Virus record (IMG/VR): IMGVR_UViG_3300042868_003000
From: an uncultured virus (IMG/VR IMGVR_UViG_3300042868_003000)
Lineage: Duplodnaviria; Heunggongvirae; Uroviricota; Caudoviricetes
Reading direction: 5' to 3' (one strand)
Length of the DNA: 64,000 nucleotides
Part shown: positions 1 through 64,000 of the stretch, piece after piece
Layout of the letters: the number at the start of each line of letters is the position of its first letter
Position numbering within the stretch: position 1 is the first letter of the stretch
Program-made: the position numbers and the translations under genes
Notes under the pieces: model-generated
The model's input: the letters and a program-made list of their open reading frames with translations, nothing else
Database searches by the model: none
What the model was told of the DNA's origin: nothing

Positions 1-143
1 ACCATCTCATTTTCCATTTGAGCCATGTGTGAAAAACGTTCAATGTATGTATCAGTAGTTCTTTGTAGATAATGTGGTAGGCCTTTGTCTGGTGTCCATT
101 CTCCACGGCCAATGTCATAAAAAGCAGTAACAATAGTAATCAT
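1..143 (-). CDS. HtrL/YibB (WlaTC)-like glycosyltransferase, N-terminal part; runs off the window
   Basis: Manual translation MITIVTAFYDIGRGEW...YIERFSHMAQMENEM; TIVTAF(Y/F)DIGR is the typical HtrL-family N-terminus. Confidence 0.6.
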   Translation of the reverse strand, partial: MITIVTAFYDIGRGEWTPDKGLPHYLQRTTDTYIERFSHMAQMENEM

Positions 144-1003
144 TATGTTGTCCTAAAAGTAATTAATTCTTCAACCTTATACTTATCATGATAAAATTTC
201 TTCAATTCTGGATCTCGGTCATATTGGTGTACAATGTAGTATGGTTGACCATCACCAGTTTTCATTACACCATCTTCAAAGATTGGATGTTTTTCTGTAA
301 TGAATGGTGCAAATTGGTCTTTCTCAATTGGTTTATTTGTTACATGTAAGTTACAACAGAATCCATCATTTAAACCACTGATGTATGTTATATCAACATA
401 TGGATACCAACCCATTAAAACATTATATGCAGCTTGGTCGGCAACCCAATCGGCTCTATTCAAAGATAGTTGGTATAACATACCACACAAATCAGAAACA
501 ACATGTGCCTTGCCAGCTAACGTACCAACATTTAAAACTTCATAGTCTTTAACTTCTTCATAGAAATATGTACCAAAACATTTTAAAATGTTGTCACGAT
601 TCCAATGTTCATTTTTAACTAGTATACATTCAGACACACCAATCAAATCATAACCAGAATTTGCTGTCAGTATATGAGACAAATATTCCATTGGATCGTT
701 TTGGAAGATTACATCACGTACATCTGTACTTACAACATAACGATATTGACCACTATGTTTTTTCAGATAATCATAGATATGAATAAATCGTTCCATGTGA
801 AACATTGCGCCTGTCATGGATTGTGCGGATATTGCAGTGAATCCGGCTTGTCTAATCTTGTTGATTGTTTCTTCTGATGAATCAATCGCAATTAGAACTT
901 TGTCCCCGGTAAAACCACATTCGTTAATTGATTCGATCCAAGGTTTGACTTGTTCGTAGTTATAGTTTTTAAATGCACCTATAATCAGGTCTTTTTTGTC
1001 CAT
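143..1003 (-). CDS. Putative glycosyltransferase (GT-A-like)
   Basis: TDVRDVIFQ (DxD-type), LNVG, DQAAYN and HQYDR motifs; lies in a sugar-gene cluster. Confidence 0.6.
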   Translation of the reverse strand: MDKKDLIIGAFKNYNYEQVKPWIESINECGFTGDKVLIAIDSSEETINKIRQAGFTAISAQSMTGAMFHMERFIHIYDYLKKHSGQYRYVVSTDVRDVIFQNDPMEYLSHILTANSGYDLIGVSECILVKNEHWNRDNILKCFGTYFYEEVKDYEVLNVGTLAGKAHVVSDLCGMLYQLSLNRADWVADQAAYNVLMGWYPYVDITYISGLNDGFCCNLHVTNKPIEKDQFAPFITEKHPIFEDGVMKTGDGQPYYIVHQYDRDPELKKFYHDKYKVEELITFRTT

Positions 1004-1704
1004 GGTAAATCTCCATTATATTTTTCAAGCATCTTCTTATTTCCTTGTAAGAAGAATTCGGATTGTACTGATAACTGTGTGTTACCTGTACGATAGTTCA
1101 AGGTGTAATCACCATTAGTATCGTATTTCAGATTGTTGTTTCTCAATACATGAGTCAACATCCTATCAACCTCTGGTACTCCAGGTTCTCTTGCCTTGCG
1201 ATACCAAATTGGACTTGTTTGAATTGCAATCATCTTTGGTAGAAAGAAACATCCAACGTCAACAAAGTAGTCACCAATGCAAGATTCCCATTTACCCAAT
1301 GATTCACAGTCATCAAGGCAAACATAGTTACTTTCTTTGTCTACAATTTTGCGTAATGAGAAAGCCCAATCATTACCCCTTTGAATTACATCCACAAGAG
1401 ATTCGATATGAGTGGTATCATAGTAATTATCCTCATCCAAGAAACAAACCAGGTCACCTTTTGCAAGGTAGACTGATGCACCATAGATTCGGTGTCCGTT
1501 GAACCGGTCGGTTCCTGTTGGGTATGGGAGGTCTATTAGGTCAATATGTGGATATTCTCTAGCAATAACACGACCTTTTGGTTGACCATCTACAACAACT
1601 AAGTGTTGAATGTTATCATAAGTTTGATTTTTAACCGACTCTATCGCTTGTCGTAGATACGGTGCACCTGTTGTAGGTGTAATCACAGTCACTAACGGTT
1701 TCAT
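985..1704 (-). CDS. Glycosyltransferase family 2
   Basis: VTVITPT...LRQAIESV..QTY...VVVDG and FLDEDN motifs. Confidence 0.85.
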   Translation of the reverse strand: MKPLVTVITPTTGAPYLRQAIESVKNQTYDNIQHLVVVDGQPKGRVIAREYPHIDLIDLPYPTGTDRFNGHRIYGASVYLAKGDLVCFLDEDNYYDTTHIESLVDVIQRGNDWAFSLRKIVDKESNYVCLDDCESLGKWESCIGDYFVDVGCFFLPKMIAIQTSPIWYRKAREPGVPEVDRMLTHVLRNNNLKYDTNGDYTLNYRTGNTQLSVQSEFFLQGNKKMLEKYNGDLPWTKKT

Positions 1705-1710
1705 AATTTA

Positions 1711-2013
1711 TCATCCTCTAGTTAATTTTAAAATTGCCTCAATTTGTTTTTCAATTGCTGGTTTACGATTAGGCCAGTAGATATATTCTTTATCTCCTGT
1801 ACTATGTAGTTTCTTTAGGAAAGGGATAATCATCTTCTCAAGTTCAGCCAAGCGTCTTTCCGTTTCTGTCAAATTAACTTTGTAATTCTCAACGGTCTGT
1901 ACACTCTCTTTAATTGTGGAATTATATTCCTGTTCTGAAATAGCAGAGAACCCGAAATCATTTTCGGTGTCCTCATACTGTTTTAGTATTTTATCAAAAT
2001 CTGTTAGTGCCAT
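1711..2013 (-). CDS. Hypothetical protein
   Basis: 100 aa ORF coupled to the upstream gene; YIYWPNR C-terminal motif. Confidence 0.7.
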   Translation of the reverse strand: MALTDFDKILKQYEDTENDFGFSAISEQEYNSTIKESVQTVENYKVNLTETERRLAELEKMIIPFLKKLHSTGDKEYIYWPNRKPAIEKQIEAILKLTRG

Positions 2014-3089
2014 TATTTGTAAGAGTAGTCACACATCATACGGGTAGGATAACCATCACCACCTTGTGTATCACGTATGTTTAGTTTAAGAATGTAATGA
2101 CCCGTTTCTATTTCCATGTCAATACGCTTACCTGTACCAGATTTACCACCATAGTATACATTACATGAGTTTGGTGTAGCGGCTGAAGTCATATAATCTT
2201 TATCAATTTCATACACTTCGGTTTTACCCGTCAGTTTATGTACGATAGTATAACCATGGCCAACACCAGAAATCAAAAAGTTTTTCAATTCATTCTTCTG
2301 TTTTGATGACATTGTTTTCCAAACATCTTCAACATAACCTTTTTTTAATTTACCATTGTAGATATCACAAAACAATGCATCGTTGATATTAAACATATTA
2401 AGAATTTTTAAACCATCTTTATTTGTAATTTTACCAGATTTGATTTCTGCTGGTGAAAGAACTGTACGGATGCCTGAGTTGAAAAAGGTAACAGTGCCGC
2501 CGGTTTTCAAACTTAGGAAGATTTCTTTCTTATCACAAATTAATGTAATGTCGGTAACAACGGGCCCCAAATTGTTATCACGTACAGGAATTTTAGATGA
2601 AATTAAAACTTGTGGTGAGAATATAAAAGGTCTTTTGTTGTTTAATTCACCAACCTCTTTAACTTCTAGATTTTTACATTTATTCAGTTTATGAAGTTTA
2701 ACTATATCATCAACTGCTTGAAGTAATTTTGTGTCGGTTATCTTTTCACCTTTCCACCATTGTCTCAATGCATCAGCAAGTTCTCCCTCATATGCATTAC
2801 CTTTATTCTGTACACCTCGGCCGCCAGATGATCCAGAACCAAATTTCATGGTAATTTTAGTTACCTTTGCTTCTCTTTTTATTTTAGCAAGGTCAATATC
2901 CGTTTGTAAATCTCTTGTAACATTAATCTTAGCAATTGATGCAGGATCAACATTGATTGGAGTTTCAACTTTTGGAAATTTTGATTTTAGATAAGCAAAG
3001 ATATTGATTATATCTTCTATCTTTGCTTTGTCACCCTTTAGAGTTTGCTTGATTTCCGTTGCAGTCTTTGGGAAAAAAGTATAAGCCAT
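2013..3089 (-). CDS. Hypothetical protein, possible PD-(D/E)xK nuclease fold
   Basis: 358 aa; GNAYEGEL...VTDITL...IFLSLK spacing resembles a restriction-nuclease active site. Confidence 0.45.
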   Translation of the reverse strand: MAYTFFPKTATEIKQTLKGDKAKIEDIINIFAYLKSKFPKVETPINVDPASIAKINVTRDLQTDIDLAKIKREAKVTKITMKFGSGSSGGRGVQNKGNAYEGELADALRQWWKGEKITDTKLLQAVDDIVKLHKLNKCKNLEVKEVGELNNKRPFIFSPQVLISSKIPVRDNNLGPVVTDITLICDKKEIFLSLKTGGTVTFFNSGIRTVLSPAEIKSGKITNKDGLKILNMFNINDALFCDIYNGKLKKGYVEDVWKTMSSKQKNELKNFLISGVGHGYTIVHKLTGKTEVYEIDKDYMTSAATPNSCNVYYGGKSGTGKRIDMEIETGHYILKLNIRDTQGGDGYPTRMMCDYSYK

Positions 3090-3111
3090 TTAACACCTTC
3101 AAAGAAAGTAT

Positions 3112-4218
3112 TTATCTTATGATTTGAATCTCCTTTCCGGAAGTCCAAATCTCTAGTTCGGTTTTTAACCGTTTCTCATTATACAGAGTTTCATACCGAT
3201 TGCAAGCCTTATTTCGCCACCATTCAATCAAGTTTACCAGATTGTGTTTTTCATAGTTTTCACCAGGAATAAGCACGTCCGTCTTACAGTTTACATAGTC
3301 AACCATGTTTTTAAAGCCATAGTCACTGGTGTAATATCTTTTTTGCTCTGTCAACCCTTTTGCTTTCCCAATCGTTGCTATGAATGTATCCCCTTCAGGT
3401 GTACCTTTAAGTGCAGCCTTAGTGAGAGAAATAATCTTCATAGAGATTTTCAGTTTCTTACTAGAAGCAACATCTTCAACCAAAGGTCCGACTTTATCTT
3501 GTACGAAATCACGTAGGTCAGAATAAGGTTTACCATGCATCATAGGAAGAAAATCGGAATCTGTCAGACCTTTATATCTGATATATGGTTTCATACCATC
3601 ATATTGCGATACAGTCTTTGAACTACCATACAAAGAAGTTGTTTCAAAGAGACACAGGTTCATTCCATACTTTACATTTACAATCTCACGTACTTCATGT
3701 GAAGTGCAGATTGCAGCCAACAACTTACCACCAAGGTAATTATAACCAAATGGTTGTGCAGGTACAATAACAAAACCCATCATTGCAGAATTATTGAATC
3801 GTTTACCCCACTCAGGTTTTTGTGTAAACACTTGACCAAGCATATCATTACGTGGCTTACAGTTGATTACAGGTGAACCAAGACGGATGAATCCTACGTA
3901 CTTTCCTGTATTGGTTTCACGCACTGCCAGTTTAACATTGCGGCCAACTGGCGGAATGTTTACATGAGATGAAGTGATGTTCAATAGATTGGTCCAAGTT
4001 TCATTATCAATCTCGACAACCTCAAAATTCATATCTTTTGGATTCATTGTGAAGTCTTGGAACAACTCATCTTCAATAGGAAACAAAGGATTCGATGGTA
4101 ATTCAGCCAGAGAATTCAACTTCTGGTCACGCATATACTCATCAATACGGTCAAAACTACCAAAGTAATCTTCAAACACTTTGGCGCAATGAACTGCATC
4201 ATTAAATTCTAATTTCAT
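3112..4218 (-). CDS. DUF4338/DruA-like protein (paralog 1)
   Basis: QPFGYNYLGGKLLAAIC, ETTSLYG and SQYDG motifs shared with 29026-30291. Confidence 0.6.
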   Translation of the reverse strand: MKLEFNDAVHCAKVFEDYFGSFDRIDEYMRDQKLNSLAELPSNPLFPIEDELFQDFTMNPKDMNFEVVEIDNETWTNLLNITSSHVNIPPVGRNVKLAVRETNTGKYVGFIRLGSPVINCKPRNDMLGQVFTQKPEWGKRFNNSAMMGFVIVPAQPFGYNYLGGKLLAAICTSHEVREIVNVKYGMNLCLFETTSLYGSSKTVSQYDGMKPYIRYKGLTDSDFLPMMHGKPYSDLRDFVQDKVGPLVEDVASSKKLKISMKIISLTKAALKGTPEGDTFIATIGKAKGLTEQKRYYTSDYGFKNMVDYVNCKTDVLIPGENYEKHNLVNLIEWWRNKACNRYETLYNEKRLKTELEIWTSGKEIQIIR

Positions 4219-5609
4219 ACTTTAAATCCATCAAATGATTTCTTCTGTGTTTTCTCTCTGTTACCAAATGTGTTGAGTGGTTTATCTTGACCAGAATCTG
4301 TAATGCCGTCTTGACTAGACTGTTCAATATCATATAATCTCATTTTCGACCTATCAATACCTAGAGTGAATCGTTTGAAATGCGTTGGATCATTATAACG
4401 ATTCTTCAATTGTTTTACCATAATCTGTCCCATTTCTTCTAATTCTTCGGAAGAAATAAGAGCAAACATCAAGTCTGCTGTAGCGGGCAAACCAAAAGAC
4501 TCACTTGTGTCTTCGAGTCCGGGATCGGAAGAAGTAAAGCCACCCCTTGTTGTTTGTGTTGCAGAAACAATAGGTACTCCGAACTCAACGGCAAGACCTC
4601 GCAATTCTTCTGCGATGGATTTAACATAAGTATAGGAGTTGATGTTTGCTCCGGCCTTGATTCTTGATGAACAACAAATATTAAGATAATCAATAAAAAT
4701 AATATTGGGTACAAAAGACTTTTTAAGATTGAGCTCATTGAGTAAGGTGCGAAAATGTATGCTGCTCGCAGAGGCTGTAGGATATTCTTTGATAATAAGT
4801 TTACCAACAGTCTTTTCACGGAGTTTATTAATCTTTTTATCATACAAATCTTTCGGTAAACTCACAAGGTCATCAATCGTGACATTCAATAAGTTAGCAT
4901 CAATACGTTCTGCAATCTTTTCTTCACTCATTTCCATCGTGATGTAAAGAACATTCTTGCCTTGCACCATGCAGCCTGCAGCCACATGGCACATGAACAA
5001 ACTTTTTCCTACGCCAGTTCCGGCAAGAGCAATATTAAGCGTCTTATTAGGTAATCCACCTTTTGTGATTTTGTTAAAGAACTCTAAGTCAAAAGGGATT
5101 CGTTCTTCTTTACGATGGTAGAAATCATATCGTTCATCTGAGTTTTCAAGATAATCGTGGCCAACAGAATTGTCAAAACTTATCGCCAAGGCGTCTGATA
5201 ATATTTTGGGAATCGAACCTTTGTCATTTGTTTTGTCCTTGCCATCGAGGATTGAAATAGACCCCAATACAGCGTTATAAATGGCCTTCTCTTGGCAAAA
5301 CTGTTCGGTCTTGTCAACAAGCCATTGAACCTTGGATTCTTCACCTTTAGTTTTCTCAATCTCTTGTAAATAAGATTCACACTTCTCCACTTCCTCATCT
5401 GAGAGATTTCGCCTTTCTTTGACGGCCAGTACAAGTGCTTCAACCGTTGGTGTAGAATTGTAAGTTTCTGTGAATGATGCAATTTCATTGTATAATGTTT
5501 TGTCGCTTCTGTCTGTAAAATATTCTGATTTTAGAAATGGTAAAACCTTGCGTAAATATTCTTCATTGTAAATTAGATTCTTTAGAATCGTCTGTTCCAG
5601 TTTCATCAA
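4215..5609 (-). CDS. 41: Replicative DNA helicase (T4 gp41-like)
   Basis: Walker A AGTGVGKS, IFIDYLNI, SATQTTR, QLKNRY. Confidence 0.95.
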   Translation of the reverse strand: MMKLEQTILKNLIYNEEYLRKVLPFLKSEYFTDRSDKTLYNEIASFTETYNSTPTVEALVLAVKERRNLSDEEVEKCESYLQEIEKTKGEESKVQWLVDKTEQFCQEKAIYNAVLGSISILDGKDKTNDKGSIPKILSDALAISFDNSVGHDYLENSDERYDFYHRKEERIPFDLEFFNKITKGGLPNKTLNIALAGTGVGKSLFMCHVAAGCMVQGKNVLYITMEMSEEKIAERIDANLLNVTIDDLVSLPKDLYDKKINKLREKTVGKLIIKEYPTASASSIHFRTLLNELNLKKSFVPNIIFIDYLNICCSSRIKAGANINSYTYVKSIAEELRGLAVEFGVPIVSATQTTRGGFTSSDPGLEDTSESFGLPATADLMFALISSEELEEMGQIMVKQLKNRYNDPTHFKRFTLGIDRSKMRLYDIEQSSQDGITDSGQDKPLNTFGNREKTQKKSFDGFKV

Positions 5610-5886
5610 TTACTTCCTGTTCCATGTTAGATGACATTATTTCCACCAATAAGTCACCAATGTAGTTTTTAAAGTCATCATCTTTTTCCAGCTTGGCTGG
5701 TGTCTTTACTGGTGATTGTAACACATCGTAAGCAAAAAGTAAATAGACCTGTTCACTTTCTTCCTTAAATTTAACTTTACCATATTTAAATATGGTATCT
5801 TTATAAGGACCTTCCAAAAATTTAATGTTGACTGCTGTTTTGTCATCCTTTGGATAGATGTAGCAGTAATCTATTCCCTCAATCAT
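5563..5886 (-). CDS. Hypothetical protein in the T4 gp40 position
   Basis: 107 aa ORF between uvsX and gene 41; synteny only. Confidence 0.55.
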   Translation of the reverse strand: MIEGIDYCYIYPKDDKTAVNIKFLEGPYKDTIFKYGKVKFKEESEQVYLLFAYDVLQSPVKTPAKLEKDDDFKNYIGDLLVEIMSSNMEQEVIDETGTDDSKESNLQ

Positions 5887-6953
5887 TATACACCATTCAT
5901 GGTTGCAACATCAAATGTTTCATCAATGTTGCTTGTCATAATTTCTCCGGATGCCACACGGTACTTGTTCTCAATGAAATCACGGAAAGATTTCTGTTTC
6001 AGAATAGGCATCCAAAAGTCTTTGGAGTCGGTGTCCTTCTCACGGTAATTTTTTTCTTCAATCACACCATCTGAGTCAACACGTTGATACCAACCATTCT
6101 TTGGTTTAACCACATGTTTGGACTCAATAGCAAGGTCAAGTAAACCAGACCAAGTGCTAATGCCACCGTCAAAAGATACGCTGACAGGTATTTTAGATTT
6201 TTCTTTGACATATCTAGATTTTTCCACATTAATAATAAAATTGTAACCGGTAACTTCTGTACCATCTTTTTCTTGTTGACGGCCAATAATAAAAATATTG
6301 TCAGCCGAGTAATATGAACCCGTACCACCACCAACGATAGCTTTAGGGAACATACCAATTTCCATGTAGGTGTGATTTACAACAACCATTGGAATGTCTT
6401 TCAATGATAGGTGAGGTGTCACCATACGGAACAAAGACTTGACTTGTTTGGCTCGGGACATATCAGCAACTGATTTCTCCGCCAAAGCATCTTCAACTTC
6501 TTTCTTAGATGCTAAGTTACCAATTGAATCAATGACGATAATCAATTTATCACCACGTTCTAATTGTGTCAACTGTGCCATTATGTCGAACTTGAGTTGT
6601 TCGATATCTGTAAGAGGAGTGTGAAGCACTCGTTCAGTGTCAATGCCAAAGCTATCAAAATAAGACTGCGGAGTACCAAACTCTGAATCGTAGAATAGTA
6701 ACGCTGCATCAGGATATTTGTCCAAGTAAGACTTGGCCATCAACAAACTGAACGCTGTCTTAAAGTGTTTCGATGGACCCGCCCACATTGTAAGACCTGG
6801 TGTTAGACCACCATCTAACTTACCAGAAAGTGCCACGTTAATAATTGGCACTGCTGTTGGAATCATATCTTTAGCATTAAAGAATTTTGATTTAGCTAAG
6901 ATAGCAGAATCTTTAATACTGCTATTTTTTTTAATTTTGTCTAATATACTCAT
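5886..6953 (-). CDS. uvsX: RecA-like recombinase UvsX
   Basis: AGPSKHFKT, FYDSEFG, IDSIGNLASKKE, VGGGTG. Confidence 0.95.
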   Translation of the reverse strand: MSILDKIKKNSSIKDSAILAKSKFFNAKDMIPTAVPIINVALSGKLDGGLTPGLTMWAGPSKHFKTAFSLLMAKSYLDKYPDAALLFYDSEFGTPQSYFDSFGIDTERVLHTPLTDIEQLKFDIMAQLTQLERGDKLIIVIDSIGNLASKKEVEDALAEKSVADMSRAKQVKSLFRMVTPHLSLKDIPMVVVNHTYMEIGMFPKAIVGGGTGSYYSADNIFIIGRQQEKDGTEVTGYNFIINVEKSRYVKEKSKIPVSVSFDGGISTWSGLLDLAIESKHVVKPKNGWYQRVDSDGVIEEKNYREKDTDSKDFWMPILKQKSFRDFIENKYRVASGEIMTSNIDETFDVATMNGV

Positions 6954-6964
6954 TGTTTCATCCT

Positions 6965-8134
6965 TTAAAATTTACCAGCATCACGAACTTCTTTTTCCTT
7001 AAAAGAATACGGTTCATCATAATCATACTTAGGTTCCAATTTTTTCACAGGTTCTTCTACTGGTACATGATGTTCTTCATACATAACAGAATTTCGTGTG
7101 TTGTGGGTTTCAATTGTTACCTTTTCATGTGTAATTGGTGGTATAGTTTCACCAGTTATATCATCAATCACAATCATATTATCTTTTTTAATTTCTACAG
7201 TTTCTTCTCTTGGTGCAACCATCGGTTTCAAATTCTCAAAGTGTTTGAATGGTTGTTTCAGGTATGCATAAGGATCAACCGGTTCTTCAACGTGTACAAC
7301 TTCAGGTGTTACATCATCAACTTGTTTGGCATATTCATCCAATTTTTTTGCATTTTCTTTTGCACGTTCAAAAAAGTCTTCAACATCTTCTTTTTGTTTC
7401 ATCGACATGTTATATGCGATTAACAATAGAATTGCTAATGGATCGAATACAACAATAATCAACATGATTACCATTCTTACCGCTTTGTCGATAACATCAC
7501 CAGTAGTCTCTGAACCATACGCCAAGGCCGCAATGTATTTGATTGGACCGATATCCGCTTCAACCTTTTTAAGCTCTGTAGATAGAGGCGCACGTTCCTC
7601 GGAGTATTTGGCAATGACGCTTTGCGACTGTTGAATTTCTTGTAGTATTCTAGTCCTATCTTTCTGTTGGGAACGGCGTATTGCTTGCGCCGTAGCGGCA
7701 CCCTTTTCATCTGTTGAGCGACCCATAGTTTGGTCCACAACCTCATCATACTGTTTAATTGCCTTGCGGTTTGCCTCGACATTTTCCTTCTCCGTTTTAA
7801 TCTTCTCATCCAGCAAGGCAATCTTATCTACAAGTGGTGCATTATCTGCTGAATGTTCCAGGTGTGCCTTTGATAAAAAACCAAAGATACCCATTGAAGT
7901 AATCAACATTAAAATGATAACTGCTATCGACAAATACGATTTAATAAGAAAAGGACATTGTTTCCAGTTATTATACAACCATGATACTGTTACAAGTTTC
8001 GAAGCTTCAAGAACCGAACCCATAAAAACAATTGGCCAAAACGAACCAGGAAAAATTTGTGCTAAACCAACAACTGAATAGTATGCAGAAACACCAGATA
8101 AACCTAATGCTGTCAATAAGGTTAAAAATATCAT
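6965..8134 (-). CDS. Membrane protein with coiled-coil region
   Basis: Three N-terminal hydrophobic helices, a coiled coil, one more TM segment (IIVVFDPLAILLLIA) and an acidic tail. Confidence 0.65.
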   Translation of the reverse strand: MIFLTLLTALGLSGVSAYYSVVGLAQIFPGSFWPIVFMGSVLEASKLVTVSWLYNNWKQCPFLIKSYLSIAVIILMLITSMGIFGFLSKAHLEHSADNAPLVDKIALLDEKIKTEKENVEANRKAIKQYDEVVDQTMGRSTDEKGAATAQAIRRSQQKDRTRILQEIQQSQSVIAKYSEERAPLSTELKKVEADIGPIKYIAALAYGSETTGDVIDKAVRMVIMLIIVVFDPLAILLLIAYNMSMKQKEDVEDFFERAKENAKKLDEYAKQVDDVTPEVVHVEEPVDPYAYLKQPFKHFENLKPMVAPREETVEIKKDNMIVIDDITGETIPPITHEKVTIETHNTRNSVMYEEHHVPVEEPVKKLEPKYDYDEPYSFKEKEVRDAGKF

Positions 8135-10686
8135 CCGAAAAAGTCCTCTAAAGAATTAGTTTTTTCCGCAGACCACTTCATGCATCTTAAAATGACACTG
8201 ATTGGTTCCAGAAATGCTTTGTCGAATTGTACATCATAATCAATGTAGTTGTCAAGCTCAAACTCTTTAGGTATTCTACCTGGAAAAGAAATCACATCAT
8301 TCTTAAAATGATTTGGCATTCTCAAATAGGTAAATTTGAGTTTTTCACCTTCTTGTATGAGTGGGTACTTCTTAGTCAATCCCAATTGTTTTAGATGGTG
8401 GTTATATACGATTGCACCACGAACATGAATGGGTGTGCCTTTTTTGAACAACATTACTGGATCGGAATAAGTATTTAGCCCATTCAAACCCCGAGGAAAA
8501 GATATTTCTTCCGCTGGTAATGTTTTAAACTCTTTCTTAAACTCGGCAATAAAGTCTTGTACTTGTTGTTCAGTGCCAGTCATCATCAACTTAATGGCAG
8601 CTTTCATCTTCTCACGAATAGCAGATGGTGTGGATGATTTAATCATTTCCAAGCCCATCACTTTCATATGTGGTTCAGCATACTGCACACCTTCATTGTT
8701 ATATACATTTAGAATATAACGTTTCTTGGCAGTCCATACACCTTTGTCAGAAAGACCCTCACGCTTCATCTGCATCTTTTGTGCATATGCATGAACATAA
8801 TCAGCCAACTCTTGGTAAGACTTATCAATATGTGGTTGTAGTTTATCTTCACAAACACGATCCATAAATTCAATAATCTTTTGTGCAGGCATTTTAACCA
8901 CACCATCAACACCATAAACTTTATTTACTAAATCACCGAGGCGCAGGTAAATAGAATCGGTATCAGAAGCGATTACATAATCGTTATCTGTACCAAGAAG
9001 TTTATTCATGTATTGGTTTATTTTCGCTTCAATCCATTTGATGGAAAGCTGGCCTGCCGTAGTGACTCCCAAAGCCATGCGTAGGTCATAAAACCTAAAA
9101 TACTGACTTCCCAAAGCACCGTAGGCAGAGTTAAGGGATACTTTCTTTGCGAGCTGGAGGTTGTTGTATCTGGCAACTCGTTTGTCGATTTCATATTTTT
9201 TTCGTTCATCTTTTTCATTCTCATACTCCTGTTGCGCTTGCAACATCATCTTTTTAAATTTCTTGCGGTCATCATACATTTCGACCATCATCTTAGGTAA
9301 GAAACCTTGAATGTCGGTACGGAAGAATTGACCGTTTGGTGTGATTGTAACATCAACCAGTTCCGAAGTGTCAATTTGTTTCATTAACATTTTATCAACA
9401 GTAACACCTTGTGAAAGAACACCACGCATTTCATCAGTATAGTTTTCTGGTTCAATTAACGTTTCAGGTGAAATGTTGTACTGCATCATCAAGTGTGGAT
9501 ACAAACTGTTCAAGTCAAACGATGCAACCCAATTGTGTAATCCAATTTGTGGTTCTTTAACATATGCACCTTCAAACGCAGAATCTTTCTCCTGTGTTTC
9601 TTTTGGTGGAACAATGATGCCTTTACCTAACAAATAAGAATACGTCAATGAATCCCACATACGTGTCTGTGCAAATACATCTTCATAGTTACACTTGGTA
9701 TCATATGCAAGAGTTAAGGCCAACTCAATCAACTTCAACTTGTCCTCTAGTTTAATAATCAACGCAACGTCTTTAATGTTGTATTCAATAAACTTTTGAT
9801 AGTTCAGTCTATACAGCTGATGTAAGTTCTCATATTCATCATATGAAATCTTGCCTTCACCAAGTTCTACTTGTGCAATATTATCCAGTCGATAGGATTC
9901 TTGTGACTTACCACCTGGCGCATACCATTTGTATAACTCAATATAATCAAGTGATTCGATACCAACAAAACTGTATGCAATCAACAAACGACCATTGATA
10001 TTGGTTTTACGTTCACTGATATAATTCCATGGAGATAACATCTTGGCCTTATCTTCACCAAGAATCTTACGAAAACGATTGACAAGATATGGTATATCAA
10101 AGAACTTGGTGTTCCAGCCAGTGATAACATCTGGATACATTCTGGACCAAAACTCAATGAATTTACTGCAAAGAGTGTATTCATCTTTACACTTCAGATA
10201 GGTTATATTGTCGGGATCATCATTACGAAAATCACCACAACCAAACACATAAGTGTGACCATTCAGAAAGGTCGTTGCAATTGCGGTGATAGGTTCGTTT
10301 GCAAGGTATGGATCAGGAAAACCATTTTCCGAACCGACCTCAATGTCGATAATTGCAACACTTACTTTATCTTGTTCCCAATCAACCATTTCAGAATGTT
10401 GTTCTGCAATGAAAGCGTATTGATATCCTGTGTTACCATAGATTTTTGGAGCACCTGGAAGACCATCATATTGTTTCACATATTCTCTGGCTTCACGAAT
10501 GCCATCAAATCGTTTTGGCACAAGGTCTAGGCCATCAAGTGATTTATGGGTACCTTTACCGTTACGGGCTGGAAGATACAATTGTGGTTCATAATCAATC
10601 TTCAGTTTGATTCTTTTACCATCTTTGACGCCACGATAAAGAATCTTGCCGCCAAGTGCCTGTACGTTTGTATAAAAAGTTGTCAT
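8131..10686 (-). CDS. 43: Family B DNA polymerase (T4 gp43-like)
   Basis: DIEV exonuclease motif, SFDLNSLYPH, KVSLNSAYG, ASDTDS, KKRY; 851 aa, uninterrupted. Confidence 0.97.
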   Translation of the reverse strand: MTTFYTNVQALGGKILYRGVKDGKRIKLKIDYEPQLYLPARNGKGTHKSLDGLDLVPKRFDGIREAREYVKQYDGLPGAPKIYGNTGYQYAFIAEQHSEMVDWEQDKVSVAIIDIEVGSENGFPDPYLANEPITAIATTFLNGHTYVFGCGDFRNDDPDNITYLKCKDEYTLCSKFIEFWSRMYPDVITGWNTKFFDIPYLVNRFRKILGEDKAKMLSPWNYISERKTNINGRLLIAYSFVGIESLDYIELYKWYAPGGKSQESYRLDNIAQVELGEGKISYDEYENLHQLYRLNYQKFIEYNIKDVALIIKLEDKLKLIELALTLAYDTKCNYEDVFAQTRMWDSLTYSYLLGKGIIVPPKETQEKDSAFEGAYVKEPQIGLHNWVASFDLNSLYPHLMMQYNISPETLIEPENYTDEMRGVLSQGVTVDKMLMKQIDTSELVDVTITPNGQFFRTDIQGFLPKMMVEMYDDRKKFKKMMLQAQQEYENEKDERKKYEIDKRVARYNNLQLAKKVSLNSAYGALGSQYFRFYDLRMALGVTTAGQLSIKWIEAKINQYMNKLLGTDNDYVIASDTDSIYLRLGDLVNKVYGVDGVVKMPAQKIIEFMDRVCEDKLQPHIDKSYQELADYVHAYAQKMQMKREGLSDKGVWTAKKRYILNVYNNEGVQYAEPHMKVMGLEMIKSSTPSAIREKMKAAIKLMMTGTEQQVQDFIAEFKKEFKTLPAEEISFPRGLNGLNTYSDPVMLFKKGTPIHVRGAIVYNHHLKQLGLTKKYPLIQEGEKLKFTYLRMPNHFKNDVISFPGRIPKEFELDNYIDYDVQFDKAFLEPISVILRCMKWSAEKTNSLEDFFG

Positions 10687-10997
10687 TAACCTGTAATGAT
10701 TTGTTGTTGACCTGGAAGAATAATGCCTGTGCCGAAAATTTGGTCATAGTTTTTGACAAAATCTTCTGCTGGAACGTAGTAGTATACAATATGTTCACGC
10801 TTTAAGGCAATAGTAGAGTCTGATTTTTGTTCTGCATGGATTGGAAATGGCGCAAAACCTACGTTAGGTTGACCATCTTTACCACGTACAATGGCAATTC
10901 CTAATGGATTCTTAATCACCATTTCATTTTCATTCTCCGTTTCAACTTCACCAATAAGTTCTTCACCAGTTACTAATTTCATTGCATATATTTTCAT
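10686..10997 (-). CDS. Hypothetical Sm-like fold protein
   Basis: KLVTGEELIG N-terminus typical of small Sm-like proteins of T4-like phages. Confidence 0.55.
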   Translation of the reverse strand: MKIYAMKLVTGEELIGEVETENENEMVIKNPLGIAIVRGKDGQPNVGFAPFPIHAEQKSDSTIALKREHIVYYYVPAEDFVKNYDQIFGTGIILPGQQQIITG

Positions 10998-11041
10998 GTT
11001 AATCCTATCCTAAATAATTATATAGTGTGACCTGAACGTAG

Positions 11042-11070
11042 ATTATATCATTTTTTTGTTATAATGTCAA
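11042..11070 (-). promoter_or_regulatory. Sigma70 promoter for the gp43/uvsX/41 operon
   Basis: Minus strand TTGACA-17 nt-TATAAT, perfect consensus. Confidence 0.85.
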
Positions 11071-11093
11071 GTAAAAAAATGGTATAAAAAGAA

Positions 11094-11870
11094 ATGGATC
11101 CATTCACACTCTTTGCCCTCGCAAATGGTGCGGTTTCGGCAGTCAAAGCCGGATGTAAACTATACAAAGATATTAAAGGTGCAGCTGGGGAAGTCAAAGA
11201 CGTCCTCAAGGATCTTGACGACCAGTTCAAAAAGCTTCATCCACCTGAAAAACCTGCAAGTGTAGCACAAAGAAATGCCTACGTTTCGGAAAAAAATCGT
11301 GTAATTGAACTAAACAAAAAGGGTGGAGAAACTACCAATATCTATCAAGAGATTGGTGAACATCTAGGCACATACTATGATAACTTCTATAAGTGTATGG
11401 CTGTTTTTGAAGAAGAAGAAAAAAATGCTAAGACACAAGTCTATACCGGAGATGCATCATTAGGTAAACGTGCCTTACAACGTGTGCTTATGCGTAAACA
11501 GTTAGAACAAATGTCAGTTGATTTGCGTGAGTTGATGATTTATCAAAGTCCTCCAGAACTTGGTGCTTTATATACCGAAGTGGAAGAAATGATGAAAGAG
11601 ATGGGTAAAGAACAAAAGGTTCTTCTCATCAAACAAATGAAAGAACAAGCAATACTAGAAAAACGCCGTGCAGCACGAATGAGAAAAATTAGAGATGAAT
11701 TTGCTACAGGCGTTGCTGTTATGATTATAATTTTTGTTGTGGCTGGTTTGTTTATGTGGGTAGCATATGATAGACAACAGAAGTATCCACAATATGGTGA
11801 CGGATTAATTCCCAAATCTGAATATCAACGTAAATTAGAAGCACTACCAAAGGTATACGTAGGAAGATGA
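11094..11870 (+). CDS. Hypothetical helical protein with C-terminal transmembrane segment
   Basis: 258 aa; TM segment FATGVAVMIIIFVVAGLFMWVAY; TAAATA late-type element at 11011-11016 upstream. Confidence 0.7.
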   Translation: MDPFTLFALANGAVSAVKAGCKLYKDIKGAAGEVKDVLKDLDDQFKKLHPPEKPASVAQRNAYVSEKNRVIELNKKGGETTNIYQEIGEHLGTYYDNFYKCMAVFEEEEKNAKTQVYTGDASLGKRALQRVLMRKQLEQMSVDLRELMIYQSPPELGALYTEVEEMMKEMGKEQKVLLIKQMKEQAILEKRRAARMRKIRDEFATGVAVMIIIFVVAGLFMWVAYDRQQKYPQYGDGLIPKSEYQRKLEALPKVYVGR

Positions 11871-12148
11871 AAAATAAACTCTTATTCACTTTATTAACCA
11901 CTAGTGCAACACTTATGATTACACATCCAACCATCAATATAAACTTGATGCCGGATGCTGTCATATATACAAAAAGCATTTCAGAAGATACTGGTGCTTA
12001 TTGTAATTTGGAAAGAAGTTTTACGGATCCAAAAGGAATACAAGTTTGTGAATATAAATGTAATAATCAAAAAAGAGGAAGTAAACTTGTGCATACAACT
12101 TCTATAAACAATGCTAGGGCTTGTAAGTCTAGAGTACCTGCACCATGA
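11867..12148 (+). CDS. Small secreted Cys-containing protein
   Basis: Signal-peptide-like MKNKLLFTLLTTSATL; 4 Cys; ATGA overlap with the previous gene. Confidence 0.6.
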   Translation: MKNKLLFTLLTTSATLMITHPTININLMPDAVIYTKSISEDTGAYCNLERSFTDPKGIQVCEYKCNNQKRGSKLVHTTSINNARACKSRVPAP

Positions 12149-12173
12149 TATTTAATCCATATGGAGCCTTCGA

Positions 12174-12947
12174 TTGTTATATAGAATTTTTATTACTCTG
12201 TTATTTTTCACCATACTTCTTGGTCAATCACCAGTCAAAGCAGAATTCTTCACAGCCAAATCCTGGATTGTGTCGGATTTAAATGGCACTATATTAGGTG
12301 GTAAAGATTATGATAAGATTAGGCCTATTGCCAGTATAACAAAATTGTTAACTGTCATGGTTGTGATGGATACGAATCCTAACATGAGCCAGATGTTGAC
12401 AATGACTACAAAAATACGAGACAGGTTGCCAGTAAAAAACCAAGTTGTCAGTCGAGCAAATTTGGTTTCTATGACCATGATACACAGTAGTAATAGAGCC
12501 GCATATACACTATGTGAACATTATCCTGGTGGTATGCCGGCCTGTGTCAAGGCTATGAATGATAAGTTGAAAAAATTACAAATGGAAAAATCCATTGTTT
12601 ATGAACCAACAGGATTAGACGAAAGAAATGTTAGCACCGCAAGAGAATTGGTGACGTTGACAAAAGCTGCGGCAGAATACAGCAATATAGTTTATGCTAG
12701 CCGCAAGTTAGAAATAAAAATAAAAGTAAAGAAGAAATGGTTTGTTTTTCGTAACACAAACCCAATGATAGGACACTATCAAAATATAATAGTCAGTAAG
12801 ACTGGTTTTATAAATGAATCTGGTGGATGTATCACGATTCTATTAGACACAAGTGAAGGTGATAGAGTGGTTGTTGTATTGGGTAGTAAGAATACAAAGA
12901 CAAGAATTCCTGAAGCGGAATTTATATATGAAGTGTATAAGGATTAA
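12174..12947 (+). CDS. Peptidase S11 D-Ala-D-Ala carboxy/endopeptidase (PBP7-like)
   Basis: Signal peptide; SxxK (ASITK), SxN (SSN) and KTG motifs. Confidence 0.9.
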   Translation: MLYRIFITLLFFTILLGQSPVKAEFFTAKSWIVSDLNGTILGGKDYDKIRPIASITKLLTVMVVMDTNPNMSQMLTMTTKIRDRLPVKNQVVSRANLVSMTMIHSSNRAAYTLCEHYPGGMPACVKAMNDKLKKLQMEKSIVYEPTGLDERNVSTARELVTLTKAAAEYSNIVYASRKLEIKIKVKKKWFVFRNTNPMIGHYQNIIVSKTGFINESGGCITILLDTSEGDRVVVVLGSKNTKTRIPEAEFIYEVYKD

Positions 12948-13020
12948 TGGTTGCGGGTCACGGAGTCGAACCGGAACTGAGGATTATGAGCCCACTGTGA
13001 TACCATTTCACCAACCCGCT
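12948..13020 (-). tRNA. tRNA-Met (CAU), initiator-like
   Basis: Cloverleaf with GGG-CTCATAA anticodon arm, unpaired 1:72 and CCA end; stems slightly degenerate. Confidence 0.75.
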
Positions 13021-13023
13021 ATA

Positions 13024-13260
13024 TTAGTTGTCGTATAAACCTAATCTTTGATTTTCTGCCACCATGGCATCTAAAGACTTTTCCCGTCTTTGACGTTCTA
13101 GATTTTCCTCTAAGATTCTATCAAATTCTTCTTGTTCGATTTTATCTTCTTCTAATTCTTTTGGTGATTTTTTTCTAAAAATATTGTCGTAGTTATTACC
13201 AAATGTTTCCTGTGAAACACTAAACGGCCTTGGACTAGAACCTTTACCACCAGCAGACAT
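13024..13260 (-). CDS. Hypothetical protein
   Basis: 78 aa; MSAGGKGSSPRP N-terminus; GGAG RBS. Confidence 0.65.
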   Translation of the reverse strand: MSAGGKGSSPRPFSVSQETFGNNYDNIFRKKSPKELEEDKIEQEEFDRILEENLERQRREKSLDAMVAENQRLGLYDN

Positions 13261-13262
13261 GT

Positions 13263-13508
13263 TTACTCTCCGTAGATGTAAGCTATGTCTTCAATCTTCA
13301 CCACGAAATAATCTTGCACTGCTGCGGCCTTGCCCCAGTCTGGTTGAACCACATCACCGACCTGGACTTCTGTAACATCCGGACCAACTGCAAGTACTCT
13401 TGCTTTATCTGGATCTTCGGAATGTTTTAGGATGATGCCTGAAGCGGTCTCTTTGACATTCTCAATACGTTCAATCAATACTTTATCATGCAAGGGTTTA
13501 ATATTCAT
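13263..13508 (-). CDS. groES: Co-chaperonin GroES (Cpn10)
   Basis: Start corrected to MNIKPLHDKVLIER after a GAGG RBS; ETASGIIL, VLAVGP. Confidence 0.9.
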   Translation of the reverse strand: MNIKPLHDKVLIERIENVKETASGIILKHSEDPDKARVLAVGPDVTEVQVGDVVQPDWGKAAAVQDYFVVKIEDIAYIYGE

Positions 13509-13521
13509 AGTGTCCTCAAAA

Positions 13522-13588
13522 TGGAGCGGTCTACTGCTTTGCTCAGTTAACATAAGGGGGTACCTTATATCGTACTATTACAAACCGC
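13522..13588 (-). tRNA. Non-canonical 67-nt tRNA-Gly-like RNA (apparent anticodon ACC)
   Basis: GCGGTTT/AGACCGC acceptor stem + U73 + CCA; 3-bp D stem with tetraloop; 7-bp anticodon stem; T loop AGCAAAG. Confidence 0.65.
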
Positions 13589-13594
13589 ATTAAA

Positions 13595-13668
13595 TGGAGC
13601 AGAGTGTGGGAATCGAACCCACGACACCAACTTGGAAGGATGGAGTTTTACCATTAAACTAACCCTGC
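13595..13668 (-). tRNA. tRNA-Gly (UCC)
   Basis: Cloverleaf, loop CTTCCAA, TTCGATT, U73-CCA. Confidence 0.92.
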
Positions 13669-13678
13669 AATTCTATAC

Positions 13679-13753
13679 TGGAGCGGGTAGAGGGAATCGA
13701 ACCCTCAACTAAACCTTGGCAAGGTCTTGTGTTACCACTAGCACCATACCCGC
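13679..13753 (-). tRNA. tRNA-Gly (GCC)
   Basis: Cloverleaf, loop TTGCCAA, U73-CCA. Confidence 0.93.
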
Positions 13754-13764
13754 ATCATGTGTGT

Positions 13765-13793
13765 ATTATATAGGCTTTACATTGTCTTGTCAA
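13765..13793 (-). promoter_or_regulatory. Sigma70 promoter for the tRNA-Gly trio/groES unit
   Basis: TTGACA-17-TATAAT just upstream of tRNA-Gly(GCC). Confidence 0.85.
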
Positions 13794-13802
13794 GCATATT
13801 TT

Positions 13803-15752
13803 TTAGGTAATTAATTGTCCTGTTTCCTCAAACCAAAGATAATCTAATACTGAGGTATTTAAAGTCTCTATGGCTTGCTTTGGTGTTTCTACCAAAGGTT
13901 TGCCGGCAAGGTTAAAACTGGTATTTAAAAGAATCCCATGACCCGAAAGTTTTTTAAATTCAACCAAAAGGTCATACAAGTATCCTTCGGATACGGTCTG
14001 TACTCTACATGTGTTATCTACATGAGTGACACCAGGAATTAAATCGGTTTTAACATCAAATGATTGTGTCATAAACAAATTCTTTTTGGTTCTACCCATA
14101 TCGAAATATAACTCAGCATCTTCTTCTAGTACAACAACAGCAAATGGTCTGTACCATTCTCTACGTTTAATTTTATTAACAATGTCCTTCGCATCAGCAT
14201 TTAGAGCATTAAACAAAATTGAACGGTTGCCTAATGCACGTTGGCCAGCTTCAGCCAGACCAGTATATACTGCAACAGATTTATTATCGTAAAGTAATTT
14301 TGCAATATCATTCACTGATGCATCAACACCTTTATAGGATGTAACATCATGTTTAAATCCATGAAATGAAATACTTTTCTGTGGACGAATCTTTGTGTCA
14401 CCAGTTTCTTTACGATAATGACGCATTGCTATGCCAATGGAAAGGCCACTATCAATAGATAATGGTTCAAAGTAGAATTCAACATCCGGAAACTTTTCCG
14501 TGTAATATGAATTAGCTAAAATGTTCATTCCATAACCACCGCAAATACAAACTTTCTTTAATCCAGTTTTGTCTATTGCTTTTTTAATTAAATTAACAGC
14601 CACATCTTGTGTTTGTAATTGTAAGTCTTTAGCTAAATTCGCATAAGGCTTATAATTGGTTTTAGATATCAATCTCTGTACTGGTAAATCAGGCAACAGT
14701 ATTAATGATTCTGGTCCACCACGTTGAAGACCTTTTTTTTCTTCAACAGCTTTGTATTTAAAATTGGATGGATAACCATTTGGTGGCTCAAACAAAGGTA
14801 TAAAATCATGGCATTCACACACGAATTTATCACAGTCAACAAAATAATCATTTTTGGTATAGATATTTCCTGTTGGTGTTCCGTAAGAAGAAAGACCCAT
14901 AGCCTTGCCCGCTTCATCAGCTGTTTCACCAATTTGTAACGCACCTGCACTATACAATAAACCTATACCCATGTAATTACCGAAATGCACTTCACAATCA
15001 GGTAATTGTTTATTTAAACGTTCTATTTCTTTTGAATAGTCATGTCCTGAATATGAACCGTAATTTTTGTAAATTGGTTTAATTGGGTCTTTATAATTTG
15101 CAACATATAAAGATTCCGATTCTTTATAAGTCAAATATTTTCCAGTTTCTGCGGTTGCAAATGAAATTTCACCTGCACCATCGGCAACAAATACTATTGC
15201 TTCATCGAAACCACTATTATAAAAAGATAAAGCCGCATGATTGAGGTGATGATTACTATCATATTCAATTATAGGAAATTGTTTGTATTTTTTATAATAA
15301 TTTAATAGAAAATATCTAACATCTTCGGATGTTTTTTCCCATCCTTCTTCAATTTTTTTATAATTTTCTAATTGAATTAATTCTTCTGGTAAGTTATGTT
15401 TAATAGGAACGTCTAGTTCGTTTTCTAAATTTTCTGGATTCACACCAGTAAAAAACATTGGTGTACCTAATGCTTTTTTTGCCATTGTTGGCATAACTTT
15501 TGTAATTTTCTTGAACAAAGATTCATCATAATTGTGGTTGTTATGGATGCAGATTGCATGAAAACCACCAACAATAATTTTATCAAAAGTCAAATTGGTT
15601 TTCAATACGTTATGAAAACAGTTTTGCAATCGGTCATCATGTTTTTCACCACTATAACGTTCTTCTAAAAAATAAGTAATATTCTTACCGTCATAAATGC
15701 AACAAGAAGAATCGTGTGTTGCATGTTCACTATGTATAGCTAAAATTCTCAT
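13803..15752 (-). CDS. Carbamoyltransferase (NodU/CmcH family)
   Basis: Start MRILAIHSEH after GGAGG; HDSS, EERY, HHLNHA, GKAMGLSSYG, RALGNRS, KRREWYRPFA, LLNTSFN. Confidence 0.92.
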   Translation of the reverse strand: MRILAIHSEHATHDSSCCIYDGKNITYFLEERYSGEKHDDRLQNCFHNVLKTNLTFDKIIVGGFHAICIHNNHNYDESLFKKITKVMPTMAKKALGTPMFFTGVNPENLENELDVPIKHNLPEELIQLENYKKIEEGWEKTSEDVRYFLLNYYKKYKQFPIIEYDSNHHLNHAALSFYNSGFDEAIVFVADGAGEISFATAETGKYLTYKESESLYVANYKDPIKPIYKNYGSYSGHDYSKEIERLNKQLPDCEVHFGNYMGIGLLYSAGALQIGETADEAGKAMGLSSYGTPTGNIYTKNDYFVDCDKFVCECHDFIPLFEPPNGYPSNFKYKAVEEKKGLQRGGPESLILLPDLPVQRLISKTNYKPYANLAKDLQLQTQDVAVNLIKKAIDKTGLKKVCICGGYGMNILANSYYTEKFPDVEFYFEPLSIDSGLSIGIAMRHYRKETGDTKIRPQKSISFHGFKHDVTSYKGVDASVNDIAKLLYDNKSVAVYTGLAEAGQRALGNRSILFNALNADAKDIVNKIKRREWYRPFAVVVLEEDAELYFDMGRTKKNLFMTQSFDVKTDLIPGVTHVDNTCRVQTVSEGYLYDLLVEFKKLSGHGILLNTSFNLAGKPLVETPKQAIETLNTSVLDYLWFEETGQLIT

Positions 15753-15766
15753 AAATCCTCCAAATT

Positions 15767-15850
15767 TGGTACGAGTAACCGGAGTCGAACCGGTACGCAC
15801 AAGGCGGCAGATTTTAAGTCTGCTGGGTCTACCAATTCCCCCATACTCGC
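15767..15850 (-). tRNA. tRNA-Leu (UAA)
   Basis: Cloverleaf with long variable arm, loop CTTAAAA, CCA. Confidence 0.92.
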
Positions 15851-15851
15851 A

Positions 15852-16433
15852 TCACATGGTAGGTCCGTTTCCATTACGGAAACCGACCTCACCACCTTCT
15901 TCTTTAATTCTTTTGATAACATCTTCAAAAAGAATCGGTCTAAAATCTGTTTGTTCAACACAAACACAATGATATCTAGTATCAATTTCAGGCTTAGCTT
16001 TTGCATGTTTAGCAATCTTTACCCGATTTGCATGAAGGTGTCCATGAATGTTTACACCGAAACGACCAAGACTTTCCTCATGAATGGGAATATGAGACAG
16101 AATCATTCCGTTCATTACATGATAAGCACGTAGTTCACGGAAGTGTTGTCTGTATTCTTCATCACGAAAAATATCGTGGTTACCACGAATTAGAACCTTG
16201 TCACCGTTAAGTCTATACAGAGTACTCATTGCTTTACGGTTGATAACAACATCACCAAGATGATATACTTTATCATTTGGTCTGACTGTTTCGTTCCATC
16301 GCTTCACCATTTCTTCATCCATTTCATCAGGATTATCCCATGGCCTAAGCTTCGTCACACCATCATCACGTAGAAATCTACACACACCAGCGTGGCCAAA
16401 GTGTGTGTCACTTACTAAGAATACGCTTGGCAT
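15852..16433 (-). CDS. Calcineurin-like metallophosphoesterase
   Basis: SDTHFGH, HLGD, GNHD and HGHLH motifs; start MPSVF after AGGAG. Confidence 0.9.
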   Translation of the reverse strand: MPSVFLVSDTHFGHAGVCRFLRDDGVTKLRPWDNPDEMDEEMVKRWNETVRPNDKVYHLGDVVINRKAMSTLYRLNGDKVLIRGNHDIFRDEEYRQHFRELRAYHVMNGMILSHIPIHEESLGRFGVNIHGHLHANRVKIAKHAKAKPEIDTRYHCVCVEQTDFRPILFEDVIKRIKEEGGEVGFRNGNGPTM

Positions 16434-16451
16434 AATAAACTCCTTATTAAA

Positions 16452-16526
16452 TGGTCCGGCGTGCAGGAATCGAACCCACATTCACGGTGTAGAAGACCGC
16501 TGTATTATCCATTATACTAACGCCGG
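16452..16526 (-). tRNA. tRNA-Arg (UCU)
   Basis: Cloverleaf, GCGGT-CTTCTAC-ACCGT arm, CCA. Confidence 0.9.
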
Positions 16527-16532
16527 AATGTT

Positions 16533-16609
16533 TGGTGCCCCAGAGGAGAGTCGAACTCCTAAAATTTGGCTTCTAAGACCAACACGTATACCAATTCCGT
16601 CACCGGGGC
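16533..16609 (-). tRNA. tRNA-Leu (UAG), short variable loop
   Basis: TTGGT-CTTAGAA-GCCAA arm; only about 4-5 nt variable region; A73-CCA. Confidence 0.85.
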
Positions 16610-16622
16610 AATAAATACTAAC

Positions 16623-16847
16623 ATGATACCAACTTCAAAAAGACCTACAGTAGAAATGTTTTACGGATTATATGCACATCAAACATATGAGCCTAATGGT
16701 TACTACTGTATTGATTCTGAATTTGTTCCATCATATGATACTAAGATAAAAACTTTTGAAGATGATGAATTATATATCACACAAGAAAAAGAATTTATCT
16801 TAACAACATTAAAACAAGTTGGTGCTCCTACTAAGAATCGAACTTAG
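16623..16847 (+). CDS. Small hypothetical protein antisense within the tRNA array
   Basis: 74 aa MIPTSKRPTVEMFYG...; fills an AT-rich spacer; ATAAATA element at 16611-16617; 3' end overlaps tRNA-Thr. Confidence 0.5.
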   Translation: MIPTSKRPTVEMFYGLYAHQTYEPNGYYCIDSEFVPSYDTKIKTFEDDELYITQEKEFILTTLKQVGAPTKNRT

Positions 16848-16893
16848 GATACATCCTTACCATGGATGTGGTATGCCATTTACCTATAAGAGC
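16820..16893 (-). tRNA. tRNA-Thr (GGU)
   Basis: CATCC-ATGGTAA-GGATG arm, CCA. Confidence 0.9.
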
Positions 16894-16894
16894 A

Positions 16895-16971
16895 TGGTAC
16901 CCAAGGTGGGATTCGAGCCCACATCACCTTGCTTTTGAGACAAGTACGTATACCTATTCCGTCACTTGGGT
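16895..16971 (-). tRNA. tRNA-Leu (CAA), short variable loop
   Basis: CTTGT-CTCAAAA-GCAAG arm; short variable region; D arm nearly identical to Leu-UAG. Confidence 0.85.
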
Positions 16972-16976
16972 ATTAT

Positions 16977-17052
16977 TGGTGCCAATAAACGGAGTCGAAC
17001 CGCTGACACATAGATTTTCAGTCTACTGCTCTACCACCTGAGCTATATTGGC
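16977..17052 (-). tRNA. tRNA-Phe (GAA)
   Basis: Canonical cloverleaf, loop CTGAAAA. Confidence 0.93.
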
Positions 17053-17056
17053 ATGT

Positions 17057-17131
17057 TGGTACCCCGTGACAGTTTCGAACTGCCGACCTTCGCCGTGTAA
17101 AAGCACTGCTCTACCACTGAGCTAACGGGGC
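17057..17131 (-). tRNA. tRNA-Val (UAC)
   Basis: Cloverleaf, loop TTTACAC, CCA. Confidence 0.88.
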
Positions 17132-17136
17132 ATATT

Positions 17137-17211
17137 TGGGGAGAAATACCAGGATCGAACTGGTGATAACGGAATCACAACCCGTGGTTTTACCACTAAA
17201 CTAATTTCTCC
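17137..17211 (-). tRNA. tRNA-His (GUG)
   Basis: Loop TTGTGAT; encoded G-1 opposite C73. Confidence 0.92.
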
Positions 17212-17214
17212 ATA

Positions 17215-17700
17215 TTACTGAATTTCTTCCTGTTCTGCCAGAATTCTTTTCAATCTGTCAGCACAGAAACTTGCAGCAGGTGCATCTGGTTTAACCATTG
17301 GTGTCATGTTACATGTACCTTTAATATAACCAATCGCTTGCTGAACAACACATGAACTACCATGAATATCATCTTTATTCAAATCAAGATGAACTTCAAC
17401 ATGATAATCTTCCAACACTTCTGCTAATGATTGGAACAATTCTGAAACTTTATAAACTTCAGTCATCAACCTCATAGCAGGTTTACTTTTCTTATGGTCG
17501 TAATCCAATTCACGGTGAACATATCCGAAAATCTTACAACCATGTCGGCCATCAATATGAACTACAACTGCTAGAGCATAGTCAGCATACCAAACACCAT
17601 TTACCCTGATTCTTTCAGAGTCGGCACCAAGATAAACCTTGGTATCAGGACCTTGATTTGCAAGGTATTGTCTGACTTCTTCTATATTGAAATTTTTCAT
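17215..17700 (-). CDS. RNase H-like YkuK (DUF458) family protein
   Basis: VYLGADS...RLMTEV...EVHLDLN...VKPDAPAASFCAD pattern; start MKNFNIEE after AAGGTGA. Confidence 0.8.
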   Translation of the reverse strand: MKNFNIEEVRQYLANQGPDTKVYLGADSERIRVNGVWYADYALAVVVHIDGRHGCKIFGYVHRELDYDHKKSKPAMRLMTEVYKVSELFQSLAEVLEDYHVEVHLDLNKDDIHGSSCVVQQAIGYIKGTCNMTPMVKPDAPAASFCADRLKRILAEQEEIQ

Positions 17701-17721
17701 ATTAATCACCTTTTTTAAAAT

Positions 17722-17795
17722 TGGCATCCCGCCAGGGACTCGAACCCCGACTAATGGTTTTGGAGACCATCGTGCTGCCATTACACCAGCGAGAT
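17722..17795 (-). tRNA. tRNA-Trp (CCA)
   Basis: ATGGT-CTCCAAA-ACCAT arm, G73-CCA. Confidence 0.92.
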
Positions 17796-17799
17796 ATAT

Positions 17800-17874
17800 T
17801 GGTCCTCTCGAAAGGAATCGAACCTTAGGTCTTTCGGTTATCAGCCGAATGCTCTACCATTGAGCTACAAGAGG
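17800..17874 (-). tRNA. tRNA-Ile (GAU)
   Basis: TTCGG-CTGATAA-CCGAA arm. Confidence 0.92.
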
Positions 17875-17878
17875 ATAT

Positions 17879-17953
17879 TGGAGGGCGATGAGAGAATCAA
17901 ACTCCCACTTCAAGGTTCGTAGCCTTGTGTAATATTCATTTTACTAATCGCCC
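17879..17953 (-). tRNA. tRNA-Arg (ACG)
   Basis: CAAGG-CTACGAA-CCTTG arm, CCA. Confidence 0.88.
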
Positions 17954-17959
17954 ATAATT

Positions 17960-18034
17960 TGGTGGTTCAGGTGAGAATCGAACTCACACAACGCACCGTA
18001 TGAAGATGCTGCACTGCCACTATGCTACTGAACC
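17960..18034 (-). tRNA. tRNA-Met (CAU), probably elongator
   Basis: GCATC-TTCATAC-GGTGC arm, paired 1:72, CCA. Confidence 0.85.
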
Positions 18035-18038
18035 TAAT

Positions 18039-18113
18039 TGGTGGAGGCCGAGGAAATCGAATCCTTCTAGTCACGATCCTTGCAAGGGAACGCCGCAGCC
18101 CACTGCTGCCCCC
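18039..18113 (-). tRNA. tRNA-Ala (UGC), atypical compact D arm
   Basis: G3:U70 and A73; D arm GCAG-TGGG-CTGC; extended anticodon stem; loop CTTGCAA. Confidence 0.8.
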
Positions 18114-18121
18114 AAAAAAAC

Positions 18122-18197
18122 TGGTCTCCCTGCAAGGATTCGAACCTTGACCACACGGCCCCAAACCGTGTACGCAACCTGATAACGCTTCAGAGAG
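18122..18197 (-). tRNA. tRNA-Pro (UGG)
   Basis: CACGG-TTTGGGG-CCGTG arm, C1:G72, CCA. Confidence 0.9.
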
Positions 18198-18203
18198 AAA
18201 AAC

Positions 18204-18277
18204 TGGTGCCCCATGACAGAATCGAACTGCCGTAACCTGATTACAAAACAGGTGTAATGCCATTATACTAATAGGGC
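18204..18277 (-). tRNA. tRNA-Thr (UGU)
   Basis: Loop TTTGTAA, CCA. Confidence 0.9.
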
Positions 18278-18284
18278 GAAATAA

Positions 18285-18500
18285 AATGCTCTGCGTCCTG
18301 CGGCGGTAATTATATCGCATCAGAAATTTGGTCAGATTTTACTCCAATTAATCTTTCATCACGCACGACCTCCACCCGCTTCCCGACCAGGACCGTTCTC
18401 GCATTGCCAGCGCCACTTCGGTAAGAGTGGTACCACCCTTGAGAGTCACCTCACTTCTTATCCTGCGGGTCACAGTATCCGCTAACCAAGCGGAACGTAT
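18285..18500 (-). ncRNA. Unidentified structured RNA A (about 215 nt)
   Basis: GC-rich spacer between tRNA-Asn and tRNA-Thr with several hairpins and long-range pairings (ACCCGC/GCGGGT, GGTGGTA/TACCGCC, GTCCTG/CAGGAC). Confidence 0.6.
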
Positions 18501-18575
18501 TGGCTCCAGAGGCAGGGATCGAACCTACGACCAATTGATTAACAGTCAACTGCACTACCGCTGTGCTACTCTGGA
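18501..18575 (-). tRNA. tRNA-Asn (GUU)
   Basis: Loop CTGTTAA, G73-CCA. Confidence 0.93.
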
Positions 18576-18583
18576 ATAAAACT

Positions 18584-18658
18584 TGGCGGTCCCAAGGGGT
18601 AACGATCCCCTTCTTTCAGCGTGACAGGCTGATGTGCGTCCATGAACACTTTAAGACC
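18584..18658 (-). tRNA. tRNA-Asp (GUC)
   Basis: Loop CTGTCAC; variant T loop ATCGTTA; G73-CCA. Confidence 0.88.
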
Positions 18659-18660
18659 AA

Positions 18661-18851
18661 ATTAGGATAAGCTACTTGTTTCCACACAAGCCCTTAATTG
18701 AGAAGTTACTCTGTCCATCCCTTTTATTCTAATGTCTGTGTGCAGAGGGAACTGCCTATCAGAGCCTGAGATTTCTCTCGCTAACGGTTTTCTGCCACCG
18801 GATCTCTATCGCTAATCAAACGCTACTTTAACGAAAAGTAGTAACGGGATT
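18661..18851 (-). ncRNA. Unidentified structured RNA B (about 190 nt)
   Basis: Spacer between tRNA-Tyr and tRNA-Asp with hairpins CTACTTT/AAAGTAG, CGGT/ACCG, GAGA-GAAA-TCTC, GCAG/CTGC, CTTGT/ACAAG and long-range ATCCC/GGGAT, GTTACT/AGTAAC. Confidence 0.6.
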
Positions 18852-18936
18852 TGGTGGAGACAGTAAGATTCGAACCTACTCACCCGAAGGAACAGATTTA
18901 CAGTCTGCCGCAACTCTCCCACTTTGCCGTGTCTCC
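18852..18936 (-). tRNA. tRNA-Tyr (GUA)
   Basis: Loop CTGTAAA, long variable arm, CCA. Confidence 0.92.
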
Positions 18937-18945
18937 AAATTTTTT

Positions 18946-19019
18946 TGGTAGGGGTACAGAGAATCGAACTCTGGTTAATAGGTTAAAAGCCTACTACTTT
19001 ACCACTAAGTTATACCCCC
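18946..19019 (-). tRNA. tRNA-Lys (UUU)
   Basis: Loop CTTTTAA, CCA. Confidence 0.92.
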
Positions 19020-19024
19020 ATAAC

Positions 19025-19151
19025 TACCATTTGTTTTGCTGACGCACTATTTGCTATGCTCAACGGATTTAGCTGCAGCATTACCGTTTATATACATAGT
19101 TAGTTAGAGTTGACGTTTACTCAAGCGCTTACGTCAACAAAACAAATGGTA
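19025..19151 (-). ncRNA. Structured element C closed by a 20-bp terminal stem
   Basis: TACCATTTGTTTTGTTGACG pairs with CGTCAGCAAAACAAATGGTA; internal branched hairpins. Confidence 0.55.
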
Positions 19152-19221
19152 CTCCGTACCAGAATCGAACTGGTCTTTCCGCCTTGAAAGGGCAGCGTCC
19201 TAACCGATAGACGAACGGAGC
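19147..19221 (-). tRNA. tRNA-Glu (UUC)
   Basis: Loop CTTTCAA, CCA. Confidence 0.92.
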
Positions 19222-19232
19222 ATTAACTACAA

Positions 19233-19331
19233 CAAATTTTTAAAGAACGTTTGATTGATTTCTCAATTCATAGATGAAGTATAACACAACCATGAATCAT
19301 TGTCAACCAGTACTGTTGTATTTCTACAACA
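19233..19331 (-). promoter_or_regulatory. Operator palindrome + sigma70 promoter + rrn-type boxA (module 2)
   Basis: TGTTGT-N6-ACAACA (19314-19331); TTGACA-17-TATACT (19278-19306); GTTCTTTAAAAATTTG (19233-19248). Confidence 0.8.
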
Positions 19332-19335
19332 TGTT

Positions 19336-19411
19336 TGGAGTAGGTGACAGGAATCGAACCTGCATGTAACAGATTTGCAATCTGCTCCCTAGCCTTTCGG
19401 GTCACACCTAC
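19336..19411 (-). tRNA. tRNA-Cys (GCA)
   Basis: Loop TTGCAAA, U73-CCA. Confidence 0.92.
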
Positions 19412-19623
19412 ATATTTCTTCGTTTCATCCAAGTGTAATCAACTCCATCAGGACACTTTCCGTCCTTGATAGTATCAACACCGAATTTACCTACAAATTC
19501 CATTTCGTCATTGGTGATGGTTACAAACTTGCCGTAACCTTTTGCAAAATTCATTGCATCTTCCAATGTTGGACTTGCATTTAATATTATTCCATTTTCA
19601 ATTTTAATTTTCCACATAATCAT
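19408..19623 (-). CDS. Small hypothetical protein inside the tRNA array
   Basis: 71 aa ORF filling the spacer; GKFGVD...PDG..YTWMKRR C-terminus. Confidence 0.65.
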   Translation of the reverse strand: MIMWKIKIENGIILNASPTLEDAMNFAKGYGKFVTITNDEMEFVGKFGVDTIKDGKCPDGVDYTWMKRRNM

Positions 19624-19631
19624 CTTTCATT

Positions 19632-19723
19632 TGGTACCAGCGGAGGGAATCAAACCCTCTCAAGAACGCTAATCTGGCGCTAAAAGTCTTATAAGGACTC
19701 TCTGACTGTCAAGTCTCGCTGGC
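19632..19723 (-). tRNA. Atypical tRNA with UAU anticodon (Ile), compact D arm and long variable arm
   Basis: GCCAGCG/CGCTGGT acceptor; GACT-TGAC-AGTC D arm; loop CTTATAA; AGCGC/GCGTT variable hairpin; CCA. Confidence 0.75.
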
Positions 19724-19729
19724 ATGTTT

Positions 19730-19817
19730 TGGCAGAAGGTATCGGATTCGAACCGATGCGCCGCTTTCGCAACGACAGTTTAGCAAACTGCTCCCTTAAC
19801 CACTCGGGCAACCTTCT
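19730..19817 (-). tRNA. tRNA-Ser (GCU)
   Basis: Loop TTGCTAA, long variable arm, G73-CCA. Confidence 0.93.
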
Positions 19818-19822
19818 ATGTT

Positions 19823-19914
19823 TGGCGGAAGACGGAGGAGTCGAACCCCATCCCATTTCTGAGAACCTGGTTTTCAAGGCCAGTCGCAGGACCAACCCCG
19901 CTGCATCATCTTCC
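19823..19914 (-). tRNA. tRNA-Ser (UGA) with 8/4 acceptor/T-stem fold
   Basis: GGAAGATG/CGTCTTCC 8 bp; GGGG/CCTC 4-bp T stem; loop CTTGAAA; long variable arm. Confidence 0.85.
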
Positions 19915-19987
19915 ATATAGAAACACACTGGATAACCACCATACTTCCGGGTCTTACGCCGGCTATGTCTCTCAATGTGCTTTTATA
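19915..19987 (-). ncRNA. Hairpin element D between tRNA-Gln and tRNA-Ser
   Basis: About 15-bp closing stem TATAAAAGCACATTG/CAGTGTGTTTCTATA enclosing CATA/TATG and CCGG/CCGG helices. Confidence 0.45.
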
Positions 19988-20061
19988 TGGCTGGGGTACC
20001 TTGAATCGAACAAGGACCTACGGATTCAAAGTCCGCAGCACTGCCACTATGCTATACCCCA
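19988..20061 (-). tRNA. tRNA-Gln (UUG)
   Basis: Loop CTTTGAA, U1:A72, G73-CCA. Confidence 0.93.
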
Positions 20062-20072
20062 ATAAACTACGA

Positions 20073-20148
20073 CAAATTTTTAAAGAACAGTGTGTATTGT
20101 ATATCAGATTCGATGACCTGGCAACCACTGTGTTGTATTGAAACAACA
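20073..20148 (-). promoter_or_regulatory. Operator palindrome + sigma70 promoter + rrn-type boxA (module 1)
   Basis: TGTTGT-N6-ACAACA (20131-20148); TTGCCA-17-TACAAT (20096-20124); TGTTCTTTAAAAATTTG (20073-20089). Confidence 0.78.
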
Positions 20149-20151
20149 AAC

Positions 20152-20184
20152 AAAAAACCCTAGATTTTTTAGGTCTAGGGTCTT
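20152..20184 (-). terminator. Intrinsic terminator (attenuator) downstream of the leader ORF
   Basis: Minus strand AAGACCCTAGA-cctaaaaaa-TCTAGGG followed by TTTTTT. Confidence 0.85.
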
Positions 20185-20215
20185 GTGTTTGGAGTCTTTT
20201 TTTAGAACTTATGTA

Positions 20216-20326
20216 TTAGTTCTCTCTCTTTACACAAAACCCAGTCGGCGCCCATGAGCTATCACCACAATTAATTGTGCGATACTCTGGCTGTAACGTA
20301 AAGGATATGTGTTTAAAATTTGTCAT
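20216..20326 (-). CDS. Putative attenuator leader peptide containing all 20 amino acids
   Basis: MTNFKHISFTLQPEYRTINCGDSSWAPTGFCVKREN*; ATG 7 nt from the -10 box (leaderless); codons 29-32 complementary to the terminator 5' arm. Confidence 0.75.
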   Translation of the reverse strand: MTNFKHISFTLQPEYRTINCGDSSWAPTGFCVKREN

Positions 20327-20332
20327 AGTGTT

Positions 20333-20361
20333 ATTATATAGGAACTTTTATGTCTTGGCAA
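20333..20361 (-). promoter_or_regulatory. Sigma70 promoter of the leader-peptide transcript
   Basis: TTGCCA-17-TATAAT, then 6 nt to the ATG. Confidence 0.8.
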
Positions 20362-20374
20362 GCGGTTTTTAAAA

Positions 20375-20908
20375 TTATTTTTTAAATCCGTAAAAAAATA
20401 ATTCGGGAGTCTTATTTGTTTCAAACTTGTAGGTATGAAACATACTATCCATATCAAAGTTTTTACGAAAATCTTCTTCTGTAAGATTACTGTAATATTC
20501 CCAACCTTTTGCAATGGTTAAAGGACTATCATTTGGTGCTTTATTGGATGTACCATGTTCAGGATAACCTGTTGTTGGTACTACGATAAAAACTAATCCA
20601 TCTTTTTTGGTCATACGATACATGTTTTGAAATGTTTCTATCCAATGTGGATTGTGTTCAAAACAATTACAAGAACCTGTGGTGTCATATGTGCCATCTG
20701 CATGGTCGACAAGCTGGCCTTCGCAAACCAAATCAACATCTTTACCCGCATCCACATCAACACCAACATATTCACAATTTGTAAAATGAGTTCTCATTGT
20801 ACCGTTGATGTTTAAACTTCCAACCTCCAGCATCTTTATGTTGTTAAAATTTTGTGGAAATTCGTTTGATAATTTTTTAACAAATTCTTGTTGAGTTGGA
20901 TGCGACAT
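20375..20908 (-). CDS. Class I SAM-dependent methyltransferase
   Basis: MLEVGSLNING, YVGVD and CFEH motifs. Confidence 0.8.
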   Translation of the reverse strand: MSHPTQQEFVKKLSNEFPQNFNNIKMLEVGSLNINGTMRTHFTNCEYVGVDVDAGKDVDLVCEGQLVDHADGTYDTTGSCNCFEHNPHWIETFQNMYRMTKKDGLVFIVVPTTGYPEHGTSNKAPNDSPLTIAKGWEYYSNLTEEDFRKNFDMDSMFHTYKFETNKTPELFFYGFKK

Positions 20909-20912
20909 ATTT

Positions 20913-21422
20913 TTATTCTTTTTTCCATGCAATCGGATTATAATTTATTGGACCGGATGGATCAACAAAGTCGGAGAACGTTTCCCACAAGTGTTCAGAT
21001 ATAGCAAACTTCGTAAGTAGTCCTGGTTCACGGCCGTAAGCATCTATCTCCCATGGCTGAACCCAATAATCTATTTTGTCTGGATCAACCCGTTTACCTC
21101 TCCATCGGGTCAACTCATCATTCGTTTCACCATCAATGTATTGTTTCACATGAACCATTTCATGTGCCAAAGTTTCCAGTATTCTTCTGGATCCAATATT
21201 TGGATTAATTTCTATTAGGAATTGTCTAGGTAGTTTTTTTGTATTATAATCTTCAATACTAGCAAAACCATATTCAGTTATTTTGGTACAAAATTTAATT
21301 TCTGTTATACAATTATTTCTTATTCGTGTATTTGGTATCAATTCTTTAGCGAAGAATTGGGCTGCTCTTTCAACAAAGGGCTTAAAATCTTTGTCTGGAC
21401 AGTTAACCACACGAATAATCAT
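20913..21422 (-). CDS. HExxH zinc metalloprotease-like protein
   Basis: TLAHEMVHVKQ and PWEIDAY motifs. Confidence 0.75.
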   Translation of the reverse strand: MIIRVVNCPDKDFKPFVERAAQFFAKELIPNTRIRNNCITEIKFCTKITEYGFASIEDYNTKKLPRQFLIEINPNIGSRRILETLAHEMVHVKQYIDGETNDELTRWRGKRVDPDKIDYWVQPWEIDAYGREPGLLTKFAISEHLWETFSDFVDPSGPINYNPIAWKKE

Positions 21423-21466
21423 CCTGGTCTCCTAAGGGCACAATTACCCTCAGTTATTTAGGAGTA

Positions 21467-21940
21467 TTAGATTTTTTCCACCCAAACGGCTGCTTTTTGT
21501 AGGAATTGGATACCATCATCACTCCGATAAGAGTTCCGATATAGAACACTGCTAATACCACTTTGGTAGATAAGTTTGGCACAGTCCAAACATGGAGCGT
21601 GGGTGATAAACATAGTAGCACCCATACCAGATTCGGTAGACTTTGCCAACTTAGCGATTGCATTTGTTTCCGCATGAAGCACCTCTGGTTTGGTTTTAAG
21701 TTTATATTTTTTCCATGTATCTGATTCTTTTGGTAACTGTTGTTCTAAACAATCACCATCATCACAATAGATTTTATCTTCACAGTTGTTATCCCAACCA
21801 GAAGGCATACCATTATAACCAATACTTATGATGCGGTCGTCCTTTACTACAATAGCACCAACATGAAGTCTACGAGCCGAGGACAATGCTGCAAATGTCT
21901 CGGCCACTTTCATATATGCATTACGAAATTTATCTTTCAC
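21467..21940 (-). CDS. cd: dCMP deaminase
   Basis: GYNG, HAETNAI and PCLDC motifs. Confidence 0.92.
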   Translation of the reverse strand: MKDKFRNAYMKVAETFAALSSARRLHVGAIVVKDDRIISIGYNGMPSGWDNNCEDKIYCDDGDCLEQQLPKESDTWKKYKLKTKPEVLHAETNAIAKLAKSTESGMGATMFITHAPCLDCAKLIYQSGISSVLYRNSYRSDDGIQFLQKAAVWVEKI

Positions 21941-22065
21941 AGGACCTCGTAGTCTTCTTTACCACAATCACATTCTGGACAAGTGAAATCATCTGGTAAT
22001 GTATCCCATGCGCCTTCTTTTTCATCATCGTGGACATGGCCACAAACCACACATACATGATCCAT
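21937..22065 (-). CDS. Rubredoxin (not in ORF track)
   Basis: MDHVCVVCGHVHD...WDTLPDDFTCPECDCGKEDYEVL: two CxxC motifs; coupled to rubrerythrin. Confidence 0.9.
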   Translation of the reverse strand: MDHVCVVCGHVHDDEKEGAWDTLPDDFTCPECDCGKEDYEVL

Positions 22066-22514
22066 TATAGTTTCTCCAATACTTGTTGATATGCAGCTGC
22101 ATGACGTTTCTCAATCTTAGCCAATGCTGCAAATTTCTTCTCTGCCTTAGCAAGAACTGCACGGAATTCTTCCGCATGTGTGTGACTTTCTGCAATTTGG
22201 TGTGCAGCTTCACGTTCTGCTTCTTTGTTACCTTCTATCTCTGCATCCTTTTTCATATTAGGATACATTGTAGTAAACTCATATGTTTCACCTTCGATGG
22301 CCATTTCAAGGCATTCTTTGGTAGTTGGTTTACCAATCAACAACTCAAGGTGACCCCATGCATGGAGTAATTCTTGGTCAGCGGTGTGCCAAAAATGTTT
22401 GGCAATTTCCTCATGACCTTCTTCCATAGCAATCTTTGCAAAGTAACGATACTTGATGTGCGCTTGGCTTTCTCCAGCCAATGCAGCCTCAAGGTTTTTA
22501 ATTGTAATAGACAT
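22065..22514 (-). CDS. Rubrerythrin (ferritin-like domain only)
   Basis: NLEAALAGESQA..KY..FA, ExxH pairs (ELLH, ESHTH), GETYE...MYP. Confidence 0.9.
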   Translation of the reverse strand: MSITIKNLEAALAGESQAHIKYRYFAKIAMEEGHEEIAKHFWHTADQELLHAWGHLELLIGKPTTKECLEMAIEGETYEFTTMYPNMKKDAEIEGNKEAEREAAHQIAESHTHAEEFRAVLAKAEKKFAALAKIEKRHAAAYQQVLEKL

Positions 22515-22532
22515 GATACTCCTTAATAAAAA

Positions 22533-22607
22533 TGGTGGGCCGACTAGGAATTGAACCTAGACTCAATGAATTATGAGTTCACTGCTTTACCATTAAGCTA
22601 TCGGCCC
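22533..22607 (-). tRNA. tRNA with CAU anticodon, probably Ile2 (lysidine type)
   Basis: GGGCCGA acceptor, loop CTCATAA, CCA; Ile2 versus Met is inferred. Confidence 0.85.
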
Positions 22608-22790
22608 TTATTTGATATATTCTAATGATTCTTTCCGCATTAATTTAGGCGTTTCCCTAATACCAATGTTTTTGATTACGTAAACGAATTGTACCCCATC
22701 AATCTCTTTAGTCTCTGGTGAACAAACGTAGTAATTCTCCAACGTGGTTTTTACACGTACTTTTTTGATGTATTGTTTTTCAGTTTTCAT
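22608..22790 (-). CDS. Small hypothetical protein
   Basis: 60 aa ORF directly after a promoter. Confidence 0.6.
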   Translation of the reverse strand: MKTEKQYIKKVRVKTTLENYYVCSPETKEIDGVQFVYVIKNIGIRETPKLMRKESLEYIK

Positions 22791-22799
22791 AATGTCTCA

Positions 22800-22836
22800 A
22801 TTATACAATAAAAAAAGGGGTCTGTCAAGACCCCTT
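22800..22836 (-). promoter_or_regulatory. Overlapping intrinsic terminator and sigma70 promoter
   Basis: Hairpin GGGGTC-TTGACA-GACCCC followed by a T run; TTGACA-17-TATAAT. Confidence 0.8.
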
Positions 22837-22843
22837 GTGGTAA

Positions 22844-22927
22844 TTATCTACCTTTAAGGCCGGGTCCCGACCTGTGTTGTTTGATAGCCTCTATGGCCTC
22901 AAGTATACTTGTAAATAATTTTTTCAT
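22844..22927 (-). CDS. Possible 27-aa peptide
   Basis: MKKLFTSILEAIEAIKQHRSGPGLKGR; starts 1 nt after the upstream stop. Confidence 0.4.
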   Translation of the reverse strand: MKKLFTSILEAIEAIKQHRSGPGLKGR

Positions 22928-22928
22928 T

Positions 22929-23084
22929 TTAGTACCTATTTTGAGTTATATGAAAATGATAATCACGGGTGAAGCGCTCAATGTCGCCCTCATTTTGAGG
23001 ATTTCTACTGGTGATATATGATTCTAAATTGTTTCCATAATCACCACTTATACGTTTAAGTAAAGAGGTAATTATTTGAATCAT
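22929..23084 (-). CDS. Small protein, DUF3563-like (not in ORF track)
   Basis: 51 aa MIQIITSLLKRISG...LESYITSRNPQNEGDIERFTRDY; ATGA coupling to the hsp20 stop. Confidence 0.55.
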   Translation of the reverse strand: MIQIITSLLKRISGDYGNNLESYITSRNPQNEGDIERFTRDYHFHITQNRY

Positions 23085-23533
23085 TTTTCTACCGTTTCCT
23101 TTATAGAAATTTTCTTAATGGCGTCTTGTGCTTTGACCATGTTTTCTAGCCAAATTTTCAACATACCATTCATCAATTCTGCATCTTTAATTTCTACTTT
23201 GTCTGCGAGAGTGAAGGTACGTTCAAATGCACGGTTGGCAATGCCTTTGTACAAATATTCTTCTTCATCTGCGTCTTTTGTTGCAGCTTTGATTACTAGT
23301 TTATTTCCTTCCAAAGTCATCTCAATGTCAGACTTAGCAAAACCAGCAACAGCCATTTCAATGACGTACTTGTTTTCTTTTACCTGTTTGATGTTGTATG
23401 GAGGATAAGATACGGCTTTAGATGCAGCCGCTGCAGCTTCACGCATGAGGTCCATTGTGTCATTGAAACCTACAGTGAAAGGTTGGATTTTACCAAAGTC
23501 AGAACCGAAAAAATCTTTCATAAGATTTGTCAT
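23081..23533 (-). CDS. Small heat shock protein (Hsp20/IbpA)
   Basis: YPPYNI, IEMAVAGF, YLYKGIANRAF.RTFTL, NGML. Confidence 0.95.
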   Translation of the reverse strand: MTNLMKDFFGSDFGKIQPFTVGFNDTMDLMREAAAAASKAVSYPPYNIKQVKENKYVIEMAVAGFAKSDIEMTLEGNKLVIKAATKDADEEEYLYKGIANRAFERTFTLADKVEIKDAELMNGMLKIWLENMVKAQDAIKKISIKETVEK

Positions 23534-23700
23534 AGTTTTCTCCTAAAAGCGAGATTAAAAAATTGATACCCCGAAGGCGTATCGGTTAGGTACTGGTTAC
23601 GTTATCCAGTGACAGTGCGTCTGTCCGTTTTAATACGCTCCTAAGGTAGGTGGAGCACCTTTTTCCCATCCCGAATGGGACCATTATATCAGTATTTATA
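23534..23700 (-). promoter_or_regulatory. T4 late promoter and multi-hairpin 5' leader of hsp20
   Basis: TATAAATA at 23693-23700 followed by five hairpins and CTCGCT..AGGAG RBS. Confidence 0.6.
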
Positions 23701-23707
23701 CTAGTTG

Positions 23708-24115
23708 TCAAGAACCGTTCGGTTTTTTACCAATATTATACTTTGGTGTAAGTTGCCAATCGTTCTTTTCCTTGTGTGACAATATTTTAATCTGTGACAA
23801 GAAAATAGGTGGTGGCACCTCGGTTTGTTTTTTATTGACTAACTTTACCAAGCCCCAATCTTCCAATAGGTTTGCAATAGCATTCCTGCGTGATAGGTCG
23901 TTTTCGGTAATGTCTGTTGTTTTGCCATCTAAGGCAAATAGTTCTTTGAAATGTACCACGTAGTATTGACCACGTTTGTGGAGTATGTGGCAAGATTGGT
24001 ATAATGTTTGGTCTTTCTTGGAGGCGACACCAATACGGGTCAGTGTCTCACGTACCTTTAAAAAATCATCTTTGTCATCCAATGTCACTTCAACTAAATC
24101 TTTAATGTCTATCAT
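23708..24115 (-). CDS. regA: Translational repressor RegA
   Basis: DDFLKVRETLTRIG, LYQSCHILHKRG.YY.VHFKELF. Confidence 0.96.
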   Translation of the reverse strand: MIDIKDLVEVTLDDKDDFLKVRETLTRIGVASKKDQTLYQSCHILHKRGQYYVVHFKELFALDGKTTDITENDLSRRNAIANLLEDWGLVKLVNKKQTEVPPPIFLSQIKILSHKEKNDWQLTPKYNIGKKPNGS

Positions 24116-24491
24116 TATTCTTCACTCCGCCTGTATCTATTTTTGTTTTTATATCAGCGATTTGTTCATCAGTAAGAATACGTAGGGCCTCTTTGGCCTT
24201 GGCATTAGAATAACCAAAATAGGTCTTCACACACTCAATATCCTTATCAAAATCGGCCTTCTGCCATGGAACGAATTTACGTTTCATAGGCCTGATACTA
24301 TTTAGAAGATACTGGTATTGCATGTCTTTATCAATACCTGGCCACAAGTTCATGTCATTGACATACAAGACACAATCTAAGTGGTTGGAGAGAGACCTAT
24401 TGATTAAGAAAGGTGCATAATCTTTGTAGTCCAATTCACCATCCGGCACCTTCTTTCTCAGGATGTAATCGGCATAGTCGAACGGACTCAT
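24102..24491 (-). CDS. 62: Clamp loader small subunit gp62
   Basis: Y.PFLINRSLS and YFGYS..KAKEAL; synteny 44-62-regA. Confidence 0.9.
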   Translation of the reverse strand: MSPFDYADYILRKKVPDGELDYKDYAPFLINRSLSNHLDCVLYVNDMNLWPGIDKDMQYQYLLNSIRPMKRKFVPWQKADFDKDIECVKTYFGYSNAKAKEALRILTDEQIADIKTKIDTGGVKNNDRH

Positions 24492-25420
24492 TTGAATTCA
24501 CATTCAACCATTAGTTCTGTAAGGCAGGCAATCAAATTGATTTCGTGGTCTGCAACAAAGGCTGACTGATATTGATACTTAGCCAAAATTAGTACCATTT
24601 GTGGTACAGAGTTGGGTTTCAACTTCTCATATAATGAATCATAGATGTTTCTAAAGATTCTGGTGATATCGTTGTCGAGGTTGTTTGTAGTCCATTTTCG
24701 ACAAGAAGCGAAGTCCTTGTTCATAATAGAAGACACCAGTTCACTCATCTGTACATCAGAAACCGAGGCCAAGATGCCTTTGTCGATTGTGCCACTAACA
24801 CTATAACGTTGTAGTTCATTTAGAACACGGCGATTATCAGGGAAATGTTTGGTGATAACGGCAGCAACCACTTGCTTATCGTATGTAACATCTTCTTGCT
24901 CTAAAATCCATTCAACACGTTTGAAGAATCCTGCAGCCATCTTTTGTTTACTGCCATTGATTTTAAAGTCAATAACGGTACAACGTGAATGAATCGGGTC
25001 AATGATTCTGTTCTTAAAGTTACATGTGAAGATGAATGAACAGTTGGATGAGAACTCCTCGATAGCACCACGCAGCGCAGGTTGAGTTGAATTTGGATTT
25101 AGATAGTCTGCTTCGTCAATAATAACAACCTTGCGGCCGCCTGACAAGGACATAGATGATGCGTAGTTCTTGATTTTGTTCCGTAGAACATCAATACCCG
25201 ATTCATCTGAACCGTTAATCATAATGTAATCGCAACCGACTTCTTCACAGAGAGCCTTTGCAATTGTAGTTTTACCAACACCAGCAGAACCAGCCAACAA
25301 GAGATTGGGAATCTCTTTGCGGTTTACATACTCCTGAAATGTGGCCTTGATGCCATCAGGAAGAATACAATCTTCGATGGTCTTAGGACGATACTTCTCG
25401 ACCCATAAAATGTGTGACAT
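24488..25420 (-). CDS. 44: Clamp loader ATPase gp44
   Basis: LWVEKYRP, GSAGVGKTT, IIDEAD, SRC. Confidence 0.96.
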   Translation of the reverse strand: MSHILWVEKYRPKTIEDCILPDGIKATFQEYVNRKEIPNLLLAGSAGVGKTTIAKALCEEVGCDYIMINGSDESGIDVLRNKIKNYASSMSLSGGRKVVIIDEADYLNPNSTQPALRGAIEEFSSNCSFIFTCNFKNRIIDPIHSRCTVIDFKINGSKQKMAAGFFKRVEWILEQEDVTYDKQVVAAVITKHFPDNRRVLNELQRYSVSGTIDKGILASVSDVQMSELVSSIMNKDFASCRKWTTNNLDNDITRIFRNIYDSLYEKLKPNSVPQMVLILAKYQYQSAFVADHEINLIACLTELMVECEFK

Positions 25421-25440
25421 TCAAATACTCCATAATATAA

Positions 25441-25788
25441 TTAAATTTCATCGTGCCATTTAAAGCCAAGAAGATACTTGGCCATAAATCTGATGACGGC
25501 ATTTGGTTTAGTGGGTCTATAAACAAACATAGAGTCTGTGATTTCCCACTTACCAACATTCTTTTCACTGGGTCTTATAACAAACTCGGTTTGATGCGAA
25601 CTGGTAGCACCTATCCAACTGGTGACACCAGTACCACCACTAGTAATCAAGTAACTGCCATCAAGTGTGACAGGACTCCATTGTTTATTTCGCCATTCTG
25701 CAATCCATTGTTCACACGGAGTAAAATCCAAATCCAGTTTGGTTTGCTCCATCAACGGAAAGAAAAATTGAATTTCAGTCTGTTGCAT
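25441..25788 (-). CDS. Hypothetical protein
   Basis: 115 aa ORF in operon. Confidence 0.6.
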   Translation of the reverse strand: MQQTEIQFFFPLMEQTKLDLDFTPCEQWIAEWRNKQWSPVTLDGSYLITSGGTGVTSWIGATSSHQTEFVIRPSEKNVGKWEITDSMFVYRPTKPNAVIRFMAKYLLGFKWHDEI

Positions 25789-25975
25789 GTGGAAAAGGCC
25801 AACTTAAATCTTTTTTAAGTTCTTCAACACGACTTTGTAAAACACTTATTGCTGTATTATAATGACCAGTGCCTTCTTGGTTTGGATCGAATCTAGATTT
25901 CAATACACTAATTTCTTTATTCAATACAGCAATGTATTCAGTCTTATCAGTCCATGTTCTAATTTCACCCATCAT
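25775..25975 (-). CDS. Hypothetical protein
   Basis: 66 aa; GTGHYNTAISVL..RV motif. Confidence 0.65.
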   Translation of the reverse strand: MMGEIRTWTDKTEYIAVLNKEISVLKSRFDPNQEGTGHYNTAISVLQSRVEELKKDLSWPFPHATD

Positions 25976-26247
25976 TTTACCTCGTTCATACTTTCAAATA
26001 GAGCTTCAAACTCTTTTGATTCTGCCACTTCAGTTTGGAATGAATTTTTGAATTGTGTTTTTGCCATACGTTTGACAATCTTCTTAGGGATTTTCAATTC
26101 ATCATTGGTAATATCCACAATATCTTTAATTGCCTCATTATTGGATTGGTTTCTCTGCATATGCAGTACCACTTCATCAATATAACCTTTGAGTTTTTTA
26201 AGTTGGTCTTCGTCAAAAGAACCAAACAATGTATTTACTTTAGTCAT
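25972..26247 (-). CDS. DsbA/GapR-like dsDNA-binding protein
   Basis: 91 aa helical; IKDIVD...ELKIPKKIVKRMAK..FK..F pattern like T4 DsbA. Confidence 0.65.
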   Translation of the reverse strand: MTKVNTLFGSFDEDQLKKLKGYIDEVVLHMQRNQSNNEAIKDIVDITNDELKIPKKIVKRMAKTQFKNSFQTEVAESKEFEALFESMNEVK

Positions 26248-26429
26248 TAATTGGATCCAATCAGTGCAATAACATCGTAATCACTTTCTTCAACAATGAT
26301 ATCACTGTTTGTGAGTTTGATTCCTGTTTTACCTTTTAGTTCACCATCAATCATAGTATATACCGCTACGATATAATTTTCATTAATTGAAACTTTGTTG
26401 CCGTTGGCTGCGTCTGTAACCCAAATCAT
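26247..26429 (-). CDS. Small protein, FlbD-like
   Basis: Start MIWVTDAANGNKVSINENYI after GGAG; ...IKLTNSDIIVEES pattern. Confidence 0.5.
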   Translation of the reverse strand: MIWVTDAANGNKVSINENYIVAVYTMIDGELKGKTGIKLTNSDIIVEESDYDVIALIGSN

Positions 26430-26430
26430 A

Positions 26431-27108
26431 TTATTCTCCAAACGATAGGTCAGACTCTTTTGCTTCAATAGCAATCCAGTATTCCATATCTTCTTTAGTA
26501 TTTTTAAAGTATGACAAACCTTTAGATGAGATTTGTACCTCATAAGAACCAGAAATCATTTTAAAGTTCTCTGTCAAAAACAAAGCCTTAAACTTCTTAC
26601 CATTACCATCAGCAATTTCTGTTGAGTCGGTATGTGCAGAGTTGTCTTTTGCATCACAGGTTGTGATAGAAATCTTTTCACCATCAGACATGATAGCAAT
26701 GTTAGGTGATTGTAGGATGCTTGCGGTCTTTAGAATAGAAGCAAGTTCTTCTTCTTTCAATGTAAAGGACACATCAACAGAAGGCAACGTCAATTCTTTA
26801 TCTGGCGGAGTTACAATCATACTCTTGGCAGTCTTGCGATAGTTTAGTTTCTTACGACCAACTTTGAAGATAACATGTTTGTCATCAAAGTCAATTTCAC
26901 CATCTTTGTATAATGATTGTACAGATAAAAACTGGTTCAAATCATAGATACAGAAATCTTGTGGGAATTCATCTTTAACTCCGGCCTTGGCCAGTACAGT
27001 CTTTGTTGCGGAAATAGTTGTCAATTTCTTACCTGTCTTAAACTCAATGCCAGGATTAATGTTGGCAAAGTTTTTAAGAACCGTTAAGGTCTCATTAGAT
27101 AATTTCAT
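26431..27108 (-). CDS. 45: Sliding clamp gp45
   Basis: MKLSNETL.VLKNFA.IN, IYDLNQFLS, YWIAIE. Confidence 0.95.
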   Translation of the reverse strand: MKLSNETLTVLKNFANINPGIEFKTGKKLTTISATKTVLAKAGVKDEFPQDFCIYDLNQFLSVQSLYKDGEIDFDDKHVIFKVGRKKLNYRKTAKSMIVTPPDKELTLPSVDVSFTLKEEELASILKTASILQSPNIAIMSDGEKISITTCDAKDNSAHTDSTEIADGNGKKFKALFLTENFKMISGSYEVQISSKGLSYFKNTKEDMEYWIAIEAKESDLSFGE

Positions 27109-27770
27109 TACGATACTCCTTGTTTCAATTCACTCATTATACTTGGTCCATAAGAGGTTGTCAAGCATTTAATCATATTAACTTTCAAATCTTCTAAGGA
27201 TTTGGTATTGTCAATTTGATGGTCGATGTAACCACCAATCCAACGCCACTCAGATTCATGTACACCAGATTGTTTCAACATAAAGTCTTCCGCTTTCCAG
27301 TCACCACGATTTGCTTTGGAAGCAATTTCATACCAATGTGGTGTTACACCACGTTGTATCTCAATTAAGATACCATTTTGTTTATGTACGAAATCAATTT
27401 CATTTTGAAAACGTACATCAGTTATTACATAGTTTTGGTCTGGATTTTTCTGCATATAGTTTTTGAGTTTAATTACCCAAAAGTCTTGGTGAAATACATC
27501 ACGTCCAACTTCTGTACCCATTAACTGTAATGCAATTCTTGGTGTGAACTGACGACCAAATTCTTCCGACCAAAACTTATCTGGTTGTTCACGCCATTGT
27601 CTAGACTGTTCAGTATCACCCTCTAACAAATGCCGAGGCCAACCAAACATTTCTGCGGCAACATCTTTAACACCTTTGGCAAAACTCACAGGAGTAAAAC
27701 CAAGGTCTTTAAGTATGTCGCCAGCAGTACCTTTACCTGAACCAATGAATCCAAGTAACCCAACAAGCAT
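27108..27770 (-). CDS. 1: Deoxynucleoside monophosphate kinase (T4 gp1-like)
   Basis: GFIGSGKGT, LQLMGTEVGR, ITDVRF.NE, HESE. Confidence 0.9.
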   Translation of the reverse strand: MLVGLLGFIGSGKGTAGDILKDLGFTPVSFAKGVKDVAAEMFGWPRHLLEGDTEQSRQWREQPDKFWSEEFGRQFTPRIALQLMGTEVGRDVFHQDFWVIKLKNYMQKNPDQNYVITDVRFQNEIDFVHKQNGILIEIQRGVTPHWYEIASKANRGDWKAEDFMLKQSGVHESEWRWIGGYIDHQIDNTKSLEDLKVNMIKCLTTSYGPSIMSELKQGVS

Positions 27771-28588
27771 TACATTTCTCCAACGTAATTCGCAACAGCT
27801 GGCATATCACCTTTAAAGTGGTACGTACCAATGTGGTCTGCTCGCATCCAAGGACACAACCAAATAGAACCACCAATTTTACGCCACAGTTGACAGAACA
27901 TGTAGTCTTCTGACAAGTAACGGTCTGAACCACCACCAGTTGGAGAATCTATAGTATCAATCAATGTATCAAAGTATGCATGGATGTATCGTGATCCATC
28001 AAAATTGGCTTGGCCAACATGGTCTGGTTTATAACGCAAATGTGGAAATGCTTCTGCAAATTTAGGAAACACTTCACGTTTAACCATCATAAAACCGGTA
28101 CCAATTTCCAAAACTTCTAATGGATCGGAAACACTAAATTTGTCTGTGCCTTTTACGGGATTAAAAACATAATCGCCAGTAACTTTTTCTAAGTCACTTG
28201 CTTCCATGGCTGGATTTTTAGTCAAAGCTTTCTTAACAGATGACCATTTGATGGCCTTCTTAGGATAAGGACCACCAATAACATCTTTATCTAGTGCCAA
28301 TAAAGCAATAACATCTTGTGGATTAAAGTGTACGTCAGCATCAATAAACAACATGTGCGTACAATCAGAACGATGCAGAAATTCATCAACAAGATAATTT
28401 CTAGCACGGGTAATTAAAGACTCATTGAAAAGAAATGAAAATTTCACTTGGACACCATACTGCATACAGATGGCTTGTAAATCGAGACATGCTTTGGCAT
28501 AGAGTCCGTGATTCATTCCGCCGTACATTGGTGTCGCAACGAAAATACTTTTCTTTGCTAATTCTTCTTTTTTAATTGAAATTTCCAT
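27770..28588 (-). CDS. GT-A-like glycosyltransferase
   Basis: VATPMYGG, ESLITRARN, LFIDAD, GTGFMM, LSEDY.FC. Confidence 0.7.
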   Translation of the reverse strand: MEISIKKEELAKKSIFVATPMYGGMNHGLYAKACLDLQAICMQYGVQVKFSFLFNESLITRARNYLVDEFLHRSDCTHMLFIDADVHFNPQDVIALLALDKDVIGGPYPKKAIKWSSVKKALTKNPAMEASDLEKVTGDYVFNPVKGTDKFSVSDPLEVLEIGTGFMMVKREVFPKFAEAFPHLRYKPDHVGQANFDGSRYIHAYFDTLIDTIDSPTGGGSDRYLSEDYMFCQLWRKIGGSIWLCPWMRADHIGTYHFKGDMPAVANYVGEM

Positions 28589-28603
28589 TTACTCTCCAAA
28601 AAT

Positions 28604-28638
28604 AAAAAAAAGGGAGTACCACATCAAGTGGTCTCCCC
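28604..28638 (-). terminator. Intrinsic terminator
   Basis: GGGAGACCAC-TTGAT-GTGGTACTCCC followed by a T run on the minus strand. Confidence 0.7.
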
Positions 28639-28650
28639 GTATTCACCTAA

Positions 28651-28920
28651 TTAGGCGTTGAAGCTGTAACCTGCATTGATAGCGGTACGAACCATAGACT
28701 TGGTTGGTTTGCCCATGCGGTAAACAGAAACCTTACTACCATCACCACGGGATTTGGTGTTAGTGTAGATGACATGGCCTTCTTGGCGCAATTCATCAAT
28801 ACGTGCGGAAACGTTTTGGATTCCGAAACGAGCACGAGCTTGTGCTGTAGAAAGGGTGTTATAACCCTCAGTCTTGCTCAAAAAGTTGAGTATGCGGGTT
28901 TTTGCGGATAGTTTAGTCAA
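28651..28920 (-). CDS. Winged-helix DNA-binding protein
   Basis: TTG start after AGGAG; RILNFL...ARARFGIQNVSARIDELRQEG; has its own promoter and terminator. Confidence 0.75.
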   Translation of the reverse strand: MTKLSAKTRILNFLSKTEGYNTLSTAQARARFGIQNVSARIDELRQEGHVIYTNTKSRGDGSKVSVYRMGKPTKSMVRTAINAGYSFNA

Positions 28921-28975
28921 GATAAATCTCCTAATGACAAAGTTAAACAAAGTACTTGCGTGTGCAAGAATTTAC

Positions 28976-29004
28976 ATTATACTACTACTTAGTGTGTGTG
29001 TCAA
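28976..29004 (-). promoter_or_regulatory. Sigma70 promoter
   Basis: TTGACA-17-TATAAT. Confidence 0.85.
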
Positions 29005-29025
29005 GTATATTTGTGGTATACTTTT

Positions 29026-30291
29026 TTATCTGCCAACTTGTGGCAAATATTTGGTCTTGGTTTCTTCCCAAGACAGGTATATCAAGTCATCATAGAACAA
29101 TGATTCATAAGATACATTATTCTTTTTCTTTAACATTGATATACGACCTTTGGCATATTTGGTTTTCCAAATTTGCACCAAGGCTTCTTCACTGGTATCA
29201 AATGATTTGACCAGTTGTTCATCACCAATTTCTTTTCTAAGATATTCATTGGTGTTGTTGTACAGAGGAGAGAAGTAGATTCCTCTCTGATGTTCGGTAC
29301 GGATAAGTTCTTTTGGAATACCTAACTTACCATATGCAAAATTTAGTGTACGATTTTTATGGTCACGTTTAAGTGGCAAACCTTTTTGATTCTTGGCTTC
29401 CCACCATTCAAAATATTTTCGTGTGTAGTTCTCTTTTACCCAATTGTAAATCAACGCTCTGGTTTTTCTGGATGGTTCAAAGGCAACCGACCCACTGGAG
29501 AAACCCATTTTGTTCCAGTGATCCAAACCATCATACTGAGATAAACCACCAGACTTAGTATTGCCATAAAGAGAAGTAGTAGTGACTCCAACGAGAACAT
29601 CATCATATTGTCTTTTCCAATCTTTTTGTACTGTGTCCGCAAGGCATAGCAATGCCAACAGCTTGCCACCCATGTAATTGAAACCAAGCGGTTGTAACGG
29701 AACAATTGTAGAACCGATGGCAGTGTGATTAATCATACCTTGTTGAGTCTTAACATCTCTAGGCCAACCGATTGCGGTGTCTCTTGGAGTCAAGTCCAAG
29801 AAGTCGGACGATATACACATAACACCAAGATACTTGTCTGTGTTCTCATCAACCACGGTGTAATAAAGATTACGACCAATGTTAGAGTTGTTCTTCATTG
29901 TAGAAGAAAATGTACGTACTGTATTCCAAGTTTCTGCCAAAGTTCCATTCGATAGTACCAGTCTTGGTTTCAATTTTTCATAATCATCTGGACCTTCTGG
30001 CATCCAAAAGTTCTTCTTAACCTTTTCAACCAGTTTCTTTTGTGTAACATCTACCAATTGTATATCTTCACCAAACAAGGTGCCGATGTTTCTGGTAGGA
30101 TACTTCTCATGTACCTCTAACCATTTTTGATATAAGGTATATTCACGTACATCCATCTGTGAGGCATACGTAAGGTCCTTAATCAATATTTCTTTTAGCT
30201 GCTCGGTATCAATGTGTTCAAAACGTTCAGGTTCATTTAGTACCTGCCATTTTTCCCACTGAGCATCAACATAATCTATAGGTGTGGCCAT
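29026..30291 (-). CDS. DUF4338/DruA-like protein (paralog 2)
   Basis: QPLGFNYMGGKLLALLC, TTTSLYG, SQYDGL, RGIY. Confidence 0.65.
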   Translation of the reverse strand: MATPIDYVDAQWEKWQVLNEPERFEHIDTEQLKEILIKDLTYASQMDVREYTLYQKWLEVHEKYPTRNIGTLFGEDIQLVDVTQKKLVEKVKKNFWMPEGPDDYEKLKPRLVLSNGTLAETWNTVRTFSSTMKNNSNIGRNLYYTVVDENTDKYLGVMCISSDFLDLTPRDTAIGWPRDVKTQQGMINHTAIGSTIVPLQPLGFNYMGGKLLALLCLADTVQKDWKRQYDDVLVGVTTTSLYGNTKSGGLSQYDGLDHWNKMGFSSGSVAFEPSRKTRALIYNWVKENYTRKYFEWWEAKNQKGLPLKRDHKNRTLNFAYGKLGIPKELIRTEHQRGIYFSPLYNNTNEYLRKEIGDEQLVKSFDTSEEALVQIWKTKYAKGRISMLKKKNNVSYESLFYDDLIYLSWEETKTKYLPQVGR

Positions 30292-30896
30292 TAAGTTCTT
30301 TGTGTGAGTTGATTCATTTTCTTAGGATTAAAATACTTGCGTCTAATTTTTTCTAGTCTTTTTAAACCATACTGTAACGCAAGTGGTTTTACACGGCTAG
30401 TATACACTATCCCGTTCATGTGGTCAAGCTCATGGAGAAAACATCTTGCAGATATACCATTAAAAGTTTTGGTACGTTTCTCACCATTGTAATCCTGGTA
30501 CTCCACTTCCACGGTTTCTGGTCTAGTAATGTGTAGATTTAGGAAAGGGAATGAAAGGCATCCTTCTTCCATGTGTTTTTCTCCACTTGATGAAAGTATT
30601 TTTGGATTAAAGTATGCCACATATTCTTCGCCGGCACCCATAACAAAAACACGATATTCGAAACCACATTGGTTGGCAGATAAACCAATACCATTTTGTT
30701 TCTTGCAAGTTTCTACCAATGTTGATGCAAAACTATTTGCATTGATTGGTGCATTTTCAAAATCAAACTCTGGTAAAACTTTGTACAGAGCTGGATGGTC
30801 TGGTGGTACCAAATCAAATGTTTCAACTTGTGTTGCTGTTGGTTTAATCTTAACCGCTTCTACTGTGTCGTATAAGACAATATCTTCTGTACTCAT
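30291..30896 (-). CDS. def: Peptide deformylase
   Basis: GIGLSANQ, EGCLS, HELDH. Confidence 0.95.
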   Translation of the reverse strand: MSTEDIVLYDTVEAVKIKPTATQVETFDLVPPDHPALYKVLPEFDFENAPINANSFASTLVETCKKQNGIGLSANQCGFEYRVFVMGAGEEYVAYFNPKILSSSGEKHMEEGCLSFPFLNLHITRPETVEVEYQDYNGEKRTKTFNGISARCFLHELDHMNGIVYTSRVKPLALQYGLKRLEKIRRKYFNPKKMNQLTQRT

Positions 30897-32611
30897 TTTG
30901 CAATCCTTGAAAAATTATTTTTCTTTTCAAATTTAATGACCGAACGGAACTTATCGAACAATTGGTCGCCTTTATGTGAGATAACAAATACGTTTGTATC
31001 TGCACCCATTTCTTGTATTAACTTTAGAAATTCTTCAGTGCCTACGGTGTCGAGGCTGGAATCAAACACTTCATCAAGTATCAACAAATTTGTATTGGTA
31101 CTATTCTTTAGTTTGGCAATTTGTCGCCAAGTAAATAATAATGCCAAATCAATACGCATCTTTTCACCTTCTGAAAAATTAGCATAAGAGAAATCATCAC
31201 GGTGTCTACTCTTAATTGTTTCTTCAAAGTTTTCATTGATGTTAAAGTTAACAAAAAAGTCCATGGCTTTCAGGTACTTGTTAACTAACTTGTTCATAAC
31301 TGGCAAGTATTGTTTGATGATCCGTGTCTTAATGCCACCATCTTTCAACAAAGTGCCTGCAAATTCATGGTAATGTTTTTCTATTAAACAAGATTCATAA
31401 CCTTTTTTATAATCATTCAATGCAACATTCAATTCGATTAATTTTTGGTCACCACCTTCTGTACCAGTTTGTTTCTTGGTCAACTCATCAATCTCATTAT
31501 TCAATTTAGATATGTAACTGTTTATTGCTGACATAGTAGAGGTGTGTTTAATAATTTCACCATTGTGGGAACTGATATGTGAAATGATATCGGTTATTGA
31601 TTCTATTTCGGAAGTTACTTTGTTTAACTCCTGTTCAATCTCAGATAGGCCAGTTTTTTGTGTAGTGATTTTCTCTGACTTTTCTTGTACTTGAGAACCT
31701 TTCCACTCAGGTGTAATAGGTTGTTTACATGTTGGACAATCGTGGTTGTTTTCATAGAAGTCAATCTCCTTTTGATTACGGTCAATATTAGTCTGAACCT
31801 TACCTTTGATTTGAAATAGACCCTTGGCTTTCTTGTCAAGTTTCACTTTCTTATCACCAACTTTATTTTGCAATACTGAAATGTGTTTGTTAATCAACAC
31901 AATATCATTTTGCAATTTGTTATGTTGTTCTTTTGATTTTTCGATTTCTTCCAGTTTACGATTAATTTCCGTATGGTTATTCTTTTTGTGTTCTTCGATG
32001 TTTTGTTTCTGTAAGGTTATCTTTTCTTCTGTAAGAGATATGGCATACTTTGATTTATTTAATTCTTCTTTGATGGCAGAATTCTTTTCTTTAATCACAT
32101 TGTTCATTGAGGAAAAGATTTGAATGTCTAATAGGTCCTCAATGATTGCTCTGCGGTCTGATGCCGACAGTTGCATAAACGGAACAAAGGATGCTGAACC
32201 AAGAATGACAACCTGCGTAAAAGACTTGTAATTTAATTTGAGAATATTATTCTCTAGTATCTCTTGATAGTCTTTTGCAGCTGCATCTTGGTTCAACAAT
32301 ACATCATTCAAATAAATTTCAAATATATTTGGTTTAATGCCACGAATAATTTTATATTTCTTTTGGCCAATATTGAAATGTACTTCAACAACAGCCTCTT
32401 TACCGTTGACAGAATTTAGTAACTGTGGTTTATTAATTTTACGAAAAGGTTTACCAAATAAACCAAAACATAATGCATCCAGTATTGTGGATTTACCTGC
32501 ACCATTGTGTCCGATAATCAAGGTGTTATTGGACTTAGTAAAATCAATCTCAGTAAAATGAGCTCCAGTGGAAAGAAAATTCTTCCACTTAATCTTTTGG
32601 AATAAAATCAT
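30893..32611 (-). CDS. 46: Recombination endonuclease ATPase gp46 (Rad50-like)
   Basis: GHNGAGKST, CPTC hook, FSEGEK, LILDEVFD. Confidence 0.96.
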   Translation of the reverse strand: MILFQKIKWKNFLSTGAHFTEIDFTKSNNTLIIGHNGAGKSTILDALCFGLFGKPFRKINKPQLLNSVNGKEAVVEVHFNIGQKKYKIIRGIKPNIFEIYLNDVLLNQDAAAKDYQEILENNILKLNYKSFTQVVILGSASFVPFMQLSASDRRAIIEDLLDIQIFSSMNNVIKEKNSAIKEELNKSKYAISLTEEKITLQKQNIEEHKKNNHTEINRKLEEIEKSKEQHNKLQNDIVLINKHISVLQNKVGDKKVKLDKKAKGLFQIKGKVQTNIDRNQKEIDFYENNHDCPTCKQPITPEWKGSQVQEKSEKITTQKTGLSEIEQELNKVTSEIESITDIISHISSHNGEIIKHTSTMSAINSYISKLNNEIDELTKKQTGTEGGDQKLIELNVALNDYKKGYESCLIEKHYHEFAGTLLKDGGIKTRIIKQYLPVMNKLVNKYLKAMDFFVNFNINENFEETIKSRHRDDFSYANFSEGEKMRIDLALLFTWRQIAKLKNSTNTNLLILDEVFDSSLDTVGTEEFLKLIQEMGADTNVFVISHKGDQLFDKFRSVIKFEKKNNFSRIAK

Positions 32612-33678
32612 GCTTGTTCAGTATTCAATGCCTCTACGTAGAGTTCTTTTAATAAGGTTTTTAACCTGTCGTTGTCAATACTTTCTTCCGTAATGCCATC
32701 AACATACTTGTTTAATATAGTGATTGTATCTTCAGCTTCATCAATCACTTCATCACCATCTTCCAATTCTGTAAAATCTTCAGCAATTGTAATGTCTGCT
32801 GGGTTTACATTATACAGGTTATTCATGAACTTGTCAAACAAATATGGGTTGTTTTTATTGATTACAACCACTTTAACATAGGTATTTGTATATGGTTTTA
32901 AATCTTTGCCATCAATTTCTTTGATTGATTGTTCTTTATCATCATAAATGATACGATGAAACATCTTGTTTGGATTTTCTATGAACTCAAGTTGGTGAGT
33001 ATCCAAATCAAACAAGTGAAAACCCCGACTGTCATTATAATCTTGCCAAGTAAGTTCATACGGATTTCCCAAATAGTAGATATCATCACTAGAAGATTTG
33101 TGATGGTAATGACCACTAAAAGTGTGACTAAACTTCCTAAAAATTCCACGGTCTAACCCTCCTTCGGATGGCATACCACGATACATGGCAAAACCAGCAA
33201 TTTCAAAATGACCCATACAAAACTTTGCATCGGTGTCTTTTAATGTCTTTAAAGAATCTTCATAATTCTCTGGACATATCCAAGGCATCATACAAATCTT
33301 ATGTGGTCCAACATATATTTCGGTTGGATGGTCAATAACATTTAAGGTGATACCATATTCACCTAACAATAAATCGGCTGAGTTAACATCGTTAGTGTTC
33401 TTAAAATAAGTATCATGATTACCAGCCAACATGTGAACTTGAATACCCATTTCAAACAATGGATCAAAGAACATTTGCTTTGCACGTTTCAACGAAAAGA
33501 AGTTGATATACTTTCTACGGTCAAACGTGTCACCAAGAATAAGTACAGTATCAATCTTTTCTTTTGTCAAAGTTGGAAAGAATGTGTCTTTATAAAACTT
33601 CTCATAGAAGTCTAAAAAAAGTGTTGAATCATTTCTCGCACCAAAATGTTGGTCTGTAATTATTGCTACTTTTGACAT
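32608..33678 (-). CDS. 47: Recombination endonuclease gp47 (Mre11-like)
   Basis: TDQHFG, LGDTFD, GNHD, SGHYH. Confidence 0.95.
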   Translation of the reverse strand: MSKVAIITDQHFGARNDSTLFLDFYEKFYKDTFFPTLTKEKIDTVLILGDTFDRRKYINFFSLKRAKQMFFDPLFEMGIQVHMLAGNHDTYFKNTNDVNSADLLLGEYGITLNVIDHPTEIYVGPHKICMMPWICPENYEDSLKTLKDTDAKFCMGHFEIAGFAMYRGMPSEGGLDRGIFRKFSHTFSGHYHHKSSSDDIYYLGNPYELTWQDYNDSRGFHLFDLDTHQLEFIENPNKMFHRIIYDDKEQSIKEIDGKDLKPYTNTYVKVVVINKNNPYLFDKFMNNLYNVNPADITIAEDFTELEDGDEVIDEAEDTITILNKYVDGITEESIDNDRLKTLLKELYVEALNTEQA

Positions 33679-34127
33679 TCATCATATTCCGTGTTTAATT
33701 TTTTCAATCTTTCAACCTCAGCATTATATACTCTTTGTCTCAATTTAGAACTACTGTATGGATGTTGTCTATCATGGAAGAACAACTCTATACCGTTATC
33801 AAGGCAGTATTGTTTTGCGGTAAAGGGTTTTGATTTGTATTCATCACCTAAAAACCGTATATGAATAGTTTGTGTTTTGAAAATGTTTTCCAAATCTTCT
33901 TCTGTTTCATACACCAATACTTCATCAACATATTTACATCCAGACACTTGAACAAACCTTTCATACAAAGACTGTACTGGTTTGTTTTTGGTATCTGGTC
34001 TATCAATAGTCGGGTCTGATTGTACTGCAACAATCAAATGGTCACAGTGTTGTTTTTCAATCTTTAACATCGTAACATGTCCCGCATGGAATAAATCCAG
34101 CGTACTACAATTAAATCCTATTTTCAT
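33666..34127 (-). CDS. TagD-like cytidylyltransferase
   Basis: DLFHAGH (HxGH), YVDEV, SSSKLR. Confidence 0.88.
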   Translation of the reverse strand: MKIGFNCSTLDLFHAGHVTMLKIEKQHCDHLIVAVQSDPTIDRPDTKNKPVQSLYERFVQVSGCKYVDEVLVYETEEDLENIFKTQTIHIRFLGDEYKSKPFTAKQYCLDNGIELFFHDRQHPYSSSKLRQRVYNAEVERLKKLNTEYDECQK

Positions 34128-34588
34128 TATAAATCCTTTACTGATAATAATGGTGTGCCACTAATCGGCCATTCAATATTATAACCATCCCACTTGAAGT
34201 TTTCTTCTTCTGATTTATTGTATGGTGCATCAACAACATACTGTACAATTGATGTGTCTGAAAGAACCAAGTAACCATGTGCGTATTCTGGTGGTATAGA
34301 AAGAGCAGTGTTTTCATCCAACTCAATGCCAAACCATTTACCAGTTTCTGGTTCTAATGCAACATCGAATATTTTACCATATAATGGCATAACAATTTTT
34401 GTTTGATTTTGTCTATGCATACCACGTAACACATTATAAACAGATGTTGCAATATTGAGTTGTCTGAATTGACCTCTCATACCATCATCATTTATTTTCC
34501 AAAGTTCACAGAAATTACCACGTTCATCATTAAATTTACGATGTGTAATAACTTTTAAACCTGGCAAAAATTCACCATAAGTTTTCAT
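34127..34588 (-). CDS. rmlC: dTDP-4-dehydrorhamnose 3,5-epimerase (RmlC-like)
   Basis: Start MKTYGEF after AGGAG; DERGNF, VLRGMH, AHGYLVLS, LSVKD. Confidence 0.85.
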   Translation of the reverse strand: MKTYGEFLPGLKVITHRKFNDERGNFCELWKINDDGMRGQFRQLNIATSVYNVLRGMHRQNQTKIVMPLYGKIFDVALEPETGKWFGIELDENTALSIPPEYAHGYLVLSDTSIVQYVVDAPYNKSEEENFKWDGYNIEWPISGTPLLSVKDL

Positions 34589-34592
34589 TATA

Positions 34593-35138
34593 TCACTCCT
34601 CAATAAATTTTTCAAGCCCTTTTGGTTTCTTTGCCGCATCTTTTTCGGCTTTCTTTGCTTTTCTGGCATCCTCATATGTTCCGATAAACTCTGCAATGTT
34701 GTCATACAGTTCAAATTGTTTGGTACTACCATCTTCACCTTCCAACATTTCAAATTCATCCAGAATACCGTACATCTCTGTGGCTTTATACTTCACATAC
34801 AACTGTTTCTTTTCTTTCTGTATGCGTCTTAGAAAGGCAAAGTAAATGATTTGAGTAAAGTATGCAAATGGATTGGAAGACTTTGTTGGATCAAAGTTTG
34901 CAAAGTACATTAAGCAATTCTCAATACCATCCGAAACCATTTCATCTCGGTACGTATAGTTAATGAAGTTTGGTTTGTGTGATAGACCTTCGGCAATTTT
35001 CATCCAGCATTCACCAATGTAATTTGGAATGTTTGGCTTTGGTTTGTTGGCAGCCTCAGCTTCTGCACATCTAGATTTATAATCTACCAGTGCCGCTAGG
35101 AAGTCTTGATTGTTTATATAATGTTTTTGTTTACTCAT
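34593..35138 (-). CDS. 55: Late-transcription sigma factor gp55
   Basis: HYINN..F, KPNF.NYTY..EM..DG.E, NPFAYFTQI. Confidence 0.95.
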   Translation of the reverse strand: MSKQKHYINNQDFLAALVDYKSRCAEAEAANKPKPNIPNYIGECWMKIAEGLSHKPNFINYTYRDEMVSDGIENCLMYFANFDPTKSSNPFAYFTQIIYFAFLRRIQKEKKQLYVKYKATEMYGILDEFEMLEGEDGSTKQFELYDNIAEFIGTYEDARKAKKAEKDAAKKPKGLEKFIEE

Positions 35139-35210
35139 TCAAATGTACCATAAAAAGTTGTTGACAAGGGGCTTGACATGTGTTATAGTCCTCGGTGTTC
35201 CCCTATGATG

Positions 35211-35561
35211 TTAATGTATTAAGGATTTACCAATTTCCTTTTCTTCGAAAGCAGCTAGTACCTCATCGTTGAGTTCCACTTCTCTTTCTTTCCTCTCAGA
35301 GTCTTTCAACTTAATGATAGCTGATGAATAATATTCTTCAAAATCATCGGTTGGTTCCATTGTGCATAGTATGTTATCTATACCAACCTCAACAGACTCA
35401 CCTTTCATTACGAACACCGGTAACCAGTGTTGTAACATAAGATTTGTTCCTCTGAGCTCGAACAACATGGGATTGTCAATCACCACTTTGTTATCTTTTT
35501 CAAAAATGCAGTCACAGATTACATCTAGACCGTCTTTAAATCGTAAAATTTTAACTGCCAT
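35211..35561 (-). CDS. Hypothetical Sm-like protein
   Basis: ILRFKDGLDVIC...NPM...WLP; typical neighbour of uvsW and 55. Confidence 0.6.
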   Translation of the reverse strand: MAVKILRFKDGLDVICDCIFEKDNKVVIDNPMLFELRGTNLMLQHWLPVFVMKGESVEVGIDNILCTMEPTDDFEEYYSSAIIKLKDSERKEREVELNDEVLAAFEEKEIGKSLIH

Positions 35562-37044
35562 TTTTTAGTCCTATATTGTAAATTTTAAAAGAGAACTGTT
35601 CTTCATTATATATCTTCACTCTTTCAACGAAATGTTGCAGAGTAAAGTTTGTGTGTTTTTTGATTCTAAGGTCGTCTGCAATATCATAAAGAGTTGCAAC
35701 CTCTTTGCCATCAGATTGCCTTAGACCACGGCCAATAGACTGTAGATTCCTAACCCTAGACTTAGATGGTGATGTGAATATAATGTTGTGCAGATTTCTA
35801 ATGTTTGTACCAGTACTTGTTGTACCAAACGATGCCAGAAAAATTGCATCATTTTCTAATTCCATAATTCTACGTATTTCTTCTCTGACTTCTGTTTCAA
35901 CGTCACCATCAACAAAAAATACCTTACGACCAACGGCCTTTTCTTTAATCATTTCGTACAGTATTTTACCGTGTTTCTTCATTTGAAACAACACTAATGT
36001 ATTTTTGGTTAAACTTACTGCCAAATTACGGATGAAACGATTACGGTTTTCAGATTCTATTAAGTACTTCAGTTCATCTGGATAAGACTTGTCTTTCATT
36101 TGTTGACAAATCTCCTCAGAGTGTTTTAGTACCAAACACTTTATGTTAAAAGATGATAGTTGTTTTTTGTCAATCAACTCTTTGGTTGTTACAACTTTTT
36201 TAGTTGGTCCAAATAAACCTTCTAGTACCAACTTATGTGTCTTTGTTCCATCCAGAGTTCCAGTAAGACCAATACGATACTTGGCATTGACACATGATGT
36301 TAATATGGAAGTCAAAGACTGTGCTTTGAATAGATGGGCTTCGTCACCAATGACGTAATCAAATTGATGAAAGTATTCTGGCGGCATCTTGTAAAGTGAT
36401 TGCCATGTGGAGATTGTTATTGCTTTGTCTGTTGTTTTTTCTTTACCTTGGTAGATTCTGTGTACGTGCATGTAGTTTTTAAAACCAGATTCACTTGCAT
36501 AATCTCCAAAATCTCCATACAACTGTTCAACCAATGAGGTGGTTGGCACAATAATAAGACCTTTTAGATTTTGATAATCTAACAACTGGCGACAAATCAA
36601 ATAGATGATTAGTGACTTGCCCGATGCGGTTGGTGACAACAACAAGGTTCTACGTTTTTGTATTGCTTCGATGAACGCATTTTGTTGATGTTCTCTGACA
36701 CCAATTGGTTTGCCTTGTGAATGTAGATTCAAAGTATCAAAGAATTTATGTGCATGATATACAGAATATTCATCTTCAATTAGGTCATGTGAGTAGGCAT
36801 ATTCACGTTCATCACAAAATTCTGTAAGATATGGAACTAGTCCAAGATATAATTGACTGGTCTGTAGATTGAATAGACGAATCTTACCATCCCAAATGCG
36901 ATTCCGATAGGCTGGAACGAACTGATAACCGGGTACAAAGAATGTGAAGTACTCTGATAGTTCCCGTGCAACGTGGCGTTCGCATTCCACTTTGCCGTAA
37001 ACCTCGTTTACTTTGGTTATTGTGATGTGTTCACTTATTTCCAT
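35551..37044 (-). CDS. uvsW: SF2 helicase UvsW
   Basis: WDGKIRLF, SPTASGKS, GDEAH, GLTGT, QSIGRGLR. Confidence 0.95.
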   Translation of the reverse strand: MEISEHITITKVNEVYGKVECERHVARELSEYFTFFVPGYQFVPAYRNRIWDGKIRLFNLQTSQLYLGLVPYLTEFCDEREYAYSHDLIEDEYSVYHAHKFFDTLNLHSQGKPIGVREHQQNAFIEAIQKRRTLLLSPTASGKSLIIYLICRQLLDYQNLKGLIIVPTTSLVEQLYGDFGDYASESGFKNYMHVHRIYQGKEKTTDKAITISTWQSLYKMPPEYFHQFDYVIGDEAHLFKAQSLTSILTSCVNAKYRIGLTGTLDGTKTHKLVLEGLFGPTKKVVTTKELIDKKQLSSFNIKCLVLKHSEEICQQMKDKSYPDELKYLIESENRNRFIRNLAVSLTKNTLVLFQMKKHGKILYEMIKEKAVGRKVFFVDGDVETEVREEIRRIMELENDAIFLASFGTTSTGTNIRNLHNIIFTSPSKSRVRNLQSIGRGLRQSDGKEVATLYDIADDLRIKKHTNFTLQHFVERVKIYNEEQFSFKIYNIGLKNGS

Positions 37045-37219
37045 ATTTTTTTCTATAATCTAGTTCTTCTTGAAACCACATAACCAAACTTCTCTGCTCA
37101 TAGTTTCCTGGTTTGGTTGCCCATGCCAAGTAAGAATCCGGTAAGTCTTTGATATACCTACCTTTATGTTTACCCCAAGGCATTTTAGTATATCTTCTGG
37201 ATATATGGTCTTTGTTCAT
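37031..37219 (-). CDS. Small MPWGKHKG-motif protein (DUF3820-like)
   Basis: MPWGKHKG..IKDLP.SYL.W; ATGA coupling to uvsY. Confidence 0.7.
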   Translation of the reverse strand: MNKDHISRRYTKMPWGKHKGRYIKDLPDSYLAWATKPGNYEQRSLVMWFQEELDYRKKYGNK

Positions 37220-37650
37220 TGGCCACCTATAAATTTTTCCCAGGATATAAAATCTCTTAACTGCCACGTTCTTTGCTTAAGTTCGGCCATAATTGATTCA
37301 ACCACGGATGTAACTTCCTCATGGTATACTTTCTTTTCAAGTAACTTGATGAGGTCTTTATCTGCTTCTAGGTAGGTGTTGATATCCGATTTGAGTGCAA
37401 ATTGAAATGGATCCCAACCATATTGTTCCAATTCTTCTTCGGACATTTTGCCAGTAAAATATTCCCATTTGACCTTACGCATACGTAGATAATCAAAGTG
37501 GGCTTTTTTGGACGCAATCTTATGCTTGGTTAAAATACCAAGATACTTGCTGTGATATTTGGGAATGTTTAATAATTCTTTAGACGGCTCGGTTTGGTCT
37601 ATAACCGCATCGCTTTCCCACATCTTTAAAATTTGTTCAAGTGTTTCCAT
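37216..37650 (-). CDS. uvsY: Recombination mediator UvsY
   Basis: W..D..ID...IPKYHSKYL, EYFTGK, R.WQL...I.W..F. Confidence 0.9.
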   Translation of the reverse strand: METLEQILKMWESDAVIDQTEPSKELLNIPKYHSKYLGILTKHKIASKKAHFDYLRMRKVKWEYFTGKMSEEELEQYGWDPFQFALKSDINTYLEADKDLIKLLEKKVYHEEVTSVVESIMAELKQRTWQLRDFISWEKFIGGQ

Positions 37651-37723
37651 ATCTATTCATCTATCTATTCAAATAACAAAATCTCTTTCAAAATCAACAA
37701 CTTAATGTTGTTTTATCTATTCA
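37651..37723. repeat. Four short direct repeats ATCT(A/CT)TTCA in the uvsY leader
   Basis: ATCTATTCA at 37651, 37663 and 37715; ATCTCTTTCA at 37681. Confidence 0.6.
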
Positions 37724-37727
37724 AAAC

Positions 37728-37756
37728 ATTATAACACAAAATGATTACACTGTCAA
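37728..37756 (-). promoter_or_regulatory. Sigma70 promoter of uvsY
   Basis: TTGACA-17-TATAAT. Confidence 0.85.
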
Positions 37757-38257
37757 GTAGGTATACGATTGATATCTAAATGTTGCCGTTGCGGTCAATA
37801 TTGTATCCGCAGATTGTGTGGTGTCAAATCTAATATCACTAATACTCAAAGGAAATAAATTGGTGTAGTGTATTCTAAGTAAAGGATTGTTTAGTCCACT
37901 TAGAATACTTAATGTGGCATCTGAGAAATGTTTATTGGTTTGCAACTCTCTACTACCACCACGTTCTTCAAATCCATCTGGATCAGCCATTGTCAAAAAC
38001 CAATCATATAGATTTTTCCATCCTTGTAGTTCTTCATCCAATATGAATTCTACAACCAATGGATCGTATGATAATTTGGTACCAGGTGAATACATGTCCA
38101 AGAACGGTGTTGTTCGGCTCACTTCACCCAAAGACACGCCAGGAAGATTAACAGTTTGGCAGAAATATTGTGTTGTTCTAATTCTATCAAACGTTAATAA
38201 AAACTTCGTTGACTGTAATAGGTTTGTGTTCTCAGGACTTCTGTTTATTGCTGTCAT
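37745..38257 (-). CDS. 3: Tail completion/tube terminator gp3-like
   Basis: YFCQ.VNLPG.SLG, F.LDE, FP.S.S...F; position after gene 23. Confidence 0.8.
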   Translation of the reverse strand: MTAINRSPENTNLLQSTKFLLTFDRIRTTQYFCQTVNLPGVSLGEVSRTTPFLDMYSPGTKLSYDPLVVEFILDEELQGWKNLYDWFLTMADPDGFEERGGSRELQTNKHFSDATLSILSGLNNPLLRIHYTNLFPLSISDIRFDTTQSADTILTATATFRYQSYTYLTV

Positions 38258-38286
38258 TTTATCTCCTCTATCAGTATTTAGGAGCC

Positions 38287-38315
38287 AAAAAAAAGACCAC
38301 CCGAAGGTGGTCTTT
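38287..38315 (-). terminator. Intrinsic terminator after gene 23
   Basis: AAAGACCACC-TTCG-GGTGGTC followed by a T run; UUCG tetraloop. Confidence 0.9.
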
Positions 38316-38343
38316 AAAGTGTCACTCTGCGGTGACTCTGGTC

Positions 38344-39690
38344 TTACATCAAGTTTTTAACTTGGAAGATACGGTAGTAAACGTTTGAACGTGCGTTCAA
38401 TGCGCCATTGCCACTTGTCAAACCAGTTGCGAATGGGTTTGCAACCATGCCGTAACGTGTTTTGAAACCAATCTTTGGTTGGAATGTGTACTGGTCAATT
38501 GCACGAACCATTTGCAACGGTACGTATGGGCAATAGAAAATACCAGCGTCATAAGGAGAAGAACCCTTATAACCGATTGTCACCAATTCTTGGTTAGATG
38601 TGTAACCACCGAAGTATGGGTCAATATAGACCTTGATACGACCGTGTAACATACCAGCAAATGTATTGCCTGTGTCATCAACTTGTAGGTCAGCGTTTAG
38701 GTTAGGTGTGTATTGCAACACGCCAGCCATAGCCATAGCAGAAGCAACATCAGATGATACAATCATCACGTTGCCTTTACCTCTACGAGTTTGTTTTGCA
38801 ATAACGTTAGCATCACGTTCGATTTGGAAAATCAAACCTTTGAAACGTTCAACAGACCAACGACCGTTAGAGTCTGTGTCCAAGTCGAAAGAACCAGGAG
38901 TTGTAGTACCATACTGAGCGCCTGCAACAGCACATGTGTAGATAGTACGGATAACTTCACGGTTGATTTCAGCAAGAATCTCAGTAGAAAGAATGTTGCT
39001 CAATTCTGTTTCAGCATCCAAACCATGGATTGCTTTCAAGTCTTGTGCAAGTTCTAGTGAGTATTCAGCTTTCAATGCACGGCTTTGTGCAGTAACAGTA
39101 ACTTTCTCAATTGAGAATGCCATTTGTTTGAAAGGACTATCTGTGTCGGCACCTAGTGCTTCAGCAGTTGCTGTTGAAAATGCAATACCAGTTGTGTAGT
39201 GGTTAGCAGTCAAATCTGCAACAGGGTTTGTGCGGATATCTGTTGCGTTGTTACCACGGAATCCGTATGGATTAGAAGTAGACAATGCACCAGAGAACTC
39301 TGTGTTTGCTTCGTTGAAGAACGCTTCGTTTGCGTTGTTTGGTGAACCAGATTGTGTGTCGTAACGAGCACGCATCGCAAAGATTAGACCAGTAGGTCCA
39401 GTCATTGGTTGAACGCCTGCAACATCATAAGCAATCAAGTTAGGCAATGCACGGCGAACCAAACTAATCAAGATTGGGTCGTAGTTAGAAATGCCAGAAC
39501 CTGTAACGTTTGTTGGTGCAGAAGACACAGCAGTTTCATTCAACTGTTGTGATGCTGCAGCCATTTCACGTTGTTGGTTTTCCAAAACAAGTGCTGTAAC
39601 AGCTTTCTTGTATGGGTCTTTGATGGACTCTAGGCCTTCGTGTTCAAGGACTGGTGCCCATTTCTTTTGTAGTTCTTCGGTTAGATACAT
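38344..39690 (-). CDS. 23: Major capsid protein gp23
   Basis: GVQPMTGPTGLIFAMR, SRALKAEYS.ELAQDLKAIHGLDAE, YCPYVPL, FKTRYG. Confidence 0.98.
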   Translation of the reverse strand: MYLTEELQKKWAPVLEHEGLESIKDPYKKAVTALVLENQQREMAAASQQLNETAVSSAPTNVTGSGISNYDPILISLVRRALPNLIAYDVAGVQPMTGPTGLIFAMRARYDTQSGSPNNANEAFFNEANTEFSGALSTSNPYGFRGNNATDIRTNPVADLTANHYTTGIAFSTATAEALGADTDSPFKQMAFSIEKVTVTAQSRALKAEYSLELAQDLKAIHGLDAETELSNILSTEILAEINREVIRTIYTCAVAGAQYGTTTPGSFDLDTDSNGRWSVERFKGLIFQIERDANVIAKQTRRGKGNVMIVSSDVASAMAMAGVLQYTPNLNADLQVDDTGNTFAGMLHGRIKVYIDPYFGGYTSNQELVTIGYKGSSPYDAGIFYCPYVPLQMVRAIDQYTFQPKIGFKTRYGMVANPFATGLTSGNGALNARSNVYYRIFQVKNLM

Positions 39691-39731
39691 TAATGTTCTC
39701 CTTATTAGTATCTTTTATTGGTAAAGTTTAT

Positions 39732-40991
39732 TTATTTAGCCAATGATTTAGAGATGATTTGTGCGTACTGAGCGATTGCAGGATCAGCAGATGCCACTGG
39801 CTTCTTCTCATCCTCAACTTCTACAGCTTCGTGTAGAGCAGAACTAACTGGTGCTTTAACTGTTTGTTGGAAGTATGAATCTACCAAGGTTTCTAGTTTG
39901 CGACCAAATTCTTCTTCAGTAGTAAACTCAACAGTCTCTGCGAGTGATTTTAGTTTTTCTACTTGTGTCTGCGTCAGGCCTTCACATACTGTATGTATAG
40001 CCTCTGTCTTTTTAAATTCGTTAATTTGTTTCTTCATTTCAACGTTACGTGAAATTTCTTCGTTGACTGAAGTTTCCAATTGTTCAACCTTTGTTGTCAA
40101 TTCTTCCACAACATCCACTTTTTCTTCTGGAATGTCAATGTAGTGTTCTTCGAATAGACCTTTTAGACCACGGATGAAATCTTCAACGATTTCAGAACGT
40201 AGACCTTTTTCGATTGCCAATTGGTTTTCTTTGAACCATTCTTCAGCCATGTAGTTGATGTAGTCATCCAACTTCTTAGCCAAATCTTCTTTAACTGATT
40301 CAACAGCCACTTCAAATTCTTCGTACAATGCTTCTTCAACTTCTTCCATGATGGATTGTGAACGAGCAATAACGGCAGATTCAAAAATTGTGGTTGCTTT
40401 TGTCTTGAATTCTTCTGAAAGGTCTTCACCTGAAAGCAATGCACCTACGTCTTGGTCCATTTGTTCTTTCATTTTTTGTTTCTTCATCATAGACTTAATC
40501 ATTTTTTTATCTTCTGCTGCATCTTCGTGACCTTCTTTTTCTTCTGCAACAACTTCTTCTGCTTCTACTTTTTCTTCAGCATAAGATTGGAATGTTGCAC
40601 CTGGATTTGCTTGCATCATTTGTGGTGCAAGTTTAGCTTTGATACGGTCACGAATTGCGTTGTAATCAGTTGCTGCAGCTTGAACAGCTTTGTGTTCAGA
40701 ACCTTGTGAGTCAGCAGGACCGGACAACTTCTGACCAGGTTCTGAACCAACTGGTGGTGTTGCGCCTGGTGGTGTTGCTGTTGGTGTACCTTTTGTGTAG
40801 TCACCAGTTTGGTCATCTTGTTTTTTGATTTCGCCAGCAACTTCGCCAACATCTTTTGTGCCATAAGCAACAGATGTAGGTAACTTTGAAGGTGCGTCTT
40901 TGTGGCCACGACTTACAGATGCATCAAAAGTTTCTTTGGCACCTTCTGTAAGAATTGATTTAGCGGCGTCTGTCAGATTAAATTTTCCCAT
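39732..40991 (-). CDS. 22: Prohead core scaffold gp22
   Basis: LSEEFK.KA.TIFE, YL/IN Y..EEW..EN..A, F..GLK.LF.EHYI. Confidence 0.92.
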   Translation of the reverse strand: MGKFNLTDAAKSILTEGAKETFDASVSRGHKDAPSKLPTSVAYGTKDVGEVAGEIKKQDDQTGDYTKGTPTATPPGATPPVGSEPGQKLSGPADSQGSEHKAVQAAATDYNAIRDRIKAKLAPQMMQANPGATFQSYAEEKVEAEEVVAEEKEGHEDAAEDKKMIKSMMKKQKMKEQMDQDVGALLSGEDLSEEFKTKATTIFESAVIARSQSIMEEVEEALYEEFEVAVESVKEDLAKKLDDYINYMAEEWFKENQLAIEKGLRSEIVEDFIRGLKGLFEEHYIDIPEEKVDVVEELTTKVEQLETSVNEEISRNVEMKKQINEFKKTEAIHTVCEGLTQTQVEKLKSLAETVEFTTEEEFGRKLETLVDSYFQQTVKAPVSSALHEAVEVEDEKKPVASADPAIAQYAQIISKSLAK

Positions 40992-41019
40992 TTTGAGAAT
41001 CTCCTTGATTTATATTGGA

Positions 41020-41027
41020 TATTTATA
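41020..41027 (-). promoter_or_regulatory. T4-type late promoter
   Basis: TATAAATA upstream of gene 22. Confidence 0.8.
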
Positions 41028-41028
41028 T

Positions 41029-41673
41029 TTAAAGTTTTTTAAGGAAGTTTTCAAAGATTTTTAAACTTACAGTTTCAATCTCTTTGCGTGATGCTTGCTT
41101 AATCTCTTGTTTAGCTTCATCGTAATGTTGTTCGGTCCAAACACCGTTAACCAACATCCACTCCTTACCTTCCATAATACCTTGTACAAAAGCACCAGGT
41201 GCAGAAGGATCTGCTACAATATCTGCCGCTGTGGCCAGATGAAAGTCTCCTTGAACGACATTGATGCCGTTTTCCATTTTAAGAGAACCCATACCTCTAG
41301 ATGACACACCAAGTTGTGCGCCGCCTTCGATAAGGTTTCTTGCAATGTTACCCATAGGGGTTTCAAGAATTTTTGCTTTGCCTATCCAAGCATTTCCTTC
41401 TTGACGCAGACCAACAATTAAGTGTGATACACGGTCAAGATTAATGGATGGGGTGTCTGGATGTCCCAGTTCACCAAAGGCACGATTTTTTTGAATGTAT
41501 TCTTCGTTATAACGGTTAACTTCATTACGCATTGTTTCTTCTCTATACATGCGTTTATTTTTGTTAACCGATTCTGCAACTAGAAACGGACCTTCAATGA
41601 AAAGAGTTTTCTTTCCATCTTTTTCTTCCGTTAAGTATTGTACCGATTCGGTAAGTTCTCTAATGAGTTTCAT
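41029..41673 (-). CDS. 21: Prohead protease gp21
   Basis: GELGHP, GVSSRGMGS, DIVADPSAP.AFV. Confidence 0.95.
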   Translation of the reverse strand: MKLIRELTESVQYLTEEKDGKKTLFIEGPFLVAESVNKNKRMYREETMRNEVNRYNEEYIQKNRAFGELGHPDTPSINLDRVSHLIVGLRQEGNAWIGKAKILETPMGNIARNLIEGGAQLGVSSRGMGSLKMENGINVVQGDFHLATAADIVADPSAPGAFVQGIMEGKEWMLVNGVWTEQHYDEAKQEIKQASRKEIETVSLKIFENFLKKL

Positions 41674-41681
41674 TTTAATCC

Positions 41682-42203
41682 TTATGGTCTTATGCCGTAA
41701 CTACCGTAGTTAAATGCAGCTGGATCGTTAAACTGACCACGTTGATAGTGTTCGTTGTCTTTACGTAATTCTAATATTAATGTATATGAATTGTTTGCGA
41801 CCATGCCTCTAGTTTGAATACCTATATCACCTTTGGAGTTTGCTGTTCCTTTTGTGTTGTTTGGTATTGTTACCCAGTTACCTTGGCCATCAAACTCACT
41901 ATTACCATTCAATATGAATATCGGTGCGGTAGTATCGGCGTGCCAAAATAAATTAACATCACCATTATTAGGACCTGAATACCATAAACGATTCAGAGCT
42001 AAACCATAGTAAGATAGTGCGCCTGTATTTGCGGTCGATGAAAGTAAATTTCCTTTTGAACTATCTAATGCACCATACAATGAGTTAGCTGTAATTCTTC
42101 TGTTGTTGTCTTCTTGACCAGTACCATCAAACTTGCCTGTTAACTTAATAACGGCATGTTCTGTTGTGTCTTTAATGACTTGATATGAAAATGAATTTGC
42201 CAT
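41682..42203 (-). CDS. Hypothetical, probably virion-associated, protein
   Basis: 173 aa inside the head cluster; TATAAATA at 42231-42238 upstream. Confidence 0.65.
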   Translation of the reverse strand: MANSFSYQVIKDTTEHAVIKLTGKFDGTGQEDNNRRITANSLYGALDSSKGNLLSSTANTGALSYYGLALNRLWYSGPNNGDVNLFWHADTTAPIFILNGNSEFDGQGNWVTIPNNTKGTANSKGDIGIQTRGMVANNSYTLILELRKDNEHYQRGQFNDPAAFNYGSYGIRP

Positions 42204-42250
42204 TTGAAATCCCTGTTATTGTTTGAATAATATTTATACCAGTGTCAAAA

Positions 42251-42463
42251 TTATTCAGTTTCGGTTGTTGCAGGTTCATCTGCATGTGCAACCTCATCTT
42301 CAGCAGTTGCATCATCTGGATTCATTAATTGTTTTGCAACTTCTACCTTGTGTGTTTCAATATGAGCTTTAACTCTATCGTGTAGTGCAGAATATAATGC
42401 ATTACGCATTTCGATTGCGTTATCTGTTTCTGCGTAGTCTACTATTTCTCTTGCTTTATCCAT
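42251..42463 (-). CDS. Small acidic prohead core protein (gp67-like position)
   Basis: 70 aa directly after the portal gene; acidic C-terminus. Confidence 0.6.
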   Translation of the reverse strand: MDKAREIVDYAETDNAIEMRNALYSALHDRVKAHIETHKVEVAKQLMNPDDATAEDEVAHADEPATTETE

Positions 42464-42476
42464 TGTTATCTCCTAA

Positions 42477-44222
42477 TTATAAAATGCGTTTCAATCTGGT
42501 AAATGTTGTTTCAACTTCTTCTAAGCTGAGGTCACCTTTAACCGATTTCGAACCACTGGAACTTTTTGGTTTACTACTTGATGATGAACTACCACCACCA
42601 GAACTGGAACCACCAGCTGGTGCAGGATCAGGCATCAATTGTGCCTGTTGTACCATTTGGTCGGTTTGGACTTGTCCTAACATCTGTTGTTGTGCAACAT
42701 CATTTGTTACAGCAACAGGCAATCCAAGACCCATTTCTTTTTCTGTTTCAATTTCTTTATCCATATCTGTAATCTCATCATCTGTTAGACGCAACACATT
42801 TTGTTGAATCCATTTTTGTGAGAAATAACGACCAGTGTATGGATCAACCGATTGTAACAACGTTAATCTTTGTGACATTAATTCCGCTTCTTTTAATTCG
42901 GAGAAATTATTATCTTTAATGAAGTCATAATGAATATCTTCTTTAAACAATTCCCATTCTTCATCTGTACAAATGCCTTTCAGTACACACTGTACACGTA
43001 AGGCTTGATTGAATACTTCGGAAAATTTACTTCTTAATCTGTCTACAAATTTAGAGAATTTTAATTCATCTCTAGTAATCTCTGATGAACGACCAAGTGA
43101 GAATCCTTGGTTAGGTTCTAACCTAGAGATTGGAACACACAACGCACCATAGAGTTTCTTCTGGAAGTATTTAACGTCTTCCAACTCGCCTAGGTTCTGT
43201 CCACCTGGTAGTGTAGTAATCTCTGTACCTTTGCCACCTTCTCGGCGTGGTAACCAGAAATCTTCCATCATGGACATAAACTTGCGGTCATCACGTACTT
43301 CACCTGTATTGGCATCATAGACAAGTTTATTTTTATACTTGACCATAATATCACGCATGTATTGTTCGGCCTTTAATTTTGGTAAATTGCCAACGTCAAT
43401 GTAAAAGATACGGCGTTCTGGTGCTCTTGAGATACGGTAGATAACTGTTGCATCCTCTATCATACGTAATTGATTAAGAGGTTTAATTGCTTTATGTAGA
43501 TAACTCAGAACAACCGCACGGCGGGAGTCCATAAGACCCGATACCACCGAAATAATAGAGTCTGTTGTAATGCGAACACCAACAGGACCAAAATTGGATG
43601 CACTACCACTAACAACTTTGTCGTTGTATATGTAGTACTCATTCACTGGTTGCATAACATCTGCACCAGTTCTTTCATCTTTTTGTTTCTTCATCTCACG
43701 AACCTTACGTAATCTACGTGGGTCGATGTAACGAAGTTCTTTGATACCTTCTTGTGGTTTCTCACGGTCAATAATGATGTGATAGTACATTCTACCATCA
43801 ACATAGTAACGGCGGAAGATATCTTGTGCCATGTTCTGATAACTCAACATACGCAAAACGGTATTGAATTCTTCTTTAATGGCCTTTTTAATTTTGTCGG
43901 CAACTTTTAAATCATCTAAAATAATTTGTGTTATTTTGCCATCATCATCTTGAACAATAGCCTCATTAACTATATCATCTATCGCAGATTCAATTTCAGG
44001 TTGCATAGCCATTTCACGGTAACGAGAGATTAGTTCTACTTCATTCTTTGCGGTACCGTCAAGGTCAACATAAGTGCCGTAGTAAGCGGCAGATGTAATA
44101 GTTAATGCCCCATCGTCTTGCGTTGGTGGTGCAAATGATTGTTGTGCGGTAGAATCTTCCTCATCCTTTTGGCGAGAAATTGTAAAACCGAACAGTGAAA
44201 ATTTATTTGTGTTGTTTGCCAT
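42477..44222 (-). CDS. 20: Portal protein gp20
   Basis: RAPERRIFYIDVGNLPK.KAEQY, EDFWLPRREGGKGTEITTLPG. Confidence 0.97.
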   Translation of the reverse strand: MANNTNKFSLFGFTISRQKDEEDSTAQQSFAPPTQDDGALTITSAAYYGTYVDLDGTAKNEVELISRYREMAMQPEIESAIDDIVNEAIVQDDDGKITQIILDDLKVADKIKKAIKEEFNTVLRMLSYQNMAQDIFRRYYVDGRMYYHIIIDREKPQEGIKELRYIDPRRLRKVREMKKQKDERTGADVMQPVNEYYIYNDKVVSGSASNFGPVGVRITTDSIISVVSGLMDSRRAVVLSYLHKAIKPLNQLRMIEDATVIYRISRAPERRIFYIDVGNLPKLKAEQYMRDIMVKYKNKLVYDANTGEVRDDRKFMSMMEDFWLPRREGGKGTEITTLPGGQNLGELEDVKYFQKKLYGALCVPISRLEPNQGFSLGRSSEITRDELKFSKFVDRLRSKFSEVFNQALRVQCVLKGICTDEEWELFKEDIHYDFIKDNNFSELKEAELMSQRLTLLQSVDPYTGRYFSQKWIQQNVLRLTDDEITDMDKEIETEKEMGLGLPVAVTNDVAQQQMLGQVQTDQMVQQAQLMPDPAPAGGSSSGGGSSSSSSKPKSSSGSKSVKGDLSLEEVETTFTRLKRIL

Positions 44223-44285
44223 AGTTTGTGTGTAATTATAAAATCAAAAAAACATGGGAGACCCTATTGGGCCTCCCGTTATATA

Positions 44286-44828
44286 TCAAGATGTTGTGTC
44301 TGTTTCCCAGAATTGGTAAGCAAACGTACATGTAAATTCTTCAATTGCGTCATTTGAACCCCAATCAAGGTCGATTGGTGCCAAATCTAATGGAAATAAA
44401 CCAACGAAATTATATTTCTTCAATTCGTTGCCTGTTTTACCATATTGAATAACGTTTGCATCAACAGAATAACCATTAGAATTTCTTGCTGCACCGCTTC
44501 TTACGTTACCTGAGTGACTATTGATAGAGTTCATCCAGTTTTCTAAAGAATTTCTGATTGCAAAATCTTCATCGTTAATGATTGTCAATGTCCAGTCAGC
44601 AAAAGTTCTGTTACCTGGAAATTTCATCTCACGTCCAAAGTAAAATACTGGAACTGTACCAATTGAAGAACCTGGTAGTTGTGCTGTTTTGGCCATAAAG
44701 GTTAGTTTCTGACCAGCAGCTGTTGAGTTTGTTACGTTTGATGGAAATATTAAAGAGACAGAGAATAAATTAGGACGTGCTCCGTCTCCAATCATATTAG
44801 CTCTGAATTCTGATACATTAAATGCCAT
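44286..44828 (-). CDS. 19: Tail tube protein gp19
   Basis: GARPNLF, LPGS.IG, FPGNRTF.DW..T..NDEDF. Confidence 0.95.
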   Translation of the reverse strand: MAFNVSEFRANMIGDGARPNLFSVSLIFPSNVTNSTAAGQKLTFMAKTAQLPGSSIGTVPVFYFGREMKFPGNRTFADWTLTIINDEDFAIRNSLENWMNSINSHSGNVRSGAARNSNGYSVDANVIQYGKTGNELKKYNFVGLFPLDLAPIDLDWGSNDAIEEFTCTFAYQFWETDTTS

Positions 44829-44853
44829 TGTTTTCTCCTATATCGTTTATTTA

Positions 44854-46545
44854 TTAAGCTGCGCCAACGATTGTTACGAAGTCAACACCAGTACCAACAG
44901 CAATAAAGTTCAACTGAATGTAGTTTACTGAACGTGCAGGTTTAAGGTAGATATCTCCAACGAATTGGTTGCTATCAATAACTTGTTGTGTGTTGTTTGT
45001 TGAATCGCAAACAACTCTAAAGTCTGTCAAACCACGGCGTCCTTGAATGTCACGCAAGAATGGTGATACTAGAGCAATAAATTGTGCTCTTGTAAATTCA
45101 TCATTCAATTCAAACATTGAGAACTTGGCAGCTTGTGCAATTGCCTTTTCAAGTGTAATAAACAAACGGCGAACGTTAATACGGTCAAATGCTGATGGTT
45201 TATTTAACAATGTTTTGTCACCAAACAATACTGTGCCTTGACCTGGGAATGATACAACTGGATTAACACCTGCTGCATACAATGTATCACGGAATGACTT
45301 GTTTGGATTCCATGCTAACTTAATACAGTTCTTAATTGCGCCACGGTTGAAACCAGCTGGTGAGAACCATGGGTCACGAATGTTATCTGTGTACACACAC
45401 AATCCAGCAATATCACCGTTCAGTGGTACCCAACGATATGTGTTGTTGTATTTGTCGAATTGGTATTTCCATCCAGAATCAGCAACAACATAAGAAGAAC
45501 TTCTTGATAGTGTTGTTAACCAATCTTGAATATTAGTTGTTTCGCTGCCTGCTTTATTAACTACGTCTGCATATCTCGGAGAAATAAAAGCCACACAGTC
45601 TGCACGACCAACAGCAATGTTGTCGATAACATATTGTTGAACTGTAATTGAATGTCCGCCTGTTAGTACCAAGGAAACGTCAATAGATTCTTTGTTAGCA
45701 AACAAATCGTAAGATATTTGTAAGTTTCCATCAGTTGGCGCAACAGAAGAACCTGTAATTAAACTAATTAATTGATTGGTTGCTGGATTTGCAAAAGTTC
45801 TGCCTGCAGCAGTTTGTCCCCATGTAGCATTTGTTGTTGCATAATCAACAGGATCCATTGCATAAACATATTTTGAGTTATTGAAAATAACTTGTTTATA
45901 GTAGTTTGTAACACCGTTGATAACTGCATCAGAAGCAGCCGAAACAAAACCGTATGTTTCTAAGATTGCACCGGCAGAACCTGTAAACAATCCATCTTGG
46001 TCAATAACAACGATGTGCATCTCATCTTTTACACCATTAACAGAATCAGCAAAATCTGATGTGCCTGGTGCAGATGTGAAATAATTTTTGTATGCCCATG
46101 TGCTATATGTTTGTGTGTTTGCACAAACAGCAATATTGATAGAGTTTCCTAAAACACCTGCATATCTGGCCGCAAATGGACCGTAACTATTACCGTTATT
46201 GGTATTTAAATAAGTAGATTCAAAAACATCTTCGTTTTTAATTTGTACATTTAATGTACTACCATCGGTTGCATTGTTTGCTAATGCACCAACTGCACGT
46301 ACAACACTTAAGTTATTACCATAAGACAGAAAGTTTGCAGCAGTAAAGAATGATACTGCTGAATCTGAATTAGGTTTACCATATGTGCTTGCGAGTGTTA
46401 TTTCACTATCTATCTGTTTTACCTTGTCTGCTGGACCCCATTGAAAGGTTCCAGCAAATGCACCAGCGGTCTGTTGAACTGCGGGTACAACTGTTGTTGC
46501 GTCCACTTCAGCTACAGTTACGCCTGGAGAGATTTGAAATGCCAT
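44854..46545 (-). CDS. 18: Tail sheath protein gp18
   Basis: SPGV...E.D, FQWGP, PWFSPAG..RG, FDRINVRRLF. Confidence 0.96.
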   Translation of the reverse strand: MAFQISPGVTVAEVDATTVVPAVQQTAGAFAGTFQWGPADKVKQIDSEITLASTYGKPNSDSAVSFFTAANFLSYGNNLSVVRAVGALANNATDGSTLNVQIKNEDVFESTYLNTNNGNSYGPFAARYAGVLGNSINIAVCANTQTYSTWAYKNYFTSAPGTSDFADSVNGVKDEMHIVVIDQDGLFTGSAGAILETYGFVSAASDAVINGVTNYYKQVIFNNSKYVYAMDPVDYATTNATWGQTAAGRTFANPATNQLISLITGSSVAPTDGNLQISYDLFANKESIDVSLVLTGGHSITVQQYVIDNIAVGRADCVAFISPRYADVVNKAGSETTNIQDWLTTLSRSSSYVVADSGWKYQFDKYNNTYRWVPLNGDIAGLCVYTDNIRDPWFSPAGFNRGAIKNCIKLAWNPNKSFRDTLYAAGVNPVVSFPGQGTVLFGDKTLLNKPSAFDRINVRRLFITLEKAIAQAAKFSMFELNDEFTRAQFIALVSPFLRDIQGRRGLTDFRVVCDSTNNTQQVIDSNQFVGDIYLKPARSVNYIQLNFIAVGTGVDFVTIVGAA

Positions 46546-46612
46546 TTTATTCTCCTTGAATTATTATGTTCTTTTGGCAAAATACCATAAGAGTATTTAT
46601 GAAAGGCTGGTT

Positions 46613-48310
46613 TTATAACCTTTCCAATCTGTTTCTCATAAACTTTGCATACGTTTCTCCACCGTCTGCAACTTCCCACATGTCACCACCCATAATCTCA
46701 AAATCATGTTCCAAACCATCTTCGATGATTGGAGCTGGCAAAACATCATCATCCATTTGATTCATATTTTCTAACTGAATCTGTTTACGTATGTCGTGGT
46801 TAACAATCTCTTTAAAATATTGTTGGGTTGTTACCCAAGAAAACATGACCAGAGACATGACCATATCGTCATTTGCACCATCTTCTGCACTAAAGGAATT
46901 CTTTTGCTGAATAAAAGTGGTCAACTCGGAGTATGTATCAAAATCTTGAATCAACAATTTGTCACCTTCAATCAAAGTCTTAAGGTTTGAACAACCAATT
47001 GCCTTGACCTGAGGAGACATTTTCAATCCCATTTGAACGCCACGGGCAAACCCAGCCGACAATTGTTGCGGTTTCTTATTGCCTGTAAATATTTTCCAAA
47101 GGTTTTCATATTCAAAATCTGAATGTAATGAGTCTGCTACCTGGGGATTGTTATTAATTTCCACCAAAACATATGCATCGTTGTAATATCTCGCTGCATT
47201 ATAGATGACTGTTGGAAACAATATAGGTGTAATTGATGAACTCTTATAGGTTGCCACTTGTTTGTATGGTGTCTGTGAGATATCAATTACAGAGAAGGCT
47301 GAACTATCAAGATTTCTACCTTCTGAAACATCGACCGTGATTGCATACAGGTGGTCGGATTTAGATTCATTCACACCTTCTTTAACCGGATGTTCATATA
47401 TTTTTAACAGGTCGTGGTTCGCAATTGGGTCGGTATATACCAACTGTTGCAGTTTGTAACCAGAAACCAAAGTGTTTGAAGAACCTAAAAACTCAGTTTC
47501 AAATTCTTGTGAGAATTGTCGTTGAGAAGTATTGCGAATTGTTTCTTCTTTCCACTTCTCATCTCGACCAGGTACTTGTGACCAATGTATTTCAAAATTA
47601 ATATAATTATTTTTCTTATTAATTGAGTCCATCCATAACTTGTAGAATAGATTCATACCATTAGGTGTAGATACAATAATAATCTTTGTCTTTTTACCTG
47701 ATGAAATTACAGGGTAAACAGAGTTGAAGAATTCTTCTGCAATATTGTTTGGTACGAAAGCAAATTCATCCAAGAATACAATGTTAAAAGAACCTCCACG
47801 AATTGCAGATGATGAAGTGGATGCAGCAACAATCTTGGAACCATTTTCAAGTTCTACGTTACCTTTGTTCCATGTAACGATACCTTGTTGTAACCACATT
47901 GGCAAATTTTCATATGCAAGTTGGTATTTGGACAAAATATCACGAGCCAAAGCACCTTTGTTTGCAAGAACTGCACAGTTTTGTTGGTCTGTAAATATGG
48001 TTGCCCATAACATATACGCTACGGTGGTTGTAGTTTTACCAACCTGTCGAGGACATTTAGTGATAACGAACCGGTTGTCCTTGAAAAGTTTTAACATTTT
48101 TTCTTGGAACGGCCACATCTTAAAGTTGATTAGGCCTTCATCAACGTTAACAATCTTAATATAATTTTTTGCAAAATAAACAGGGTCTTTGGCACATTTT
48201 ATATATTCATCAACCTGTTCCTGTGTATACTCTACCTTAACACCGGCCTTTTTAAGTAATGGATTATCTCGGTATGCTTCACCAAATTTTAAATCGACAT
48301 TATCAATCAT
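46613..48310 (-). CDS. 17: Terminase large subunit gp17
   Basis: PRQVGKTT, LDEFAF, STPNG, DVSEG, DDMVM. Confidence 0.96.
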   Translation of the reverse strand: MIDNVDLKFGEAYRDNPLLKKAGVKVEYTQEQVDEYIKCAKDPVYFAKNYIKIVNVDEGLINFKMWPFQEKMLKLFKDNRFVITKCPRQVGKTTTTVAYMLWATIFTDQQNCAVLANKGALARDILSKYQLAYENLPMWLQQGIVTWNKGNVELENGSKIVAASTSSSAIRGGSFNIVFLDEFAFVPNNIAEEFFNSVYPVISSGKKTKIIIVSTPNGMNLFYKLWMDSINKKNNYINFEIHWSQVPGRDEKWKEETIRNTSQRQFSQEFETEFLGSSNTLVSGYKLQQLVYTDPIANHDLLKIYEHPVKEGVNESKSDHLYAITVDVSEGRNLDSSAFSVIDISQTPYKQVATYKSSSITPILFPTVIYNAARYYNDAYVLVEINNNPQVADSLHSDFEYENLWKIFTGNKKPQQLSAGFARGVQMGLKMSPQVKAIGCSNLKTLIEGDKLLIQDFDTYSELTTFIQQKNSFSAEDGANDDMVMSLVMFSWVTTQQYFKEIVNHDIRKQIQLENMNQMDDDVLPAPIIEDGLEHDFEIMGGDMWEVADGGETYAKFMRNRLERL

Positions 48311-48720
48311 TCTTTACTTTTTAAAAGTTTATTTAATTCAGCGGTTGAACCAACGAAAATGGCTTTATCAATTTTGGTATCACCTTCTTTTTGTTTACCA
48401 TCCATTGTACGCATTTGTTTTTGTACCGCAAGTAGTTCTTTGTTCGCATCAACCACATTCTTTAGTAGTGTTGCATAGACTTCAAATGCCCGTGGATGTT
48501 GTCCAGCAGATGCAATGTGTCTTAGTTCTTCCATTGCATCTTTGCCGTTATCAATCAACTCTTGTAGATTGTCCTTTGTTTGTTCATAGGCATCTTGTAA
48601 GTCTGTTTTTAAATCTGGACCTTCTTCAGTCTTAGTAACTACCGGTAACAGAGGTTTTATTTCCTGTTCTACCGGTGTTACATCAAATAATTTTTCCATG
48701 TTTTTGTCAAATGTATTCAT
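48307..48720 (-). CDS. 16: Terminase small subunit gp16
   Basis: HPRAFEV and IFVGST.EL motifs. Confidence 0.92.
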   Translation of the reverse strand: MNTFDKNMEKLFDVTPVEQEIKPLLPVVTKTEEGPDLKTDLQDAYEQTKDNLQELIDNGKDAMEELRHIASAGQHPRAFEVYATLLKNVVDANKELLAVQKQMRTMDGKQKEGDTKIDKAIFVGSTAELNKLLKSKE

Positions 48721-48734
48721 ATTTTTAACTTAGT

Positions 48735-50477
48735 TTATAATGCTGCGATTCTACTCTTAAAGTCATTGAAGTCGGATGATGCTGCAACCAGTACCTTTAG
48801 ATTAGCCAAAGGTACAGAAGCACCAACTTGAATTGTATTGTTTGCAAATTGAATGCTTGCAACATTTGCCAAAGATTTTCCACTTACATCTAAAGCTACG
48901 GTGCTTGATCCTGAAGAAGGTATAACAATTGTTCCGTTGCTTGTAAATTCCCATTGTTCTTTAAAATAATCAATTGTCTGTTCATTTTCTGGACTAGGAT
49001 TCTGATAAGTAACAGCATTCATTGTATATGAATATGTTGTATTAATAGCAAGTGTTACTGTTGTGTTTCCACTACCAACTGTTGTGCTTGTGGTGGTTGC
49101 TGCAGATGGTACAGTCACATATGTAAAGTCGCCCCATTTGGTTGAACTTGAATATGCATACAGACCAGGTAAAGTTCCGTCTATTGGTAATTCATAAGTA
49201 ATTGCAATTGCTTTTGTACTGCCGTTTGGATATGCATATCCGGTACCAACAAGAAAATCACCTTTTACGTCCATCTGTCTATGGCCAAGTCTAATATTTT
49301 GACCTGCGCCTGGAACTTGAAGTGAATTTGCCCAAGCAAGGTAACCATTGGCGGCAAGCACTTTGTAATTAATAAATCCAGTTTTATCGTTAGGGTCTGT
49401 GGTTGTTCCGTTTACATATAGATAATTATCACTATACTTAATCCAATTAATTTTTGGTGATGTTACACCAGTTATTTCTTTTTCCCAAACCAATTGATTG
49501 TTTGCTCTAAACATATATATGTTTGTATTTGTTGCAGCATACCAGTTGTTTGATGAATCATAACTTAAACCAATGATTGTATTTCCATATTTGTTGACAT
49601 TACTTGTTCTAATGTAAAGACCTTCTGTATCAAACTTATGCACTTGTCCGTTTGCTGACCCAACTAATAAACCACCACGATTTGGTAAAGCAATAATAAC
49701 GGATGCGTTTGCCGCATTGCCTGCATTATAAAACGTGAAATACAATTCACCTGTAATATCAAGACCCGTAATTAAATTGTGTTCACCAGTATAATATGGA
49801 AAATCTTCATCGTCAACACAGATATCTTTAGAACCAATTGAATCTGTAATTAAAGTGTTCCAGACATTTTGTCCTAGATAGTTAAATTTTGTAACACGGG
49901 TTGACCTATCATCTGGAATGTTTGTTAATAAGTATATGTTATTATTTCCGTCAACTGTTACTGAATCACCATAACTTGCTACTAGTGTTCCACCCACGTT
50001 GGCCGCAGGAACAGATTTTCTCCAATATATTGAACCATATGGATCAAATTTAATAACTGTTGCCTGTGGTAAACCAGTAACTTCATTCTGTGTTGTCATT
50101 GATACTACAATATTATTTGCAGAATCAAATGCGACACTATGGCCATATGCATTGTTGGCTTGTGTATCTATTTGACCAAACAACATACCCCAAGCTCTAT
50201 GTTCATGTGGGTCAGTAGCAATTTCAACCTTTGTATTACTATACATGGTGGTATTGTCAAATAAAATATCACCCAATGAAGCAGTGTTTGCTTTGTTGAA
50301 AGCATTCTGTGCCAACTCTTGGTTGGTTTCATAATATGTATTTGATGTATTGGAATTAAAAGAAACTGTAGTATACAACTCAGTAAAGTTGTTATTTGTT
50401 TTAGTAAAAGCCGTTCTTAATGAATCGCCTTTGCCATCATTTGCTCTAATACCAATATTGATAGTTTGTTTAGCCAT
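48735..50477 (-). CDS. Virion structural protein with beta-propeller-like repeats
   Basis: N-terminal INIG..ANDG.GD.LR.AF.K.N.NF.ELY (baseplate/fibre attachment type); repeated D..GN/W motifs. Confidence 0.7.
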   Translation of the reverse strand: MAKQTINIGIRANDGKGDSLRTAFTKTNNNFTELYTTVSFNSNTSNTYYETNQELAQNAFNKANTASLGDILFDNTTMYSNTKVEIATDPHEHRAWGMLFGQIDTQANNAYGHSVAFDSANNIVVSMTTQNEVTGLPQATVIKFDPYGSIYWRKSVPAANVGGTLVASYGDSVTVDGNNNIYLLTNIPDDRSTRVTKFNYLGQNVWNTLITDSIGSKDICVDDEDFPYYTGEHNLITGLDITGELYFTFYNAGNAANASVIIALPNRGGLLVGSANGQVHKFDTEGLYIRTSNVNKYGNTIIGLSYDSSNNWYAATNTNIYMFRANNQLVWEKEITGVTSPKINWIKYSDNYLYVNGTTTDPNDKTGFINYKVLAANGYLAWANSLQVPGAGQNIRLGHRQMDVKGDFLVGTGYAYPNGSTKAIAITYELPIDGTLPGLYAYSSSTKWGDFTYVTVPSAATTTSTTVGSGNTTVTLAINTTYSYTMNAVTYQNPSPENEQTIDYFKEQWEFTSNGTIVIPSSGSSTVALDVSGKSLANVASIQFANNTIQVGASVPLANLKVLVAASSDFNDFKSRIAAL

Positions 50478-50495
50478 TTATTTCTCTCGTTTTGT

Positions 50496-51512
50496 TTACT
50501 GATTTGCAGCTTTATTGATTGTAGTAACTTCACCCAATGTGTTATCAGCCTTAGCGTCTTCTTTATCAACTGACATGTAGTCAATATCTGTACTAACTCT
50601 ACCAATCGAATCGACTTCAACGAATTTCAATGGGTTCAAGTTGTATGATGTAAAGTTGTAATTTGCCAATGTGTTAATCCCGTATATAGGTTTGTCAGAC
50701 ACGAAGTTTCCTGTTAGTTCTTTTAGTCTCAATACATTATCTGTAAATTGAACAACCATGCCTGTTGCTGATGCATCATCTGGAGTATAACCTTGATATA
50801 CTTTTTCACCCACTTTATATGTTCCATAACCAGAATCTAAGTTCATGTAAAATTCAATTACTTCTTCTTGTGACACTAAGTTGTAAACAGAAACAAAGGC
50901 ACGATTGATAACACTAGTCTCTGTAACCTTACCAAATATAAAACCTTTGACTGTGAAGTTCAATGTCCAAACAATCATTCGAGTTTCATTTTCTCTACCA
51001 CCTTCATAAGTAATTTCATGTTGTGTGGAATTTAAAATGACAGGAACTTCTTTAATAATTCCCATCTCAGGAATAAGGTTTAATTTAATCGTATAATCTG
51101 GTGTAAAGAATGGTAAAATGTGTTCAATGATTTGTGTACCATCTTCTATGTTACGTACATAGATGTAAAGATTAAAATCGAAATTGTATGGTACTGGATT
51201 GTATTGTGAAAGTACTCCTGATGGTGGAGTTCCTGAAAAATTTTTAATGTTTGTGTTTTGTTTTCTACTTGAGTCGTATGATAATCCGGCCATCTCAAAT
51301 GACATACGAGGTAAAGTCAATTGAACTTTTTTATCTAGATTCAAATCTTCTTCAAGGCGCATGACATAACGTTCTTTACTTGCATACGCAATAGGAACAA
51401 TAAATCTTTCCGATTCTGTAAGGTCTGGTTTAAATCTATACAAAGTAATGCTATCAAATAGATTACCAAATCCCACAACCAGTTTTCTTATGACACGATT
51501 ATATGTTGACAT
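50496..51512 (-). CDS. 15: Tail sheath stabiliser gp15
   Basis: FG.LF, VPIAY, LPRMSFE, PVPY, QI.E.ILPFF.P. Confidence 0.92.
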   Translation of the reverse strand: MSTYNRVIRKLVVGFGNLFDSITLYRFKPDLTESERFIVPIAYASKERYVMRLEEDLNLDKKVQLTLPRMSFEMAGLSYDSSRKQNTNIKNFSGTPPSGVLSQYNPVPYNFDFNLYIYVRNIEDGTQIIEHILPFFTPDYTIKLNLIPEMGIIKEVPVILNSTQHEITYEGGRENETRMIVWTLNFTVKGFIFGKVTETSVINRAFVSVYNLVSQEEVIEFYMNLDSGYGTYKVGEKVYQGYTPDDASATGMVVQFTDNVLRLKELTGNFVSDKPIYGINTLANYNFTSYNLNPLKFVEVDSIGRVSTDIDYMSVDKEDAKADNTLGEVTTINKAANQ

Positions 51513-52393
51513 TAAATTTTTCCAAACGGATTGGTTTCAGTGAAGTCAATAATATTATTGGCAGTATCAAAGAAGTAAGAATTGTCATAACTTTCATTTT
51601 TTGTACTATCTTTTAATGGATCATAAGATGCCAAAAAGTATCTTGCATTACTTGTTGCACCAATGATTGCAACGTTGTCACGGAATTCACCTGCAATATT
51701 TGTGACCTTTAGTGAGTCATCTGGTTTGATCCATTCTTGTACTAAAGCCACAACCCATGCATTTGCTTGTGTATTATCTGTAGACTGAAATACAACTTCT
51801 CTAGCTTCATATGTTCCAGTTCCAGTACCAGTAGTCAAGTCTAGTGTGTAACTTGATTGAATCATTACATCATCAATGTCTTCCACACCAGTGTCGATAA
51901 CTTCTTGTGAGTACTTGAATTTCTCTAGTTCCAATTCATAGAAGAATGGTATTTTACGTCCTAACATGAAGAAGTCTTTTGTTTGGTTTGTAAATTTAAT
52001 TTCAAACAACTCACCAGTACCATTTAAGAACGGTACATAAATCAAATCACCTTCTCTTGGTCTTGTGAATATATCTTGTGGTACACGTTGAGAAAAAGAA
52101 CGTTTTGATAATATGATGTTAACAGTGTTCTTAATTTCAAGGCCAAATTTAGAAAAGAATTCTTTTTCGCCACCATATTCCATAGAACTTGATAGGTAGA
52201 ATTCAATTGGAAAGGCTGCACTGAATCTTTTAATTGGATCTTCACCATACAATATGTCTCTATCGGTTTCATTTTCAATAGGTAAATAGTAGGCGTCAAA
52301 ACCCATAATCTTGATTGACTCAACAATCAAGTCTTCAACTACTCTCTGCTCAGCAAGAGAGTTATAGTTATTGAAATAAACCGAGGTTGCCAT
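51512..52393 (-). CDS. 14: Neck protein gp14
   Basis: ESIKI.G, FSKFGLEI, RPREGDLIY.P, E.NPFG. Confidence 0.92.
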   Translation of the reverse strand: MATSVYFNNYNSLAEQRVVEDLIVESIKIMGFDAYYLPIENETDRDILYGEDPIKRFSAAFPIEFYLSSSMEYGGEKEFFSKFGLEIKNTVNIILSKRSFSQRVPQDIFTRPREGDLIYVPFLNGTGELFEIKFTNQTKDFFMLGRKIPFFYELELEKFKYSQEVIDTGVEDIDDVMIQSSYTLDLTTGTGTGTYEAREVVFQSTDNTQANAWVVALVQEWIKPDDSLKVTNIAGEFRDNVAIIGATSNARYFLASYDPLKDSTKNESYDNSYFFDTANNIIDFTETNPFGKI

Positions 52394-52394
52394 A

Positions 52395-53171
52395 TTAGTT
52401 CATGAACATTTCTAGTGGTGCACCATACTTGTCACCAATTTCTGCATGTAATGCATCAATTTCTTCCTTGGCTTCACTATAGATTTTGTCACCATTTAAT
52501 TTGACACCACCTGGCAATTGAATACCTTCAAACTTTTTAAGGTTGTTACCCCAAGAACGTTTGATAAGTGCTGTTGCATATTCTTTCAACCAACGGTCAT
52601 TCCACGCCTGTGTGTACACATCAGGATCAATCACCGCATAACATTCTGCAATCACTGTTGTACCGATTGGTGCTTCGTTGCGACCCCAACCCCAATCAAT
52701 ATACAATCTTTGCATGTGTCTTTGGAATCTAATAGGAACTTCACCAGTGAACAGTTGTTCCAACATACGTAAGTGTTGTAGTGTCAACGTGTAGTTGATG
52801 TAAGATGCGGAGGTAAAGTCATACAACTCATTCAAACGGAGTTGATATCTCAAATCAAACATATTGACTTGAGAATGTGAATCTGAAATAGGAAATATTC
52901 TGGTGATACCAGCAATTTGTAGAACGTTGTTTGAGGAATCTGTGGCTTGAGCTATGTTCAAATACTTGTTGTTAATGTCTGTCTGGTCTATCTTTTTAAT
53001 GTAATAGACTTTTTGTAGACCATCAAAATGATAATCTTGCCAGTATTGCAACGCATCATCAATACGGTCTTCTACCTGGTCGTCATCAACGTTGATTTCG
53101 ATTACAGGAAACCCTAGTCTACGCAGGCAATAATCTTTGAATGCCGTTCTTGTTGTGATTGTTTTCGCCAT
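52395..53171 (-). CDS. 13: Neck protein gp13
   Basis: YCLRRLG.PVI.INV..DQ..D.I, WLK.YATAL.K..WG.NL.KF...LPGG. Confidence 0.93.
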   Translation of the reverse strand: MAKTITTRTAFKDYCLRRLGFPVIEINVDDDQVEDRIDDALQYWQDYHFDGLQKVYYIKKIDQTDINNKYLNIAQATDSSNNVLQIAGITRIFPISDSHSQVNMFDLRYQLRLNELYDFTSASYINYTLTLQHLRMLEQLFTGEVPIRFQRHMQRLYIDWGWGRNEAPIGTTVIAECYAVIDPDVYTQAWNDRWLKEYATALIKRSWGNNLKKFEGIQLPGGVKLNGDKIYSEAKEEIDALHAEIGDKYGAPLEMFMN

Positions 53172-53192
53172 TATATCCCCCTATAGGGATAT

Positions 53193-53555
53193 TTATGCTT
53201 CTGATACCGTAACTTCCACCCAAGAAAGTGTATCTTCGTCCCACGAATAACGTTTATCATCTGTAGGCATTGCAACTGGTGCATCCCATAAACATGTAGT
53301 TTCATTCAATGTCCAACTATTGTATGGTTTAGGTGGTATAAATGCATCACGGACTGAATCATAAGTATATCCTATACCAGCATAATTCTTTCTTAACGGT
53401 GTTCCGCCTAATATGTGTACACCGCCATGTGTGTTGTAACTTGTTTGTACAAAAGAACTTGGTTCTCCAAATAAACCTGTATTAATTACATCTTGTTCTA
53501 TTACTAGAACTTTTGTTACAATTTTATTTTCATCTAATTGTGCAAAGTGTGCCAT
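53193..53555 (-). CDS. Fibre-associated hypothetical protein
   Basis: MAHFAQLD...QTSYN...RKNYAGIGYTYD..RDAFIPPKP..SW. Confidence 0.7.
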   Translation of the reverse strand: MAHFAQLDENKIVTKVLVIEQDVINTGLFGEPSSFVQTSYNTHGGVHILGGTPLRKNYAGIGYTYDSVRDAFIPPKPYNSWTLNETTCLWDAPVAMPTDDKRYSWDEDTLSWVEVTVSEA

Positions 53556-53625
53556 TGTTTCTCCGTAATTTATGTTAATGCCATTTATATTTTCTTTGTT
53601 GTGTTAACAGTATTTATTGTTGGTT

Positions 53626-54774
53626 TTATGGTGCATTGAACCAAACTAGTCCACCTTGAGTTCCGCTCGTAGATGTTATAGCCTGTGAGGAGTCTTGTAT
53701 GGTGTTGGCTGCAGCTCTTGCAAATGTATCACCTGTTCTGGTGTATAAAATTACTGGTTCATTAACACCAGAAACTAAAAGATAATTTCCATCTGAACTC
53801 CATGCAGAAGCATTTACTTCACCTGCCGGTTTTGAAGATGGTTGACTGGTAATTACACTATATGTATTATTAGCGTTATTTCTTTTTAATATTGCAAGGT
53901 CCGAAGATGCACCGACTGACATATAAACACCATCAGGACTAAAAGCAACATGATTTCCTGTGGTTCCTGGCGATCCAATTATTGTTAATGCTGTGAATGT
54001 ATCTGTTGATGAATTGATTAAATAACCACCATAACTTGGACTTGATCCACCTGCATATATTAAATGTAATGAATCTGGACTAAATTCAACACTATTTACA
54101 GTTCCTCCTGATCCAGCAGTAGGTATAGTTAGTTTTGTAAAACTGTCTGTTGATGAATTGATTTTCCATACATTCACATAAGGTGACGAACCAATTCCAG
54201 CTGCCAAATAATTACCATCATGACTAAATGCAACAGATAATGTTGTGCCTCCAGGTAAAGTATTAAATGGTGAGGATATTTTTGTAAATGTATCACCATC
54301 TATTTTATAAATTGTAACAAAAGGAGTTGTACCATGACCGACTGCCAAATATTTACCATCAGGACTAAATGCAACATCTCTGCCAGCGCCTGTTGGTAAA
54401 GATGCTGGATTACTTAATAAGGTGAATGTTTCACCATCTCTTTTATAGATACTAATGTATGGTGTAGAATTAATAGCTGCAGCTAAAAATTTTCCATCTG
54501 GACTTGAATCCATTCCCCATATAGCACTACCTGGAAATGTTGGATTTAATAACTTGTCGTAGGTATTAGTTAAACCTTTTTTTTTATAAATCTGTAAACG
54601 ATAAGTTGTAGATAAAGTTGCCTGTGCAAAACCACCAAATGTATTTGCACTTGGCCAATATCCATTCAATGAATCGGTGTATTGTCTACCTAATGGTGTT
54701 ATACCTGGTCGATTTGCCAACCAAGAATCTGATTGTGGTATTGCACCAAATCCTCTGAAAGAATTGTTACTCAT
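53626..54774 (-). CDS. WD40-like beta-propeller protein
   Basis: About six repeats of VAFSPDG.YLA...P. Confidence 0.85.
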   Translation of the reverse strand: MSNNSFRGFGAIPQSDSWLANRPGITPLGRQYTDSLNGYWPSANTFGGFAQATLSTTYRLQIYKKKGLTNTYDKLLNPTFPGSAIWGMDSSPDGKFLAAAINSTPYISIYKRDGETFTLLSNPASLPTGAGRDVAFSPDGKYLAVGHGTTPFVTIYKIDGDTFTKISSPFNTLPGGTTLSVAFSHDGNYLAAGIGSSPYVNVWKINSSTDSFTKLTIPTAGSGGTVNSVEFSPDSLHLIYAGGSSPSYGGYLINSSTDTFTALTIIGSPGTTGNHVAFSPDGVYMSVGASSDLAILKRNNANNTYSVITSQPSSKPAGEVNASAWSSDGNYLLVSGVNEPVILYTRTGDTFARAAANTIQDSSQAITSTSGTQGGLVWFNAP

Positions 54775-55136
54775 CAGGTGATAACCTCAAAAGAACAAAC
54801 ACCATGTAGATAACTATTAGCGCTGGCAGTCAATCTTAAACTGTCATTTTCTTCCAGATAAATGGTTATATCTTTTGCAATAGGAGTTAATGTTGATTTA
54901 GGTGGCACCGTGATTAGATGAGCTATTTTATATGCTGTTGCACCAGCTTTAAAAACATCAACAGTCACATCAGCACTTGCTGTACCATTTACATTTGAAA
55001 TGTATAGTGAATTAATTTTGTATACTTTACCACTAGAGGCCGCATTAGATACGATTGCTGTGGCCGAAGTTATTATTGCTTGGCCTGCAACGTTTCCCGT
55101 TACTGATGTGCTTGTTAATAAATTTGGTGCTGCCAT
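54774..55136 (-). CDS. Hypothetical fibre-associated protein
   Basis: 120 aa beta-rich; IYLEE.D.L motif. Confidence 0.65.
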   Translation of the reverse strand: MAAPNLLTSTSVTGNVAGQAIITSATAIVSNAASSGKVYKINSLYISNVNGTASADVTVDVFKAGATAYKIAHLITVPPKSTLTPIAKDITIYLEENDSLRLTASANSYLHGVCSFEVIT

Positions 55137-55137
55137 G

Positions 55138-55803
55138 TTATCCTCCGAATATTATGCCCATAGTCATAGACTGAGCTCTTGTTGTTCCGCCGCTGGTGTT
55201 CGCTTGTAGAAAGGCCGCATTAGCACGGTCAAAGGATGCATTGGCTGTTACGAATGAACCATTTGCAAATGATGCCGTGGTATTTTGTGCAGCGTATGAT
55301 GAGTTGGCTGTTACAAAGGCACCGTTAGAAAATGAATTTGTTACACCTAATGTAGTTGTAATAGTGGTGCTGAAGTTTGCATCGTTACCTAATGCGGTTG
55401 CCAATTCATTTAATGTATCTAATGTGCTTGGTGCAGAATTTACTAGATTGGCAACAGCTGTACCGACATAAGTTGTTGTTGCATAACCAACTGTAGCGTG
55501 GTTGCCCCAAGCATATACTGAGTTGGCAACCAAAAAGGATGCATTAGCAAACTCTGCGGCTGAGTTTGCTTTATTAAAAGAATTATTAGCTTGTGTTCTT
55601 ACCCATGAATCGGTAGAATTGTTCGCTTGCAGAAATGCAGCATTAGCTGTATCGTATGCGTTATTAGCCTGACCTCTTACCCACGTATCAGTAGAATTAT
55701 TTGCTTGTGCGAACGCAGCATTAGCACGAGCGAACGCAGAAGGAACCAAAGAAGAAAAGTCTTTGGTCGAATCTAATCTTGATGGAGGGACTTGTGTTGA
55801 CAT
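55138..55803 (-). CDS. Fibre/collar protein with AN-heptad repeats
   Basis: AN-periodic repeats; APSTLDTLNELATALGND.NF tail-fibre motif. Confidence 0.75.
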   Translation of the reverse strand: MSTQVPPSRLDSTKDFSSLVPSAFARANAAFAQANNSTDTWVRGQANNAYDTANAAFLQANNSTDSWVRTQANNSFNKANSAAEFANASFLVANSVYAWGNHATVGYATTTYVGTAVANLVNSAPSTLDTLNELATALGNDANFSTTITTTLGVTNSFSNGAFVTANSSYAAQNTTASFANGSFVTANASFDRANAAFLQANTSGGTTRAQSMTMGIIFGG

Positions 55804-55853
55804 TCTTTATAACCTTTTCATTCTATTTATTTCACATTTTTTTATTGAAAATT

Positions 55854-58800
55854 TTAGATGTACCAGGTTTGAGTGACCGTAGCCGGCGCAGATATTGCAT
55901 TTCCATTGGCTGATATTTCTGTACCTGAACTGTATGCGTATGTTGGTAGAGGAACAATCGTTGATATTGATGGGTTTATTGTGTTAGAAGTTACCACCGA
56001 ATTAAATGAATTTGTGCTAACAGTTACAATACCTTCAACATTTTGTGAATGTATATCTGTTGTAATGGTATTAATAAACACTAATGTATTTTGAGTAGTA
56101 TTTCCATTCAACACAGGCAATGCCACTGATCCGTTGGAACTTAATATTGCCTCCACATTTTGTGAGTGTATATCAGATGTGATGGTGTTAATTGGTGCCA
56201 CAGAATCCACTGTTGTTGAGAAACTATTCATAACAACAGCAGTTGGAGTTCTAATTGTAAAAGCAATTGTGTTTGAACCAACATTAATAAATCCATTGGC
56301 TGAAGACAATAAAGGAGCCGAGGTGTTTGTGGTAACTATTAGTGTGCCTGTTCCTAAATTTGTAGTTGGACCAGCTGAAGTAAATGTTCCTGGATATTGT
56401 GTATTGGCCGCAACGTTTCCGTTACCTGTAACGGTAAATGCATTTGTACTATAATCTGTAAGAGTGGTTGAACTTTTGCAGGTTAACAAACTTGTTTGTG
56501 TACCTGTGATTGCAGCGATACCTGTTCCAGAACTTTGTGTTGCAAATAATGGTGTTACAGAAGGAGTAAAGTTTGCTGTGTAAACCGCAACACCTTTAAC
56601 AACTCTCAAATTGGAAATGTTACCTAGAAAATCTCCATAATAACCTGATCCTATTCTTACTACTGATGCACTACCTGCATAATTCGTAGTATCGGCTTGA
56701 GTAACCGAATGGCCTACTCCATTAGTCCAATATTTTAATACACCCGATGTTCTGGTCAGCGCAACGTGTGTCCAAGAACCACTTGTTGGATTGGCATTTA
56801 ATCCACTGAGTGCAAGATAATACAAACTTGAAGCTGCATTGGAGTTTTGCCAATAGATGTTACCTGAAAGAATAATAAAAGCCCAATTTGTTCCGCCTGA
56901 TGCATATTGATTGATGATATCAAATGATCCGTCTGTGGTTTTAATCCAAAATTCAATGGTAAAATCACCGGTACCGAATTGGAATGCTGTACCATTGGGA
57001 ATGGTTAAGAAATCGCCTGTGCCATCAAAATAATTACTACCCAATGGTAGTTCGGAAACAATATTCGTAATTGTTCCAGTCAAAGGCAAACTATTTAACT
57101 GTGAACTAGTAACATTACTGCCTGTGATGGTATAAGGAATCAAAGCATTATTACTTAATCCTATTGTCGCCGCAGTGTAGGTTAAATTTGCACCCCATGA
57201 ACCACCAACTGATCCAGTTAAGGATATTAAAAATGTTATAGGTATGTTTAATGTATAAGAACCAGCAGTAATAGTTAATGTGTTTGATGTAGCAGTTGTT
57301 GCTGTCGTTTGTATAATTAATTGTGATGTACTGTTAGCTAAAGTAAAATTGCCAGTAAGTGATGCACCATTAATTTGTGAACTACTTACACCTGATATTG
57401 TGTATGCAACATTACTTCCATCAGCTAAGTCATCAGAATATCTAAGTGTTAAAGTATCACCCCAATATAAAGTGTTTGCGCTTGTTGATAAACCACCAGA
57501 AAGAACTTCAAATGTTCCGCTAGTAGTAAATGTATGAACCGTATTTGATCCAACTGTTGTGACTGTACCACCTGTTGCTTTTTGACTTCCTGCATACTGT
57601 ATAATTACGATACCAGAACCGCCAGCACCTGAACCAGTAGACCATCCACCGTTAGATGCCCAATAAGAACCGCCGCCACCACCGCCACCTGTATTGACTA
57701 CAGCTGTTGGTATTCCACTACCTTTAGTAGTAGCATTTATTTCATTAGTATAGACATTATAACTGTAATATGTGGTTGTACCAGAACCTCGGCCACCACC
57801 ATAAAATCCATCACCTGCTCGTTCACTACTGTTACCGCCACCGCCACCGCCGCCAGCCAGATAACGAGTGGTTCCTGTCCAATCATTAGTAATACCAATG
57901 CCGCCATTGCCACCAGGACTTGATCCTGTTCCGGCTTGACCGACTGCTCCAGCACCACCACCGCCTGCGCCAGTCCAAGTTGTTGATGTTGATCCGCCGT
58001 GATTACCTAGTACAGACAACGTTCCTGCTGTAAGGTTACTATTCGCTAGGCCGCCACCAGATTGATAGTAAGCATTACCGCCGCCTGAACCACCGTTCTG
58101 ACTTGACGATGAAAAACCTACACCTGAACTACCACCACCACCACCGCCTTCTGCAATATAACTACCTAGACCAGAATCAGTACCTTTAACTCCATTGAGA
58201 GCAGTAGCATTAGCAATTGCTGATCCGCCTGCACCAACAGTAACAGCGTAAACACCACCGGCCGTTGAAATGGATCCTCGAAGAACACCGCCTGCACCGC
58301 CGCCGCCGTTCGCATTAGTAGTACTGTGGTTACCACCACTACCACCGCCAGCTACAATTAGTGCTTCAAAACTAAGTCCCGGAGTGATTACAACATTTGC
58401 TGAATATGTTCCTGTTGTGATTGATAGTGTTTTTGTTTCAGCAACTTTGACTTTTGTTGGTACACTAAGTGTGAAAGCACCTGATGCTGAAGTAAAGTAA
58501 CCTGTTAAAGAAGTGCCGTTTAAATCTGCTGTTGTTACACCAGTTATTGTATAAGATACATTTGCTGAAGCACTATCATACAAACTGAAATTGATGGTTG
58601 TTCCACTAAAAACTGTGTTTGCTACATTATAGAATCCATTAACTGGCATTGTAGTGGTACCATTCCATGCATAGGTACCAGAATAAACACCTTTTGTTGT
58701 GACGCCTGTTGTTACATAAGTTGTGGCATTAACTGTTTGACTGGTTAAAACTCCAGTATATGTTGCAGAGCTGCTGCCATAAGTTGTGTTGAATACTGTG

Positions 58801-59435
58801 TCGGTTATTACTAAACCTGAACCACCTGAATAATCACCAGTGGCATTTGCTCCATTATAGAATGTACAGTTATAGAGTTTGCCTGTTGAATTTCCACCGT
58901 TATCATATTGTATTGACCAAGCATTGTTGGAATTTACTTCTTGGAATATTGTATTATATGCCGAACCTCTGAAGTTTACAGTTTCATCATTTAAAACTGA
59001 TACTGTATAACTGGTTGTTCGTCCACTGTTGTTGCGCTTTAATATGGCGCCATAAATGGCCGAACTAGAATTTACAAAATTGAGTGGCGCAAAATCTCGT
59101 ACTGCGGTTGCATCAGTACAGTTTATGATTACTTGACCGGCAGAACAAACAAATATTCTAGGATTGCCACCATCACTTATACATGCTGCACCATAACCAT
59201 TAGCTAATGCGGTTGCTGATATATTATATGTACCAGCAAGAATGACTATGGTAACTGATGTTGCAGTACCACTTGTCGCACTTAATGCCTGTGCGATGGT
59301 CAAATACGGAGTGGTTACCGTATTGCCGTTATTACTATCACTACCCGAAGCACTTACATATTTTACCGATGCTGAACCAGTTACAATTGAAGTGTAACTA
59401 TCTGGAAATCCATAAGTCGCTAATACATTTGACAT
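55854..59435 (-). CDS. Large glycine-rich adhesin/fibre protein with LamG-like domain
   Basis: YVS..G.D.N.G N-terminus; AGGGGG repeats; GDFTIEFWI...WTHVALTR...ISNLRVVKG. Confidence 0.8.
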   Translation of the reverse strand: MSNVLATYGFPDSYTSIVTGSASVKYVSASGSDSNNGNTVTTPYLTIAQALSATSGTATSVTIVILAGTYNISATALANGYGAACISDGGNPRIFVCSAGQVIINCTDATAVRDFAPLNFVNSSSAIYGAILKRNNSGRTTSYTVSVLNDETVNFRGSAYNTIFQEVNSNNAWSIQYDNGGNSTGKLYNCTFYNGANATGDYSGGSGLVITDTVFNTTYGSSSATYTGVLTSQTVNATTYVTTGVTTKGVYSGTYAWNGTTTMPVNGFYNVANTVFSGTTINFSLYDSASANVSYTITGVTTADLNGTSLTGYFTSASGAFTLSVPTKVKVAETKTLSITTGTYSANVVITPGLSFEALIVAGGGSGGNHSTTNANGGGGAGGVLRGSISTAGGVYAVTVGAGGSAIANATALNGVKGTDSGLGSYIAEGGGGGGSSGVGFSSSSQNGGSGGGNAYYQSGGGLANSNLTAGTLSVLGNHGGSTSTTWTGAGGGGAGAVGQAGTGSSPGGNGGIGITNDWTGTTRYLAGGGGGGGNSSERAGDGFYGGGRGSGTTTYYSYNVYTNEINATTKGSGIPTAVVNTGGGGGGGSYWASNGGWSTGSGAGGSGIVIIQYAGSQKATGGTVTTVGSNTVHTFTTSGTFEVLSGGLSTSANTLYWGDTLTLRYSDDLADGSNVAYTISGVSSSQINGASLTGNFTLANSTSQLIIQTTATTATSNTLTITAGSYTLNIPITFLISLTGSVGGSWGANLTYTAATIGLSNNALIPYTITGSNVTSSQLNSLPLTGTITNIVSELPLGSNYFDGTGDFLTIPNGTAFQFGTGDFTIEFWIKTTDGSFDIINQYASGGTNWAFIILSGNIYWQNSNAASSLYYLALSGLNANPTSGSWTHVALTRTSGVLKYWTNGVGHSVTQADTTNYAGSASVVRIGSGYYGDFLGNISNLRVVKGVAVYTANFTPSVTPLFATQSSGTGIAAITGTQTSLLTCKSSTTLTDYSTNAFTVTGNGNVAANTQYPGTFTSAGPTTNLGTGTLIVTTNTSAPLLSSANGFINVGSNTIAFTIRTPTAVVMNSFSTTVDSVAPINTITSDIHSQNVEAILSSNGSVALPVLNGNTTQNTLVFINTITTDIHSQNVEGIVTVSTNSFNSVVTSNTINPSISTIVPLPTYAYSSGTEISANGNAISAPATVTQTWYI

Positions 59436-59476
59436 TTATTTTTTAATCAAACACTTGAGTTTTCAAAAAACTCCTG

Positions 59477-60787
59477 TTAAGCTTTTCTTATCAAGAACAT
59501 GTCTCTATATAGAGTGTCATTTCCTATTACGTATGCATAATATGCTTCGTTATTAACAACAAATGTTTGACCTGGTGTGTAGTATTGTTGTAAGAAAGTA
59601 TCTGATCCACTCATACTCTTATATAATCCTATTGCTGTACCACCAGCAGTTGTTGCGCCTTGATTGTTCCTTGCAAATACAATTGGAAATGCAGGAGGAA
59701 CAAAAGTGCCTGTGGATGGATCCATTACTGGACCAGTTACTTGATACTGTCCTCTGATTTTTGATTTAAAATTGGAAAATCCTGCCGAAGGACAAAATGG
59801 CAACTGCATCTCATTTGCCCAATGATATCTAACATCTCTCACAAGGCTGTTCCACTGTGACGTTGAATATGCATAACAGGTAAGTGGATCCACATAGTTG
59901 CCATTGCTGTCTATGGCAGCACTTGATGTGGCATTGCTCGGCATGTTGTTTATTCGATACCAAAAAGGTGAACTGTTCACTGTGCCTGAACTCGAAAGAG
60001 TTCTTGTCCACATACTTGCATTTGATCCACAAGAATAGTCGTAATAGGCCGAGGCATCATAACAAACACTTACTATCGGTGGGTTATCATTGTAAGATTC
60101 TTCCCAAGCTTGAGTAGTTCTTAGTCCAACATACATCATAGCACCAGGTCCAAAAGTGCTACCAGCAGCGTTCAAACCACCTGACATTAAAATAAAATAT
60201 CGTTCTGTGCTAGCTACCAACCATTCACCCCCAAGTACTCCTGGTGACCATGGAGTATAATTATATGCAGTGGTTGATTCATCAGTCTTATTAACATCAA
60301 ATCTGTTACTAGTATATGATCCACCGGATGCTGGCATAGCTTGAGTTGTACCTAACAAATAATTTCCACCCGCATTAGCAGTTGTATTAAAACCGTGTGA
60401 AACCAATATGTGAGGATAAGTTGTATATGCTCCACTGAAAAGATAACTAGGATTAGTTCTGAAACTCAACTTGCGAAACGGAAATGCACTTTTACCACTA
60501 TCTCTAGAAAGGTCTAGTGTATAAGGCGAAGCAAAACTTGTACTATAGTTTGAAGTTATGTTTGTGTTAGCGGTATTTGCCCAACCACCACCTTCAGTAT
60601 TACTGATAACCTGTGTGATTATATCTGCTCCAGCAGGTGATGCTGTTGGTCCAGTTTGTGATAAGACACTTGGTGTTGAGTTTGCAGCTGCAGTAGTTAT
60701 GGCTTGTATTGCTCGTAAAAAGTTTATAGCAACTGCTTCTTGGTCGGTTACCGTACCGTTAACTGAGGGGTTAATCTTACATAACAT
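59477..60787 (-). CDS. Hypothetical virion protein
   Basis: 436 aa, S/T/G/N-rich, in the fibre cluster. Confidence 0.65.
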   Translation of the reverse strand: MLCKINPSVNGTVTDQEAVAINFLRAIQAITTAAANSTPSVLSQTGPTASPAGADIITQVISNTEGGGWANTANTNITSNYSTSFASPYTLDLSRDSGKSAFPFRKLSFRTNPSYLFSGAYTTYPHILVSHGFNTTANAGGNYLLGTTQAMPASGGSYTSNRFDVNKTDESTTAYNYTPWSPGVLGGEWLVASTERYFILMSGGLNAAGSTFGPGAMMYVGLRTTQAWEESYNDNPPIVSVCYDASAYYDYSCGSNASMWTRTLSSSGTVNSSPFWYRINNMPSNATSSAAIDSNGNYVDPLTCYAYSTSQWNSLVRDVRYHWANEMQLPFCPSAGFSNFKSKIRGQYQVTGPVMDPSTGTFVPPAFPIVFARNNQGATTAGGTAIGLYKSMSGSDTFLQQYYTPGQTFVVNNEAYYAYVIGNDTLYRDMFLIRKA

Positions 60788-60791
60788 ATTT

Positions 60792-61997
60792 TTACTCCGT
60801 TAGTAATGAATAATCATTAATTGTGAATCTTCGAACACTGCTTCCGTCAACGTAAGTTGTGTGTGCTCCGTATATATTTTCAGGAATTTTATATAATCCA
60901 TAAATTACAGACAATACGTTGCCGTTATCTTCATGATTAATAAACACTGGATTTTCTATTACAACTACAGAACCATTTTCATTAAATTTTCTTAATGGTG
61001 GTGTACTGACCAGGCTCATGGCGGCCTGTGAGCCATAAGAATTGGTTGTGAACTTATATCTATAAGGTATAATTCCACCGAAATATTCAGATTCTAAATC
61101 AATACCTGCCATTAATGCATCAGCCGTATATATCCTTGATACGCCATTTTTACCAATGTCAAAAATACCAATAGATGTTGCATTGTAAGGACTACTTATA
61201 ACAAGCATTTTACTACTTACAATAATGTCGATACCTTGTTGTAGACCATAAGCATTAAATGTGTTTGGTAATATGTTGGCACTTACAGGTCTAAAAACTT
61301 GCCAGTAAGTAAATCCCCATATCTGGTTCATCTCATTTGATGCTGACATGGTATAAGTGCCGGTTGATCCAGCTGTGCCAGTAATTTGTGATGAGATTGT
61401 TGTAGATGGAGAAACACTGTTTGGGTCATAAGAATTTGCGCCACTATTTCCTAGTGCATATTGACCACTTTTTGGAAACAATAAACTCATGTCGTTGTTC
61501 ATGTTGGCGCCTGCGGTTCCAGTAGAATAATATCTATCATAATTTGGACCGATTATATCACCAACAGCCAGTGTGTATCCAAGCTTTAAATTGGTAACAG
61601 CGTTAACTGTCATTGTTGTACCAGAAAATTTTGCTTGTATGTATCCAATAGATTCATACTTTACTACTTCTCTGGAATTAATTAGAGTATCGGTACCAGA
61701 TGTGTATGAGTTTGCAAGTGTTATGGTTGTTAATTTTGTTGCATCATAAGATAATCTAATGTAATCTGTTTGGTCACCATAGTCGTTGTGTATTTTACTG
61801 TAGGTGTCCGAGCCAGCAGCAGTTCCTACCCTAGCAAATTTTGCCGAAGGATATGTTCCATAGAACACTGTGTTTGCTGTGTCACAACCTACACTTAAAT
61901 GTGCTGTCGTATTGGCCAAACCTCTAATGATATTATCTATATCAGTTCTCATGGTGGTAACGTTAGCCGTACTGTTCATTCTATATCTAACTAACAT
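60792..61997 (-). CDS. Hypothetical virion protein
   Basis: 401 aa, contains ISSQITGTAGSTGTYT fibre-type motif. Confidence 0.65.
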   Translation of the reverse strand: MLVRYRMNSTANVTTMRTDIDNIIRGLANTTAHLSVGCDTANTVFYGTYPSAKFARVGTAAGSDTYSKIHNDYGDQTDYIRLSYDATKLTTITLANSYTSGTDTLINSREVVKYESIGYIQAKFSGTTMTVNAVTNLKLGYTLAVGDIIGPNYDRYYSTGTAGANMNNDMSLLFPKSGQYALGNSGANSYDPNSVSPSTTISSQITGTAGSTGTYTMSASNEMNQIWGFTYWQVFRPVSANILPNTFNAYGLQQGIDIIVSSKMLVISSPYNATSIGIFDIGKNGVSRIYTADALMAGIDLESEYFGGIIPYRYKFTTNSYGSQAAMSLVSTPPLRKFNENGSVVVIENPVFINHEDNGNVLSVIYGLYKIPENIYGAHTTYVDGSSVRRFTINDYSLLTE

Positions 61998-62311
61998 TAC
62001 TGGTCTCCTTGTGATACTGATTGTACTTCTGTATTGGCGTCAGGTACTGGATCAGGAATTATTGGTTCTTGATAACTTAAATCTGCGACCTGAATAAATT
62101 TTACAGACTCTAAATTTTCAAAACTATGAAAATAATATTTGCCACCTGGCACTTGAGTAACGACAGTTTGTATTTGTCCGTCACCATGTTCGGCCACAAA
62201 TTGTTCAGTAATATATTCTAAAGGTGATTCACCATTAGGAATAGTACCTATAAATTCATAGACATAACCTGAATAAATTGAAAAAATTTGTTTAAAATAG
62301 TAATTTGTCAT
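61997..62311 (-). CDS. Hypothetical protein
   Basis: Likely start MTNYYFKQ just after the upstream stop. Confidence 0.6.
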   Translation of the reverse strand: MTNYYFKQIFSIYSGYVYEFIGTIPNGESPLEYITEQFVAEHGDGQIQTVVTQVPGGKYYFHSFENLESVKFIQVADLSYQEPIIPDPVPDANTEVQSVSQGDQ

Positions 62312-62321
62312 AGTCTTATAT

Positions 62322-63908
62322 TTAGGTGTTTGTATATTTAATTCTAACGAATAAGTCTGTTGCGGATGCACCGTTCACATCTAATGTTAGATAATCGGTA
62401 GTCGCCAAACTTACACTTATATTTGCCGGAGTCATAACAGTTTCATTCTGTATAATGGTAAATGTATTACCTATACTAGTTCCATTTTTCTTAATGATGT
62501 AAGTAAAGTTACCACCACTGGCTGCTGTTGATAGATTTGCATAGACTGTACTTAATGTCATAGCTCTAGGTGGATAAAACCTACTGGTGCCTGTATACGG
62601 TACAGTTATTACACCAGTCATTGTTAGACTGATATATGTATCTACGGATGAACCACCGCCACCAGTGTTGGCCGCATTGAAGGCTGCATTTGCATGAACG
62701 AATGCTGCATTGGCAAATGTTGCACCAGAATTTGCGGTTACAAAAGAACCGTTAGCAAAACTTGCGGCTGAATTGGCAACAACAAATGAACCATTAGCAA
62801 ATGAACCTGCTGAGTTTGCGGTATTATATGCGTTGTTTGCTTGAGTTCTTACCCATGAATCTGTACCACCAGTATTTGCTTGATTAAAGGCCGCATTAGC
62901 TGTATCAAAAGCATTATTGGCTTGAGTTCTTACCCATGAATCTGTAGAATTATTGGCAGCTGTGAACGCAGCATTAGCTTGTGTAAAGGCCGCATTAGCT
63001 TGATTAAATGCAATTACTGTAGGTTGGTCAATTACAATATTTCCAACCATTCCAGAATGAACGGAACATTGGTACACATAAGTTGAACCAACTATATCGT
63101 AAGGAACTTTCCAATATAAAATTCCAGTAATTTTTCCTTGAGCTGAAGATCCTGTACTTAATGTTCCGTCTGTAGATATATGAGTTAGACCCGTGTCGTA
63201 ATTGGATCCTCCTGATGACAATCGAACCATAAATGGATGGCCAGAAACATTAAGATTAAATGCAATTGTTTCACCAGCACGAATATAAATTGTTGGATTA
63301 TTACCTGAATACTGGTCAATACTATAGTACATACCAGGAGCTGTAACCATCAACTTAGTTACAGCACTTGTATAATTTGAATTGGCTTGAATGAAGGCTG
63401 CATTGGCTGTTATGAAGGCACCGTTAGCAAATGAGGCCGCCGAGTTTGCAACTACAAAGGCACCATTAGCAAATGAAGCACCAGTATTTGCAACACCATA
63501 ACCAGAATTAGCTCTATCGAAAGCACCGTTGGCAAACACAGCAGCTGCATTGGCTGTTACAAAGGCACCGTTAGCAAATGAGGCTGCTGAATTAGCAACA
63601 ACAAATGAACCATTAGCAAATGATGCACCAGTGTTTGCTTGGTCATAACCAGAATTGGCTCTTAAGAAAGAACCATTTGCAAACGTTGCACCGGAATTTG
63701 CCTTGTCATATGCATTATTAGCTTGTGTTCTTACCCAAGTATCCGTGGAGTTATTTGCTTGAGCATAAGCCGCATTAGCATGTGCAAAGGCACCATTAGC
63801 AAATGAACCAGAAGAATTTGCCTGTGAAAAAGCCGCATTAGCCTGTACAAATGCATCGTTTGCAGTTGTATCATCTATAATAAACGGTTTGATTTTTAAT
63901 AAAGACAT
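62322..63908 (-). CDS. Fibre protein with AN-heptad repeats and central cupredoxin-like domain
   Basis: Many ANS(A/G)ASFANG(A/S)F repeats flanking GHPF...YQCSVHSGMVG. Confidence 0.75.
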   Translation of the reverse strand: MSLLKIKPFIIDDTTANDAFVQANAAFSQANSSGSFANGAFAHANAAYAQANNSTDTWVRTQANNAYDKANSGATFANGSFLRANSGYDQANTGASFANGSFVVANSAASFANGAFVTANAAAVFANGAFDRANSGYGVANTGASFANGAFVVANSAASFANGAFITANAAFIQANSNYTSAVTKLMVTAPGMYYSIDQYSGNNPTIYIRAGETIAFNLNVSGHPFMVRLSSGGSNYDTGLTHISTDGTLSTGSSAQGKITGILYWKVPYDIVGSTYVYQCSVHSGMVGNIVIDQPTVIAFNQANAAFTQANAAFTAANNSTDSWVRTQANNAFDTANAAFNQANTGGTDSWVRTQANNAYNTANSAGSFANGSFVVANSAASFANGSFVTANSGATFANAAFVHANAAFNAANTGGGGSSVDTYISLTMTGVITVPYTGTSRFYPPRAMTLSTVYANLSTAASGGNFTYIIKKNGTSIGNTFTIIQNETVMTPANISVSLATTDYLTLDVNGASATDLFVRIKYTNT

Positions 63909-64000
63909 TTTCTTTTTGCTATAGTTATTCTATATTTAGTAGTGTGTTTAAACCGCTGGGCCACTATATTATTTGGTAGTGAAGGCACTGGTTGGTGCAG

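What the first reader, a model, noticed from the sequence alone, without database searches (positions are those of the whole stretch)
20152..20361. Candidate pan-amino-acid attenuator: a 36-codon leader using all 20 amino acids upstream of the phage tRNA array
Seen in sequence (minus strand): promoter TTGCCA-17-TATAAT (20361-20333). Six nt later comes an ATG, so the mRNA is probably leaderless. The ORF 20326-20216 reads MTNFKHISFTLQPEYRTINCGDSSWAPTGFCVKREN* and contains all 20 amino acids; 19 appear by codon 26, Val at codon 32. It uses 30 different codons and samples several isoacceptors (Thr ACA/ACG/ACT, Ser TCC/AGC/TCA, Ile ATA/ATT, Arg CGC/AGA, Gly GGT/GGG, Pro CCA/CCG, Lys AAA/AAG). Codons 29-32 (GGGTTTTGTGT, 20242-20232) can form an 11-bp helix with ACACAAGACCC (20188-20178). 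That partner overlaps the 5' arm of the downstream intrinsic terminator (20184-20152), so the two helices are mutually exclusive. A further hairpin spans about codons 13-25 and could be a pause site. Directly downstream starts an array with tRNAs for all 20 amino acids. Established: trp/his/thr attenuators use this layout but are enriched for one or two amino acids. Inference: stalling at almost any codon leaves the antiterminator free and allows read-through, making this a general sensor of tRNA loss (host anticodon nucleases, starvation) that induces the phage's replacement tRNAs. I do not know of a described all-codon attenuator. Caveat: a second promoter lies just after the terminator, so the switch may only boost expression.
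Basis: partly seen in the sequence, partly recalled or inferred. Interest (0 to 1): 0.95.

Follow-up and report, generated by a model that had tools for sequence, protein, structure and literature searches.

The report
Leader-peptide attenuator before phage tRNAs
A short, conserved coding leader with switchable RNA hairpins sits directly in front of a freshwater phage's tRNA genes and keeps nearly every amino acid within its 30-43 codons, which suggests that the phage gauges how well the cell can decode before it makes more of its own tRNAs.

Summary
The sequence features are real. On the minus strand there is a near-consensus promoter (20361-20333), a 36-codon ORF (20326-20216) with all 20 amino acids, an intrinsic terminator (20184-20152), a second promoter (20124-20096) and tRNA-Gln.

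One all-20 ORF is not rare by itself: P is about 1.2e-3 per random 36-mer, and 1 of 439 short ORFs in the window has it.

The unit does recur. I found 77 related viral contigs using an RNA motif only:
- A tRNA starts 4-98 nt after the terminator in 75 of 77.
- 21 of those 75 have no second promoter.
- Every ORF indel seen in A2/A3 is a multiple of 3.
- Synonymous changes avoid or respect the predicted helices.
- Folds give a trp-type 1:2 / 2:3 / 3:4 switch.

Of 40 distinct peptides, 26 keep 20 types and 9 keep 19. That is more than tree simulations (P about 0.001-0.002) or module shuffles allow.

Best reading (0.5): a ribosome-mediated attenuator that reports general decoding capacity.

Corrections: the array lacks tRNA-Ala, Val cannot be sensed, and a broad-sensing uORF is already known (whiB7). 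Nothing was tested experimentally.

The parts
20333..20361 (-). Promoter P1, TTGCCA-17-TATAAT. The ATG starts at the 7th base after the -10 hexamer, so the mRNA is probably leaderless.
   Evidence: 11 of 12 matches. The -35 and -10 hexamers are conserved in alignment A2. Other lineages keep the promoter but carry a 27-33 nt 5'UTR and a GTG or ATG start.
20216..20326 (-). Leader ORF of 36 codons plus stop, with all 20 amino-acid types
   Evidence: An intact homologous ORF is present in 77 of 77 motif-found loci. Every ORF indel visible in A2 and A3 is a multiple of 3. L11 and Q12 show synonymous variation in an unpaired linker.
20302..20312 (-). Segment 1 (ACACAUAUCCU, codons 5-9), which pairs with segment 2 in the untranslated full-length RNA
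   Evidence: MFE fold. The RNAalifold consensus of 37 leaders has the same helix. 94.6% of cells are paired and changes are one-sided only. Relatives have a stronger CAUAAACCC version.
20252..20290 (-). Central hairpin over codons 13-25, a candidate pause hairpin
   Evidence: 98-99.6% of cells are paired. No synonymous variation in its arms: R16 is CGC in 38 of 38, Y15 is TAT in 38 of 38, D25 is GAT in 38 of 38. L128 and L121 rebuild it with different bases.
20232..20242 (-). Segment 2 (GGGUUUUGUGU, codons 29-32), the 5' arm of the antiterminator
   Evidence: GGG is the codon in 38 of 38 sequences, TTT in 34 of 38 and TGT in 34 of 38. Class C changes Phe-Cys to Val-Arg yet keeps GGG..GUGU.
20178..20188 (-). 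Segment 3 (ACACAAGACCC), which pairs with segment 2 or with the terminator's 3' arm
   Evidence: It is nearly invariant while the distal terminator stem and loop vary. Its variants G>A and A>G keep pairing.
20152..20184 (-). Intrinsic terminator: stem ACCCUAGA/UCUAGGGU, 9-nt loop, U-run at 20157-20152
   Evidence: 5 of 17 pairs show changes on both sides across 37 leaders.
20096..20124 (-). Promoter P2, TTGCCA-17-TACAAT, between the terminator and the first tRNA
   Evidence: A P2-like site is present in 54 and absent in 21 of 75 evaluable family loci.
19988..20061 (-). tRNA-Gln(UUG), the first gene of the array that runs down to 12948
   Evidence: The first tRNA after the unit is Gln(UUG) in 67 of 75 loci, Ser(UGA) in 5, Glu in 2 and Trp in 1.

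Best explanation
The unit is a ribosome-mediated (trp-type) transcription attenuator at the head of the tRNA operon of a T4-like freshwater phage.

Proposed mechanism:
- Host RNA polymerase starts at P1, and a ribosome translates the 30-43 codon leader.
- If the ribosome keeps pace, it covers segment 2 (codons 29-32 in the window) while segment 3 and the terminator are being made. The terminator then forms and transcription stops.
- If the ribosome stalls anywhere from the start to about four codons before segment 2, segment 1 is masked or separated and segment 2 is free. It pairs with segment 3, the terminator cannot form, and transcription runs on into the tRNA genes.
- With no ribosome at all, segment 1 pairs with segment 2 and the terminator forms.

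The leader has no run of one codon. It carries 16-19 of the 19 non-Met amino-acid types ahead of segment 2, and this diversity appears to be maintained by selection. The switch would therefore report slow decoding at almost any amino acid (charged-tRNA shortage, tRNA loss, codon mismatch) and raise, or feed back on, phage tRNA synthesis.

Shown in silico: the conserved parts, the reading frame, the alternative pairings, the adjacency to tRNAs, and the retention of amino-acid diversity.

Inferred: the transcription start, translation of the ORF, pausing at the hairpin, regulated read-through, and what is sensed.
For: Architecture:
- Promoter, ORF, terminator and tRNA are in place.
- The full-length fold gives 1:2 plus the hairpin plus the terminator, at -50.4 kcal/mol and z = -3.98.
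- Without the terminator's 3' arm the fold gives the 11-bp 2:3 helix, z = -4.22.
- RNAalifold on 37 leaders returns the same 1:2, hairpin and terminator.
- In 12 representative leaders, segment 2 pairs with the segment-1 region in 11 of 12 full-length folds and with segment 3 in 9 of 12 truncated folds.
- With a modelled stalled ribosome, a 2:3 helix of at least 10 bp is the MFE in 12 of 12 for A-site codons from 1 up to four or five codons before segment 2 (up to codon 25 of 36 in the window), and is lost beyond that.

Conservation:
- 77 of 80 fetched motif hits are family loci, and all 77 carry an intact ORF.
- A tRNA lies 4-98 nt after the U-run in 75 of 77; the other 2 are truncated. 21 of the 75 have no P2.
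- Five terminator pairs are compensatory.
- L128 keeps the 2:3 helix (13 bp) and the hairpin using different bases, and L121 changes U to C in both segment 2 and segment 4 opposite the same G.

Coding overlaid on RNA structure:
- Every ORF indel in A2/A3 is a multiple of 3.
- Synonymous variation occurs in linkers (T10, L11, Q12, T34, V38) or in pairing-compatible form (CAC/CAT, AAA/AAG). None occurs in helix codons.

Amino-acid diversity:
- 35 of 41 distinct peptides from peptide-based searches have 20 types.
- In the peptide-independent sample, 26 of 40 have 20 types, 9 have 19, 1 has 18 and 4 have 17.
- Tree simulations that keep the positions of change: 33/38 observed against 20 +/- 4, P = 2e-4 to 8e-4. 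Eight further settings gave P from 0/4000 to 0.0035.
- Unbiased sample: 26 observed against 12.6-13.5 +/- 5, P = 0.001-0.002 with NJ and 0/3000 with UPGMA.
- Module shuffle: 0.641 observed against 0.399 +/- 0.060, reached in 0 of 20000 shuffles.
- Relocations: Q12H is followed by P13Q (L087) or by H6Q (P0001). Only 10 of 236 possible nonsynonymous changes create Gln. Class C shows an H5R+R15H swap.

Precedent: in the whiB7 uORF, composition sets which starvations are sensed (PMC10274678).
Against: - There is no experimental or transcript-end evidence. Contigs from RNA libraries were uninformative.
- Within alignment A2 the 1:2, hairpin and 2:3 helices show no two-sided covariation, only invariance and one-sided compatible changes. 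Some cells are unpaired, notably class C in the 2:3 register.
- Segment 3 also pairs with the U-rich tail in the full fold, which could explain its invariance on its own.
- In class C and L116 the truncated fold keeps 1:2 rather than 2:3.
- P2 in 54 of 75 loci means the switch can at most add to constitutive tRNA transcription there.
- Diversity is not absolute: 14 of 40 distinct peptides lack at least one type, and one lineage has 17-18.
- Val (missing ahead of segment 2 in 29 of 41 peptides) and often Gly or Cys occur only in segment 2.
- About 15-16 types sit in codons that RNA structure fixes anyway, so part of the all-20 property may be inherited.
- Recombination between modules inflates the inferred number of changes and so the significance of the tree simulations.
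- Related sequences are not independent in the module shuffle.
- Leader codons match the phage tRNA set no better than expected: 33 of 36 against 81%.
Confidence: 0.5

Rival explanations
1. It is an attenuator, but a generic one. The switch senses only whether translation as a whole keeps up with transcription (host shut-off, ribosome-targeting stress, coupling). On this view the high amino-acid diversity is a by-product of RNA-constrained codons and shared ancestry, not a selected sensor property.
For: The architecture evidence is the same as for the main explanation. Many types are encoded by codons fixed by helices. 14 of 40 distinct peptides lack at least one type and one lineage has 17-18. 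toiL shows that a uORF can respond to many translation stresses without special composition (PMC12121999, abstract).
Against: Retention of types exceeds nulls that keep the positions of change and exceeds module shuffles. L11 and Q12 are conserved as amino acids, with synonymous variation, in an unpaired linker. Lost Gln is regained at other positions twice.
Confidence: 0.2
2. It is a stand-alone small-protein gene with its own early promoter and terminator. The 30-43 aa peptide would be the functional product, for example a host-takeover or anti-defence peptide. Its place before the tRNAs and the alternative helices would be incidental, with the terminator simply insulating it and the upstream operon from the tRNA unit.
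For: The frame is conserved and there is a core Y-R-T..C.D.SW motif. The unit has its own promoter and terminator. P2 is present in 54 of 75 loci. Leader peptides with functions of their own exist, such as peTrpL (PMC7968998, search listing only).
Against: Conserved core codons lack synonymous variation and coincide with helices, which points to RNA-level rather than peptide-level constraint. L128 and L121 change core residues (E14N, R16H, T17A) while rebuilding the hairpin. Either Cys can be lost. N- and C-termini are freely exchanged. In 21 loci the tRNAs have no promoter other than this unit. There is no Pfam-independent family hit: PHROGs gave 0 hits for 3 peptides.
Confidence: 0.15
3. It is a structured small RNA, possibly dual-function. 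The promoter-to-terminator transcript of about 175-215 nt would be a stable phage RNA acting in trans, and the ORF would be secondary.
For: The fold is strong relative to shuffles, z about -4. Nucleotide blocks are invariant. In 5'UTR-bearing classes a long-range 5'UTR:3'UTR helix closes the molecule. Attenuator-derived sRNAs are known, such as rnTrpL (PMC7968998, listing only).
Against: There is no Rfam family at E <= 1. All ORF indels in A2/A3 are in frame, and the start and stop are kept in 77 of 77 loci. Amino-acid-level conservation with synonymous change occurs in unpaired linkers.
Confidence: 0.08

Closest known systems
whiB7 5' leader uORF attenuator of mycobacteria (PMC10274678; abstract and passages read)
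   Same: A uORF is followed by a Rho-independent terminator with an antiterminator. Stalling in the uORF gives read-through. [quoted passage not shown]
   Different: The whiB7 uORF is cellular, controls a transcription factor, is described by that paper as longer and more diverse than classic leaders, and is enriched for Ala. Here the element is in a phage, is compact (30-43 codons), has no enriched residue, sits directly before tRNA genes, and appears to maintain its diversity by compensating changes. No sequence relation was tested or is expected.
Classical leader-peptide attenuators of amino-acid operons (trp, his, leu, thr, ilv, pheA; established knowledge, recalled)
   Same: A four-segment 1:2 / 2:3 / 3:4 layout, a short ORF near the promoter, a hairpin within the leader, and an intrinsic terminator before the regulated genes.
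   Different: Those leaders are enriched for the cognate amino acid(s) and regulate biosynthetic enzymes. This one has no enrichment and precedes tRNAs. No Rfam leader family matched at E <= 1.
toiL, the multipurpose uORF of topAI-yjhQ in E. coli (PMC12121999; abstract read)
   Same: A single short uORF in which stalls at different positions change downstream RNA structure, so that many translation stresses are sensed.
   Different: toiL acts through ribosome-binding-site occlusion and Rho-dependent termination and responds to antibiotics. Here the terminator is intrinsic and a tRNA array lies downstream.
Polycysteine leaderless short ORFs as attenuators in mycobacteria (bioRxiv 10.1101/834739; search listing and start of abstract only)
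   Same: Leaderless short ORFs at the 5' end of a transcript act as amino-acid-responsive attenuators. The window's version is probably leaderless.
   Different: They are enriched for Cys, act on cellular operons, and I did not read their mechanistic details.
T-box riboswitches (established knowledge, recalled)
   Same: They couple tRNA charging status to a terminator/antiterminator choice.
   Different: They bind one specific uncharged tRNA directly, without translation. There was no Rfam T-box hit here.

Membership tests
Ribosome-mediated (leader-peptide) transcription attenuator | A short ORF close to the promoter that is translated | tested here: inconclusive
   The ORF with an ATG or GTG start is intact in 77 of 77 loci. 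All ORF indels in A2/A3 are multiples of 3. Synonymous variation is seen at L11 and Q12. Translation itself was not observed.
Ribosome-mediated (leader-peptide) transcription attenuator | An intrinsic terminator between the leader ORF and the regulated genes | tested here: met
   A stem followed by a U-run. 5 of 17 pairs are compensatory across 37 leaders. A tRNA lies 4-98 nt downstream in 75 of 77 loci.
Ribosome-mediated (leader-peptide) transcription attenuator | An antiterminator helix that excludes the terminator and whose 5' arm lies where a translating ribosome covers it | tested here: inconclusive
   The 11-bp 2:3 helix is the MFE without segment 4, in 9 of 12 truncated folds and in 12 of 12 stalled-ribosome models. 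96.6% of cells are paired but there is no two-sided covariation in A2. Matched changes occur in L121 and L128.
Ribosome-mediated (leader-peptide) transcription attenuator | An anti-antiterminator (1:2) pairing that gives default termination without translation | tested here: inconclusive
   It is present in the MFE of 11 of 12 representatives and in the RNAalifold consensus. Only one-sided changes are seen.
Ribosome-mediated (leader-peptide) transcription attenuator | Regulatory codons enriched for the amino acid that is sensed | tested here: not met
   No residue is enriched. The window peptide has 20 types in 36 codons, and family members have 17-20 types.
Ribosome-mediated (leader-peptide) transcription attenuator | Read-through responds to the supply of charged tRNA | not testable with these tools
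   This needs reporter assays, Term-seq or in vitro coupled assays. The RNA-library contigs were uninformative.
whiB7-type broad-sensing uORF attenuator | A diverse uORF composition that sets the spectrum of starvations sensed | tested here: inconclusive
   Diversity is present and retained beyond the nulls. The sensing spectrum was not tested. Homology to whiB7 leaders was not examined.
Curated RNA families (Rfam 15: amino-acid leaders, T-box, others) | A match to a covariance model | tested here: not met
   No hit in 20145-20361 at E <= 1. Between 12000 and 23500 there were only tRNA and tRNA-like hits.
Known phage protein families (PHROGs) | A profile match of the peptide | tested here: not met
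   0 families for 3 leader peptides at E <= 0.01. tblastn against 50,697 phage records gave only 6 hits, all with E >= 3.

The most novel reading that the evidence does not exclude
A family of T4-like freshwater phages carries a compact 'pan-amino-acid' decoding sensor. It is a 30-43 codon leader kept by selection to sample nearly every amino acid, wired through a trp-type terminator/antiterminator switch to the phage's own tRNA array. Depletion of almost any charged tRNA would then switch on, and sufficiency would switch off, synthesis of the replacement tRNAs. Possible causes of depletion include a codon-usage mismatch, starvation or host tRNA-cleaving defences.
Probability: 0.4. Interest if true: 0.9.

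Novelty: new variant of a known kind. Interest (0 to 1): 0.8.

Why it matters
How phages regulate their tRNA arrays is largely unknown. Current debate focuses on why they carry them: codon usage, or escape from host tRNA-targeting defences.

A leader-peptide attenuator ahead of the array would be a first cis-regulatory logic for viral tRNA genes. In seven searches of the paper library I found none described.

It would also extend attenuation from 'one operon, one amino acid' to a compact sensor of overall decoding capacity.

The family offers natural experiments:
- versions with and without a second promoter;
- leaderless versions and versions with a 5'UTR;
- variants that have lost single amino-acid types.

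It is also small enough for direct reporter tests and for use as a synthetic translation-stress sensor.

Tried and rejected
- DNA searches of GenBank phages with the 501-bp region found nothing in near mode and only tRNA-like matches in distant mode. A tblastn with a leader peptide gave 6 hits, all with E >= 3.
- No whole genome is held for the window.
I located its locus with a degenerate DNA pattern instead.
- P0007 from the representative search is a repeat protein with a local match, and I dropped it.
- L153, L160 and L195 are high-GC contigs that match the motif by chance, and I dropped them.
- L020-L022 carry a 62%-identical methyltransferase but no leader.
- RNA evidence: 24 runs hold only 0.06-0.16 of the sampled words. 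The contigs of X1-X4 mostly cover tRNAs. One contig of a relative spans 20172 to 19981, from the terminator loop through P2 into tRNA-Gln, and one spans 20277-20427. No run covers 20212-20268. DNA carry-over cannot be excluded, so nothing follows for start, end or read-through.
- Codon-to-anticodon matching: 33 of 36 leader codons are readable by the phage tRNA set against 81% of codons in 45 long ORFs, which is not significant.
- A single-step neighbour analysis (11 pairs) was too small to show depletion of hits on singleton residues.
- I considered and rejected a disulfide or metal-binding peptide, because either Cys is lost in some lineages.
- I considered and rejected a pyrBI-like mechanism in which the ribosome blocks the terminator directly, because the stop codon lies 34 nt before the terminator stem.
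Full report
**1. The observation**

Reading the minus strand confirms the following:
- TTGCCA-17-TATAAT at 20361-20333, 11 of 12 matches.
- An ATG whose A is the 7th base after the -10 hexamer.
- The ORF 20326-20216, MTNFKHISFTLQPEYRTINCGDSSWAPTGFCVKREN*. It has 20 amino-acid types, 19 of them by codon 26, Val at codon 32, and 30 distinct sense codons.
- GGGTTTTGTGT at 20242-20232 and ACACAAGACCC at 20188-20178.
- A terminator at 20184-20152.
- A second promoter, TTGCCA-17-TACAAT, at 20124-20096, followed by tRNA-Gln at 20061-19988.

One claim fails. The 27 tRNAs found by ARAGORN cover 19 amino acids and none is for Ala. Rfam adds only a sub-threshold tRNA-like hit at 19827-19914 and no other family in the region at E <= 1.

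The headline statistic is weaker than it looks. With this phage's composition, a random 36-mer starting with Met has all 20 types with P = 1.2e-3 (31-mer: 1.8e-4). Among 439 six-frame ORFs of 25-45 aa in the window, one (this one) has 20 types and four have 19.

**2. What the window is**

Pfam marks a T4-like phage: T4-type portal, gp44-like clamp loader, UvsW-like helicase and a family B polymerase. The genes upstream of the unit are a methyltransferase, an unknown ORF, dCMP deaminase, rubredoxin and rubrerythrin.

No close relative is among 50,697 GenBank phage records.

**3. Relatives**

Relatives were collected in several ways:
- The upstream methyltransferase brought 23 viral contigs, 18 of which carry the small ORF.
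- An alignment of the peptides brought 62 viral and 35 metagenome loci.
- A profile search of 1.84 billion proteins gave 7 family members and one spurious repeat protein.

Those searches favour conserved peptides. I therefore also searched viral contigs with an RNA motif only: segment 3, a gap, then the terminator tail.
- This gave 91 stretches, of which 80 were fetched.
- Three are unrelated high-GC contigs.
- The other 77 all carry an intact ORF of 30-43 codons, giving 40 distinct peptides.

**4. Context is constant**

- In 75 of the 77 loci a tRNA gene on the same strand starts 4-98 nt after the U-run. The other two loci are cut short.
- The first tRNA is Gln(UUG) in 67, Ser(UGA) in 5, Glu in 2 and Trp in 1.
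- A P2-like promoter lies between the terminator and the tRNA in 54 of the 75. In 21 there is none and the tRNA starts 4-45 nt after the terminator (examples).
- In those lineages the first tRNAs can be reached from this promoter only by reading through the terminator.
- What lies upstream varies: a methyltransferase, other ORFs, or tRNA-Arg and tRNA-Met.

**5. The ORF is coding, overlaid on RNA structure**

- Every indel inside the ORF in alignments A2 and A3 is a multiple of three, while the untranslated flanks have 1-, 2- and 4-base indels.
- Codon by codon (38 distinct ORF sequences), synonymous variation is common in the predicted linkers. Examples are T10 (ACG/ACA/ACC), L11 (TTA/TTG/CTA), Q12 (CAG/CAA), T34 and V38.
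- Inside helices, variation occurs only in pairing-compatible form: H6 (CAC/CAT), K7 (AAA/AAG), G24 (GGT/GGC).
- Helix codons otherwise do not vary: P8 is CCC in 31 of 31, Y15 is TAT in 38 of 38, R16 is CGC in 38 of 38, D25 is GAT in 38 of 38, G35 is GGG in 38 of 38.
- L11 and Q12 are thus conserved as amino acids where no pairing is predicted.

**6. The RNA switch**

Folding results:
- The full leader folds with segment 1 (codons 5-9) paired to segment 2 (codons 29-32). This encloses a 16-bp hairpin over codons 13-25 and leaves the terminator formed (-50.4 kcal/mol, z = -3.98).
- Without the terminator's 3' arm, segment 2 pairs with segment 3 over 11 bp (z = -4.22).
- RNAalifold on 37 leaders gives the same 1:2 helix, hairpin and terminator.
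- Of 12 representatives, 11 show 1:2 in the full fold and 9 show 2:3 in the truncated fold. Class C and L116 keep 1:2.
- I also folded only the RNA 3' of a modelled stalled ribosome. In all 12, a 2:3 helix of at least 10 bp is the minimum-energy state for A-site codons from 1 up to four or five codons before segment 2, which is up to codon 25 in the window. Beyond that it is lost.

Covariation:
- It is clear only for the terminator: 5 of 17 pairs are changed on both sides.
- The 1:2, hairpin and 2:3 helices are 94.6-99.6% paired, but with invariant or one-sided changes only.

Divergent lineages add support:
- L128 has segment 2 GGGGTTTGTGTA and segment 3 TACACAAACCTC (13 bp in the fold). It has a rebuilt hairpin, AATTATCG/CGATAATT, and a covarying terminator.
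- L121 has U-to-C changes in both segment 2 and the terminator's 3' arm, opposite the same G of segment 3.
- Class C turns Phe-Cys into Val-Arg but keeps GGG..GUGU.

A caveat: segment 3 also pairs with the U-rich tail in the full fold, which may explain part of its invariance.

**7. Amino-acid diversity**

- From the peptide-based searches, 35 of 41 distinct peptides have 20 types.
- In the motif-based sample, 26 of 40 have 20 types, 9 have 19, 1 has 18 and 4 have 17. The last four belong to one 30-aa lineage that lacks Ala and Gly.
- Ahead of segment 2, my script counted 16-19 types in 25-31 codons, against a random mean of 13-14. That script also counted an internal Met as a type. The types most often missing there are Val and Gly.

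Tree simulations kept, on an inferred tree, every branch and column where a change occurred but drew the new residue at random:
- 33/38 observed against 20 +/- 4, P = 2e-4 to 8e-4.
- P from 0/4000 to 0.0035 over eight settings.
- In the unbiased sample, 26 observed against 12.6-13.5 +/- 5, P = 0.001-0.002 with NJ and 0/3000 with UPGMA.

Shuffling four peptide modules among the observed sequences gives 0.399 +/- 0.060 all-20 peptides, against 0.641 observed. This was reached in 0 of 20000 shuffles.

Individual relocations fit the same picture:
- Q12H (19 types, three loci) is followed in L087 by P13Q and in P0001 by H6Q. Only 10 of 236 possible nonsynonymous changes create Gln.
- Class C shows an H5R+R15H swap.
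- Either Cys may be lost, but never both.

Limits of these tests:
- Recombination inflates the inferred number of changes.
- Related sequences are not independent.
- About 15-16 types sit in RNA-constrained codons.
- The relocations were noticed after the fact.

**8. Mechanism**

The best-supported reading is a trp-type, ribosome-mediated attenuator.
- A ribosome that keeps pace covers segment 2 while segment 3 and the terminator are transcribed, so transcription terminates.
- A ribosome stalled before about codon 25 frees segment 2 for segment 3, so transcription reads through into the tRNAs.
- With no ribosome, 1:2 forms and transcription terminates. This would also stop transcripts arriving from the upstream genes.

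The leader samples nearly all amino acids instead of repeating one, so the signal would be general decoding capacity.

Val lies only in segment 2 in most variants. Under this model it cannot be sensed.

Where P2 exists the switch can only add to tRNA transcription. Where P2 is absent, the switch gates it.

All steps beyond sequence, folding and conservation are inferred. Contigs from four lake metatranscriptomes were uninformative.

**9. Comparison with what is known**

The nearest described system is the whiB7 uORF attenuator. It has a uORF, a Rho-independent terminator and an antiterminator. [quoted passage not shown]

toiL is a uORF that senses many translation stresses, but it acts through Rho (PMC12121999, abstract).

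What is new here:
- the setting, a phage tRNA array;
- the compactness of the leader;
- the apparent selection for a complete amino-acid set.

Seven searches of the paper library found no phage tRNA-array attenuator. The library lacks most subscription-journal papers, including the older work on the T4 and T5 tRNA regions.

**10. Verdict**

The element is real and conserved. It is most likely an attenuator, with about 0.5 for the full 'general decoding sensor' reading and about 0.7 for an attenuator of any kind. It is a new variant of a known kind and is readily testable.

Noticed in passing
window 19988-20061 and the first tRNA in L129-L208: The tRNA-Gln(UUG) that follows the unit is extremely diverse. 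There are 20 distinct sequences among 69 genes, with median pairwise identity 0.62 and minimum 0.47. The terminator, P2 and flanks around it are nearly identical. This looks like repeated replacement of, or diversifying pressure on, this one tRNA.
   Followed up: partly
window 20072-20088 (minus strand GTTCTTTAAAAATTTGT): A box between P2 and the first tRNA is conserved across classes. A near copy, GTTCTTTTAAAATTTG, is present even in L158, which lacks P2. It could be a processing or protein-binding site.
   Followed up: no
L054, L044, L070, L102, L116 (5'UTR-bearing leaders): The MFE folds pair the 5'UTR stretch UUUUUUAGAA, just before the purine-rich pre-start region, with the conserved 3'UTR box UUCUAAAAAA over about 10 bp. 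This closes the whole leader and would hide the ribosome-binding region in the finished transcript. The leaderless window type lacks the 5' partner.
   Followed up: no
window 19827-19914: A tRNA-like element is not called by ARAGORN and scores below threshold as tRNA-Sec in Rfam (35.3 against 47 bits). Relatives have a tRNA-Ser(UGA) at the matching place. RNA-library contigs cover it heavily.
   Followed up: partly
window 22533-22836: A terminator-like hairpin overlaps a perfect TTGACA-17-TATAAT promoter (22828-22800). A 60-aa ORF (22790-22608) follows, and its stop abuts tRNA-Met (22607-22533). The ORF has no Pfam or PHROG family.
   Followed up: no
L020-L022, downstream of the methyltransferase: More distant relatives (methyltransferase 62% identical) have no leader there. 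Instead they carry an ORF of about 70 aa followed by tRNAs. By recall only, it resembles an RNA polymerase omega subunit. This was not tested.
   Followed up: no
window 19632-19723: A 92-nt 'tRNA-Ile(tat)' has its anticodon at position 31, which is unusually long. In run X1, one RNA-library contig joins 19410 directly to 19723, so some relatives lack the 312 bases between tRNA-Cys and this gene.
   Followed up: no
window 13803-17781: Protein genes are interspersed in the tRNA array: a carbamoyltransferase (665 aa), a calcineurin-like phosphoesterase (209 aa) and an RNaseH-like protein (188 aa).
   Followed up: no
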